A stretch of DNA of 36,316 nt from Promethearchaeota archaeon. Lineage in GTDB: Archaea; Asgardarchaeota; Lokiarchaeia; Sigyniarchaeales; SOKP01. The stretch spans positions 1 to 36,316 of the forward strand of contig JAEOTZ010000028.1 of assembly GCA_016839585.1 (NCBI GenBank), written 5' to 3'. The notes under the pieces were generated by a model. The model saw only the letters and a list, made by a program, of their open reading frames with translations, had not been told where the DNA came from and searched no databases. A program made the position numbers and the translations under genes. Positions 1-36,316 of the stretch are shown here, in pieces. Each line of letters opens with the position of its first letter. Positions within the stretch are counted from its first letter, which is position 1.

Positions 1-2123
1 ATTTAGATACGATTGATAAAATACATATAGAAACAACAAAAGCCCATAGTGGGGGACATCGAGCAAATTTTGATGCTTTTGGATTTTCTTGGGAAGGATA
101 TCACTTAGGAGAGAATCTTCATGAGGGACTTTTAGTTAGTTTTCAGCCTGACGACCTTGATTGGATGTCATATTCCTTAGATAATCAATCTACTAATACA
201 ATTTTAGGAAATACTACCATACCAATGCCCCCTGATGGGAATCATACTATTCAAGTATTTGGAAAGAATTCATTAGGAGGAATATATGAATCAGACATCA
301 TACATTTTACTGTTGATTATCCAATAAAAATAGTTACTCCAGAAAGTAAAACTTATATTGAACCAATGAGTGGATATTATCCCGCTACCTTTGGATTTGA
401 AAATGATGAAGGTGGTTCTGATCCAAAAGAATGGCTTATTTTGAAGGAAAATCCCAATGCTAAAGTTATTTCAGAATTAAATGGACATAATAAAGTGCTT
501 AGATTGTGGGATAATGTTGGAGAAAGTGGAAAGTCAACGAGAGTATATAACAAATTTACTGATATGGATTATGGGACGGTTGAAGTTTGGATACTACAGG
601 ATGATTTAGGATCTGATTCTGATCAAGGACAGATTACAGGAATAGCAGATGGTTCTAATTTATTTGGCGTTAAAATGTGTGGGGGTCCCGCTAAATGGAA
701 AGTCTTAGAAAATGGCAGCATTGTGAATATAATTGGAGCACCAAGACCATTAATAAACACATGGTATCATATCCGGATTGACTTTGAACACACAATAGGA
801 GGATATCAAGGATTAGGGCAAAATGAATATTTTGTATACATAGATGGAGTTCGTTATGGCCCATATCTTTTTAATATTGATGGACAACTGGATGAGCTAC
901 ATTTACATACTTATAGTTATGGATTTAATTATAATGTCTATTTTGACGCTGTCGGATACTCTTGGGATCCAAACTATAATATTGGTGATAACTTATACGA
1001 AGGATTGCTATTGAGTTTTACTCCAGATAACTTAGATTGGATGGGATATTCCTTAGATAAACAGCCTATTAAAACTATTTTAGGAAATATTACTATACCT
1101 ATGCCAGCTGATGGAGCTCATACTATTCGAGTATTTGGAAAGAATTTATCAGGAACTTTGAATCAATCTGAAAATAGACATTTTTTTGTTGATACCATCT
1201 CTCCATTGATCACAATAAATGAACCAATTGGCAATTTTTTCGGAGCAACACCACCAGATTTTGATCTTACTATAACCGAATTGAATTTTGATATAAGCTG
1301 GTATAATTTAAATTATGGCGATAATATTTACTTCAGTGGTAATTCGGGGACAATAAACCAAACAAAATGGGAAATGGAAGGAGATGGTCCAGTTATTATT
1401 ACTTTTTATGTGAAAGATACGGGAGGAAACTTAGGAAATGCTCAGGTTGTTGTTTACAAAGATACGACAGGACCAATTTCTTCTATTTATTTTATTCCAC
1501 ATAGTGGAATTAATATAGTTAATGAATCTACTACTTTTACTATAACTGCTTATGATGGAATAGGTTCAGGAGTTTCTATTATAAGATACAAAATAAATGA
1601 TTCTAGTTGGATTGATTACATAGGACCATTCGACTTATCTAATTATCCATATGGCGATTTATTAATTTCTTATCAAGCTATAGATCAAATTGGTAATTAT
1701 GAATCTATACAAACGCTTTTAGTAGAACGTACAGATACAATTGCTCCTACTTCTTCACTCTATTTTGTACCCTATCAAGTGCCTAATATAGTAAATAAAT
1801 CAACATCTTTTACATTAAATGCTGATGATGGGATTGGTTCTGGAGTTTCTATTATTAGATATAAAATCAATGATTCTAGTTGGTTTGATTATAGCGTTCC
1901 ATTTGACTTATCGAGCTATGAACCTGGTTATTATCTCATCTGTTATTATTCTGTTGATAACATTGGTAATATCGAAATAGAAAATTCAATAGAAGTAATA
2001 TTAATGGAAAAACCATCTAAACCAAAAGAGATCCATGGATTTGAAATTTTTCTTATGATAAGTATAATTTGTATAGTTTCAATAGTAACTTTTAAAAGGC
2101 GTTATAAATCTATAAATAAATAA
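1..2123 (+). CDS. Large repeat-containing cell-surface protein, 5'-truncated by the window: ~291-aa beta-rich repeats, Ig-like domains, two 91-aa OmpL47-like repeats, C-terminal Loki-CTERM-like sorting tail
   Basis: Frame is open from nt 3 (LDTIDKIHIETTK...FDAFGFSWEGYHLGENLHEGLL), so the ATG at 165 is internal. FDAxGxSW...EGLLxSF.PD.LDWM.YSLD recurs at nt 69 and 942. DT..P.SS.YF...DGIGSGVSIIRYKINDSSW.DY recurs at 1461 and 1734. Ends in a P/K linker, IHGF, hydrophobic helix and KRR. Confidence 0.85.
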   Translation, partial: LDTIDKIHIETTKAHSGGHRANFDAFGFSWEGYHLGENLHEGLLVSFQPDDLDWMSYSLDNQSTNTILGNTTIPMPPDGNHTIQVFGKNSLGGIYESDIIHFTVDYPIKIVTPESKTYIEPMSGYYPATFGFENDEGGSDPKEWLILKENPNAKVISELNGHNKVLRLWDNVGESGKSTRVYNKFTDMDYGTVEVWILQDDLGSDSDQGQITGIADGSNLFGVKMCGGPAKWKVLENGSIVNIIGAPRPLINTWYHIRIDFEHTIGGYQGLGQNEYFVYIDGVRYGPYLFNIDGQLDELHLHTYSYGFNYNVYFDAVGYSWDPNYNIGDNLYEGLLLSFTPDNLDWMGYSLDKQPIKTILGNITIPMPADGAHTIRVFGKNLSGTLNQSENRHFFVDTISPLITINEPIGNFFGATPPDFDLTITELNFDISWYNLNYGDNIYFSGNSGTINQTKWEMEGDGPVIITFYVKDTGGNLGNAQVVVYKDTTGPISSIYFIPHSGINIVNESTTFTITAYDGIGSGVSIIRYKINDSSWIDYIGPFDLSNYPYGDLLISYQAIDQIGNYESIQTLLVERTDTIAPTSSLYFVPYQVPNIVNKSTSFTLNADDGIGSGVSIIRYKINDSSWFDYSVPFDLSSYEPGYYLICYYSVDNIGNIEIENSIEVILMEKPSKPKEIHGFEIFLMISIICIVSIVTFKRRYKSINK
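1461..2006 (+). repeat. Intragenic tandem duplication, 2 x 273 bp (91 aa)
   Basis: ggttcaggagtttctattataagatacaaaataaatgattctagttgg (~1563) vs ggttctggagtttctattattagatataaaatcaatgattctagttgg (~1836); offset 273 nt. Confidence 0.85.
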
Positions 2124-2142
2124 TTTTTTTTTTACTTTTTTT
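2124..2142 (+). terminator. Oligo-T archaeal terminator
   Basis: tttttttttt-ac-tttttt directly after the stop codon at 2123. Confidence 0.55.
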
Positions 2143-2205
2143 AGAAAAAATAGTCTAATATATTTCTATTAAAAATAATTTAGAAAGGCTAAAGAGATTA
2201 TAGGC

Positions 2206-2748
2206 TTAAGTGTTATTTGGATCGAATCTAAGGTTCATATTATTCTTATCTAATTCAAAGTTAATTTCTATTCCATTAAAAAGATCACTTTCAATTTTAA
2301 AAGTATGCTTACCTTTAATTAATTTTGTTAAAGAACTCTCATCTAATTTTAAAATAATACTTACTTTATCACCAAGAGCTATCGTTCTTCCACTGAATTT
2401 ACCTTCTAAAATATTATTTAATGTAAATAATTCTCCTCCATGATATATCATTATTCGTTCTTGAATTGTGTCTAAATTAACATTATCTTTAGAAAAATTT
2501 AACAGTTCATTATCTAAATAAATTTTTGCATAGTTTGATATATCAATGTCATTCATATCAAAGGTTTTAATATTAAAATCACCAATTTCAATATTCTCAG
2601 GAACAACAAAAGGAATAATTACATTAAGAGCTCTAATTTGGACGGAATCCGCTTTCCCATTTCCTGTTGTATCTAAAGTAAAGACACATTTTTTAGGAGG
2701 AAAAATTTTCTTTATTAAAACCTTAAAAGCAGATAAATCGTAAGACAT
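2206..2748 (-). CDS. Hypothetical beta-rich protein
   Basis: 186-aa ORF from TTG 2766; the more likely ATG is at 2748 (MSYDLSAF). Co-oriented directly downstream of the Zn-dehydrogenase. Contains a DTTGNGKAD loop resembling DxDxDG. Confidence 0.7.
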   Translation of the reverse strand: MSYDLSAFKVLIKKIFPPKKCVFTLDTTGNGKADSVQIRALNVIIPFVVPENIEIGDFNIKTFDMNDIDISNYAKIYLDNELLNFSKDNVNLDTIQERIMIYHGGELFTLNNILEGKFSGRTIALGDKVSIILKLDESSLTKLIKGKHTFKIESDLFNGIEINFELDKNNMNLRFDPNNT

Positions 2749-2768
2749 AATTATCTCTAATAACAAAT

Positions 2769-3827
2769 TTATGGTTTTGTAATTACTTTAACGCATTTAC
2801 GTTCTTTCATTAACTTAAAGCCTGTAGAAATTAATTCTTCTAATGGAATCTCATGGGTAATAATTTTATCAACATCTATAATATTATTTGCAATTAATTC
2901 AATAGCATCTAAAAAATCTTCAGCATAACCTATATAGGAGCCCATGATTTTTCTCTGATACCGAACGATATCATTGGGTTTTATCATTGCCTTAGCTCGA
3001 AAATCTTGACCAAACAAGATTAATCTTGCACCAGGTGCCCAAATCTTTAATGCATTCTCAAAGGTTTCTGAAATACCCACAGCATCAATTATAACATCAG
3101 CACCTTCTCCATCAGTCAGTTTCATTATTTCCTTCTTAATATTTTGATTTTCTGGATTAATTACCTGATCAGCTCCTAGTTCATATGCCTTTTTAATTCT
3201 CCAATCATTTATTTCAACGGATATTAATCTCTTTATTGGATGCTTTCTAATAACAGATTCAATTATTAAACCCATCGGTCCTGCTCCCATAATAACTACA
3301 TTATCAGATTCTTTAACATCAGCAATATTATGACAATGAACTGCGCAAGAAAGTGGTTCTACTAAAGCAGCTGAAGTTACATCAATATCATGTGGCAGTT
3401 TAAAGATTACACTTCGTGGGATCACACAATATTTTGCGAAGCCTCCATTTTGAAATATCCCAAAAGTTGTACCAGTCGCCATAAAATCACAAAGGTTTGA
3501 TAATCCTCTCCGACAATTAATGCAATAGCCGCATTTTTCATTTGGATCAACAACTATTTTATCCCCTTTTTTTAAATCTCGTATATCATTACCTACTTCT
3601 TTAACAACACCAACAAACTCATGACCCAAAATAGTATTATCATTTGCTGGGTGTCCACCATCTATTATTTTTAAATCTGTCCCACAGATACCACATGCTT
3701 TTACTTCAATTAATATTTCATTATTTTTAGTGATTTGAGGTATTTCTAACTGTTCAAGCTTTATTTCACCGCCACCATTCTCTTTAGTTTTATGAAAAAC
3801 GGCCGCAAGCATTTTATCCATATACAT
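2769..3827 (-). CDS. Zinc-dependent medium-chain dehydrogenase (sorbitol/threonine/sugar-acid dehydrogenase-like)
   Basis: CGICGTD, GHEFVG, structural Zn site CGYCINC...C, Rossmann GAGPMG. Confidence 0.92.
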   Translation of the reverse strand: MYMDKMLAAVFHKTKENGGGEIKLEQLEIPQITKNNEILIEVKACGICGTDLKIIDGGHPANDNTILGHEFVGVVKEVGNDIRDLKKGDKIVVDPNEKCGYCINCRRGLSNLCDFMATGTTFGIFQNGGFAKYCVIPRSVIFKLPHDIDVTSAALVEPLSCAVHCHNIADVKESDNVVIMGAGPMGLIIESVIRKHPIKRLISVEINDWRIKKAYELGADQVINPENQNIKKEIMKLTDGEGADVIIDAVGISETFENALKIWAPGARLILFGQDFRAKAMIKPNDIVRYQRKIMGSYIGYAEDFLDAIELIANNIIDVDKIITHEIPLEELISTGFKLMKERKCVKVITKP

Positions 3828-3981
3828 CGCCTTAATAGAATCTTTTATATATAGAAATTATCTCTCACAATTATAATTTATTTGTATTATTATTCATTTT
3901 AAATTAAACATTTAAATTAGTATAAATTGATCTTGAAATATTAATTAAAAAAATCAATTAATCAATAAAATTGTTGATTTT

Positions 3982-5187
3982 ATGAGTAAAGAAAATGTAG
4001 AAGTTTATGGATTTCGCTGGGTAGTTCTATTGCTTTTTATGCTAGTAAACATATCAATGCAAATATTATGGATAAGTTTTGCTCCTGTCAGAAGTGTTGC
4101 TGCAAGTTTTTATGAAGTTGATGAACTTTTTATTGATTTGTTGGCAATGAGTTTCATGGTAGTATATATTCCAGTAACTTTCTTAGCGGCTTGGATGATT
4201 GATAAATTTGGATTCAAGATAGGAGCGGGATTAGGAGCTATAATTGCAGGTATATTCGGTCTACTTAGATTTTTTGCATTTGAGGATTATTTACTTGTGT
4301 TGTTATTTCAAATAGGAATTGGCTTAGGACAACCTTTTATTTTAAACGCAGTCACAAAATTATCAGCTAATTGGTTTCCTGATAATGAAAGAACAACAGC
4401 TACGGGAATCGCATTAATCTCTCAATTTCTGGGGATTGCACTTGGTATGTTTATGACTCCAATACTTGTTTCTGGAGATGATTTATTACCAATGCTACTT
4501 ATTTATGGTATTATATCCCTGATAACAATGATACTTTTTATAGTATTTGTGAAAGATAAACCGCCAACTCCCCCTTCAAGAGAATTTATAGAAGAAAAAG
4601 TATTAATGTCTGAAGGTCTAAGGAAATTGTTTTCAAATAAACACTTCATTATGCTATTTATTCTTTTTTTCTTGGGTCTAGGGATTTTTAATACCATTAC
4701 CACATATATTGAAGGTATAGTAGAACCGAGAGGGTATGACACTGATTTTGCAGGAATGTTAGGTGCTCTAATGCTATTAGGAGGAATCGTAGGATGTGTT
4801 ATAATGTCTACATTATCAGACAAATACAAAAAGCGTAAAATCTTACTAATAATATCTCTTTTTATAGCAACAGTTTCTCTATTTATAATTACTAGCACAC
4901 ATGATGAGACAATGTTACTTGCGTTTGGATTTCTACTAGGATTCGGCTTACTTTCAGCGGGTCCAGTGGGTTTGGAATATGCTGTTGACATAACAAAACC
5001 TGTACCAGAAGCAAGTTCTACTGGAATGTTGATGATGGTCGGGCAAATAGGAGGAATTCTATTTATTCTTAGCTTTGAAGATGTCAAAATAAATAACGAT
5101 TATTGGCCTGCTCTATTAATACAATCAATTTTGCTTTGTATAGCTTTAATAATAGTATTCTTCTTGAAAGAGAGAAGTAGGGAATAA
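3982..5187 (+). CDS. MFS transporter, SLC49/FLVCR-like
   Basis: About 12 hydrophobic segments; N-terminal Y..RWVVL..F...N...W; motif A (WMIDKFGFK, LSDKYKKRK); SANWFP..ERTTAT; KPPTPPS loop typical of FLVCR/MFSD7/DIRC2. Confidence 0.88.
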   Translation: MSKENVEVYGFRWVVLLLFMLVNISMQILWISFAPVRSVAASFYEVDELFIDLLAMSFMVVYIPVTFLAAWMIDKFGFKIGAGLGAIIAGIFGLLRFFAFEDYLLVLLFQIGIGLGQPFILNAVTKLSANWFPDNERTTATGIALISQFLGIALGMFMTPILVSGDDLLPMLLIYGIISLITMILFIVFVKDKPPTPPSREFIEEKVLMSEGLRKLFSNKHFIMLFILFFLGLGIFNTITTYIEGIVEPRGYDTDFAGMLGALMLLGGIVGCVIMSTLSDKYKKRKILLIISLFIATVSLFIITSTHDETMLLAFGFLLGFGLLSAGPVGLEYAVDITKPVPEASSTGMLMMVGQIGGILFILSFEDVKINNDYWPALLIQSILLCIALIIVFFLKERSRE

Positions 5188-5265
5188 GTAAATTAATTTA
5201 TTTTTTTTTATCTTTTATTAAATATATACTAATTAGAAAAGTATAATATAATAAAATCATCAAAA

Positions 5266-6444
5266 ATGAAAGCTGTTGAATTATCGGCTGTATGGGATCC
5301 CAAACCTGAATATAAACCCAGCTCTAAAGATATTAATGGAAAATTAACATATTTAGGTTCTCAAGTTTGGAGAAATCCAACAGTTAAAATTGTTGATAAA
5401 GATAGACCTCAAATTAAGTCCAATGAAGTGTTAATCAAAGTAAAAAGATGTGGAATATGTGGTTCCGATGTACATATGGCTCAAGCATATGATGATGGAT
5501 ACATTTATTATCCTGGTTTAACAGCTTTCCCTGTCACCCTTGGGCATGAATTTGCAGGTGAAATTGTTGATGTTGGGAGTCAAGCAATTAATAAAAGAAC
5601 TGGTAAACTTTATGAAGTGGGAGAACCTGTGACTGTTGAAGAAATGGTATGGTGTGGTGAATGTAAGCCTTGTTGTGATGGTTATCCTAACCATTGTGAG
5701 CGATTACAAGAAATTGGTTTTTCCATTGATGGCGCATATGCTGAATACATTGCTGTGCCAGCAAAATTATGCTGGAGTTTGAAAAAATTAGAAAACCAAT
5801 ATAATGATATTTTTAAAATTGGTAGTTTGGTTGAGCCAACTTCAGTTGCATATAATGCTGTTATAGAGAGAGGTGGTGGAATTCGGCCAGGTGAGAATGT
5901 GGTTATTTTAGGAGCTGGTCCTATTGGTTTAGCAGCAGTAAAAATTTTAAAGAGCGCTGGAGCTGCTGTATGTATTGTCTCAGAACCAGAAGAAAGTCGA
6001 GCAACGTTAGCGAAAAAATTGGGTGCTGATTACGTAATCAATCCTTTAAAAGAAGATTTTGTAGAAGCAACAAAAAAGTATACTGATAATGAGGGCGCTG
6101 CCCTCTATCTTGAAGCTACGGGATTACCTGATATTGTTACAGATGATATACAAAATGCAATATGGGAATGTAAATCAGTTAATAGTACGGTGGTTATTGT
6201 AGCTAGAGCCGAACAAAAAATGCCAGTATGTGGTGAATATTTCCAAGTAAGGAGAGCTCGCATCGTAGGATCTCAAGGTCATTCGGGACATGGTAATTTT
6301 CCAAATGTAATAAATTGTATGGCAAATGGAATGGATTTAACTCCAATAATCACAAAAGAAATAAAAATTGACGAAGTACCTGAAAATCTCAAACTTCTGC
6401 AAACTGATAAAGAAAATTGTAAGATTTCTATTACGATAAGTTAA
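5266..6444 (+). CDS. iolM: scyllo-inosose 3-dehydrogenase (Zn-MDR)
   Basis: Characteristic N-terminus A.WDPKP.....KDI.GKLTYLGS.VWR.P and CGICGSDVHMAQ...DGYI.YPGLT.FPVTLGHEF, as I recall for Thermotoga IolM; lies near iolN/iolO. Confidence 0.85.
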   Translation: MKAVELSAVWDPKPEYKPSSKDINGKLTYLGSQVWRNPTVKIVDKDRPQIKSNEVLIKVKRCGICGSDVHMAQAYDDGYIYYPGLTAFPVTLGHEFAGEIVDVGSQAINKRTGKLYEVGEPVTVEEMVWCGECKPCCDGYPNHCERLQEIGFSIDGAYAEYIAVPAKLCWSLKKLENQYNDIFKIGSLVEPTSVAYNAVIERGGGIRPGENVVILGAGPIGLAAVKILKSAGAAVCIVSEPEESRATLAKKLGADYVINPLKEDFVEATKKYTDNEGAALYLEATGLPDIVTDDIQNAIWECKSVNSTVVIVARAEQKMPVCGEYFQVRRARIVGSQGHSGHGNFPNVINCMANGMDLTPIITKEIKIDEVPENLKLLQTDKENCKISITIS

Positions 6445-6572
6445 ATTTGTTTATTACAACTGTCTTTTCTTATTAAGAAAGTATTAATACAATTTTACAA
6501 TCAAAACTTTTTTATATCATTTTCATCTATTTTTGTTATTCAAAAATAATAAAATAAGAAGAGATCGATATT

Positions 6573-7172
6573 ATGAATGAAAATCAAGATGAGGAAGAAG
6601 GTTTTGAATTAAAGGAAGAAGCTGAAAGTAGAGAGCAAATACTTGAAAACAAGAAAAAGGAGGAACAAATTGCTTTAAAAAGAACTGAAACCTGTGATTT
6701 TAAAACTGAACATCCAGAATCTCTAGAAATTATGCAAAATGAACCTTTTTATAGAATTCCGTTGACTAATATTATAGAAAGTGAGGATGTCTTTTATATT
6801 CTTATGGAATTACCAGGATTAGACAAAAAGAATGTTAAAATTTCTTTACAAGAAGGAATTTTAGAATTACTTGGAGAAAAATCAATAAAACACAAAGAAA
6901 AGAAAGAAGAAAAAAAGGAAAAAGAAAAAGATAAAAAAGAAAAGAAGGATGAAAAGAAAGATAAAGACAAGAAAAAAGAAAAATATAAGGAAATAAAAGG
7001 AGCCTATTTAAGGAGAGAAATTCGAACCTCTAACTTCTTTAGATGTTTTGACTTACCTGAAGATATATATCCTGAAGAAATTGATGCAAGCTTTAAAAAT
7101 GGTATTCTACGGTTAATAATCCCTAAAAAATCAGCAAAAATTAGTGAAAAGAAAGTAATAGAAATTAAATAA
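6573..7172 (+). CDS. Small heat shock protein (Hsp20/alpha-crystallin) with a K/E/D-rich insertion
   Basis: ELPGL.K..V.I.....LE..GE ... F.R.F.LP..I....I.ASFKNGIL....PK; C-terminal IEI (IXI) motif. Confidence 0.92.
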   Translation: MNENQDEEEGFELKEEAESREQILENKKKEEQIALKRTETCDFKTEHPESLEIMQNEPFYRIPLTNIIESEDVFYILMELPGLDKKNVKISLQEGILELLGEKSIKHKEKKEEKKEKEKDKKEKKDEKKDKDKKKEKYKEIKGAYLRREIRTSNFFRCFDLPEDIYPEEIDASFKNGILRLIIPKKSAKISEKKVIEIK

Positions 7173-7254
7173 ATTCTATTATTCATAGTTCTCTTATTTT
7201 TTTATTGTTCTAATTATTTTTTTTAAATTTTTAATAAGAGCTATTATTGTAATT

Positions 7255-8067
7255 CTATAGAATTGATCTTAGATATTCAGAGGATTCTCTAGCGACTTCC
7301 TCAAATGAGGGTTTCATAATAGTTTCAATTGATGCGAATCCATTATATCCTGCATTTTTAAAAATATTTAAGAAGGTTCTAAAATCAAAATGTCCTGTAC
7401 CAGGTGCTCTACGGGTGCAATCAGCTAAATGAATATGAGAAACATAATGAGCAATTTCTTCTAAATAATCCCAAATAAAACCAGGATCTTCTTCCAAATA
7501 AATGTGATAAGAATCAACTAATAATCTTAAGTTATTAGAACCTATCTCTTTTATTAATTCTACTGATTCTGAGATTGTATTATAAGAATCAATTTCAAAT
7601 CGATTTATAGGTTCAAATAATAATTCAACATTATTGTTTTCTGCTAACCTACAACATTCTTTTAATGATGATTTAATATTTATTTTCTCTTTTTTTTGAC
7701 TACTTTCAAAAGTATAACGTCCCCTAATTAATCCAATAATGACTTTTGACTGTACTTCACGGGCAAATTCAACATATTTCTCAACTCTTTCAATTGCTTT
7801 TCTCCTTATTGATTCATCAATATGACCAAGCGAATAACCAAAACGAATAAAAGTATTCCCTGTTCCCAGCGCTGGTATTTCTAATTCATAAGAATCTTTA
7901 ATTTCATTTATCTGTTTAACATCTATTTTTTCTGGTTCTAATAAACTTAATTCAACTCCATCATAATCTAATGGTTTTAAAAAATAACATACAGCAGAGA
8001 ATTTTTTAATTATTTCTTCTTGATTGTATTTGGATTCGTTAAGAGTAGATACAATACTCAATTGCAT
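7255..8067 (-). CDS. iolO: 5-keto-L-gluconate epimerase-like sugar isomerase/epimerase (TIM barrel)
   Basis: A.GTG, IRRKAIER, VIIGLIRG, EPINRFE, DSYH, HIHLAD..R.APG.GHFDF, SIE; metal ligands are intact; divergent from iolN. Confidence 0.8.
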   Translation of the reverse strand: MQLSIVSTLNESKYNQEEIIKKFSAVCYFLKPLDYDGVELSLLEPEKIDVKQINEIKDSYELEIPALGTGNTFIRFGYSLGHIDESIRRKAIERVEKYVEFAREVQSKVIIGLIRGRYTFESSQKKEKINIKSSLKECCRLAENNNVELLFEPINRFEIDSYNTISESVELIKEIGSNNLRLLVDSYHIYLEEDPGFIWDYLEEIAHYVSHIHLADCTRRAPGTGHFDFRTFLNIFKNAGYNGFASIETIMKPSFEEVARESSEYLRSIL

Positions 8068-8163
8068 ATAATATATAATTATATATGATGATTAAAAAGT
8101 TTAACATATATGTACCCCTTTGATAATTATTACAATTCATTTTAATTGAGATGATTTTTAAAA

Positions 8164-9141
8164 ATGAGCAAATGGAATTTACCGCCTGAATATAGGAAGG
8201 GCAGAGGACATATGGATTTGCCTGATGGAATATATCTCCAGACAATGTCAATCTTAGAAATCAATGAACGCTTAAAAAAAAATGATGTTATAATTATTCC
8301 AGTTGGTTCGACTGAAAATCATGGCCCCGCTGCTTGTATTGGAGAAGATACTTTTTTGGTCACAAGGATGGCCGAATTAATAGCTCAAAAGACAGGTTGT
8401 ACTGTCGCTGAACCTGTTTGGTATGGAAGCCATCCTTATCATCATATAGGAATGCCAGGTTCAATTATTGTACCAGAGGAAATTTTTAAAGGTTTGTTGC
8501 GAGCTGTGATGGCAGGTTGTTGGAATATGGGTTTTAGGAAAATGATTTTGTTAAATGGACATGGCCAAGAGTATGTTATTCCCTCTGCCATCCATGAGTT
8601 TGCGAAGAATTATCAGTTGCCAATGTTAATCTGTAATGTGAATTGGTATCATGCTATACCAAAGGAATGCATGGATAAAGATCATGGAGGACCATTTGAA
8701 ACTCCTTTCATACATGCTGATGAAGCAGAGACGTCATTTTCATTGACATTATTTCCTGAAATGATTAAATTAGATAATGCATGTGATAATGAACCAATCA
8801 GTTGGATGCCAGAAGGTCATGTCGATAAAGCTGGAAATATTTATCAAAGACCAATAAAATGGTACGGACAGGTAGGATTTGGCCCAATAGAGGTAACTGC
8901 ATATCCTGAGGGGAATGTAGGGTGCCCAAGCAAAGCAACGCTAGAAAAAGGGCTACCAGGGATCGAATCACTTTTGGATTATCTAGAAAAATTAGTGAAT
9001 GACATTTTGAAAATATTTCCTCCTGGGAAATTACCACCAGTGGAGGGTATTACTCAGAGAGACCCTAAAGAAGTTGAAAAATATATCAAAGGACCTTTAA
9101 ATGGGGGAAAAAGCATATATGAATTAAGATATCCACCTTAA
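8164..9141 (+). CDS. iolN: 3-dehydro-scyllo-inosose hydrolase (creatininase family)
   Basis: GHMD..DGIYLQTM, PVGSTENHG, GEDTF, NGHGQE, ETPFIHADE.ETS; sits with iolM/iolO. Confidence 0.85.
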   Translation: MSKWNLPPEYRKGRGHMDLPDGIYLQTMSILEINERLKKNDVIIIPVGSTENHGPAACIGEDTFLVTRMAELIAQKTGCTVAEPVWYGSHPYHHIGMPGSIIVPEEIFKGLLRAVMAGCWNMGFRKMILLNGHGQEYVIPSAIHEFAKNYQLPMLICNVNWYHAIPKECMDKDHGGPFETPFIHADEAETSFSLTLFPEMIKLDNACDNEPISWMPEGHVDKAGNIYQRPIKWYGQVGFGPIEVTAYPEGNVGCPSKATLEKGLPGIESLLDYLEKLVNDILKIFPPGKLPPVEGITQRDPKEVEKYIKGPLNGGKSIYELRYPP

Positions 9142-9203
9142 TAAAAAAAAACTTTAAGACTATATAAATTGCTTTTCAAAATTAAGAAAAATAAAAAGAA
9201 AAT

Positions 9204-9686
9204 TTATGTTTTAGCACCACAATAAGCACAAAATTGAGCTGATTCTTTACTTATAGGTGTTCCACAATTATAACAATATTTACCCCTTTCTTCTGAGCTA
9301 ACAGGTTCTTTTTGAATTGATACATGTTTTATTTGCCCTGTTTTTGTTGAAAATTTACCAATTAATTGCCCTGATGCTTTCAGATCTAAAACAATCGATT
9401 GAACATCTTTTCTTGAAATACCAGTACTTCTGCTAACATCTTCTATTGATGCATCAGGATTTGTCTGGAATTCTTGCAAAACTACCCTCCGTAATTTACT
9501 CCTATTGTTTATTGCTACAATTTGGCTAGATAAAATAGCCGCTCCAATACCAATCGCAATAAAGCCCCACCATGACCACTTATCCCATGGGATAAAGCTA
9601 GTAATACCCCACCACAAAAAAGCACCAGCGATTATGAATGTGCATATTGAGACACTATCATTATACTGATTTTTTTCATATTTCAT
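9204..9686 (-). CDS. Membrane protein: 2 TM helices + winged-helix-like domain + C-terminal zinc ribbon
   Basis: Two N-terminal hydrophobic helices; ASIEDVSRSTGISRKDV HTH-like segment; CYNCG...FCAYCG. Confidence 0.75.
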   Translation of the reverse strand: MKYEKNQYNDSVSICTFIIAGAFLWWGITSFIPWDKWSWWGFIAIGIGAAILSSQIVAINNRSKLRRVVLQEFQTNPDASIEDVSRSTGISRKDVQSIVLDLKASGQLIGKFSTKTGQIKHVSIQKEPVSSEERGKYCYNCGTPISKESAQFCAYCGAKT

Positions 9687-9761
9687 GTTATCATACCTAA
9701 ATTTGTATTTTATATGATCTTAGTTAATAGAATATAAATATTTTAAAGAGTCCAATTTTTA

Positions 9762-10115
9762 TCAGTTTGTTTTTATACATGCATTAATTACATTAAAGAC
9801 ATTGCTAAAATCAATCTGATCTTCCATTAATATTACAACAATTTTTTCTAAGATTTTAATTGATAAGATATAAAAATTATCTGAATGAATTATATTAAAG
9901 TCTGGAACATGAATTCCTATTTCTGAGGTAATTTCTTCAGCTAACTCATATAATTGAGACATATTTAATCCTATTGAGGATTTATTAAATTCATCACTAA
10001 TGTAAGATTTTATTATTACGCCATTTTCAGATGTAATTAATAAAAAATAGACTCCTGAACCTAATTCCTTTAGGATATTATCCAAAACTAGGTCGACGTC
10101 TAAACAAACAGTCAT
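9762..10115 (-). CDS. Roadblock/LC7 (MglB/LAMTOR-like) domain protein
   Basis: 117 aa with a helix / LLITSENGVII hairpin / helix / three strands / helix pattern. Confidence 0.7.
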   Translation of the reverse strand: MTVCLDVDLVLDNILKELGSGVYFLLITSENGVIIKSYISDEFNKSSIGLNMSQLYELAEEITSEIGIHVPDFNIIHSDNFYILSIKILEKIVVILMEDQIDFSNVFNVINACIKTN

Positions 10116-10263
10116 TGTTATATATATTAATTTTTTTATTTATAATTCTAGTTGAACATTAATTATTCGAGTTAAAATAATAGACTAAAACTAACTTTCA
10201 TATAAGGTTAATTTAGGAAAAACTGTTAGTAGTTTTAACTTTTTATGGATGGAAAAGATATTT

Positions 10264-11082
10264 TTAGATTATAAAATATTGCTCAATGACATTTTCAAAT
10301 TCATGAAATGGCGTAAGATCTCCATTAAAATCTTTTACATGAATCTCATAATACTTATCTACAAATTCTTCAGATATTAATTCAATATATTTTTGCATCT
10401 TATCTGTTTTTTTTTCCTTTTCGACTAAATAAGCAAAAATTACATCATTTTTAATATACATATAAAAGTTTGCTTTCCCGACGTTGATTGCTTCAAGCTT
10501 AAATCCAGATTCCTTGCCACCAATATAATCTTGCGAAAAACATAAAATCGCAGATATGAAACCAGCAATTTGTACTTTGTTTTGTGACATACACTTCTCA
10601 TCTTTGCAAACTTTTGAAAAATATAAGAATCCTGCTTCATCAACAATAAATAGCGCCAACATTCCTTCAACTTTAGGAATCTTAATTATTGTCCCGCAAA
10701 TCTTTTCTATTTCTAAATTTGAAATATTTGAGCAGATTCGGTGAAATAAGCTTTTTGAAAAATGATAAAGTTTTGTATAATCCATCCGATTTTCTTTATC
10801 ATCTATATAAATTATTACTAGTATATCTCCCTGTTTCTTGTCAAAAAAGTGGATATAGATTGTAAAGTTATCAATTAAATCCTTAATATAACCTTGTTTT
10901 TTTTCGATAATTCTCTCTTTATATAAATCAATGAGCTTTTGAATACATTCAATTGCCATGCCTTTATGGAAAATTATTTCATGTTTTCCTTCTGGATTTA
11001 TCTCAGAGACACTGAAACTTTCCATCTGAAAGATCAGAGAAGATTTATCCAAATTTTGAAAATTATCTTCCAAACTTATCAA
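10264..11082 (-). CDS. Longin-domain protein (C-terminal longin, N-terminal alpha/beta domain)
   Basis: LFIVDEAG..YFSK, IAGFISAI..FSQ, I..EFV.KY, F.GD...F..FE..I are typical of Asgard longin/sedlin-like domains. TTG start after an AGGGG RBS-like sequence. Confidence 0.75.
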   Translation of the reverse strand: MISLEDNFQNLDKSSLIFQMESFSVSEINPEGKHEIIFHKGMAIECIQKLIDLYKERIIEKKQGYIKDLIDNFTIYIHFFDKKQGDILVIIYIDDKENRMDYTKLYHFSKSLFHRICSNISNLEIEKICGTIIKIPKVEGMLALFIVDEAGFLYFSKVCKDEKCMSQNKVQIAGFISAILCFSQDYIGGKESGFKLEAINVGKANFYMYIKNDVIFAYLVEKEKKTDKMQKYIELISEEFVDKYYEIHVKDFNGDLTPFHEFENVIEQYFII

Positions 11083-11405
11083 TTTTTAAACCCCTTTTTT
11101 TGACTAAATTATTTTGTACAAAAATTTCTTTTTTGTACATAAAATGTAATAATGTTATTATATTAAAAACTTATTTATTAAAGAGTATGTTTGTCTCAGA
11201 GTATCAAATTTTTATATATCTTCTAATAATATTATATACTAACTATTTTATACAAATAAAAAGACAAATATAAAATTTTGTATCAAAAAATGATTTTTTT
11301 TATCAAAAGATCTATTTGTACAAAAAAAAATTTAAGAGTAGAATTAATAAACGAAATATAATTTGGATTGAGAAAGGATCTTACCGATTAATTTGTTTAA
11401 TTTAT

Positions 11406-11498
11406 CGGGCCTGGCAGGATTTGAACCTGCGACATCCCAGTCCGAAGCCGGGCACCCTTTCTGGACGAATATTGTTATCCAGACTAGATTACAGGCCC
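11406..11498 (-). tRNA. tRNA-Arg(TCG) with an 18-nt D-loop intron (20a/21) at 11459-11476
   Basis: Spliced 75 nt: GGGCCTG TA ATCT AGTCTGGAT|A GGGT G CCCGG CTTCGGA CTGGG ATGTC GCAGG TTCAAAT CCTGC CAGGCCC G. Anticodon at 11443-11445; A20 and G73 fit Arg identity. Confidence 0.92.
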
Positions 11499-11667
11499 AT
11501 ATTTTATATTTTTGTTGTGTATAAACTATGGAATTTTCAATAAAAAAATCAATAGGTTACAATATCCTCATTCATTATTTCTAAAAAATCTTATTGTAAA
11601 TAAAATAATGAATAAACTTAAAAAAAAATTAAGCCTGATAGAAGAAAATTAGGAAATCTCCACAGAA

Positions 11668-12099
11668 TTACTCATTTTTAAAATTGTTATTGATATATTT
11701 CAAGAGTAGTCTGAAGACTTTTATATATCGCAAACCTTGAGTAAGATCTCCGTCTACTTTGATTATTCCTTTCATATAAGCTTCAGATCCATACATTTCA
11801 CGTTTGAGGATTTTAATTATAATATCTTTAGTATAGCTTACTCTAAAAGTAGCATTTGGATTTATACCTCTCTTATACATAATCGATCCTCTTGAAATTT
11901 TCAACCAAAACTTAAAATTAATATCAGATAGTAGAATTTGATAAATGTAATCATAATCCATTATCTCTTCTTTCAACTCTTCTGTATTCTGTAAGAAATT
12001 TACTCCCAATTTTATAATTTTATCTAAAATAGCGATAAATTCTTCTTCCTTATTTACCAATTCATGAATTACAGAATTGAACTTCTTTGAGTCGAGCAT
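11668..12099 (-). CDS. SCP2 sterol/lipid-binding domain protein (divergent, basic)
   Basis: FWLKI..G, AYMKG.IKV.GD SCP2 signature; LKEEIMDYD resembles LKEELEDMD of the neighbouring paralogues. Confidence 0.85.
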   Translation of the reverse strand: MLDSKKFNSVIHELVNKEEEFIAILDKIIKLGVNFLQNTEELKEEIMDYDYIYQILLSDINFKFWLKISRGSIMYKRGINPNATFRVSYTKDIIIKILKREMYGSEAYMKGIIKVDGDLTQGLRYIKVFRLLLKYINNNFKNE

Positions 12100-12284
12100 G
12101 AAATCTTTATCTATTAAAGATTAAATTATACTATATCTTATACCAAAGATATTCTTATTATCTACATCGCCATCTATCAATTTAAATTTTTCTATATAGA
12201 CTGAAAGACAAGCTAATATGAAAAAAATTTTTATATTTTCAATTCTTTCTCTTCTTACATTAGATTTTTTCTTTCTAATAAAAT

Positions 12285-12394
12285 GCCCACATAGTGTAGC
12301 CTGGTCTAGCATTCGGGACTGTCACTCCTGTTCATTAATAGATAGATATTAATTGAGGAGAACGACGTGGGTTCAAATCCCGCTGTGGGCGCCA
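12285..12394 (+). tRNA. tRNA-Asp(GTC) with a 32-nt intron at 43/44 (12331-12362) and encoded CCA
   Basis: Spliced: GCCCACA TA GTGT AGCCTGGTCTA GCAT T CGGGA CTGTCAC TCCTG|CGAC GTGGG TTCAAAT CCCGC TGTGGGC G CCA. Anticodon at 12321-12323. Confidence 0.93.
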
Positions 12395-12493
12395 TTACCA
12401 TAATGATTTATTCAACTTTGATTCACTTTAATTTGATTTGATGAGCAAACCTCAATAAAAACTTTTGCTAAACTAGTTTAATCATAAAAAAGA

Positions 12494-12512
12494 GAAATAA
12501 AACCTTTTTAAA
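12494..12512 (+). promoter_or_regulatory. Putative BRE-TATA promoter of the first acidic SCP2 gene
   Basis: GAAATAAAACCTTTTTAAA; the first 17 nt are identical to the element upstream of the second paralogue. Confidence 0.6.
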
Positions 12513-12596
12513 TTTTCCATTGTTATTATAATCACTATTTAATGTATATAATTTTCAAAATAGGTATAAAAATAAAAAAATAGGTTGAAAATTAAA

Positions 12597-13028
12597 ATGG
12601 TTGATGAATCTTTATTAAATGATATTAAAGCTATTATGGACAAAGGAGCTAGCGGTGCAGAACCTGCTGACACTCTGAAATATTACGAATTTATCAAGCA
12701 GGTTTCTCAAGAAAATGAGGATCTTAAAGAAGAACTCGAAGATATGGATATAGCAATTCAAATGGTTATTACAGATAAAGAAGCTAAATATTGGCTTACA
12801 GTAAAGGAGGGAACTCTCGATTATGGCGAGGGAGATGTCGATAATCCTTCATTTACTATGTCCTCAACTCTTGAAACTGGTGCTGGTATCTTAATGGGTG
12901 AAGTTGACGCAACTAGTGCTTATATGGCTGGCGATATCACAGTAGAAGGTAATTTACAAGACGCTATGGCCTTTCAAGAGATTGTAGAACTTGCTGGAGA
13001 GGCCCTCGAAGATCTTCTTGAAGATTAA
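12597..13028 (+). CDS. SCP2 sterol/lipid-binding domain protein (acidic, paralogue 1)
   Basis: GEVDATSAYMAGDITVEGNLQDAM; ATG at 12597 after AGGTTGA (the ORF track starts at TTG 12585). Confidence 0.92.
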   Translation: MVDESLLNDIKAIMDKGASGAEPADTLKYYEFIKQVSQENEDLKEELEDMDIAIQMVITDKEAKYWLTVKEGTLDYGEGDVDNPSFTMSSTLETGAGILMGEVDATSAYMAGDITVEGNLQDAMAFQEIVELAGEALEDLLED

Positions 13029-13276
13029 TAAAATATTTTTGAGAAGATATTTCCGTTAAAAGACTAATCTTATTATTTTTTTTATCTTTCTTTTATAATC
13101 AATACTTTGTATATATTTCAAAATCCTTATTTTTTCAATCATACAATAGTAATATAAAAAAAATCTTTGAATACAAGTTTTTATATTTATATTCCATGTA
13201 TGTAATGGCTTGTTTAATTTAAGAATTCTTATTAATCTAAAATATCAGACTAATTTAATTTCAAAATGTACAGAAC

Positions 13277-13307
13277 GAAATAAAACCTTTTTATATATTA
13301 AAAGGTT
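13277..13307 (+). promoter_or_regulatory. Putative BRE-TATA promoter with an overlapping inverted repeat
   Basis: GAAATAAAACCTTTTTATATA; AACCTTTT-8 nt-AAAAGGTT at 13284-13307. Confidence 0.6.
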
Positions 13308-13390
13308 ATAATAAATTGTTATTTTTTTCAATTATAAGTAAATAATTCTAAAAAGTTGTTATAAAACTATTAAGAAGGTTGATAATTAAA

Positions 13391-13825
13391 ATGGTTGACG
13401 AATCATTATTAAAAGAATTAAAAGCAGCCCAAGATGCCGGGGCAACTGCAGCAAAGCCAGAAGATTTGATGCGAGTCTTCAAATTTATAAAGGAAATCTC
13501 TACAGAGAATGAGGATCTTAAAGAAGAACTCGAAGACATGGATATTGCTATCCAAATGGTAATTACTGATGCGGATTATAAATTCTGGTTAACTGTGAAG
13601 GAAGGTGACCTTGATTTCGGAGAGGGTGATGTAGACAATCCTTCATTTACTATGTCCTCCAATCTTGAGGTTGGTGCTGGTATCATGATGGGCGAAGTTG
13701 ACGCAACTAGTGCCTATATGGCTGGTGATATCACCGTAGAAGGTAATCTACAAGACGCTATGGCTTTCCAAGAGATCATCGAATTGGCACTCGAAGCTTA
13801 TGAAGATCTTGCAGAAGATTTATAG
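13391..13825 (+). CDS. SCP2 sterol/lipid-binding domain protein (acidic, paralogue 2)
   Basis: Nearly identical C-terminal two thirds to 12597-13028; ATG at 13391 after AGGTTGAT. Confidence 0.92.
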   Translation: MVDESLLKELKAAQDAGATAAKPEDLMRVFKFIKEISTENEDLKEELEDMDIAIQMVITDADYKFWLTVKEGDLDFGEGDVDNPSFTMSSNLEVGAGIMMGEVDATSAYMAGDITVEGNLQDAMAFQEIIELALEAYEDLAEDL

Positions 13826-13909
13826 AAATAAATCCCATTTTAGCCAATTCTATATAATCTTTTCTTTTTTTTTCTTTAAAGTAATTTTTAAATTAGTTTT
13901 AATTTTTTT

Positions 13910-15157
13910 TTAATTTCTTGGTTCTAGCTTAAAGAGTTTATCATTTTTTTTTACTGGCTTATCTACTAATATTCCAATAGTAATTGATTTTCCTTTTGAA
14001 GCAATTGGAGTTTCAGTTAAATTTTTTTTTTGTTTAATTTGAATTGATTTTATTATTTGTCGTAAGTAAGTTTCTGTATGAGTTCCGATAATAAATATTT
14101 CCTCGCCTAATTTAAATTTACTCCTAGTTAAAAGAATTTTAGCCGCTTGCTTTTCAGGATAATAAGAAAGCACTTTTCCAATCTCTATCTTTTTAAAACT
14201 TGAGACACTTCCTTCTTGTTTTGCTTCAATTTCGCTTCCTTTAGGCAATTCAAAATAAAATCCCGTTGAGAATCCTCTATTATATACTGTTTTTAAGCGT
14301 TTAAGCCATGCTTGAACTTTCTGGGTTGTAAAAGTATTATCATAATAAGCATCAATTGCTTCTCGATAACAATTAGTGACTTCTTCAACATAAATCGGAT
14401 CTCTCATTCTACCTTCAATTTTAAAAGCATCAATCTTCGCTTCAATTAGTTTAGGAATATGTTCGATCATACATAGGTCTTTAGTGTTGATAAAGAATGT
14501 ACCATCATAAATTAATTCATTATTTTCATCATCATAGACTCTCCATCTTCTGCGACAAGGTTGAGTGCATTTACCTCTATTTGCAGAATAATCTTGAGAA
14601 TTACATATTTCTGCTGAGAAATAACATCGTCCTGAGATAGAAGTACATTGTGCTCCATGAACAAATACTTCAATTTGACTTTTCTTAATTTTGTTTTTTA
14701 TTTCAGAGATTTGGTTAAGTGATAATTCTCTCGCAAGTATCAATCTTTCTGCTCCAAGAGATTCATAAAATTTAGCTGAAAGAGAATTAGAAACATTAGC
14801 TTGAGTAGAAATATGGAAATTTAAACCTTTTTCTTTTGCTAACTCAATAGCACCGATATCATGAACGATAACTGCATCCATTTCTGCTTCTAAAGCTTTT
14901 GTTAAGATTTTATCTATTAGTTCAATCTCGTTCTCATATATTATTACATTTGTAGTCAGGTAAGCCTTTATACTATTTTCATGGCAAATATTAACAATTT
15001 TATTTAGATCTTTAAGTCTAAAATTATCACTAAACATTCTCATATTTAGTGATTCAATACCAAAATAAACAGCATCAGCACTTTTTAAAACAGCATTTAA
15101 GGATTTATAATTTTTTAAGGGTGCCATTAGTTCGACTTTTCTATCTTTATCATTCAT
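13910..15157 (-). CDS. Peptidase U32 family Fe-S protein (TrhP/RlhA-like, probable RNA hydroxylase)
   Basis: ELMAP, ADAVYFG, HISTQAN, ILARELS, EVFVHGAQC.S.SGRC, NRGKC.QPCR, KIEGR. ATG at 15157 (ORF track gives TTG 15166). Confidence 0.9.
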   Translation of the reverse strand: MNDKDRKVELMAPLKNYKSLNAVLKSADAVYFGIESLNMRMFSDNFRLKDLNKIVNICHENSIKAYLTTNVIIYENEIELIDKILTKALEAEMDAVIVHDIGAIELAKEKGLNFHISTQANVSNSLSAKFYESLGAERLILARELSLNQISEIKNKIKKSQIEVFVHGAQCTSISGRCYFSAEICNSQDYSANRGKCTQPCRRRWRVYDDENNELIYDGTFFINTKDLCMIEHIPKLIEAKIDAFKIEGRMRDPIYVEEVTNCYREAIDAYYDNTFTTQKVQAWLKRLKTVYNRGFSTGFYFELPKGSEIEAKQEGSVSSFKKIEIGKVLSYYPEKQAAKILLTRSKFKLGEEIFIIGTHTETYLRQIIKSIQIKQKKNLTETPIASKGKSITIGILVDKPVKKNDKLFKLEPRN

Positions 15158-15259
15158 GATTTTCAATTTTTATGATAATTTATTTCTGATTTTATTAGAA
15201 TTAGTAAATAAGAATCTAAAAAAAAAAATACAATAAAGAAAATAAAAAAGAATTTAAAA

Positions 15260-16966
15260 TTAAATAATTGCTTGAAACCAAAGATAGAGAAATAATACTC
15301 CAAGCAGGAATTCAAAAAATACCCAGATATATCGCATATGTTTTGCATAATTTCGATGTCTAGCGCCAGATTCAGATTCTATCGTGTCTACTTGAATATA
15401 TGGGGATGGTCCTCGCCTATACCACCCTTTGATCCTAACTCTTTGCCCTACCAATCGCTTCACCTTAGAAAGAGAAAAAATGAGATCTACAATCCCTATA
15501 CCAAATCTATAATCTATATACATTAAGCCAGTGTGATCCTGGAAGTACATATCCTCACTAAAGTAATATCCTGGAATTCCTCTTCCAACGATTTGTCCCT
15601 CAACAACTGCAGGAACAGTTCGTATAGGTGACACTTTAACATTTGTTACAAGATCTAATACTGTTTTCGGTTCAAATCCACTTTTATACATAAATTTGGT
15701 TTTAAGAATGGAACCAAAGCCAATGACATAGAAACCAATAGCCCAAAGTAAAAGTATATTCTGTGCGGTTAAGAATCCAATCGTATAGAATCCTGCAAGT
15801 GCAAAAACCCAAACTATTGTAATTGCAAGGAGTGCAATGAATATTAAAGTTGGAAGAGATTTTATAAATATATCACCTAAAAATTCGTCTGCCATCGATT
15901 TCCCCGCTTGTTTTTCTTTTAATTCCTTAGCGAGTGAAAAATCAATTTCTGGGGTTAAACCATATGTAGCACATTGTTCATTTAGTCGCATAATTCTTTT
16001 TGCTGGTAAAGGATGCGTTGAAAATGCTTGATAATATTTTGCCCATGGATTGAATAAATCCCATGCTGCTGCTGCTTGAATTGCGTCCTGTGAAAATTTT
16101 CCTTGAGCTCCAACACTCATGATCCCCAATCCTTTTGCGGCACTAGGATCAAAAATACCTAAACCTCGAAGCGCACGAACTTTTGACTTCTTTCTTTCAT
16201 CAACTTGTCCATCAACTAGTAACCCATAAGCAATCTTTACTAGGCCTGTTGATAATGCATTTGGATCTTCTAAAACTTCTGCAGAATGCTCATCAGCATA
16301 ATATTCACGAATCCTACTAACTATTAGTGATATTAAATATCCCACATAATAACTTATATAACTTAAGGCAGCGATTACTATTAGAGCAGCCGTTATTGCA
16401 GATGCCTCATCACTATCCCTTCGACTAGAACGTGAAAAAAAGCTAGCATAATATGCCCAGCGAGCAATTGTTAATAAAACAAGAGGAATTGCAAACACAA
16501 TAGTCATCAAGATAAAATCTGAGTGCACAACATGACCTAATTCATGAGCAAATACTGCATTTTGCTCCTTTTCATTTAAATATTTAAGTATTCCATCAGT
16601 AATTACAACTCGGGCATTATTTTTAGTATGACCGAATGTAAATGCGTTTGGGTTGCCGTCATGAATAATGCCGAGTCTTGGTACTTTAATTCCATTTAAT
16701 GAAACAACCTTATCAAGGGAATTCGCTAGATGGGGATAACTCATTGCAAATTGTTCATAAGGAATCCAATCAATTTTATAGAGCCAGCCTATTATGTAAG
16801 GCGATATTAAGTATTGGAATAATACCATGCCAACCGTAATTCCAATCATTATTATCAAACCCCAAATTGAGGAGGGTAGGAACCAGACACCAATAACAAA
16901 CACAACTGCGTAAATGAGTGCGAATAATGAAGTAATTGCAAATCCAGTTGCTAATTTAAGTCCGAT
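15260..16966 (-). CDS. htpX: M48 zinc metalloprotease, HtpX-like, with a C-terminal membrane/OB-like extension; probable non-canonical start
   Basis: PNAFTFG, AHELGH, SRIREYYAD, STHP...RI. The frame continues 21-22 codons upstream of GTG 16903 (IGLKLATGFAITSLFALIYAV) to a TAA, with AGGTGAT just upstream. Confidence 0.85.
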   Translation of the reverse strand: MGLKLATGFAITSLFALIYAVVFVIGVWFLPSSIWGLIIMIGITVGMVLFQYLISPYIIGWLYKIDWIPYEQFAMSYPHLANSLDKVVSLNGIKVPRLGIIHDGNPNAFTFGHTKNNARVVITDGILKYLNEKEQNAVFAHELGHVVHSDFILMTIVFAIPLVLLTIARWAYYASFFSRSSRRDSDEASAITAALIVIAALSYISYYVGYLISLIVSRIREYYADEHSAEVLEDPNALSTGLVKIAYGLLVDGQVDERKKSKVRALRGLGIFDPSAAKGLGIMSVGAQGKFSQDAIQAAAAWDLFNPWAKYYQAFSTHPLPAKRIMRLNEQCATYGLTPEIDFSLAKELKEKQAGKSMADEFLGDIFIKSLPTLIFIALLAITIVWVFALAGFYTIGFLTAQNILLLWAIGFYVIGFGSILKTKFMYKSGFEPKTVLDLVTNVKVSPIRTVPAVVEGQIVGRGIPGYYFSEDMYFQDHTGLMYIDYRFGIGIVDLIFSLSKVKRLVGQRVRIKGWYRRGPSPYIQVDTIESESGARHRNYAKHMRYIWVFFEFLLGVLFLYLWFQAII

Positions 16967-17170
16967 AATTTATCACCTTTAATTTTAACATATTTTTAAA
17001 ATTTAGTTTTTAAAATTTTTTAGTTAGATTTATGTATCTTCTTATTTGCAAAATATTAAAACTTAGTATTTTTATTATTTGGTTAGAAAATATAAGTTAC
17101 ACAAAATTCAAACATTAGGTGTTTAAATATAAAACTTGTTTTAAAAAAATTATATCGTACAACTGATAGT

Positions 17171-17758
17171 TTGATTAACCAACAGTTTTATAAAGAAGGT
17201 CGTGATTTGATCATTGGTAGAACACCTGAAGTCGCTGTAAAAATTAGTAATTCTGGACAAATTGTTAGAAAATTTAAAGATTTATTTAATCAGAATTTAG
17301 ACTTATTCTTAGAGGGTAAGTATCTGAAATTTTTAAGCCATTTTAAGAGAATTAAGGGCGTAGATGAAATACTTTTAAAGGAAGTCTATCAAGATCTTCA
17401 ATTAAAATTTGAACATTTAAAAGATGCGGATCAAGATCATGTAAATATAGTAATTTTATATACAATATTTCTTAATTCTATTATTTCAAGTATAAGGGAT
17501 ATTAACTTTAACGTTGCTCTTGAAGAGATAAGAAAAAGAGTAAGAAAAAAGTTTCAAACCAATAATAAAGTAATTCAAAAGGAATTAGATAATCTTTTCA
17601 TGAGAAACAATAAGAACATCTCAATTTTATACAATATATCTTATCTTGACACTTTAGCGGAATCATTTAATTTTAATAAGGTTGCTCATGTTTGTAAGAT
17701 TCAAAAAAGTAAATTTATTAATCGTATAGTCGATTCTATAATTACTGCAATAATTTAA
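17171..17758 (+). CDS. Hypothetical protein (mainly helical)
   Basis: 195-aa ORF with TTG start filling the gap between flanking genes; no motif recognised. Confidence 0.7.
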   Translation: MINQQFYKEGRDLIIGRTPEVAVKISNSGQIVRKFKDLFNQNLDLFLEGKYLKFLSHFKRIKGVDEILLKEVYQDLQLKFEHLKDADQDHVNIVILYTIFLNSIISSIRDINFNVALEEIRKRVRKKFQTNNKVIQKELDNLFMRNNKNISILYNISYLDTLAESFNFNKVAHVCKIQKSKFINRIVDSIITAII

Positions 17759-17980
17759 ACCTTTTTCGAATTATTTCAAATTCGAGATTAGAATTTTTTT
17801 TTTATTTTAAAAGATAGAGAAATAGATTATAAATCAAAAAATCCGCTTAGATTTCTAAGATCCTTGATTATATGAAAAATGTTATAGTTCATGATAGATT
17901 TGAAGATTTTCCAGTAAAGCCTAAAGAAAAAGGTTGAAATTTCAGAAATGATAAATTTTGTAAAAATAATATGAATTTAT

Positions 17981-18646
17981 ATGTCATATATTTATATGAA
18001 ATCTTTAGAAAAAAAGGCAGAGAAATACGATAAAGGTATAAAAATTTTAACTTTAGGCAGGTTACCAAAAATAAAACAGTATGTTGTTGATAATTATTTA
18101 AAAAAAGATGAAACCTTATTGGATATTGGAATGGGGACTGGAACCTTCGCTATTTTATGTGCAAAAAAAGGTTTAAATGTTGTAGGTATTGACTTTTCAG
18201 AAAAGATGTTAGATATTGCAATAAAAAAAATAGAAATAGAGGATTTAAAAGATGTTATTGAAATTATTAAAATGCCAGTTATTGAATTGGATGAAAAATT
18301 TACTGATAATTCATTTGATAAGGTAACAGCAATTTTAATATTTAGTGAGCTTTATTTTAAAGAACAAGAGTTTTGTTTAACCCAAATTTATCGTATCTTA
18401 AAAGAAAATGGAGAATTTATATTGATTGATGAGTTTAAACCTAAAAGATTTTGGAAAAAGGTTTTATATGTTATAATAAGAATACCACTAACTTTAATGA
18501 CATTTATAAAAGCACATATAACTACTAAATCATTAAAAAATATCGAAAAACGGTTGGAAAATCATAGTTTCATAATTAAGGAAGAAAAATTATATTTACT
18601 AGACTCTTTAAAAATAATACGTTCAAAAAAAATTATTACAAAATAA
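17981..18646 (+). CDS. cpaM: Class I SAM methyltransferase, corrinoid-protein-associated (CpaM-like)
   Basis: Motif I LLDIGMGTG, GIDFS..ML, R.LK.NG; N-terminal YMK.LE....YD.GI..LTLGR; 12 bp upstream of the HgcAB-like gene. Confidence 0.75.
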   Translation: MSYIYMKSLEKKAEKYDKGIKILTLGRLPKIKQYVVDNYLKKDETLLDIGMGTGTFAILCAKKGLNVVGIDFSEKMLDIAIKKIEIEDLKDVIEIIKMPVIELDEKFTDNSFDKVTAILIFSELYFKEQEFCLTQIYRILKENGEFILIDEFKPKRFWKKVLYVIIRIPLTLMTFIKAHITTKSLKNIEKRLENHSFIIKEEKLYLLDSLKIIRSKKIITK

Positions 18647-18658
18647 TTTAGAGTATGT

Positions 18659-19753
18659 ATGAGCTTAAAATCTAAATTGAAATTATTTGGAGCTTATTTT
18701 TTCAGGTGGTTTGGCTTTTCAATTGAACCAGATCTTAGAATAATTGGAAATCCTAATCGTGATAGCCCAGTATTACTAACTTGTAATTTTAATCTAACTG
18801 TAAATAGAGTATTAAAGGAGATAAAGGATTTAGATTGTTATTTATTAATTGCTCCTTCAAATGGAATAAATGTGTGGTGTGGAGCATGCGGTGAGGATTT
18901 TAAAACAGATTCAGTAATATCTATTATTAAAACAAGTGGTATTAACGAGCTTGTATCCCACAGAACTTTAATATTACCTCAATTAGGCGCTCCAGGATTA
19001 GAGCCTATTGAAATTAAGAAGAAAACAGGATGGAGTGCTAAATTTGGTCCTGTATACGCTAAAGATATTCCTGCATATGTGCAGAATAATTTTGAGAAAA
19101 TTGATATATCTCAAAATGAAGTAAGATTTCCAATTTCTAAGAGGCTAGAAATGGCAAATTTATATTTGTTTAGTCTATTTATTTTATTTACCACTATTTA
19201 TTGGATTACTTCTATCTTTTTACCATTTCTGGATTTTTTTCTCTATTTAGATAGTATTTTAATTCTTATATTAGTCATTAATGGCTCATTATTGATTCTT
19301 CCGAGTTTTAAAACAAAGACAGGAAAAGTAAAAGTATGGATTTACGAAGTAGTTGTTTTAATATTGATAATATCTTTTAATCTTTTTTTATTCTATAATA
19401 TTGTCTTCTTAATTTGGAATATTATTTTATCGATTCTTATCACCTTAGTTATGTCAGAAGATTTTCATGGGCTTACTCCAATATATAAAAGTGAATTAGG
19501 AGAAAAAACTTGGAAAAAAGGAAAAAATAAAATGAAATTTCTTTTCGGTGAATATAAATTACAGCCTTATGGAACAATTAATATAGAAAGAGAAAAATGC
19601 ATTGGTTGTAAGATGTGTATTGAAGTATGTCCTAGAAATGTATACTGTTTTAAAGCGAGAGAAAATAAAGCAGATTTAAAATATTCCGAGAAATGTATTA
19701 ATTGTAATGCATGTGTAAAGCAATGTTTAGCTCATTGTTTGACGATTATCTAA
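18659..19753 (+). CDS. HgcAB-like fusion: CdhD/HgcA-type corrinoid domain + ~4 TM helices + 2x[4Fe-4S] ferredoxin
   Basis: GNP..DSPVLLTCNF.LTV, GINVWCGACG, HRTLILPQLGAPG, GW...FGPVYAKDIP; TM block; CIGCKMCIEVCP and CINCNACVKQCL. Confidence 0.9.
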   Translation: MSLKSKLKLFGAYFFRWFGFSIEPDLRIIGNPNRDSPVLLTCNFNLTVNRVLKEIKDLDCYLLIAPSNGINVWCGACGEDFKTDSVISIIKTSGINELVSHRTLILPQLGAPGLEPIEIKKKTGWSAKFGPVYAKDIPAYVQNNFEKIDISQNEVRFPISKRLEMANLYLFSLFILFTTIYWITSIFLPFLDFFLYLDSILILILVINGSLLILPSFKTKTGKVKVWIYEVVVLILIISFNLFLFYNIVFLIWNIILSILITLVMSEDFHGLTPIYKSELGEKTWKKGKNKMKFLFGEYKLQPYGTINIEREKCIGCKMCIEVCPRNVYCFKARENKADLKYSEKCINCNACVKQCLAHCLTII

Positions 19754-19886
19754 ATAAATATATTCAAATGGAATTTAGACTTTATTGATTATAAAATCCT
19801 CTTCTTTTTATGTTTGTTGATTATATTTAAAATCATTTAAGACTTTATGATAAATGTAAATGATAATAATACCATAAGTGATATCA

Positions 19887-21797
19887 ATGTCGAATGACTT
19901 TAGTGAAGAAATTTCATCATTACTGAACAAATACAGCAAGAAGAAAGTTTCAACAGATGTAGCAATTAAAAAATATATTTATCCAGGAAATCGTATTTTT
20001 ATTGATTCTGGTTGTGCAGAACCCATTGATTTAACTGCTAAGTTAATAGAACTTGGTCCTGAACTCCCAGATGTAGAAATTCTGCATTTTCTTAGCCTTA
20101 GTGATCTTGATTATTATGAAACCGCTGGAGGTATAGAAGATTTATTTAGACACAATGCATTTTTCATAGGAAAATCCCTACGTAAATATATTAAAGTTGG
20201 TCAAGCAGATTATACTCCAATGCTCCTTTCAGAAATACCTTGGTTGTTCAAACTTGGTCGAATGCATCTAGATACAGCTCTTATTCAGGTTAGTCCCCCA
20301 GATAAATACGGCTTCTGTAGTTATGGGATTAATGTTGATATTGTTAAACCTATTTGTGAAGCTGCCGAATTTGTTATTGCAGAAATTAATCCTAATATGC
20401 CTCGCACATTAGGTAATTCCTTTATTCATATAGATGATATAGATGCATTTGTTCTTTCAGATCATGAAATAATTGAATTCAATTATGATCCCCCTGGGGA
20501 AATCGAGAAGAAAATTGCTATATTTGTAGCATCAGTTATTGAGGATGAGTCAACAATTCAAATGGGAATTGGGACTATTCCTAATGCAGTTACTTCAGAA
20601 TTAGGAGTCAAAAAGGATTTAGGTATACATAGTGAGGTATTTTCTGATGGGATTGTAGATCTTGTAGAGCAAGGAGTAGTTACGTGTAAAAAGAAAACGA
20701 TTCATAAAGATAAGATAATTTGTTCTTTTGTTATGGGTTCACGAAGATTGTATGATTTTGTAGATGATAATCCTATGGTTGAATTCCATCCTTGTGACTA
20801 CTGCAACGATCCTTATATCATCAGTCAAAATAAGAAACAAGTAGCAATAAATGCTGCTTTAACAGTAGATCTAACAGGTCAAGTAAATGCAGATTCTCTT
20901 GGTCATCAATTTTACAGTGGAATTGGTGGTCAAGTTGATTTTGTAAGAGGTGCTGGACGTGCAACAGAAGGAAAACCTATTATGGTTGTTCCTAGCACTG
21001 CAACATTGGACGATGGTACTGTTGTTTCTCGAATTGTTCCTTATTTACAATCAGGATCTGGAGTTGTTATTACTCGCGGTGATGTTCATTATATTGTATC
21101 TGAATGGGGCATCGCTTATCTTTATGGAAAAAGCATTAGAGAAAGAGTTCTTGAGATGATTAATATAGCACATCCCGATTTTCGAGAAGGATTATTAGAA
21201 CATGCGAAGAAATGGAAATATGTGTATTCAGACCAGAAATTACCCATATCCATAGATGGAAGAATTGCTGTATATCCTGAAAAATATGAAACAATACTTA
21301 AATTAAAGAATGAAAAAAAAATAAAGATTCGCCCTGTTAAACCGACTGATGAGAGGATGATTCAAGAACTCCATTATTCGCTTGATGAGAAGGATAGATA
21401 TTTAAGATTTTTTACTCCTGTTCATGATTTTCGTCATAAGAAAATGCAACCGTTTGTAACAATCGATTACACTACAGATATGATTTTAGTGGGTGAATAT
21501 AGTGAAGGGGGAGAAGAAAAAATTGTGGCTTTAGGAGCATTTTTTAAAACCGTTCAACCGTCACTAGCAGAAATAGCTTTTGTAGTTCATAAGAACTGGA
21601 GAGGATTGGGAATAACTAGATTTTTACTAAATTATTTAGTAAAAATTGGTCGTGAGCTCAATTATAAGACTTTTGGAGGGTCGATTTTACTTGAAAATAA
21701 ATCTATGCTTCATATAATTGATACATCGGGATATAAATTAACATTTAAAAACATTGAAAGTGGAGTTGCTGAATTTGCATTTAATATCTCAAGATGA
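19887..21797 (+). CDS. Acetyl-CoA hydrolase/CoA-transferase fused to a C-terminal GNAT domain
   Basis: QMGIG.IPNAV, HSEVFSDG, YSGIGGQVDF.RGA, VSEWGIA; then IRPVKPTDE..Y.RFF, AEIAFVV...WRG.GI. ATG at 19887 (ORF track gives GTG 19878). Confidence 0.92.
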   Translation: MSNDFSEEISSLLNKYSKKKVSTDVAIKKYIYPGNRIFIDSGCAEPIDLTAKLIELGPELPDVEILHFLSLSDLDYYETAGGIEDLFRHNAFFIGKSLRKYIKVGQADYTPMLLSEIPWLFKLGRMHLDTALIQVSPPDKYGFCSYGINVDIVKPICEAAEFVIAEINPNMPRTLGNSFIHIDDIDAFVLSDHEIIEFNYDPPGEIEKKIAIFVASVIEDESTIQMGIGTIPNAVTSELGVKKDLGIHSEVFSDGIVDLVEQGVVTCKKKTIHKDKIICSFVMGSRRLYDFVDDNPMVEFHPCDYCNDPYIISQNKKQVAINAALTVDLTGQVNADSLGHQFYSGIGGQVDFVRGAGRATEGKPIMVVPSTATLDDGTVVSRIVPYLQSGSGVVITRGDVHYIVSEWGIAYLYGKSIRERVLEMINIAHPDFREGLLEHAKKWKYVYSDQKLPISIDGRIAVYPEKYETILKLKNEKKIKIRPVKPTDERMIQELHYSLDEKDRYLRFFTPVHDFRHKKMQPFVTIDYTTDMILVGEYSEGGEEKIVALGAFFKTVQPSLAEIAFVVHKNWRGLGITRFLLNYLVKIGRELNYKTFGGSILLENKSMLHIIDTSGYKLTFKNIESGVAEFAFNISR

Positions 21798-21900
21798 TTA
21801 TAATTTGGTTTATTTCTATGAAACTTTTTATAAAATATAGTAGTTAAGTTAATTTTACTTCTTTAATATGCCTACTTATGATAAATTAGGGTGATATTAA

Positions 21901-22761
21901 ATTCTAATTACAGAATTTCATAAGAAATATAAAGAAAAAGGTTTAATCGAAGAAGTAATTAATTCATTTCAAAAAATAATATACTCATATTATAAACAAA
22001 GTGGTCGAGATTTTCCTTTTAGAAAAAATCTTACACCTTATTATGTTTTAGTATCAGAAATAATGCTCCAACAAACACAAACTAGTAGGGTATCTGAAAA
22101 ATTTTTAGATTTTATTAAAATGTTCCCAGATTTTCAAACCTTAGCAAATGCACCTCTAGATTCTGTATTAGGAGCCTGGCAAGGTTTAGGATATAATCGA
22201 AGAGCCATTGCATTAAAAAAAATTGCACAAATTATAATTACCGATTATCAAGGAGAATTACCCGATTCAAAAGAAATTTTAGAGTCTTTTCCACAAATTG
22301 GAAAAGCAACAGCATCTTCAATAATTTCTTTTGCTTTCAATAAACCAACAATCTTTATTGAAACAAATATTAGAAGAGTTTATATCTACTTCTTTTTCTT
22401 TAATGAGAACAATGTTGATGATAAAGAGATCCTTCAAATTATGGAAAAAACTATTGATAGGGATAATCCTCGCAAATGGTACTATGCTCTTATGGATTAT
22501 GGAGTCATGCTTAAAAAGAAACACCCAGATCTTCATAAGAAGAGTGCTCATTATCAGAAACAAGCACCTTTTAAGGGTTCTAATAGAGAAATTAGAGGTA
22601 AAATCTTAGATTTACTAATTAAAAAAAAATATTTTACCCAATCAGAAATTGAGAGAAATTTAGAAAATATAAATAGTCAAAAGATAATGGAAATTATCCA
22701 TCAATTAGAAAAAGAGGGTTTCATTAATATTAATGAGGATTACATCGAAATTGCAAAATAA
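21901..22761 (+). CDS. mutY: A/G-specific adenine glycosylase, MutY-like, lacking the Fe-S cluster; probable ATT start
   Basis: Frame is open from 21901 and encodes FQ..I..YY...GRDFPFR....PYYVLVSEIMLQQTQ, WQGLGYNRRA, HhH FPQIG..TA, IETNIRR, ALMDYG. No cysteine cluster motif. Confidence 0.85.
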   Translation: MLITEFHKKYKEKGLIEEVINSFQKIIYSYYKQSGRDFPFRKNLTPYYVLVSEIMLQQTQTSRVSEKFLDFIKMFPDFQTLANAPLDSVLGAWQGLGYNRRAIALKKIAQIIITDYQGELPDSKEILESFPQIGKATASSIISFAFNKPTIFIETNIRRVYIYFFFFNENNVDDKEILQIMEKTIDRDNPRKWYYALMDYGVMLKKKHPDLHKKSAHYQKQAPFKGSNREIRGKILDLLIKKKYFTQSEIERNLENINSQKIMEIIHQLEKEGFININEDYIEIAK

Positions 22762-22766
22762 CATTT

Positions 22767-24065
22767 TTAATGTATCTCTCTATTCTTTAGGTATCTAGCA
22801 ATTTTAAGTGCGATTCTTTCTTGTCGCTTCCAATCACCAAAAGCATATCCACTTGAAATTAGATTTTTAATCTCTTTTTTGTATACTTCACTAAGACTTT
22901 TAACTGATTTTTTCTCAAATGGTGTTTGAGGTAGGGGAATAAAAGAATGAGCATGGATTTTTGCACCCTTTTTTGATAAATCTTTCATCATTTTAATTGT
23001 AAGGTCAATATCTTCATTAGATTCTTCGGGTAATCCAAAAATGAAGTCTACATTAATTTTAAGATTTGATTTAATAGTTAAATTTACAGCGTTATATATA
23101 TCATCGACAGAATGTTCTCGATGACATAAATCCAAAATCTTTTGACTTCCTGATTGTGCTCCAATTGTTATATTATCATTATTGGCATATTTTAAGACTA
23201 ATTCTAAAGTTTCATTTATTACATGCTCAGGTCTTACTTCTGATGGAAAAGATCCGAAAAAAATTCGCCCTTTATTGCCAATTATTTCTCTTATATTTAA
23301 AAGTAAGTCTTTAAGTTTGCCTAAATTCAAAGTCTTACCATCTGTTGAACCATATGAAAATGCATTTGGAGTTATGAATCTTATATCAGAAAGATCTCCA
23401 TAATGATTTTTTAATTCTTGTACATATTTACGGATTACCTCAATACTTCTGTGTCTTGGATACACACCAGAGATATATGGTGTTTGACAAAAATAACAAA
23501 CATAGGGACAACCTCTCGTTATTTCTATTGCCCCTGCCTTAGCATTTTTTACAGGGAATGGAGGATAATCATCTATCTTAACGGGATTTCGCTTACCAGT
23601 AAAAAAATAATCATTTGATTCATTTAAATAAGCAATCCCTTTAATATGTGTAAAATTTTTTCCCATATCTATTTTTTTCAAGAGCTCTATTATAGTTTCT
23701 TCACCTTCACCTACGACAACTATATCAAATCCTAATTTAAGTGTTCCTAAAGGATCACCTGTTGGATGAGGCCCTCCCGCTAAATAAATAACCTTTCTTG
23801 AGTATCTTTTCTTTAGAGTTGTAATTAGATCATAAATTTCCCATAATTGTGTAGTAAAAAAAGATATACCAATAACTACAAGTTTGTGTTTATTAATTAT
23901 ATCTTTCAAACTATGAATGAGCTCATCTCTTTTTGGGATAAAGTATATCGCAAATTGGTCAAAATATGGATCTGTTTCTAAAGCTCCGATTAAAGCGTTA
24001 AAACTGTATATATTATTTTTATAATAATAAACAACAAACGCAGTATCCTGAGACAAATTTTTCAT
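22767..24065 (-). CDS. B12-binding radical SAM protein (TIGR04013/MJ1487-like)
   Basis: N.YSFNAL.GALE, SFFTTQ, AGGPHPTG, GEGE, EITRGCPYVCYFC, FFGSFPSEVRPE, GAQSGS. Confidence 0.9.
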   Translation of the reverse strand: MKNLSQDTAFVVYYYKNNIYSFNALIGALETDPYFDQFAIYFIPKRDELIHSLKDIINKHKLVVIGISFFTTQLWEIYDLITTLKKRYSRKVIYLAGGPHPTGDPLGTLKLGFDIVVVGEGEETIIELLKKIDMGKNFTHIKGIAYLNESNDYFFTGKRNPVKIDDYPPFPVKNAKAGAIEITRGCPYVCYFCQTPYISGVYPRHRSIEVIRKYVQELKNHYGDLSDIRFITPNAFSYGSTDGKTLNLGKLKDLLLNIREIIGNKGRIFFGSFPSEVRPEHVINETLELVLKYANNDNITIGAQSGSQKILDLCHREHSVDDIYNAVNLTIKSNLKINVDFIFGLPEESNEDIDLTIKMMKDLSKKGAKIHAHSFIPLPQTPFEKKSVKSLSEVYKKEIKNLISSGYAFGDWKRQERIALKIARYLKNREIH

Positions 24066-24208
24066 CCTAATAGATATATCAAATAAACACTAATAATCTA
24101 GGATTATTATAATATTTTTAATGCAACATTCTGGTTCAGTAAGTATAATACTAAAACTTAAATTAGTTTTATGTGATTAATTAATAAAATTCAAATTGGG
24201 AAAATAAT

Positions 24209-24673
24209 ATGTTATTTAATGATTGGATAGCCACAATAATAGAAGAAGTTGGTATCTCGTGGTTTGATTTTTACTCGATTGGTCATATATGTCTCGGGGT
24301 TGGACTTTTTCTATTTTTTTCATTGTTTTACACTATACCGAAGAAAAAAGGGAAAACACCGATATTTTCTTTGCTATTTGTATTTATCCTTACTATGTTC
24401 TTTGTAATTTTGTGGGAAATTATTGAAAATACGGTTTTTATTTTTTTTGATTGGAAATTTGAAGGTCGGGCTGATAGTTGGCAAAATTTAACTACTGATA
24501 TTTTAATGGGTGTGATTGGCAGTCTTGGATCATGGCTCTTCGCCTATTTAATCTTTGAGAAAGATAAGAATGCTTGGGGGTATTATATCTTTGGTTTTAT
24601 TGGGTTTGCACTGTGGCTCAGTGTTTTCATAATATTACGATATTTAACTCTTGAAAATTCTCCAATTATTTAA
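24209..24673 (+). CDS. Hypothetical 4-TM membrane protein
   Basis: Hydrophobic helices with D.YS..H, WE..EN and DS..N..TD polar motifs. Confidence 0.75.
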   Translation: MLFNDWIATIIEEVGISWFDFYSIGHICLGVGLFLFFSLFYTIPKKKGKTPIFSLLFVFILTMFFVILWEIIENTVFIFFDWKFEGRADSWQNLTTDILMGVIGSLGSWLFAYLIFEKDKNAWGYYIFGFIGFALWLSVFIILRYLTLENSPII

Positions 24674-24718
24674 CTTTTTTTTTATTTTAAGAAATAAAAT
24701 TACTAAGTTGTTTTAGTA

Positions 24719-25477
24719 ATGAATTTAGAAAAATTTATAACATTTGAAAAAGGGACAATCCCGTTAATATTATCAGTTCCCCATGGTGGCACATTAGAAT
24801 GTGAAAGTATTCCTAAACGGTTAAATGGAGTTCTCGGAATAGATAAAGGTACCATTGAATTGACTGAAAAGTTGATCTATTATATGAAAAAAATCTCAAA
24901 AAAAAAAAATTTCAAATCAATAATACCATCCTATATTATTTCAAATGTTCCGAGGAGTAAAGTAGATTTAAATAGAGAAGAAAGTAAAGCATATATTCAA
25001 AATTCATCTTTAGCTAAACAGATATATCAATTCTATCATAAAAAGATAAAAGAATTAATTTTAGAGAATATTAATGCTTACAACAATTCTTTATTAATTG
25101 ATATTCATGGGTTTGAAATCAACAAACGTCCATCTGGTTTTAGGGATGTAGATTTAATTTTGGGGACTCATAATTTGGAGACTTTTTTTTCTAAGCCTGT
25201 TCCAAAGAAACTTTGGGGAAATACCATCAGAGGAAAAATAATAAAAAATTTTATAGAATTAGATATTGCAATTGCTCCTGGTCATCCAAGGAGGAGAGAG
25301 TATGTTTTAACTGGAGGTTATATAACTCAAGCATATGGTTCTTCAAAGATTTCAAAGAGTAAAACAATGCAAATTGAATTTTCTGACAGAATAAGGATTC
25401 TTGACAAGAAATTAAGAAAAATTGTAATTCAAACTCTTGCAGGAATAATATTTGATGATTACAAAAAATTTCATTAA
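24719..25477 (+). CDS. N-formylglutamate amidohydrolase family protein
   Basis: ILSVPHGG, R.KVDLNR, LLIDIHG, GGYIT..YG, MQIE. Confidence 0.8.
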   Translation: MNLEKFITFEKGTIPLILSVPHGGTLECESIPKRLNGVLGIDKGTIELTEKLIYYMKKISKKKNFKSIIPSYIISNVPRSKVDLNREESKAYIQNSSLAKQIYQFYHKKIKELILENINAYNNSLLIDIHGFEINKRPSGFRDVDLILGTHNLETFFSKPVPKKLWGNTIRGKIIKNFIELDIAIAPGHPRRREYVLTGGYITQAYGSSKISKSKTMQIEFSDRIRILDKKLRKIVIQTLAGIIFDDYKKFH

Positions 25478-26652
25478 GAAGTTAATGGAAAGGTTCCATA
25501 TACTCTCCATATTGCTATATCTTCAAATCCTAAAATTTCTGCTTGAGTTAATTGCCCATTACATGTGTCCTTTACTTTTTGCCATAGTATTTCCGAGATT
25601 TCATCAATTGACTTATCTTCAGTTATAATTTTTGAAGCATCTACATCAATATTACATTTCATCCATTCACAGGTTTTTGGATTTCCACAGATTTTAATAA
25701 CTGGAGTTACAGGATTTCCTGTAGGGGTACCTTGTCCTGTTGTCATTATAATTACTTGAGCTCCTGCCGCCGCAAGACCTGTCATCGATTCTACATCAAT
25801 ACCGGGTTCATTCATCAACCATAATCCTTTTCCTTTAGGTACTTCTGAGTAGTTGATAATACCTTGAATAGGGGCTTTTCCTGCTTTAGCTATCGTTCCT
25901 AAGGATTTTTCTTCAATTGTTGTTAAACCTCCTTTTATATTGCCGGGAGTCGGTTGAATACCTCTGAAATCAATTCCTAATCTCATTGTTCTTTCTAAAA
26001 ATTCATCTAAAAGATTTTTAATTTTTTCAGCAGTTTTTTCGTCTTTTGCTCGCCTTATTAATAGATGCTCAGTTCCTATCCATTCAGTAAATTCTGGAAG
26101 AATGGCTGTGCCACCTAACTCAACTATTTTATCAGAGATGAATCCTAATGCGGGATTAGCAGTAATTCCAGATATTGAATCCGATCCTCCACATTCTAAA
26201 CCTAAAACCAAATGTGAGAAATCAAAAGGTTCTCGCTTTAATTCTTTCGCCTCTTGAGTCATTTTTTTAGCTAATTTTATACCTTTTTCAATTGCAACAA
26301 TTGAACCACCTTTAACATCTTGAACATTAAAAAATTCTACTGGTTTTTTAGATCTTTTTATTTGACTTGCTAATTGTTTGCTAGTAAGATTTTCACAACC
26401 TAATCCAACGACTAAGGCTCCATAAACATTAGGATTTTTGGCTAACCCTGCCAAAGTGCGGAGTGTGTATGAGAAATCGCGCCCGAACTGAGCACAACCA
26501 AGAGGATGGCAAATTTCAACAGAATTTTCTACTTTTTTCGCTATTTGCTTGGCGATATTATTTACACATACAACACTCGGCAAAATTACAACTTTATTTC
26601 TAATACCTACTTGCTTATTTGGACGTTGATATCCCAAAAATTCTTCAGTCAT
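25474..26652 (-). CDS. uxaA: UxaA/GarD/SuyB-family dehydratase, large subunit
   Basis: FLGY.R....VGIRN, H..GC, GLGCE, ECGGSD..SG.TANPA.G, PTPGN..GGLTTIEEKSLG, TTGQG.P. ATG at 26652 overlaps the small-subunit stop. Confidence 0.88.
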   Translation of the reverse strand: MTEEFLGYQRPNKQVGIRNKVVILPSVVCVNNIAKQIAKKVENSVEICHPLGCAQFGRDFSYTLRTLAGLAKNPNVYGALVVGLGCENLTSKQLASQIKRSKKPVEFFNVQDVKGGSIVAIEKGIKLAKKMTQEAKELKREPFDFSHLVLGLECGGSDSISGITANPALGFISDKIVELGGTAILPEFTEWIGTEHLLIRRAKDEKTAEKIKNLLDEFLERTMRLGIDFRGIQPTPGNIKGGLTTIEEKSLGTIAKAGKAPIQGIINYSEVPKGKGLWLMNEPGIDVESMTGLAAAGAQVIIMTTGQGTPTGNPVTPVIKICGNPKTCEWMKCNIDVDASKIITEDKSIDEISEILWQKVKDTCNGQLTQAEILGFEDIAIWRVYGTFPLTS

Positions 26653-26932
26653 GTCTTTTTCCCCTCTCAAGATAAGCACTTTTAACATTATGAATATGAA
26701 TCCAATCTCCTTTCATGATATCTTCTGTTGCGATACCAATAATTTCTCCATATTTAAAGATTAAATCTCCCTTTTTGATGTCGCTTAAAGCAACTTTATG
26801 ACCATAAGGTATAGCTTGATTTATTTTAATCGTTTGATTCTTGCTAATTTCAATTATCTCATTTGGGGGAATTTCTTCTAAAAACGTGGCGCAATTATCT
26901 TTAGGATTCATTCTCATGAATTTTTTTCTCAT
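26645..26932 (-). CDS. UxaA-family small subunit (SAF domain)
   Basis: DNCAT, IPYGHKVAL.DI..G..I.KYGE.IG.A...I..G.WIH.HN; ATG at 26932 after TAGGAG. Confidence 0.9.
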   Translation of the reverse strand: MRKKFMRMNPKDNCATFLEEIPPNEIIEISKNQTIKINQAIPYGHKVALSDIKKGDLIFKYGEIIGIATEDIMKGDWIHIHNVKSAYLERGKRHD

Positions 26933-27072
26933 AAATACTCCTACCATTTAATAAAATTCTTAATTTATTTATTTAAAAGAAATGTTTTAAATTTTTAATA
27001 AATACTAGTATATACCTAATAATATCCTATGATTTAATATTAATAATTGAAACTTATCTAAATTTATATAAT

Positions 27073-27417
27073 ATGCCTGAAGATCAAATCGATATAGATG
27101 ATTTAGAATCGTTCATTGATGGTTTAAAAACATCTTTAGACACATTAGAAGGTCTTAATCCAAAGGAGACGCGGGGATTTCAGGCTCAATTAGCGAAAGC
27201 TATTTCAGATTTAAGGATAAAGAAATCTGCTAAATTTGAACCACTTCCAAAATATATTGGTCATGTTACGAAAGAAGATCTTAAAAATTATTTGATGAAA
27301 GAATTGGAGGATCTTAGGAATCTTTTAGATACTGATGAATATTCTCCTTATCCAAGAAGGAAATTTAATCTAATAATGAAAATTACTAAGCTTAGAGAAA
27401 AAATAAGCAGAATGTAA
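27073..27417 (+). CDS. Hypothetical helical protein
   Basis: 114-aa ATG ORF in its own intergenic slot, followed by a T-rich tract. Confidence 0.7.
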   Translation: MPEDQIDIDDLESFIDGLKTSLDTLEGLNPKETRGFQAQLAKAISDLRIKKSAKFEPLPKYIGHVTKEDLKNYLMKELEDLRNLLDTDEYSPYPRRKFNLIMKITKLREKISRM

Positions 27418-27565
27418 TTTTAACTTTAACTTTTTCTTAATTTAAAAAGTATAATTTATAAAAGTTTATAGTAAATATGTAATTTAACAGCATTTATATA
27501 AAAAGAGGAGTAATTCATTATTAACGCTATTCATATTTAATTAAATTTTAAGAGATAATAAATTC

Positions 27566-28678
27566 ATGTTAGACCCTTTTTTTTGTGAAAAATTAGCAAA
27601 ATTGGTGATTAATTATTCTATTAAAATAAAAGCAGGAAATAGAATTGTTATAATAGGACCAGCATTAGCAAAAGATCTATTTTTAGCCTTGCAGGTTGAA
27701 ATTTTAAAAGCTGGAGGTCATTCTTTTTCAATTCCTCAATTAGAAGGCGAAGATGAATTATTCTTCAAATATGCTTCTGATAATCAATTAGTTTATTTTG
27801 ATGATATTTACGTCACTATGGCAAAAGAATTCGATGGTTTAGTTCAAATATTTGGTGATTATAATATCAAAAAATTATCATTAATAGATCCAAAGAAAAT
27901 AGGAAAAACTCAATTAGCAGCAAAAAGAGTAGAAATGCTTAAAATATTTAGTGAAAGGGAAACAAAGGGAGAACTTAAATGGGTGATAATTCCTTATCCT
28001 TGCCAATCTTATGCTCAAGAGGCAAATATGGATTTTTATTCGTATTCAAATTTTGTGGAAAAAGCACTATTCTTAGATAAAGCGGATCCTGTGCATGAGT
28101 GGGAACAGCTTCATAAAAAGCAAGAAAAAGTTATAGACTTACTAAATACTGCAAAAAAAATACATGTATTGGGTGAAGACACTGATTTAACATTGTCAGT
28201 AGAAGGTAGAATTTGGGAGAATTGTAGCGGTCAAAATAACTTACCTGATGGTGAGGTTTTTACTAGTCCAATAGAAGATTCCGTAAATGGTCATATTAGA
28301 TTTACATATCCCGGAATTTATCAAGGAAAGGAAGTTGAAAATATATATTTAGAATTTAAAGATGGAAAGTTAGTTAATGCTACAGCAGATAGAGGAGAGG
28401 ATTTATTACAGGAAATCATAAAGATTAGAAATGCTAATAAATTAGGAGAATTTGCCATTGGAACTAACTATGGAATTACGAAATTCACTAAGAATATTTT
28501 ATTTGATGAAAAACTGGGTGGAACTATACATTGTGCTTTAGGGAGGGGGTTCCCTAAAACAGGATCAAAAAATTTCAGTACTATTCACTGGGATATATTA
28601 AAAGATATGAAATTACCAGGTTCAAAAATTATAGCAGATGAAAAAGTTATTTATGAAGAAGGTAAATGGAAAATCTAA
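27566..28678 (+). CDS. Aminopeptidase, M29 family (AmpS/PepS-like)
   Basis: NLPDGEVFTSP, LGEFAIGTN, LFDEK..GT.H.ALG, S.IHWD. Confidence 0.93.
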   Translation: MLDPFFCEKLAKLVINYSIKIKAGNRIVIIGPALAKDLFLALQVEILKAGGHSFSIPQLEGEDELFFKYASDNQLVYFDDIYVTMAKEFDGLVQIFGDYNIKKLSLIDPKKIGKTQLAAKRVEMLKIFSERETKGELKWVIIPYPCQSYAQEANMDFYSYSNFVEKALFLDKADPVHEWEQLHKKQEKVIDLLNTAKKIHVLGEDTDLTLSVEGRIWENCSGQNNLPDGEVFTSPIEDSVNGHIRFTYPGIYQGKEVENIYLEFKDGKLVNATADRGEDLLQEIIKIRNANKLGEFAIGTNYGITKFTKNILFDEKLGGTIHCALGRGFPKTGSKNFSTIHWDILKDMKLPGSKIIADEKVIYEEGKWKI

Positions 28679-28728
28679 ATTTATTCCTAACTTTTTTTAT
28701 TTATTAAAAACAATAGATCCATAAAAAA

Positions 28729-29490
28729 ATGCTAATTGATATCCATTGTCATGCCAATCTTTACTTAGCTATTGATGAAATAATCAGAGAAGCTAAGAAA
28801 GTAGGTGTTGAAAAAATAATTTCTGTAGGAATGAGTGCTTTAAGCTTAGAAAGAGTCTTAGAAATATCAAATCAATATGAGTCTATATATCCCTCTTTAG
28901 GAATTCACCCAGAAGAAGTTCAAATGAATGAACAAATTGAAAATCAATTGGAGGAGGTTGTAGATCTTATTAAAAAAAATAAGGAAAACATTTGCGCTAT
29001 TGGGGAAATTGGTCTGGATCATCATTTTGTAAAAAACGAGGAATTATATCCTCTTCAAAAAAAAATATTTGAAAAGATGCTTTTACTTGCTCAGGAACTA
29101 GAATTACCTGTCAATTTACATACCAAAGGCGCAGAAAAATTAGTGTTTGATACATTACCCTCTTATAAAATTCCTAATGTTAATATTCATTGGTATTCTG
29201 GTTCTGAAAATTATTTAAAATTAGGGATCGATCGAGGATATTATTTTTCCATTACTCCTGCAATTTCTTATTCTCCGGCAGTGAAAAAAACAGTATTAAT
29301 GGTTGATAAAGAACATTTATTGCTTGAAAGCGATGGACCTGTAAAATATGCTGGAAAAATTGGTACACCAGCAATGATTAGGGAAGTTTTTACTTCAATT
29401 TCTAAATTTAAAGAAATTTCTGCAAATGAATTAGAAGTTCAATTATGTGATAATACCAAAAAAATTTTTCCTAAAATTTTTGAAAAATAA
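28729..29490 (+). CDS. tatD: TatD family hydrolase/nuclease
   Basis: IDIHCH, GIHP, AIGEIGLD, LH, HWYSG, LLESDGP. Confidence 0.92.
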   Translation: MLIDIHCHANLYLAIDEIIREAKKVGVEKIISVGMSALSLERVLEISNQYESIYPSLGIHPEEVQMNEQIENQLEEVVDLIKKNKENICAIGEIGLDHHFVKNEELYPLQKKIFEKMLLLAQELELPVNLHTKGAEKLVFDTLPSYKIPNVNIHWYSGSENYLKLGIDRGYYFSITPAISYSPAVKKTVLMVDKEHLLLESDGPVKYAGKIGTPAMIREVFTSISKFKEISANELEVQLCDNTKKIFPKIFEK

Positions 29491-29503
29491 AGTTAAAATG
29501 ATT

Positions 29504-31342
29504 TTATAAGTTATCTAATCCTAGAGCGTTTAATTTTTCTTCATTGATTTTTCCAGTTTCCAAATCAAACCCTCTATACTCATAATAAAACTTTTTTAAT
29601 TTCTGAAAGTCTGGAGATTTTCCTGCGGCTTCACTTTTTTCTAGAGGTTTAAGAAGGATTTTGGGTAATCGATCATCTGATGGTTTAAGTCCCATTCTTA
29701 AATTAAATAATCGTTTCATCATGTAACTTCTCTCACCTAAAGTCTTTAGTTTTTCTATGTCACAGTCTATACCCATACTTGTATCTATCAGTTCAGCGAT
29801 AGTTGATGGCTTAGGATTGGCAAAAACACACATAGTCAAGGAACTATAGATTGCTCTTAAATCTTGTAATCTAGCACTCATAATAGCCATCTCTTCATCA
29901 TCCTTAAATTTATCTATATATTCAATTCCAAATTCATCAAGGGGAATACCTAATAATATGGTACACATATCACATGAATTATGACAAGGTCCTCTTGGAG
30001 CTCCTAAAGCATAAGCAATAGTCATACCAAAATTACTTCTTAAATCATGATATGGAACTTCCATTCCATAAACAGTTGCGATTTCGTCTTGGTTAATTTT
30101 AAACCGTTTTCCAAATGCATCTGAACCTTCAGCAAGCAAATTCCCAATGCCTTCCCTAAATGATATTTTTCTAATAAACTCAAATACAGGTTTAATATCA
30201 CCCCAATGTAATTTTAAACCATCAATATCCTCGGATTTAATTTTATTATTATTATAAAGATGATATAAGAAAGCAATTGTGCTACTAGTAGTTAATAGAT
30301 CAATTCCATAATCATTACATAAAATATTTGCTTGTACAATGGATTCCAGGTTATCATTTAAAATCATCGAACCAAATCCAGCTAGAGCTTCATATTCCGG
30401 TGATTCTACTTCGCCATTTGTTTTATATTCTCCCTCTTTAATAATAGCTTTTTTAGCACAACCTATTGAGCATGAAAAACAGGGATATTTCTTCACAACT
30501 ATTTTTTCGGCAGCAGTATTACCGGAAATTTTGTATGCTCCCTCCCACTCATCACCCATAGTCCAATATTTCTTAGGTAATTCTCCTGTTATATTCCATA
30601 AATCTACTCCCGCAGTTGTGCCGATATTACCATACATAGTAGTTGTAAAAGCAGAATTAATAGTATTTTGGGCTTTTTTTACAGCTTCCTTAAATCCCTC
30701 TGGATCAGCTGGTTCGTAAATTCTTTTTTTACCTCGAACTGTTATAGCTTTTAATCTTTTTGAACCCATAACTGCTCCCATACCTGTTCTACCTGCTGCT
30801 TTTTCTTCTGAAGCAATTATTGCATATTTTACCAAATTTTCTCCTCCTTGACCGATACATGCCACTCTTGTTAAATTAGATCCTGATTTCTCTTTAAGTA
30901 TTTGGGACGTTTCCTGTATACCTTTTCCCCATAGATCGGTGGCATCTTTAAGTTCAGAGGAATTTTCACTAATTTCAAGATAAACTGGATGATCTGAAGT
31001 GCCTTTTATTATGATCCCATCATAACCAGCTTTTCTTAATTCAGGACCGAAAAAACCACCACAACTACATTCACCCCAAATTTCTGTATATGGAGATTTA
31101 GCACAAACAGCAAATTTAGCGCTAGAAGGAGCATTAGAACCACATAATAATCCTGTCATAAACATTAATATATTATTTGGAGATAAAGGATCTGTATTTT
31201 TATCTAAAAAATCATATAAATATCTACAACTATATCCAGCACCTCCCAAGAATGTCTTAGCAAATTCTTCATTAAGAGGTTCATCATTAATGTTGTTTTT
31301 ACTTAAATCTACTTTTAAAAGTTTTCCTATAAATCCTTTCAA
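29504..31342 (-). CDS. aor: Aldehyde:ferredoxin oxidoreductase family (W/Mo-pterin)
   Basis: KSPYT..WGE, CIGQGGE, AGRTGMGAVMGSK.LKA, CFSCSIGC, PEYE, E.PYHD.R. Confidence 0.93.
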   Translation of the reverse strand: MKGFIGKLLKVDLSKNNINDEPLNEEFAKTFLGGAGYSCRYLYDFLDKNTDPLSPNNILMFMTGLLCGSNAPSSAKFAVCAKSPYTEIWGECSCGGFFGPELRKAGYDGIIIKGTSDHPVYLEISENSSELKDATDLWGKGIQETSQILKEKSGSNLTRVACIGQGGENLVKYAIIASEEKAAGRTGMGAVMGSKRLKAITVRGKKRIYEPADPEGFKEAVKKAQNTINSAFTTTMYGNIGTTAGVDLWNITGELPKKYWTMGDEWEGAYKISGNTAAEKIVVKKYPCFSCSIGCAKKAIIKEGEYKTNGEVESPEYEALAGFGSMILNDNLESIVQANILCNDYGIDLLTTSSTIAFLYHLYNNNKIKSEDIDGLKLHWGDIKPVFEFIRKISFREGIGNLLAEGSDAFGKRFKINQDEIATVYGMEVPYHDLRSNFGMTIAYALGAPRGPCHNSCDMCTILLGIPLDEFGIEYIDKFKDDEEMAIMSARLQDLRAIYSSLTMCVFANPKPSTIAELIDTSMGIDCDIEKLKTLGERSYMMKRLFNLRMGLKPSDDRLPKILLKPLEKSEAAGKSPDFQKLKKFYYEYRGFDLETGKINEEKLNALGLDNL

Positions 31343-31415
31343 ATCTTTAACACCAATTCTTTATTAAACGTTAAATTTTTCATTCTAAATTTAAGAAAAA
31401 AAGTAAATTATTAGA

Positions 31416-32615
31416 TTAAAAATCAACCTCTTTCCCTTCGAAAGCATAATCAAAAAGCTTTCTAAAATATTCATCTGTCATTGATCTAGGAGACATTACA
31501 ACTGTTGCATCTTCAAAACAACACGATATTAATGAGTCTAAATTTTTCTCTAAATCTTCCCTTGAGATTCCTAAATCTTTCAGTTTCGTAGGGAAATCAA
31601 CCTTTTTCTGAAGTTCTTTAATTTTTTCAATAACTAAAAAAGCAGCCTTCTTTTCATCTTCATCCCACTTAGCCCAACCTAACTGTTTTGCCATTTTTGC
31701 ATAAATTTCTACTGTATTATCCCCCTCATCAGGGTTATTTAATAAAAATTGAGTTACATAGGGAAGAACAATACCGACTGCTCTCCCATGAGCAGTATTA
31801 AAAATCGCACCCCAACTATGACCCATCCCATGACCTATATGTAACTGAGAATTACTAAAAGCTAAACCTGCCATGGTTGCAGCTTGATGTAAGAAATCTC
31901 GAGCTTCTTTATTTTCACCATCTTTATAGACAAGTGGTAAATATTTAAATACAAGCTCTATCGATTTTAATCCAATTGCATAAGAAAATTCATTTCTCCA
32001 ATTTGAAACCATTGCTTCAATAGCATGGGAAAGCGCATCAAAACCAGTATCAGCCGTTAATTTCGGAGGCATACCGAGTGGAAATAATGGATCTACAATA
32101 GCATATGTAGGTGTCAACCCCTTATGAGTATAAATAAATTTTTTCCATATATCGTTTTCTAATCTTGAGATAATAGCAGCATTAGTAGTTTCAGAACCTG
32201 TTCCGGAGGTAGTTGGTATAGCTATAAATTTTGATCTTTTACCAATGTCGTATAATTTATTATTAAAGGAGTGAACATCATCTAGCGTTAAATCAGGAAA
32301 TTCATATAATACCCAGACCGTTTTGGCTGTGTCTATAACGGAGCCTCCACCTAAAGCAATGATTAAATCCGGAGCATAAGAGATACATTGCTCCCGTGCT
32401 ATTAACACGCCCTCTTCGCGTGGGTCGGGAATTACTTCCTTAAAAATTTCATAGATCTTTCCAAACTTTTCTAATTTATCTGTTAAAATCTTTAGATAGC
32501 CTAATTTTTCTATAATTTTATCAGTTACTATAAAACATTTTTCTCCAGTAATATTTTCTAAAAAATCTATGCTATCTTCCCCATATATTATACTAGGACT
32601 GTAGAAATACCACAT
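31416..32615 (-). CDS. Iron-containing alcohol dehydrogenase
   Basis: ALGGGSVID.AK, IPTTSGTGSE, DALSHAIE, H...H, HG. Confidence 0.93.
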   Translation of the reverse strand: MWYFYSPSIIYGEDSIDFLENITGEKCFIVTDKIIEKLGYLKILTDKLEKFGKIYEIFKEVIPDPREEGVLIAREQCISYAPDLIIALGGGSVIDTAKTVWVLYEFPDLTLDDVHSFNNKLYDIGKRSKFIAIPTTSGTGSETTNAAIISRLENDIWKKFIYTHKGLTPTYAIVDPLFPLGMPPKLTADTGFDALSHAIEAMVSNWRNEFSYAIGLKSIELVFKYLPLVYKDGENKEARDFLHQAATMAGLAFSNSQLHIGHGMGHSWGAIFNTAHGRAVGIVLPYVTQFLLNNPDEGDNTVEIYAKMAKQLGWAKWDEDEKKAAFLVIEKIKELQKKVDFPTKLKDLGISREDLEKNLDSLISCCFEDATVVMSPRSMTDEYFRKLFDYAFEGKEVDF

Positions 32616-32752
32616 TATTTTTTTATTCCTTCTTATTTTTTATTATTTAAAATTTAATTGATTTTAAATAATAAAAGGCTTAAATCTTTTTTTAAATGGC
32701 TTAAAAGAATTTAAATTTATGAAAATTAAAAAACTTGTTAAACTCACTTTTA

Positions 32753-33157
32753 TTATAAATAATCTGTTTTAAACATCCCAAGACTTTCGATTATTTCCTG
32801 AGCGGCTTTTGTATGGCGCATTAGGTTTGCCATGTTCCCCTCAAGTCTTAGTTGACCAGCCATAATTGCCCTAATTGGGTCGATTTCCTTTTTCATTACT
32901 TTTACAAAGTTAACATAAGGTCCAGCCATTATATATTCTGTTTCTACTTCTTCTCCTTCTTTTACTAATCTTGCCTCTGTACATTCTCCATGGTAAAGTC
33001 CTAGAAAAACTCTTACTTCATGATCCAATTTTCCGCTTGGTTCAATAACGAGAAGCATATCTCCTTCCCAAGTTAAGGCTGATGGCTTATAATTTGGATT
33101 CTTATTAATAGCATCTCCAAACGCTTTAACCCATTCTTCAGTTAACATTTTCACCAT
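32753..33157 (-). CDS. SCP2 sterol/lipid-binding domain protein
   Basis: F.DAIN....Y....WEGD, DPI.A.M.G.L.L.G; ATG at 33157 (ORF track gives TTG 33166). Confidence 0.88.
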   Translation of the reverse strand: MVKMLTEEWVKAFGDAINKNPNYKPSALTWEGDMLLVIEPSGKLDHEVRVFLGLYHGECTEARLVKEGEEVETEYIMAGPYVNFVKVMKKEIDPIRAIMAGQLRLEGNMANLMRHTKAAQEIIESLGMFKTDYL

Positions 33158-33335
33158 TTTTATCAAATTTGAAAATTTTATTTTATTTTTATTTTCTTTA
33201 AATTAAACATTTTAATTAAAGAGTTGTTTATAAATAACTTTCAAAGACGATAAAGAAACTTTTTATAAACTATGAAATCACATTAGGATATAATAGATAT
33301 TAGAATAGTTAATTAAATAATATAAAGATAAAAAA

Positions 33336-34628
33336 ATGGCAAAATTAGCATGGTATGAAACTGAGATCGCAAGGAACATGATGAGCAGGATGGGTGGCAG
33401 AGCTATACGAGGAGTCTTATTAAATTATTTCTCGTCAAAGGGGATATATACGGGTAAACTCGGATTAATTCAAGTAACCAACTTTTTGCAAGCGGCTCTT
33501 AATTCTGAAGAAAGAAGGGCTTTAATAATAGTAGATGATTATACTCAAAGATTTGTTAAAAAAGTAACAGATTATTTAGAATCTATAAATATGGAATATC
33601 ATGTTTGGTCAGGAGTTTTACCGGAAGTACCTATGAATACAATTGAAGAGGGAGCGAAAATTTGTGAAGAATTTAAGCCCAAAGTTATATTTGGGATTGG
33701 TGGTGGTAGTGTAATGGACACTGTTAAAACAGTATTAATAAAATATGAAAAACCTGAACAAGATCTTCTAACAATCTTACCCTACTTTAGTTCCTTAGGA
33801 TTGCGGAATAAAGTTAAATATTGGATAGCTATACCTACAACATCGGGGACTGGTTCTGAAGTTGCTCAAGCAGCAGTAATTACTGATACCAGAAGGGATC
33901 CCCCTAAAAAAATAATTGTTGTTAATGATGAATTACTTGCGGATATCGTGATACTAGATACCGACTTTGTAAAAGATATGCCACCTTTTTTAACTATGGC
34001 AACAGGTTTAGATGCACTTGCACACGCAATCGGTGCTTTTGTATCAAATTGGAGTAGTCCCTATGTAGACGCTTTAAATAAAATGGCTATAAAAGAGATT
34101 GTAAAATTCCTTCCCCGAACATATAAGTATGGAGCAAATGACCTGGAAGCTCATAATCATATGCAAATGGCAGCATTGATGGCAGCTTTGGGAGCGCAGG
34201 GAAATATAACTTCTGGGATAGATCATGCTTTAGGACATAGCTTTGGAAAAATATTTGATGTACATCACGGACTGTCGGTTGGAACATTCCTGCCATATTC
34301 TATTGGATTTCAAAGAAATGTGACAGATAGATGGAAAAAACTATGTCCCATATTTGGAATAGAAAAGGAAAATAAAAATAGAGATGAATTATTTAAAGAA
34401 TTTATCCTAGCACTAAAGAATTTTATACAATCAATTGATGGACCTACTTGTATAAAGGAAATAAAAAACCCTATAATAAAAAAAGGAGAGTATTTTGAAA
34501 AACTTGACTTACTGGTGGATTATGCTTTTAATGATGCAGTTACTCTCGCATCTACTCGTCAACTTAATATAGATTTGTATAAAAAAATATTTACATATGC
34601 TTGGGATGGTAAAAACATTGATTTTTAA
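33336..34628 (+). CDS. Iron-containing alcohol dehydrogenase
   Basis: GIGGGSVMD..K, IPTTSGTGSE, DALAHA, HALGH, HHG. Confidence 0.93.
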   Translation: MAKLAWYETEIARNMMSRMGGRAIRGVLLNYFSSKGIYTGKLGLIQVTNFLQAALNSEERRALIIVDDYTQRFVKKVTDYLESINMEYHVWSGVLPEVPMNTIEEGAKICEEFKPKVIFGIGGGSVMDTVKTVLIKYEKPEQDLLTILPYFSSLGLRNKVKYWIAIPTTSGTGSEVAQAAVITDTRRDPPKKIIVVNDELLADIVILDTDFVKDMPPFLTMATGLDALAHAIGAFVSNWSSPYVDALNKMAIKEIVKFLPRTYKYGANDLEAHNHMQMAALMAALGAQGNITSGIDHALGHSFGKIFDVHHGLSVGTFLPYSIGFQRNVTDRWKKLCPIFGIEKENKNRDELFKEFILALKNFIQSIDGPTCIKEIKNPIIKKGEYFEKLDLLVDYAFNDAVTLASTRQLNIDLYKKIFTYAWDGKNIDF

Positions 34629-34653
34629 TAATAAATAAAAAGAGGTCAAAAAT

Positions 34654-36316
34654 ATGAGACAAAATTTAATAGGTTATAATGGAAAGATTGCTTTTGTAAA
34701 CTTAAGCGTAGATAATGTTGAAATTAAGGATTTAAATCCTCAAATAGCTAAAGATTTTCTAGGTGGTACAGGGTTGAGCGCTAAATTAACATATGATCTA
34801 TTAACAGACAAAGATTACACAGAATTAAAAATTAATCCTTTTTCAGAAATTAATCCATTAATTTTTGCGACTGGTCCTATTACTGGAACAATTAGGCCTT
34901 CTTCAGGAAGATATTCAGTTACAGGAATATCTCCTCTCACAAGAATTTGGGGAGAAGGTACAGCAGGAGGTACATTTTGCATATCACTACGGAGTAGTGG
35001 TTTTGATGCAATTATAATTACAGGAAAGGCTAAAGAGCCGATGTACTTATATATTCATGACGATATTATTGAATTCAAAGAAGCAAATGATTTATGGGGT
35101 AAAGACACTTATGAAACTCAGGAAAAAATAAAAAAAGAGTTAAATGATAATAGGATTAGAGTGGCATGTATCGGTCAAGCAGGAGAAAATTTGGTAAAAT
35201 ATGCTGGAATAATAAATGATGAAGGAAGGGCTATTGGAAGATGTGGTTTAGGAGCGCTAATGGGGTCAAAAAAATTAAAAGCTTTAGTAATTCTAGGTTC
35301 TAATAAAATTCAAATAGCTAATAGTAAGCTTAGTAAAGAATTATATACCCAAGCAGAACAAGAATTTAAAGGAGATTTTCTAAAAAAAACTATATTTTAT
35401 GTATATAATTTATATGGCACCAACTCGTATTTAGATATTGGAATGGCATTAGGGGATACTCCAGGATATTATTTTACCGAAACGGAGTATCTAGCAGAAA
35501 AATTAACAGGGAAGACTTTAAAAGAACTTTACCCTGTCCTTGATTATGGTTGTGCTGGATGTACATTAAGATGTGGTAAAATAACGATTATTAAAGAAAA
35601 TGGTAATGAAATTAAAGTTGATGGCCCTGAATATGAATCTGTTGCTTCTTTAGGACCTATGATAGGAGTCTTTGATCCTAAAACTGTAATATTAGCATCC
35701 CATAAATGCAATATTTATGGATTTGATACTATTTCTGGGGGCGTATGTATCTCATTTCTCATTTATCTAATTGAAAATAACATAGGAATAGAGAAAATAA
35801 AGCAATTCTTAAAAGATATTAAAATTGAAGACATTAAATGGGGAAATTCAGAATTATTATTAATACTAATTGATAAGATTTCAAAAAGAGATGGAATTGG
35901 AGACATATTAGCTGAAGGAGTTAGAATTATGGCAAATAGGTTTGATGTTGATCCAGAGTTAGCTGCTCATGTTAAGGGTTTGGAAATTCCTATGCATGAA
36001 CCAAGAGCTTTTGCTGGGCAAGCTTTAAGTTATATGACCTGCTGTGTAGGGGCTAATCATGAGAAATGTGATTGGTATGGCACAGAACTTGATTTTTTTA
36101 ACTATCAAAATTTGCGTGTTAAACAAGGTGATAGGTTTAAAATAAAAGGACGGGAAAAAGGAGTTGTTAGTCTTCAAGATCTTAGGGCTATCGATGATTC
36201 TGCTGTTAATTGTAATTTTAGAAATCCTTCATTTGAACATATAATTGGATATATAAATGCTGCTACTGGATTTAACTATAATAATAAATCTCTAATGCGT
36301 GTTGGAGAACGAATTA
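34654..36316 (+). CDS. aor: Aldehyde:ferredoxin oxidoreductase family, 3'-truncated by the window (absent from the ORF track)
   Basis: Manual translation from ATG 34654 after GAGGT: MRQNLIGYNGKIAFVNLS...FLGG...SPLT.IWGE...CIGQAGE...GRCGLGALMGSKKLKA...CAGCTLRC...GPEYE...HVKGLEIPMHEPR; in frame to the window end. Confidence 0.93.
   Translation, partial: MRQNLIGYNGKIAFVNLSVDNVEIKDLNPQIAKDFLGGTGLSAKLTYDLLTDKDYTELKINPFSEINPLIFATGPITGTIRPSSGRYSVTGISPLTRIWGEGTAGGTFCISLRSSGFDAIIITGKAKEPMYLYIHDDIIEFKEANDLWGKDTYETQEKIKKELNDNRIRVACIGQAGENLVKYAGIINDEGRAIGRCGLGALMGSKKLKALVILGSNKIQIANSKLSKELYTQAEQEFKGDFLKKTIFYVYNLYGTNSYLDIGMALGDTPGYYFTETEYLAEKLTGKTLKELYPVLDYGCAGCTLRCGKITIIKENGNEIKVDGPEYESVASLGPMIGVFDPKTVILASHKCNIYGFDTISGGVCISFLIYLIENNIGIEKIKQFLKDIKIEDIKWGNSELLLILIDKISKRDGIGDILAEGVRIMANRFDVDPELAAHVKGLEIPMHEPRAFAGQALSYMTCCVGANHEKCDWYGTELDFFNYQNLRVKQGDRFKIKGREKGVVSLQDLRAIDDSAVNCNFRNPSFEHIIGYINAATGFNYNNKSLMRVGERI

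Follow-up and report, generated by a model that had tools for sequence, protein, structure and literature searches.

The locus and the gene pair

The window is a stretch of 36,316 nucleotides, the forward strand of contig JAEOTZ010000028.1 (positions 1 to 36,316) from a Promethearchaeota archaeon (assembly GCA_016839585.1). It contains a pair of adjoining genes, cpaM and a gene for an HgcAB-like fusion protein (Table 1). An earlier note on this DNA had described a class I methyltransferase 12 bp upstream of a corrinoid/ferredoxin fusion, and both open reading frames and the gap between them are where it placed them. In relatives they overlap, or less than 60 nt lies between them. The pair is one unit.

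Upstream of cpaM, beyond an AT-rich region, is an ORF of 195 aa (17171-17758). It was considered as a regulator and set aside, having no match to Pfam or any other family and Atlas features under the useful threshold. Nor does it recur beside the pair at 20 other Asgard loci. The same is true of the other window neighbors: the acetyl-CoA hydrolase-GNAT, M48 and U32 peptidase, MutY-like and B12 radical SAM genes are not recurrent at these 20 loci. Since no window neighbor is kept with the pair, the local context gives no hint of a methyl acceptor.

Table 1. Coordinates of the gene pair and its features in the window.
Feature	Position	Strand	Basis
AT-rich intergenic region 5' of cpaM; presumed promoter region, no motif assigned	17759..17980	+	sequence reading
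cpaM, class I SAM-dependent methyltransferase, 221 aa ('corrinoid protein-associated methyltransferase')	17981..18646	+	NF043040; Pfam Methyltransf_11
SAM-binding motif I of CpaM, L47-G54, LDIGMGTG	18119..18142	+	alignment of 21 CpaM or CpaM-like sequences
Hydrophobic helix of CpaM, about residues 158-180	18452..18520	+	alignment
Gap between cpaM and fusion gene, 12 nt	18647..18658	+	sequence; gene spacing in relatives
HgcAB-like fusion protein gene, 364 aa: corrinoid domain, four TM helices, 2x[4Fe-4S] ferredoxin domain	18659..19753	+	NF043039; AlphaFold2; Foldseek
Corrinoid-binding (CFeSP-type) domain, residues about 19-146	18713..19096	+	Pfam CdhD; Foldseek
C42 (in LLTCNF), end of strand 38-42	18782..18784	+	alignment of relatives
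Cap helix NVWCGACG, N71-G78	18869..18892	+	sequence; model helix at residues 72-77
C74, presumed cobalt ligand	18878-18880	+	invariant
C77, clade-specific second Cys of cap helix	18887-18889	+	alignment of relatives
Four TM helices, residues 159-187, 193-216, 222-245, 248-267	19133..19459	+	DSSP on AlphaFold2 model; hydrophobicity scan
HgcB-like ferredoxin domain, two CxxCxxCxxxC motifs (C314-C324, C346-C356) + extra C360	19571..19750	+	Fer4 matches
C360, four residues past last cluster ligand	19736-19738	+	alignment of relatives

A member of a catalogued family

The fusion protein matches the 'HgcAB-like fusion protein' model NF043039 with 367.1 bits (cut-off 285, E 1e-109) over profile positions 5-349 of 350, which as a sequence match is far above chance. 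CpaM scores 237.5 bits against NF043040 (cut-off 180) over positions 1-215 of 216. The full-length cut-offs are passed for both members of the family that has been called 'fused HgcAB' (Podar 2015; Gilmour 2018; Lin 2023). The window pair shares its gene order, architecture and cap-helix Cys with this family and does not differ from it in any substantial way. Promethearchaeota proteins that are 60-73% identical already carry these NCBI names, and a fused HgcAB clade of Asgard archaea has been published (Lin et al.; bioRxiv 10.1101/2022.11.21.517362). Judged by its sequence, the pair is an ordinary member of a catalogued two-gene module. The novelty seen in it by the earlier note is lost to the curated NCBIfam models and to the published clade.

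All features of the HgcAB-like architecture are present in the window protein, which combines in a single chain a corrinoid domain with its cap-helix Cys, a 2x[4Fe-4S] domain and a TM block. Pfam recognizes CdhD at residues 22-140 and Fer4 dicluster models at residues 305-362. The AlphaFold2 model is a confident one (mean pLDDT 95.6, pTM 0.90), and Foldseek pairs it best with the HgcAB integrative model 9a0b. Its corrinoid domain also aligns with the CFeSP large subunits 4c1n, 2ycl and 4djd (rmsd 1.5-1.7 A over about 125 residues). Invariant positions in this domain are P37, G69, N71, W73, C74, A111, G124, and G130, and all eight Fe-S cluster cysteines are invariant too. This combination of fold and conserved motifs predicts that the protein binds a corrinoid and Fe-S clusters. 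The membrane block that had been noticed earlier is modeled as four confidently predicted helices within residues 159-267. Because their number is even, the corrinoid and ferredoxin domains share one side of the membrane in the model. Lys-rich loops (residues 216-222 and 268-300) would agree with an N-in, C-in topology.

Could it be a mercury methylase?

The closest characterized likeness is with HgcA and HgcB of Pseudodesulfovibrio mercurii ND132, which also have a CFeSP-type corrinoid domain with a cap-helix Cys, a membrane domain and a two-cluster ferredoxin. This shared domain set, cap-helix Cys and fold is one reason to think that the pair might be a functional mercury methylase in fused form. 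However, HgcA and HgcB are two chains whereas the window protein is one, and it scores only 160.8 bits against the HgcA model NF040863 (cut-off 275) and 47.7 bits against the HgcB model NF040864 (cut-off 99). The window cap helix ends in CG where that of HgcA ends in GK, and NVWCGACG does not fit the HgcA pattern N[VI]WC[AS][AGS]GK. The C-terminal CC of HgcB, cited as crucial for methylation (PMC11588087), is missing as well. The earlier note had remarked on its absence, and there is indeed no CC past the last Fe-S motif in the window protein or in any of its fused C77-bearing relatives (0/124).

Phylogeny points the same way. In the tree with HgcA and fused HgcAB that had been proposed, the window protein falls within the fused clade, apart from the clade with NVWCAAGK cap helices, in line with Lin et al. 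Cultured carriers of the fused gene include Pyrococcus furiosus, Kosmotoga pacifica and Methanococcoides methylutens. Furthermore, two cultured carriers have been assayed and no methylmercury came from either, although the authors of the P. furiosus assay do not exclude an intrinsic activity (PMC4646819). With both scores under their cut-offs, a deviating cap helix and no CC tail, mercury methylase was rejected as an identity. Mercury is an unlikely acceptor for the window pair, and it is highly improbable that the pair is a working mercury methylase.

Clade-specific cysteines

The cap helix NVWCGACG maps exactly where the earlier note had read it, and the three cysteines listed there (C74, C77, and C42 in LLTCNF) are all present. 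C360 was not on that list. These residues were counted in 112 close relatives and in 32 aligned representatives of the family. C74 occurs in 112/112 and 32/32. The other three are common among close relatives and rare across the family: C77 in 108 of the relatives (96%) vs 4 of the representatives (12%), C42 in 91 (81%) vs 5 (16%), and C360 in 111 (99%) vs 7 (22%). A cap helix of the form NVWC[GA][AS]CG, together with C42 and C360, is the norm in the window's Asgard clade.

Is C77 conserved, then? Within the clade it is nearly fixed, but across the family it is not. It has arisen repeatedly, in archaea and in bacteria, and its state changes at least seven times on the tree (gains or losses), so by this distribution C77 would lie outside the core chemistry of the family. 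Its place on the cap helix is one turn down from C74, the presumed cobalt ligand. By the HgcA model, C77 would face the corrin from the side of the lower ligand, with the methyl group on the opposite side. A clade-specific residue with this history and this likely position does not suit the role of substrate binder that had been suggested for it. C42, C77, and C360 are probably a trait of the Asgard clade that tunes cobalt ligation or redox state instead of binding substrate.

Two more specific ideas deserve mention. In one, the three cysteines stand in for the CC tail of HgcB as a site for a soft metal or metalloid. Their enrichment in the clade and the repeated origin of C77 speak for this. 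However, no covariation of C77 with C360 or C42 appears on the tree, in a test that is underpowered because independent pairs are few, and the probable ligand-side location of C77 is awkward as well. Window-type loci also have no metal or metalloid context, which a paralogous module in the same genome does have (see below). Such a site is therefore decidedly doubtful. In the other idea, the CxxC of C74 and C77 acts with C42 and C360 either as a redox switch that attaches the thiolate to cobalt and releases it or as a thiol site for a soft metalloid. This is about equally doubtful, and if true, the chemistry of the Asgard clade would differ from that of other HgcAB-like proteins. The two-cysteine cap helix, as a clade trait, is what the window copy contributes; otherwise it adds nothing new.

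The partnership with CpaM

The link between CpaM and the fusion protein extends far beyond the window. A survey of 400 Asgard genomes, of the kind that the earlier note had called for, gave 82 HgcAB-like places. In 74 of them a CpaM above the cut-off lies directly upstream on the same strand, including 14 where the two form a single open frame. The remaining eight comprise one with CpaM 1 kb upstream, two truncated or cut copies, three cut by contig ends, and two without CpaM. A second survey took in 80 loci of species representatives across many phyla of archaea and bacteria. Here CpaM is directly upstream or fused in 63/66 loci with a non-GK cap helix. The cap helix is NVWCAAGK at all 14 true-HgcA loci, and CpaM is found at none of the 13 informative ones. 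The partnership with CpaM is near-obligatory for the HgcAB-like fusion. Three natural arrangements were found, [MT][A-B], [MT-A][B], and [MT-A-B]. The family is common in archaea and bacteria and is regularly caught in surveys of mercury-methylation genes. The presence or absence of CpaM is a simple genomic rule that splits HgcA-like proteins with non-canonical cap helices from true HgcAs.

What does CpaM itself look like? It matches Methyltransf_11 (1.6e-17), Methyltransf_25, and Methyltransf_31 in Pfam. Its nearest named families are methyltransferases of small molecules and lipids, UbiE/MenG (74.6 bits) and PmtA (57 bits). Across 21 CpaM or CpaM-like sequences the SAM motif is intact and LDIGxGTG is conserved (L47, G50, and G52 invariant; D48, I49, T53, and G54 at least 90%), and the same alignment has no conserved cysteine. 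Given an intact SAM motif and no such cysteine, a cofactor is a plausible acceptor of the CpaM methyl group, as opposed to a thiol-bound metalloid. CpaM was also considered as an arsenite methyltransferase of the ArsM type and rejected, because it has no conserved As(III)-binding Cys and scores at most 44 bits with ArsM-related models (cut-offs 240-575).

In free-standing CpaM the hydrophobic helix has the conserved pattern R-[IV]-P-[LI]-x-x-I-T-Y, whereas MT domains fused to HgcA-like proteins have a basic stretch in its place. Possibly this helix is a docking or membrane-contact element. A complex predicted from CpaM and the first 160 residues of the fusion protein scored 0.33, against 0.51 for the control with unrelated chain 1, and speaks neither for nor against an interaction. 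A literature search for 'CpaM' together with 'corrinoid' returned no match.

A proposed methyl relay

The reading that we favor, at a probability of roughly 0.6, is that the pair is a membrane-anchored methyl relay with three functions, running from SAM to cobalamin to an acceptor. We observe the domain content, the fold, the invariant residues, the near-obligatory pairing with CpaM and the fusions that occur in nature; we infer all of the chemical steps and the direction in which the methyl group travels. Low-potential electrons from the cytoplasm would pass through the C-terminal 2x[4Fe-4S] domain to the corrinoid in the N-terminal domain, giving Co(I). CpaM would then transfer the SAM methyl group to Co(I) to yield methyl-Co(III), in which the C74 thiolate would be the lower ligand. 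The methyl group would leave with inverted polarity (as a carbanion or radical, not as CH3+) for an acceptor that is electrophilic or otherwise hard to methylate, and that would be bound at or within the bundle of four membrane helices.

A relay of this kind had been proposed in the earlier note. Its SAM-cobalamin-acceptor outline is supported by the pairing, by the natural MT-A-B and MT-A fusions and by SAM being the donor for HgcAB (PMC11588087), but the part that had C77 bind the substrate is not. The commonest neighbors at 87 loci of the pair are TetR (16), ABC ATPases (10), and a PEMT/ICMT-like membrane methyltransferase (8), and ArsR or MerR neighbors are lacking for the family. In bacteria, TetR repressor genes are found ahead of the pair. 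Recurrent TetR-type regulators and no ArsR or MerR neighbors weakly suggest that the acceptor is a small organic or lipophilic compound instead of a metal ion. CobS and CbiB were not found in the window genome, which is 99% complete, so the organism would have to import its corrinoid. This counts against the relay, as does the lack of an upstream CpaM at two Asgard copies (G039:C89 and G012:C333).

One question is whether CpaM is the methyl loader at all. The characterized HgcA/HgcB enzyme also takes its methyl group from SAM, via methyl-Co(III) with Cys ligation, and purified HgcAB is methylated by SAM without a separate methyltransferase (PMC11588087). By analogy, CpaM may be dispensable as loader. 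Perhaps, then, SAM methylates the corrinoid directly and, independently of this, CpaM serves as a second methyltransferase whose target is the same substrate or pathway and not cobalt. The small-molecule and lipid methyltransferases closest to CpaM would suit this. However, CpaM accompanies almost all non-GK HgcA-like proteins and no true HgcA, fusions of it with the corrinoid domain occur in several lineages, and other conserved pathway genes are not present. Distribution and fusions fit a role for CpaM that true HgcA has dispensed with. An independent CpaM is therefore unlikely.

What if CpaM and the ferredoxin domain are no more than a device for reductive reactivation? The cycle might then use another methyl donor, or not be a methylation, as in Co(I)-dependent dehalogenation. 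Methionine synthase (MetH) undergoes reductive repair by SAM and flavodoxin, and the analogy favors this reading. So do a 2026 preprint reporting dechlorination of CCl4 by heterologously expressed HgcAB (10.64898/2026.04.26.720869) and the occurrence of the pair in Dehalococcoidia. Yet neither a dehalogenase partner nor a second methyltransferase (MtrH, MeTr or MtaA type) is recurrent at the 87 loci, and a role in reactivation only is quite unlikely.

Related systems

The relay that we propose has a counterpart in the CFeSP large subunit (AcsC/CdhE) and MeTr. There too, a separate methyltransferase and an Fe-S reductant work on a corrinoid carrier, and the corrinoid fold is shared (rmsd 1.5 A over about 125 residues). 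However, CFeSP is soluble, has no Cys ligand, and carries a methyl group from methyl-tetrahydrofolate or -pterin to the Ni center of acetyl-CoA synthase.

The same genome has a second module, on contig C46, in which an MT-HgcA fusion and HgcB adjoin an ACR3 arsenite pump. Its components (a CpaM-like MT, a corrinoid/TM protein and a ferredoxin) are those of the window pair. However, here A carries the fused MT, B is a protein of its own that retains the C-terminal CC, the cap helix reads NVWCAARG, and MT-HgcA is sister to true HgcA (SH-aLRT 90). This type of module is widespread in Asgard archaea and has an arsenite-efflux context in 5/13 loci of the order.

Family assignment and locus

The two adjacent window genes belong to families that have already been catalogued. 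The 221-aa protein, a class I SAM methyltransferase, passes NCBIfam NF043040 (corrinoid protein-associated methyltransferase CpaM; 237.5 bits, cut-off 180), and the 364-aa protein passes NF043039 (HgcAB-like fusion protein; 367.1 bits, cut-off 285). The latter fails the HgcA mercury-methylation model (160.8 bits vs 275) and the HgcB model (47.7 bits vs 99), which makes mercury an unlikely acceptor for this pair. An earlier note, made from the sequence alone, is confirmed in every detail of its observation. The cap helix NVWCGACG lies exactly at 18869-18892, the claimed C42, C74 and C77 are all present in the 364-aa protein and an HgcB-type C-terminal CC is missing from it.

The pair is not new: a curated NCBIfam model exists for each family, and Promethearchaeota proteins of 60-73% identity carry the NCBI name "HgcAB-like fusion protein". 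Fused HgcAB was described in 2015 (PMC4646819), and the two cultured carriers assayed, Pyrococcus furiosus and Methanococcoides methylutens, gave no methylmercury. For Asgard archaea, a clade of fused genes followed in 2023 (bioRxiv 10.1101/2022.11.21.517362). Among the papers searched, none discusses CpaM. The window pair is real and well formed, an ordinary example of the CpaM and HgcAB-like pair already catalogued.

The window, contig C11, comes from a 3.45 Mb genome (99% complete, roughly 30% G+C); among named relatives, MAGs of Promethearchaeota (Loki-type Asgard) are the closest. The two same-strand genes are 12 nt apart, with an AT-rich spacer of 222 nt upstream of cpaM and a spacer of 124 nt containing a T-run downstream of the fusion gene, so they look bicistronic. 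The gene that follows encodes an acetyl-CoA hydrolase-GNAT protein. Its adjacency to the pair is not conserved at other loci, and comparison with the neighbours there found no other window gene conserved with the pair.

Coordinates of the genes discussed (C11 and C46, contigs of the window genome; L-numbers, loci compared)
Feature	Contig or locus	Position	Strand	Remarks
cpaM	C11	17981-18646	+	ORF, 221 aa
HgcAB-like fusion gene	C11	18659-19753	+	ORF, 364 aa
Acetyl-CoA hydrolase-GNAT gene	C11	19878-21797	+	639 aa; acetyl-CoA hydrolase/transferase N- and C-terminal domains, C-terminal GNAT acetyltransferase domain
B12-binding radical SAM enzyme	C11	22767-24065
ACR3 arsenite-efflux gene	C46	34-1104		281 bits vs cut-off 282.8
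CpaM-like methyltransferase fused to HgcA-like corrinoid/TM protein	C46	1159-2817		552 aa; cap helix NVWCAARG
HgcB-like ferredoxin	C46	2867-3223		118 aa; C-terminus CC-G-A
Two small unassigned proteins	C46	3260-3580, 3609-3971		one with CAC motif
TetR-family regulator (example)	L082	885-1493		directly upstream of cpaM
PEMT/ICMT gene	L018	3767-4240		adjacent to pair
PEMT/ICMT gene	L060	1501-2070		adjacent to pair
PEMT/ICMT gene	L075	2422-2970		adjacent to pair
PEMT/ICMT gene	L093	1765-2268		adjacent to pair
PEMT/ICMT gene	L118	1212-1433		adjacent to pair

CpaM as a constant partner

The earlier note had proposed checking whether the methyltransferase accompanies the fusion elsewhere, and it does. 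When matches over the cut-offs were located in 400 Asgard genomes, HgcAB-like genes were found in 80 genomes (82 places) and CpaM in 88. CpaM lies directly upstream on the same strand at 74 of the 82 places, and at 14 of these 74 the two share a single open frame (about 600-670 aa). Separate follow-up of the other eight found CpaM 1 kb upstream at one, cut or truncated at two and missing at two (G039:C89 and G012:C333), with three uninformative because of contig ends. The two places without CpaM are rare exceptions to the pairing: Heimdall-side HgcAB-like copies (L031 and L034, the latter on a contig shared with L080) whose upstream sequence, as far as it is available, contains no CpaM.

The same partnership is seen across prokaryotes. 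A survey of one genome per species gave 80 loci from many phyla, including archaea (Hadarchaeota, Bathyarchaeia, Heimdallarchaeota, Methanofastidiosia, Desulfurococcales, Thermoplasmata) and bacteria (Dehalococcoidia, Desulfobacterales, Myxococcota, Acidobacteriota, Gemmatimonadota, Spirochaetota, Bacillota). A CpaM profile made in this analysis was applied to them. Where the cap helix is non-canonical (66 loci), CpaM was directly upstream or fused at 63; of the other three, one has CpaM 1.7 kb upstream, one runs into a contig end and one lacks CpaM. At loci with the canonical NVWCAAGK it was found at 0 of 14, 13 of them informative. Therefore, CpaM constantly accompanies the HgcAB-like lineage and does not occur with true HgcA.

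The methyltransferase (MT), the HgcA-like part (A) and the HgcB-like part (B) occur as [MT][A-B] (the window), [MT-A][B] and [MT-A-B], which is classical fusion evidence that the three would act together.

Predicted structure and mechanism

An AlphaFold2 model of the fusion protein, built on an alignment of 55 sequences, is very confident (mean pLDDT 95.6, pTM 0.90). It predicts a Rossmann-like domain with C74 and C77 on a short helix (72-77), four long helices within residues 159-267 and a C-terminal ferredoxin-like domain. Foldseek ranks the published integrative model of HgcAB (9a0b) first. Behind it come CFeSP large subunits, whose corrinoid domains superpose with an rmsd of 1.5-1.7 A across about 125 residues; for the C-terminal domain the matches are HgcB and dicluster ferredoxins. 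Four membrane helices would put both soluble domains on one side of the membrane, and lysine-rich loops suggest that this is the cytoplasm.

What might the pair do? Purified HgcAB is methylated by SAM to give methyl-Co(III) with Cys ligation (PMC11588087), which supports SAM as the methyl source in the sister HgcAB-like family. In the alignment the SAM motif of CpaM is intact and none of its cysteines is conserved, a pattern consistent with cobalt as its methyl acceptor. This pattern argues against CpaM being an ArsM-like direct metalloid methylase.

A corrinoid and a low-potential ferredoxin would be needed only where plain SAM chemistry falls short. On established cobalamin chemistry, the simplest rationale for having both would therefore be inversion of methyl polarity, by which the methyl group would be directed towards an electrophilic or unreactive acceptor. 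Two less probable rivals are that CpaM is an independent methyltransferase, or that CpaM and the ferredoxin domain serve only to reactivate the cofactor. The SAM-to-cobalamin methyl relay put forward in the earlier note remains the reasonable reading, given the CpaM partnership, the fusions and the SAM motif. Its novelty does not stand, as the pair was already catalogued.

The commonest neighbours of the pair were tallied over 87 loci. TetR-family regulators (16 loci, mostly bacterial) lie directly upstream of cpaM, and ABC ATPases occur at 10 scattered loci. Eight loci, drawn from several phyla, have a membrane methyltransferase of PEMT/ICMT type (PF04191, E 1.9e-14), which adjoins the pair in five and is 1.5-6 kb away in three. 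Its recurrence might point to a lipid-like substrate; the window contains no methyltransferase of that family. No ArsR- or MerR-type genes are among the recurrent clusters in the 87 loci.

The cap-helix cysteines

The suggestion that the extra cap-helix cysteine, C77, binds substrate is not supported. Among the best 120 database matches C77 is present in 116 (NVWCGACG 98, NVWCASCG 12, NVWCAACG 4, NAWCGACG 2). Its conservation is not universal, as counts in 112 aligned full-length close relatives and 32 aligned representatives clustered at 50% identity reveal.

Conservation of cysteines of the fusion protein
Residue	Close relatives	Family representatives
C74 and eight cluster cysteines	112/112	32/32
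C77	108/112	4/32
C42	91/112	5/32
C360	111/112	7/32
C60	111/112	23/32

By motif, C77 occurs in 10 of 55 fused representatives. A tree of 124 corrinoid domains places the window protein inside the fused clade, in a small NVWCxACG group, and C77 changes state on it at least 7 times; it is also found in some bacteria (Desulfobacteraceae, Thermoanaerobaculia). Near-fixation in close relatives, rarity among representatives and repeated change indicate that C77 is a recurrent clade-level trait rather than part of the family's core chemistry. With too few independent contrasts on the tree, no covariation of C77 with C42 or C360 could be demonstrated.

C74 is homologous to Cys93, the cobalt ligand of HgcA. 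Since C77 is one turn beyond C74 on the same short helix, it should face the lower ligand of the corrin, opposite the methyl group. It is thus more plausible that C77 acts in ligation or redox control than that it binds the substrate.

A second module and corrinoid supply

The same genome holds a second SAM-corrinoid-ferredoxin module on a 3997-bp contig (C46, locus L017). Whereas the window has [MT][A-B], this module is [MT-A][B], and its ferredoxin has a CC tail. All 20 of the other Asgard loci compared share the [MT-A][B] arrangement. Of the 13 loci belonging to the organism's order, this genome's own counted, 5 have ACR3 no more than about 4 kb away. A quick tree puts the type as sister to true HgcA (SH-aLRT 90, not starred). 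The organism therefore keeps two distinct modules, with a metalloid context only at C46.

Neither CobS (PF02654) nor CbiB/CobD (PF03186) has a match in this 99%-complete genome, yet at least four of its proteins are of the corrinoid type, namely the two that resemble HgcA, a CdhE-like CFeSP (contig C61) and the B12-binding radical SAM enzyme of the window. Judging from this gene content, the organism probably must import complete corrinoids.
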